NCBI GenBank assembly: GCA_013416795.1
Contig: RQSC01001202.1
Coordinates: 227,115 to 236,942, forward strand
DNA: 9,828 nt
Source: Prasinococcaceae sp. CCMP 1430
Taxonomy: Eukaryota > Plantae > Prasinodermophyta
Reading direction: 5' to 3'
Shown here one piece after another: positions 1-9,828 of this stretch. How positions within the stretch are numbered: the stretch's first letter is position 1; each line of letters begins with the position of its first letter. The notes beneath the pieces were generated by a model. That model had not been told where the DNA came from. It searched no databases and saw only the letters and a list, made by a program, of their open reading frames with translations. The position numbers were made by a program, and so were the translations under genes.

Positions 1-10
1 GCCCCCGCAC

Positions 11-62
11 GCGCGCGCGCGCAAAAAGCCTCCCGCTGCTGCTGCTGCTGCGCGCGCGCGCG
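11..62. repeat. Compound microsatellite (GC)6 ... (GCT)5 (CG)6
   Basis: Read directly: GC run 11-22, GCT x5 at 35-49, CG run 51-62. Confidence 0.85.
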
Positions 63-567
63 GCAGCGCACTGGCTGCCCGCCCGCGCGCCCGCGTGGCG
101 CGCCGCCGGTGACCGAGCGTAATCCACGCCGACGAAATCCCACTCCTCACGAGAATTTCCCCATGCGAACAACCCTTCTGGCGCGCGGCGCGGCCCCGGC
201 GTCGCGCGTCCGAACGCCGCTCCGGAAAGAAGCGGTCCCACGACACGCTCCGGAAGCGCGGGCGCCCCGCGCCGCCGCCGGCCGGGCGCCGACGAAAAAA
301 GGCGCGTCGTCAAGGAAATGGATCCAAAATCAGGTGACGTCGCCGCACATCGAAGTCCACCGGCGCTACCGACTGCGCGGAAAATGACCCGACTTGCTCG
401 GGACGAGCCCACCATCCAGCCAGCGAGCCAGAGGCAAAACGTTTCTCCTTCGTCGTTGCCAAACACATGGACCGACCGAGCCGACCTAACGACCCTCGCA
501 TCCGCTTGCTCGGATCGTCGGTGTCTTTTTTTGTGCGGGGGTGCCGCTTTTCGGGTCATTTCTCCGC

Positions 568-1302
568 ATGAAGGCGAGTCTATCCGGCCTCGGGGGGCTG
601 CTGGGCGTCGGGCGCGGCGGGGATGCGGAGGACGTCGAAACGGGCGCGCCAGCCGCGCAGGCTGCGGCCGGGGGCGCTGAGGAAGAGGGCAGCGGCGGCG
701 TGTTCGCGAGGCTGCTTGGGGGCGGCGCCACCGCCGCCGCGGACGGGGGCGGGGGCGCTGCCCCCGCTCCCTCGGCGGCGGAGGGCAGGTGGGGGAGGCT
801 GCGCGCCGCGATGACGCTTGGGAGCCTCCCCTCCGGCGCGCAATCCGGCGATGACGAGGACTCCGAGCTGCGCCGAATGGCCGAGTCCGTGTCGGGCTAC
901 TTCCGCATGAGCTACGAGACGCGCGTCAAGGGCTTCGCTATCTGCCTGACGCTCGCGGTGCTGTGTTCCCTCACCAGCTGGCTGCTCCTCTTCAGCCTGG
1001 CCCTCACGTCTTTCGCCATCATCTACTCGCTCGGCAACGCCCTCGGCCTTGCGTCGACCTTCTTCCTCATGGGGCCGAGGGCGCAGCTCAAGCGCATGTT
1101 CTCCAAGCGGCGCTGGGCGTCGGCGTGCGTGTATTTGTTCTGCCTGGCGGGGACGCTCTATTTCGCGCTGGTCGCCCAGGTCTTCGTCCTCGTGCTCGTG
1201 TTCATGATCGCGCAATGGCTCGCGCTCTGGTGGTACGCGCTCAGCTACATCCCGGGCGCCCAGCGCGTGGTGGGCGGCTGCGTGCGCACGTGCTTCGACT
1301 AA
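568..1302 (+). CDS. SFT2: SFT2/Got1-family vesicle transport membrane protein (244 aa from ATG 568)
   Basis: The ORF-track start at 541 is GTG; the first ATG is at 568 (MKASLSGLGG). A low-complexity Gly/Ala N-terminus precedes a four-TM core with family motifs SYETRVKGFAIC, FAIIYSLGN, STFFLMGPRAQLKRMF and ALWWYALSYIPG. No intron is needed. Confidence 0.88.
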   Translation: MKASLSGLGGLLGVGRGGDAEDVETGAPAAQAAAGGAEEEGSGGVFARLLGGGATAAADGGGGAAPAPSAAEGRWGRLRAAMTLGSLPSGAQSGDDEDSELRRMAESVSGYFRMSYETRVKGFAICLTLAVLCSLTSWLLLFSLALTSFAIIYSLGNALGLASTFFLMGPRAQLKRMFSKRRWASACVYLFCLAGTLYFALVAQVFVLVLVFMIAQWLALWWYALSYIPGAQRVVGGCVRTCFD

Positions 1303-1900
1303 ATGGGAATGGTGACGTGACAGATGGTCTCGGGACGCGCCACGCGCCCCCGCAGGCGCCGCGAATCGGCGACCCTCCGTGGCCTCTCGCTCCCGCGTAC
1401 TGTACGATCGATCGTGTACAGCGCGCGTGCGCGTCCCTCGCGCGCCGCGCGGCGAGCGGGACGCTGCTGGCCGGGAGGCCGCCAGGAAATGGCGCTCGCG
1501 CGCGCGCGCGCGCGCTCACTGCGCGCCGCGGAAGGCCTTGAGCGTGTCGTTCTCCGCGAGGTCGGGTCGCAAGGCGAGGATGCGCTCCAGCATGGCGGAC
1601 ACGCACCCCTCGTCGCCCTGTTGCCGCGCGGCCTCCGCGATGTTGAACATCACGTCCACGTCCTCTGGCGCCACCTTGAGCGCCTGCTCCCATATGAAGC
1701 GCGCGCCCTCTGGATCGTCGTCGCGCGTGAGGCGCAGCGTCGCGAGGTTGTTCATCGCATCGACGTGCGCCTTGTCGAGCTCCAGCGCGCGGATGTACTC
1801 TTCCTCCGCCTCCTGGAAGAGCTCGGTGGTCTGCAGGAAGTTGCCATACTGGTAGTGCGCCTCGGCGTCGGCGCCTTCGGCGAGCGCCGCGCTCTTGAAG
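620..1900 (+). repeat. First copy of a 1281-bp duplicated block (second copy 2136-3416)
   Basis: Constant offset of 1516. The ORF translations are identical in both copies (for example 963-1541 vs 2479-3057 and 1379-1855 vs 2895-3371), and I found no difference by eye. Confidence 0.95.
1397..1421. promoter_or_regulatory. Candidate 3'-end element between convergent genes (GTACTGTACG plus palindrome ACGATCGATCGT)
   Basis: AT-richer, near-palindromic island between the stops at 1302 (+) and 1516 (-). The same 10-mer recurs at 5103-5112, downstream of the FG-GAP gene. Function is inferred. Confidence 0.3.
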
Positions 1901-2134
1901 CGCTCCTCGGCGGCGCTCACCAGGCGGCGGAAGGCGCCCTCCGCGCGCTCGACGGCGGCCGCGTCCTCCCCCGCGGCCTCCACGGCCGAGCGGCGCGCCG
2001 CGAGGAGGCCCTGGAAGTCCGTGCCCTTCCCGACCCTGAGGATGGCGCGGGGGTCGTCGGGGCTCATGGGCATGCCCTCGTCGCCGTCGGTGTACTCGCT
2101 GCCCAGCGCGGCCGCGCCGCGCGCGGCCGCGCGC
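1516..2134 (-). CDS. TPR-repeat protein, 5' end probably cut by the N at 2135
   Basis: Three TPR-like 34-35 aa units: [11 protein letters not shown]...[25 protein letters not shown]...[15 protein letters not shown] and [10 protein letters not shown]...[12 protein letters not shown]. Stop TGA at 1516-1518. Confidence 0.8.
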
Positions 2135-2135
2135 N
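2135..2135. other. Single-N junction between pieces A and B
   Basis: Sequence after the N restarts at the equivalent of position 620, inside SFT2. Confidence 0.95.
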
Positions 2136-2818
2136 GGGATGCGGAGGACGTCGAAACGGGCGCGCCAGCCGCGCAGGCTGCGGCCGGGGGCGCTGAGGAA
2201 GAGGGCAGCGGCGGCGTGTTCGCGAGGCTGCTTGGGGGCGGCGCCACCGCCGCCGCGGACGGGGGCGGGGGCGCTGCCCCCGCTCCCTCGGCGGCGGAGG
2301 GCAGGTGGGGGAGGCTGCGCGCCGCGATGACGCTTGGGAGCCTCCCCTCCGGCGCGCAATCCGGCGATGACGAGGACTCCGAGCTGCGCCGAATGGCCGA
2401 GTCCGTGTCGGGCTACTTCCGCATGAGCTACGAGACGCGCGTCAAGGGCTTCGCTATCTGCCTGACGCTCGCGGTGCTGTGTTCCCTCACCAGCTGGCTG
2501 CTCCTCTTCAGCCTGGCCCTCACGTCTTTCGCCATCATCTACTCGCTCGGCAACGCCCTCGGCCTTGCGTCGACCTTCTTCCTCATGGGGCCGAGGGCGC
2601 AGCTCAAGCGCATGTTCTCCAAGCGGCGCTGGGCGTCGGCGTGCGTGTATTTGTTCTGCCTGGCGGGGACGCTCTATTTCGCGCTGGTCGCCCAGGTCTT
2701 CGTCCTCGTGCTCGTGTTCATGATCGCGCAATGGCTCGCGCTCTGGTGGTACGCGCTCAGCTACATCCCGGGCGCCCAGCGCGTGGTGGGCGGCTGCGTG
2801 CGCACGTGCTTCGACTAA
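2136..2818 (+). CDS. SFT2: SFT2/Got1-family protein, second copy, 5'-truncated at the N
   Basis: Matches 620-1302. Confidence 0.85.
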
Positions 2819-3031
2819 ATGGGAATGGTGACGTGACAGATGGTCTCGGGACGCGCCACGCGCCCCCGCAGGCGCCGCGAATCGGCGACCCTCCGTGGCC
2901 TCTCGCTCCCGCGTACTGTACGATCGATCGTGTACAGCGCGCGTGCGCGTCCCTCGCGCGCCGCGCGGCGAGCGGGACGCTGCTGGCCGGGAGGCCGCCA
3001 GGAAATGGCGCTCGCGCGCGCGCGCGCGCGC

Positions 3032-3416
3032 TCACTGCGCGCCGCGGAAGGCCTTGAGCGTGTCGTTCTCCGCGAGGTCGGGTCGCAAGGCGAGGATGCG
3101 CTCCAGCATGGCGGACACGCACCCCTCGTCGCCCTGTTGCCGCGCGGCCTCCGCGATGTTGAACATCACGTCCACGTCCTCTGGCGCCACCTTGAGCGCC
3201 TGCTCCCATATGAAGCGCGCGCCCTCTGGATCGTCGTCGCGCGTGAGGCGCAGCGTCGCGAGGTTGTTCATCGCATCGACGTGCGCCTTGTCGAGCTCCA
3301 GCGCGCGGATGTACTCTTCCTCCGCCTCCTGGAAGAGCTCGGTGGTCTGCAGGAAGTTGCCATACTGGTAGTGCGCCTCGGCGTCGGCGCCTTCGGCGAG
3401 CGCCGCGCTCTTGAAG
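3032..3416 (-). CDS. 3' part of the TPR gene, second copy, with its 5' part replaced by unrelated sequence beyond 3416
   Basis: Matches 1516-1900. Identity stops after TTGAAG (1900/3416). Confidence 0.75.
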
Positions 3417-3471
3417 GAGCGGTCGTCTCGGCGGCGGCCGCGGCAGGAAGCCGGGGGCGAAGAGGGCGAGG

Positions 3472-3684
3472 GTGAGTGTTCGGTGGGAGGCAGAAGCGAA
3501 GCAGGCGTGCCGACTGCCGCGCGTGGCGGGGGGAGGGGCAGCGTAGGCGGGGCGCGGGCGCGGGGGTCGAGGCCGGGCGCCCGAGGTTTCGAGCGCGCGG
3601 AGCCCGGGGTCGCTGCGGCTCGCGCTGACGCAGGCGCCCGCGACGCGCGACGCGCTCGTCCGCGCGAATCACCTCCCTCGCCAG
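3472..3684 (+). other. Putative 5'-leader intron of UBL5
   Basis: Donor G|GTGAGT at 3472, branch-like GCTGAC at 3624-3629, and CAG acceptors ending at 3633 or (after a pyrimidine-rich run) at 3684. ATG at 3714. No transcript evidence. Confidence 0.4.
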
Positions 3685-3713
3685 CGACACGCCCCGCTCG
3701 CCCCGCCGCGGCG

Positions 3714-3935
3714 ATGATCGAGGTGGTGTGCAACGACCGCCTGGGCAAGAAGGTGCGCGTCAAGTGCAACGCCGACGACACCGTGGGGGACTTCAAGAAG
3801 CTGCTCGCCGCGCAGACGGGCACCAAGCCGGAGAAGCTGCGCCTTCAGAAGTGGCACACCGTCTTCAAGGACCACATCACGCTCGAGGACTACGAGATCC
3901 ACGACGGCATGAACCTCGAGCTCTACTACAACTAG
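3714..3935 (+). CDS. UBL5: Ubiquitin-like protein 5 (Hub1), 73 aa
   Basis: [36 protein letters not shown]...[10 protein letters not shown]: canonical length and C-terminal YY-x motif. The ORF track extends it upstream from a non-ATG start. Confidence 0.97.
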
Positions 3936-4048
3936 CAGTCTCTGTAGCTAGAGAGGTCGAGCTCGAGCCCCGGGGCTCGCGCCGAGAGCGACGGCCGCGC
4001 CGCGAAGGCGCCAAGCATCGCCTAAAATCTTGCGCACGTCCTCGATCG

Positions 4049-4049
4049 N
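4049..4049. other. Single-N junction between pieces B and C
   Basis: N read directly. Confidence 0.9.
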
Positions 4050-4106
4050 CGCGCGGCCGCCGCGCGCGCGCGGAAGGGGCCAGGGCAGGGCGCGCGCCCG
4101 GGGCGC

Positions 4107-4433
4107 TCAGCTGGCCCCCGCCTCTGCGAGCTTTGCGTCGGCCTCCTTGACGGCGCGCGTGAGGTGCAGGACCTGGTACTGGAGCGCGGCGTTCTTGGCG
4201 GCGAGCCCCGAGACGATGGAGGCAACCTCGTCGCGTTCGGTGCGCACCATGTAGTACTCCGCGCGCGCCTTGCCCAGCAGCTTGCGCAGCGCCCACAGCT
4301 CGTCGACGGACGCGCCGGGCGCTCCCGCGCCGCCCGCGGCCGCCTCGCCGGCTCCCCCGATCTCGAGCGCTGCGAGCCTCCTCTCGGCGTCCGCGGCGCG
4401 CGCCTCGAACGCCGCGAGCGCCGCCGCGTCCAT
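4107..4433 (-). CDS. Small two-coiled-coil protein (108 aa), resembling the AIMP1/TARS3 N-terminal leucine-zipper region
   Basis: Heptad segments EARAADAERRLAALE and VSGLAAKNAALQYQVLHLTRAVKEADAKL are separated by a Gly/Ala linker, with GC3-rich codons. The family resemblance is from memory, not a search. Confidence 0.7.
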   Translation of the reverse strand: MDAAALAAFEARAADAERRLAALEIGGAGEAAAGGAGAPGASVDELWALRKLLGKARAEYYMVRTERDEVASIVSGLAAKNAALQYQVLHLTRAVKEADAKLAEAGAS

Positions 4434-4524
4434 CTGGGGCGTCGTCAGAGGGGGTCAGGGATAGGGTGGGGTGGGGTGGGGTGTGGCGTGTAGAGGGGCG
4501 CCGTGCGTCTGAGTGTGTGTGTGT

Positions 4525-4559
<35 letters not shown>

Positions 4560-4696
4560 AGCCCCCTCGTTTGCGTGCGTCCCTTCCCCCTCTCCCACCC
4601 TGTCCGGGCGGCGCGCGCGCGGGCGCCCTGGCGGCCGCCGCAAGGCCCGCGCGCGCCCGCGGCTGCTGCCACCTCGAATGAATGCTCGGTGCGCAC
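4434..4696 (-). other. Putative leader intron ending immediately before the ATG of the 108-aa gene
   Basis: The minus strand reads ...ccCTGACcccctCTGACgacgccccAG|ATG. Candidate donor CCG|GTGCGC at 4696. The acceptor is better supported than the donor. Confidence 0.5.
4513..4561. repeat. Compound microsatellite (GT)6(GC)6(GA)12
   Basis: Read directly. Confidence 0.95.
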
Positions 4697-4863
4697 CGGC
4701 CACAGTCGCGCGGCGGCGGCGCGGCGAGGAGATTGAAACGCTCTTTACGTAATTGTGTCACCTGTGGGCAACGATTTAATGCGATTGATATGCCGAAGCC
4801 GCGAGGAGGAGCGCCAGCTTCTGGCCAAGCCTTGTCTTCATGCTTTGAGAGAGTCGTTGTTGC

Positions 4864-4889
4864 TGTGTGTGTGTGTGTGCGTGTGTGTG
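4864..4889. repeat. Interrupted (TG)n microsatellite
   Basis: Read directly. Confidence 0.9.
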
Positions 4890-5222
4890 GTCGTGGTGGT
4901 CTTCAGGGACACATCCTTGGGGGAGGGGAGGGGAGGGGAGGCGCCGCGCTCCTCCCAGAAGCGCGTGTCCCTTCGGCCGCGACGGTCGCGGCGAGCGCGG
5001 CGGTGGCGACCGCGGCGCGCGAGGCCGGTGTGACGGCGGGCGGACGCCGCCGCAGTTCGGGCGCGGTCCACTGCGCGCGCGCGCGCCCGCGCGCACTGCA
5101 CAGTACTGTACGTCAGAATGCATTCATTTGAATATGGGCGGGAGGGCTCGGCGACGACTCGAACTCGCACATCAGAATGCACTAGGACGGCGTACTGCGT
5201 CGAGCGCCGCTCGCGCCGCCCC

Positions 5223-7653
5223 TTACTTGGGCATGCATCCATGTTTCTTGCTGAACTTGCAATTGTTCTTGGCGTCGCCCTTGTTGCACTTCTTCTTCGA
5301 CTTCTTCGCCTTCTTGCAGAGCTTCTTGACCTGCTTCTTCGAAAGCTTCTGGCGTGCGCACGTTGGCGCGGGAGGGCCAGGCCACGCAGACGAGATCACA
5401 CGGCGCGTCGGCGCTGGCGTCAGCATCATCATCCCGCGCGATCGAGCTCGCGCCAGCCAGGCACCAGCAGTGGGGCACGCCGCGTCGACGAGCAAGCGCT
5501 GAGGGACCAGCGCGCGTACCTTTGTCTTCTTCTCTGCCTCCTTCGGTGGCGGGCTCGGAGGAGGAGGAGGAGGAGGGGGCGGAGGGGGAGGCGGGCTCGG
5601 AGGAGGCGGAGGCGCAGGAGTCTTCATGTCCTTCTTCGAGGGCTTCTTGCCCTTGTTGCCATTCTCGCCGTTCTCGCTCCTTTTTTTGCCCTTCTCGGCC
5701 TTCTTTTTACCCGTCGTGCCCTTCTCGTCCTTCTTGCCCTTCTTGTCCTTCGCATTCTGCCGTTTTGCATGGATCACGCATCGCAGGGCGTGGTGGGGAC
5801 GACCCAGCCGCGCGAGTGCGATTGATTGGGCGGCCGGGCGGCGGCGTGCGAAGCGTTTGCGCGCACGCATGAGCGAGGGAGGGCCAGACGACGGAGACGA
5901 AAGCATGCGGCGAGTCGGCGCTGGCGTCAGCATCATCGCGCCTGCGATCGAGCGCGCGCCAGCCAGATGAGGCACGCCGCATCGACAGGCACGCGCGCAG
6001 GGGGCAGCGCGCTCACCTTCTTCTTCTTCTTCTCTGCCTTCTTCGGAGGCAGGCTCGGAGGAGGAGGAGAGGGGGGCGGAGGAGGAGGCGGGCTTGGAGG
6101 AGGCAGGGGAGGAGGGGGGGAAGGGGGCGGAGGTGGCGGGCTCGGAGGAGGAGGAGGGGGGGGCGAAGGAGGCAGACTCGGAGGAGGCGGGCTCGGCGGA
6201 GGCGGGCTCGGAGGAGGAGGGGAGGAGGAGGCGGGCTAGGAGGAGGCGGGCTAGGAGGAGGCGGGCTCGGAGGAGGAGGGGGAGGGGGAGGAGGAGGCGG
6301 GCTAGGAGGAGGCGGGCTAGGAGGAGGCGGGCTCGGAGGAGGAGGGGGAGGAGGAGGCGGGCTCGGAGGCGGGCTCGGAGGAGGAGGTGGAGGAGGAGGC
6401 GGGCTTGGCGGCGGGCTCGGGGGCGGCATCGGAGAGGGCGGAGAAGGAGTAGGAAGCTCGAACACGTACGCGCTGCCGCTGTCGTTGTCCGTCTGAGCGC
6501 CCACCAGCGCGTAGTCGGCCGAGAGCGCCACGCTGGAGCCCAAGTACGCATCCGCCGCGGCGTCGCTGGCCACAAGCTTGGACAGCTGCGACCACGACGT
6601 CCCCGAGCGAAAAAACACGTACGCGCTGCCGCTGCTGGAGCCGCTGTCGTCGTCAGTACTAGCGCCCACCAGCGCATAGTCGCCCGAGAGCGCCACTCTG
6701 CGGCCGAAGGTGTCACCATCCTCGCGGTCGCTGGCCAACAGCTTGGCCTGCTGCGACCACGACGCCCCCCCCGAGCGGAAAAACACGTACGCGCTGCCGC
6801 TCCTTGAGCCGTAGTCGTCGTCCCGATAAGCGCCCACCAGCGCGTAGTCGCCCGAGAGCGCCACGCTGATGCCGAACTGGTCATACGCCTCGGCGTCGTT
6901 GGCCACCAGCTTGGCGCTCTGCGACCACGACGTCCCGAAGCGATAAAAGACGTACGCGCTGCCGCTGTCGTCGTCGCCGCTGTCGTCGTTTCCAAAATCA
7001 GCGCCAACCAGCGCGTAGTTGCCCGAGAGCGCCACACTGATGCCGAACTGGTCATACGCCGCGAAGTCGCTGGCATACAGTATGGCCTGCTGCGACCACG
7101 ACGTCCCCGAGCGAAAAAACACGTACGCGCTGCCGCTCATGGTGCCGCCGTCGGAAAAAGCGCCCACCAGCGCGTAGTCGCCCGAGAGCGCCACGTTCTG
7201 GCCGAAGGAGTCACCCGCCTCGCCGTCTCCGAGCACCAGCTTGGCCTGCTGCGACCACGTCGTGTCCGAGCGCACGAACACGTACGCGCTGCCGCTCTCG
7301 GAGCCGTCCCCATAAGCGCCCACCAGCGCGTACTCGCCCGAGAGCGCCACGCTCCAGCCAAAGAAGTCAGATGCTGCGCCGTCGCTGGCCGCCAGCTTGG
7401 CCTGCTGCGACCACGACGTCCCCGAGCGCAAAAAGACGTACGCGCTGCCGCTGGAGGAGCCGCTGTCGTCGTCATTCGGAGCGCCCACCAGCGCGTAGTC
7501 GCCCGAGAGCGCCACGCTGTAGCCGAAGTTGTCATTGTCCGCGCCGTCGCTGGCCACCAGCTTGGACACTTCCTCTAGGGCGGCATGCGTCATGCGCACC
7601 GCCATGGTCGCCAGCATCGCAGCCCATGCAAGCAAGCGACGAGGGGTCGGCAT
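5223..7653 (-). CDS. Secreted FG-GAP 7-bladed beta-propeller protein with SPPPP stalk and Lys/Cys-rich tail. Exons 7653-6017, 5756-5520 and 5348-5223; about 666 aa after repairing a 1-nt frameshift at 6219-6222
   Basis: Signal peptide MPTPRRLLAWAAMLATMAVRMTHA, then seven repeats of KLxASDGxxxDxFGxSVALSGDYALVGA...SGSAYVF (FG-GAP_2-like). Two GT-AG phase-0 introns join the Pro stalk to Lys-rich exons in frame. Exon 1 is 1637 nt, one short of a multiple of 3, which matches a G4 run where the neighbouring repeat units have G5. Confidence 0.8.
5349..5519 (-). other. Spliceosomal intron 2 of the FG-GAP gene (171 nt, phase 0)
   Basis: AAG|GTACGC...gatgCTGAC...cgcCAG|AAG. It interrupts Lys-rich coding sequence. 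It is in frame and stop-free, so retention cannot be excluded. Confidence 0.75.
5757..6016 (-). other. Spliceosomal intron 1 of the FG-GAP gene (260 nt, phase 0)
   Basis: AAG|GTGAGC...ggCAG|AAT. It contains an in-frame stop, and splicing restores KKKKK|NAKDKK. Confidence 0.75.
6040..6455 (-). repeat. Extensin-like Ser-Pro(n) coding repeat
   Basis: Tandem AGC CCG CCT CCT CCT/CCG units. Confidence 0.9.
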
Positions 7654-7659
7654 TTTGTT

Positions 7660-7689
<30 letters not shown>
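7660..7689 (-). repeat. (CAA)10 tract in the 5' leader of the FG-GAP gene
   Basis: TTG x10 on the + strand. The mRNA sense reads (CAA)10-AACAAA-ATG. Confidence 0.9.
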
Positions 7690-7690
<1 letters not shown>

Positions 7691-8020
7691 CGTGTATGGT
7701 GGTGGTGATGTGTGTGGGGGAAGGAGCTGTTGGTGGTGGGGTAGCTGCTGATTAGAGGGGGCTTCGAGCATCAGCGGGCACGCGCGCGCAACATTGCGTG
7801 CGGGGGGCGCGCACACGCTGCGGGCGGGCCTGCGCGCGCGCAGGGAGGAGGTGAGGCGCCAACAGAGCCGGAACGAACCCAAAATGCGACCACCAGCATG
7901 AGGGCGCCGTCCGACAAGGAGGCACGTTGCGCCAGCGTGCTGGGAGCGTGCGCGCATCGCGGGCGAGCAGCGGCCGCGCGCGCGAGCAAAGGCCGCACGC
8001 GCGCCCCGCGCGGCCGCCGT

Positions 8021-8398
8021 GCACTGGTCGCCTTTCATGCAGAAGCCGCGGAACCAGTGGCGGCAGACGATCTGCCGAAACTTGCTCGCAGGCAAATCGC
8101 CGCGCGGGCCGTTGTCACCGTCGGCAGCGGCCGCGCCCTGTGCTCTGGCCCCCGCGCCGTTGGCGGAGGGTGTCGCGGGGGAAGAAGATGCGCGCCTGCT
8201 CCCTGCGGTGCCGCCTTCATCTCCGGGGCCTCGGTTGGGACGCCCGAGCGCCGTCGCGCCCGCGTGTGGCGCGGGCAAAATCTTGCCGTCCGTCAGCGCC
8301 GCATTCGCCAACGACGCCTGCAGCGCGGCGATTTGCTCGTCGCCGCTGAGGCTGCTGCTCGGCGTGCGCGGCGCCTTGTTCGGCGTGTCACCAGCGGT
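8021..8398 (-). CDS. Fragment of a CPSF30-like CCCH zinc-finger protein, open at the N and broken inside finger 1
   Basis: FRQIVCRHWFRGFCMKGDQC closely resembles the first finger of plant-type CPSF30 (recalled as FRQTVCRHWLRxLCMKGDACGFLH). The His and the later fingers are absent. Confidence 0.65.
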
Positions 8399-8399
8399 N
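8399..8399. other. Single-N junction between pieces C and D
   Basis: Poly-Pro coding sequence abuts the unrelated CPSF30-like sequence across the N. Confidence 0.95.
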
Positions 8400-9814
8400 G
8401 GAGGGGGCGGAGGAGGCGGGCTTGGAGGAGGCGGGCTCGGAGGAGGCGGGCTCGGAGGAGGAGGAGGAGGGGGCGGAGGAGGCGGGCTCGGAGGGGGCGG
8501 GCTCGGCGGAGGCGGGCTCGGAGGAGGAGGAGGAGGAGGAGGAGGAGGAGGAGGCGGGCTCGGCGGCGGACTCGGAGGAGAAGGTGGAGGAGTAGGAAGC
8601 TCAAGCACGTACGCGCTGCCGCTGTCGTCGCCGCCGTCGTCGTCGCCATAAGCGCCCACCAGCGCGTAGTCGCCCGAGAGCGCAACGCTGACGCCGAAGT
8701 TGTCATACTCCGCGCCGTCGCTGGCCACCAGCTTGGCCTGCTGCGACCACGACGTCCCGTCGCGCAAGAACACGTACGCGCTGCCGCTCCCGGAGCCGCT
8801 GTCGTCGTCCGCATAAGCGCCCACCAGCGCGTAGTCGCCCGAGAGCGCAACGCTGACGCCGAAGTTGTCATACTCCGCGCCGTCGCTGGCCACCAGCTTG
8901 GCCTGCTGCGACCACGACGTCCCGTCGCGCAAGAACACGTACGCGCTGCCGCTGGCGGAGCCGTCGTCGGCGTCCCAATAAGCGCCCACCAGCGCGTAGT
9001 CGCCCGAGAGCGCAACGCTGACGCCGAAGAGGTCATCCTGCGCGCCGTCGCTGGCTGTCAGCTTGGCCTGCTGCGACCACGACGTCCCCGACCGCAAGAA
9101 CACGTACGCGCTGCCGCTAAAGTCGCCGTTGTCGTCGTCCCTAGAAGCGCCCACCAGCGCGTAGTCGCCCGAGAGCGCCACGCTGACGCCGAAGAGGTCA
9201 TCCTGCGCGCCGTCGCTGGCTGTCAGCTTGGCCTGCTGCGACCACGACGCGCCATCGCGCAAGAACACGTACGCGCTGCCGCTGTCCTCGCCGCCGTCGT
9301 CGTCATAAGGAGCGCCCACCAGCGCGTAGTCGCCCGAGAGCGCCACGCTATAGCCGAAGTAGTCACCCACCGCGCCGTCGCCGGCCACCAGCTTGGCCTG
9401 CTGCCCCCACGACGTCCCGTCGCGCACGAACACGTACGCGCTGCCGCTCCCGGAGCCGCTGTCGTCGTCATAGAAAGCGCCAACCAGCGCGTACTCGCCC
9501 GAGAGCGCCACGCTCCAGCCAAAGTAGTCACCCTCCGCGCCGTCGCTGGCCGCCTCGAACCGGACGACGCTGGTGCTGCAGGGGCTCGCGTAAAAGACGT
9601 ACGCGCTGCCGCTGGAGGAGCCGCTGTCGTCGTCGTTATAGGCGCCCACCAGCGCGTAGTCGCCCGAGAGCGCCACGCTGTAGCCGAAGCGGTCATCGTA
9701 CGCGCCGTCGCTGGCCACCAGCTTGGACACTTCCTCTAGGGCGGCATGCGTCATGCGCACCGCCATGGTCGCCAGCATCGCAGCCCATGCAAGCAAGCGA
9801 CGAGGGGTCGGCAT
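8400..9814 (-). CDS. Second secreted FG-GAP 7-bladed propeller protein (paralog or allele), 3'-truncated in the Pro stalk
   Basis: Same signal peptide as the copy in C, seven FG-GAP repeats at about 165-nt period, then an SPPPP stalk running into the N. Confidence 0.88.
9555..9591. other. 37-nt block that is the unreversed complement of the homologous bases 7394-7430
   Basis: AGCTTGGCCTGCTGCGACCACGACGTCCCCGAGCGCA (C) vs TCGAACCGGACGACGCTGGTGCTGCAGGGGCTCGCGT (D): 37/37 complementary position by position, with identical flanks. Confidence 0.95.
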
Positions 9815-9828
9815 TTTGTTTTGTTGTT

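Follow-up and report, generated by a model that had tools for sequence, protein, structure and literature searches.

The window analysed here, by which we mean the whole 9,828-nt stretch of Prasinococcaceae sp. CCMP 1430, has a G+C content of 69.6% and carries two neighbouring minus-strand genes, referred to below as C and D, that encode an identical signal peptide (Table 1). Both genes resemble known seven-bladed propellers of the FG-GAP_2 family (PF14312, cut-off 23) in having seven repeats after the signal peptide. The presence of seven PF14312 repeats per gene indicates a seven-bladed beta-propeller, and the product of gene D is predicted to be a secreted propeller on a proline stalk. Bacterial and metagenomic FG-GAP_2 relatives can be found by the thousands, at 50-64% identity to the algal proteins; the latter differ from these relatives in their long Ser-Pro stalk. 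This family identity concerns the host gene only and has no bearing on the anomaly described below. Gene D was read up to a single N at position 8399, so that it extends from 9814 down to at least 8402. The N borders unique sequence on one side and a GGAGG-type stalk repeat on the other, inside the gene. Downstream of the stalk of D there is a minus-strand reading frame without a Pfam match, which contains a CCCH-like string (C-x8-C-x5-C).

Table 1. Coordinates of the genes, repeats and aligned blocks in the window
Feature	Position	Strand	Remarks
Gene D: signal peptide, seven FG-GAP_2 repeats, start of Ser/Pro stalk	8402..9814	-	PF14312, 483.5 bits, 7 stretches
Gene C: same leader, seven FG-GAP_2 repeats, Ser/Pro stalk	6013..7653	-	PF14312, 426.7 bits, 7 stretches
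Complement patch	9555..9591		Exact complement of the expected sequence
Homologous block with normal linker in paralogue C	7394..7430		TARA contig L007 identical here
Left flank of patch	9537..9554		Identical to 7376-7393
Right flank of patch	9592..9634		Identical to 7431-7473
Reading frame downstream of the stalk of D	7535..8398	-	No Pfam match
SFT2/Got1-like gene	541..1302	+	
TPR gene	1516..2247	-	
Duplication, copy 1	620..1900		Perfect, 1281 nt
Duplication, copy 2	2136..3416		Perfect, 1281 nt
UBL5/Hub1 gene	3714..3935	+	

Genes C and D can be aligned at an offset of 2161 over 354 nt (7314-7667 against 9475-9828). Outside the block discussed here, 16 positions differ in this alignment, and 14 of them are found in loop-coding segments of the first blade (7370-7375, 7474-7480 and 7529-7539, with the D positions at +2161); the leader and the scaffold around these variable loop spots are identical between the two genes. 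Within the first of the seven blades of D lies a run of 37 bases in which every base is the Watson-Crick complement of its counterpart in C (37 of 37), without any substitution relative to the exact complement. The run is bounded by a left flank of 18 nt and a right flank of 43 nt that are identical in the two genes, just as a previous sequence-only reading of this DNA had described it. The pattern is present in the given sequence, and chance is impossible as its source: the probability of an in-register complement run of 37 nt is ~4^-37. The patch covers codons 75-87 of gene D, from position 2 of codon 75 to position 2 of codon 87, and is not codon-aligned. On the minus strand, it changes LRSGTSWSQQAKL into YASPCSTSVVRFE with neither a stop codon nor a frameshift, which bears out a further point of that reading.

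Clustered differences between paralogues usually come from inversion, template switching or gene conversion from a diverged donor. Micro-inversions and template-switch mutations are like the present case in that a contiguous multi-base change is placed between identical flanks in one step. However, an inversion or fold-back template switch yields the reverse complement, and only 11 of the 37 bases in D agree with the C block when the latter is reverse-complemented, which refutes these two routes. Since the plain reverse of the C block also matches poorly (8 of 37), a mirror repeat is excluded together with an inversion, and here too the sequence-only reading was right. For gene conversion, no donor sequence could be found: on neither strand of the window does the 37-mer have a second copy with up to 3 mismatches, and it is absent from the prokaryote genomes, the viral contigs and all of the fetched loci. 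An origin by any of these processes must be regarded as extremely improbable.

The whole window was scanned at every offset, in direct and reversed orientation, with all four base-swap transforms. All complement-only runs of at least 22 nt pair 9555-9591 with the corresponding linker of a different blade, with lengths of 32, 31, 29, 29, 25 nt and so on. Gene D is thus the odd one out, because every such run involves this one segment. The window contains one complement-only patch and no patch of another transform.

The same polarity emerges at the protein level. When the two proteins were cut into blade units, the inter-blade linker, [LVFY]R-GTSWSQQAKL, was found to be nearly invariant in 11 units of C and D; the first unit of D alone deviates and reads YASPCSTSVVRFE in its place. 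Scored with a blade HMM built from those 11 units, the first unit of D reaches 73.8 bits in its present form and 108.2 bits once the patch has been complemented, compared with 98.2 bits for the matching first unit of C. The complemented patch encodes the linker residues of gene C. As it stands, the patch deprives the blade of its invariant Trp and its QQAKL strand. Judged by its sibling units, D is the derived state, because the other 11 units keep the linker and D alone departs from it; the earlier claim of this direction of change, which had been argued from the restored linker, agrees with both the HMM scores and the unit comparison.

Independent sequence could be found for gene C. The TARA Oceans metagenome contig L007 aligns with 7131-7769 at 98.1% and shows no difference from gene C across the linker block, so that the linker state of gene C is confirmed in nature. 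Protein P0121, encoded on this contig, was identified by protein search as the TARA orthologue of gene C. For gene D, the protein searches returned generic FG-GAP proteins and this one TARA orthologue of gene C, but no orthologue of D. Scans of JGI metagenomes gave no match, either with a D-specific 23-mer or with the shared flanks placed around 37 free bases, and in exact look-ups neither the C open reading frame nor the SFT2-like protein gave a record. Two D-specific sites, 9523-9544 and 9630-9652, proved to be unique. The UBL5 neighbour gave access to further contigs (L001-L006 and L008-L020), none of which extends to the propeller genes. Six of these, L001-L006, are short TARA contigs of the same species that share 97.6-99.7% identity with the UBL5 region. 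The others, L008-L020, are TARA and Logan contigs of at most 16 kb from a related, compact, intron-poor picoeukaryote, with ~90% identity in UBL5. They show partial synteny (window 4257-4433) and have other neighbours, including PIG-F and a protein kinase, with no propeller genes.

Could the patch be real DNA? In that case, 37 nt of D would have been copied in parallel rather than antiparallel orientation in one step, or would have been altered by some other process. The open frame and the otherwise intact gene could be taken to favour this. However, when 37-nt complement patches were placed at random, the frame stayed open in 1120 of 1175 cases in D and in 1005 of 1157 cases in C; because 87-95% of random patches behave in this way, the intact frame carries no weight as a sign of function or of real DNA. 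The other features of the patch also speak against such an origin, namely the loss of the invariant Trp and of the QQAKL strand, the exactness of the complement with its zero substitutions, and the lack of a donor copy in any of the sequence sets listed above. Templated synthesis is antiparallel, and we know of no polymerase, repair or recombination pathway that produces a complement-only tract, nor of any polymerase or repair route that yields an exact, in-register complement. The base composition of the patch also stands out: its plus-strand G-C skew of +0.15 is the most extreme in the gene (mean -0.13, sd 0.12), exactly as would be expected of a complemented segment. A biological event at this site is accordingly very improbable. 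The sequence-only reading had preferred an artefact over biology, and this preference is upheld by the exact complement, the destruction of a near-invariant linker and the flip of the skew to the extreme of the gene; the origin of the patch is nearly certain to be non-biological.

One non-biological route is the decoding of two-base colour space, as used in SOLiD sequencing. If a colour-space consensus had a complement-class miscall at either edge of a block, all bases between the two miscalls would be decoded as their complement. A misread colour is described as propagating through translation into bases (PMC4569514). The arithmetic of this proposal, which had been put forward from the letters alone, is valid: a comparison of C with D in SOLiD colours shows two differing dinucleotides and no more, 7393/7394 (1 to 2) and 7430/7431 (0 to 3), and both differences are of the XOR-3, or complement, class. 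In this respect the patch is just like a colour-space mis-decoding. It is unlike one in that colour errors should give the two other transforms, A<->C/G<->T and A<->G/C<->T, about equally often, and neither was seen between paralogues or duplicates in the window. Searches for these two transforms and for mirror runs gave low-complexity matches only, in a comparison that has power only where this one window holds paralogous or duplicated sequence. The route also requires two matching errors in a consensus. We consider it unlikely.

A more direct explanation is a plain strand-handling error or edit, in which a segment was complemented without being reversed; we put the probability of this at roughly 80%. 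It is ranked above SOLiD decoding because the complement is the sole transform seen in the window. A complement-only operation gives precisely the observed change, at 37 of 37 positions, in register and with the flanks untouched. According to this explanation, 37 bases of D would have been written as their complement, in place and without reversal, at an in-silico step. During assembly, this could have happened when reads were placed, gaps filled, or the consensus built or polished; alternatively, the record or the copy analysed may have been edited afterwards, deliberately or by accident. Of the possible forms, the likeliest is a program that complemented bases coming from a minus-strand alignment but already stored in plus-strand orientation, although the kind of software step is something we infer. 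In that case, the real gene D would have an ordinary blade linker here. There are precedents of a sort, in that sequence entries or segments have been deposited reversed-only or complemented-only. Such orientation errors likewise give sequence that is exact, in register and biologically impossible, but here a short internal block of an otherwise correct contig is affected, rather than a whole entry, which suggests that the step acted on single reads or segments. A literature search with complement-only and reverse-only phrases found no paper about assembly artefacts.

Read as a strand-handling error, the patch has little biological import, and gene D almost certainly carries the ordinary linker. 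The finding is rather a data-quality flag for the assembly. Complement-only blocks silently rewrite codons and can make false stops and false variable regions; in repeat families like this propeller family, they could pass for diversification. If such blocks recur in this assembly, its gene models and evolutionary studies based on it should be screened for them. If, against long odds, the patch were real DNA, it would represent a mutational route without precedent, by which short tracts are copied in parallel orientation.

Other parts of the window show signs of a rough draft, which were counted toward the artefact reading. There are three isolated single Ns, at 2135, 4049 and 8399, which look like the contig joins of a short-read scaffold. 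There is also a perfect duplication of 1281 nt, the second copy of which begins directly after the N at 2135 (Table 1). Copy 1 holds the proper 5' end of the SFT2/Got1-like gene and the 5' part of the TPR gene; copy 2 is without the ends of these two genes. The duplication may be a strain-specific rearrangement, but more probably arose as an artefact of scaffolding or gap closure. The six TARA contigs of the same species match only a 594-nt block (3417-4010) around the UBL5/Hub1 gene. Their similarity to the window ends exactly at 3416/3417, the end of the second copy of the duplication, and at 4010/4011, and further upstream they also differ among themselves.
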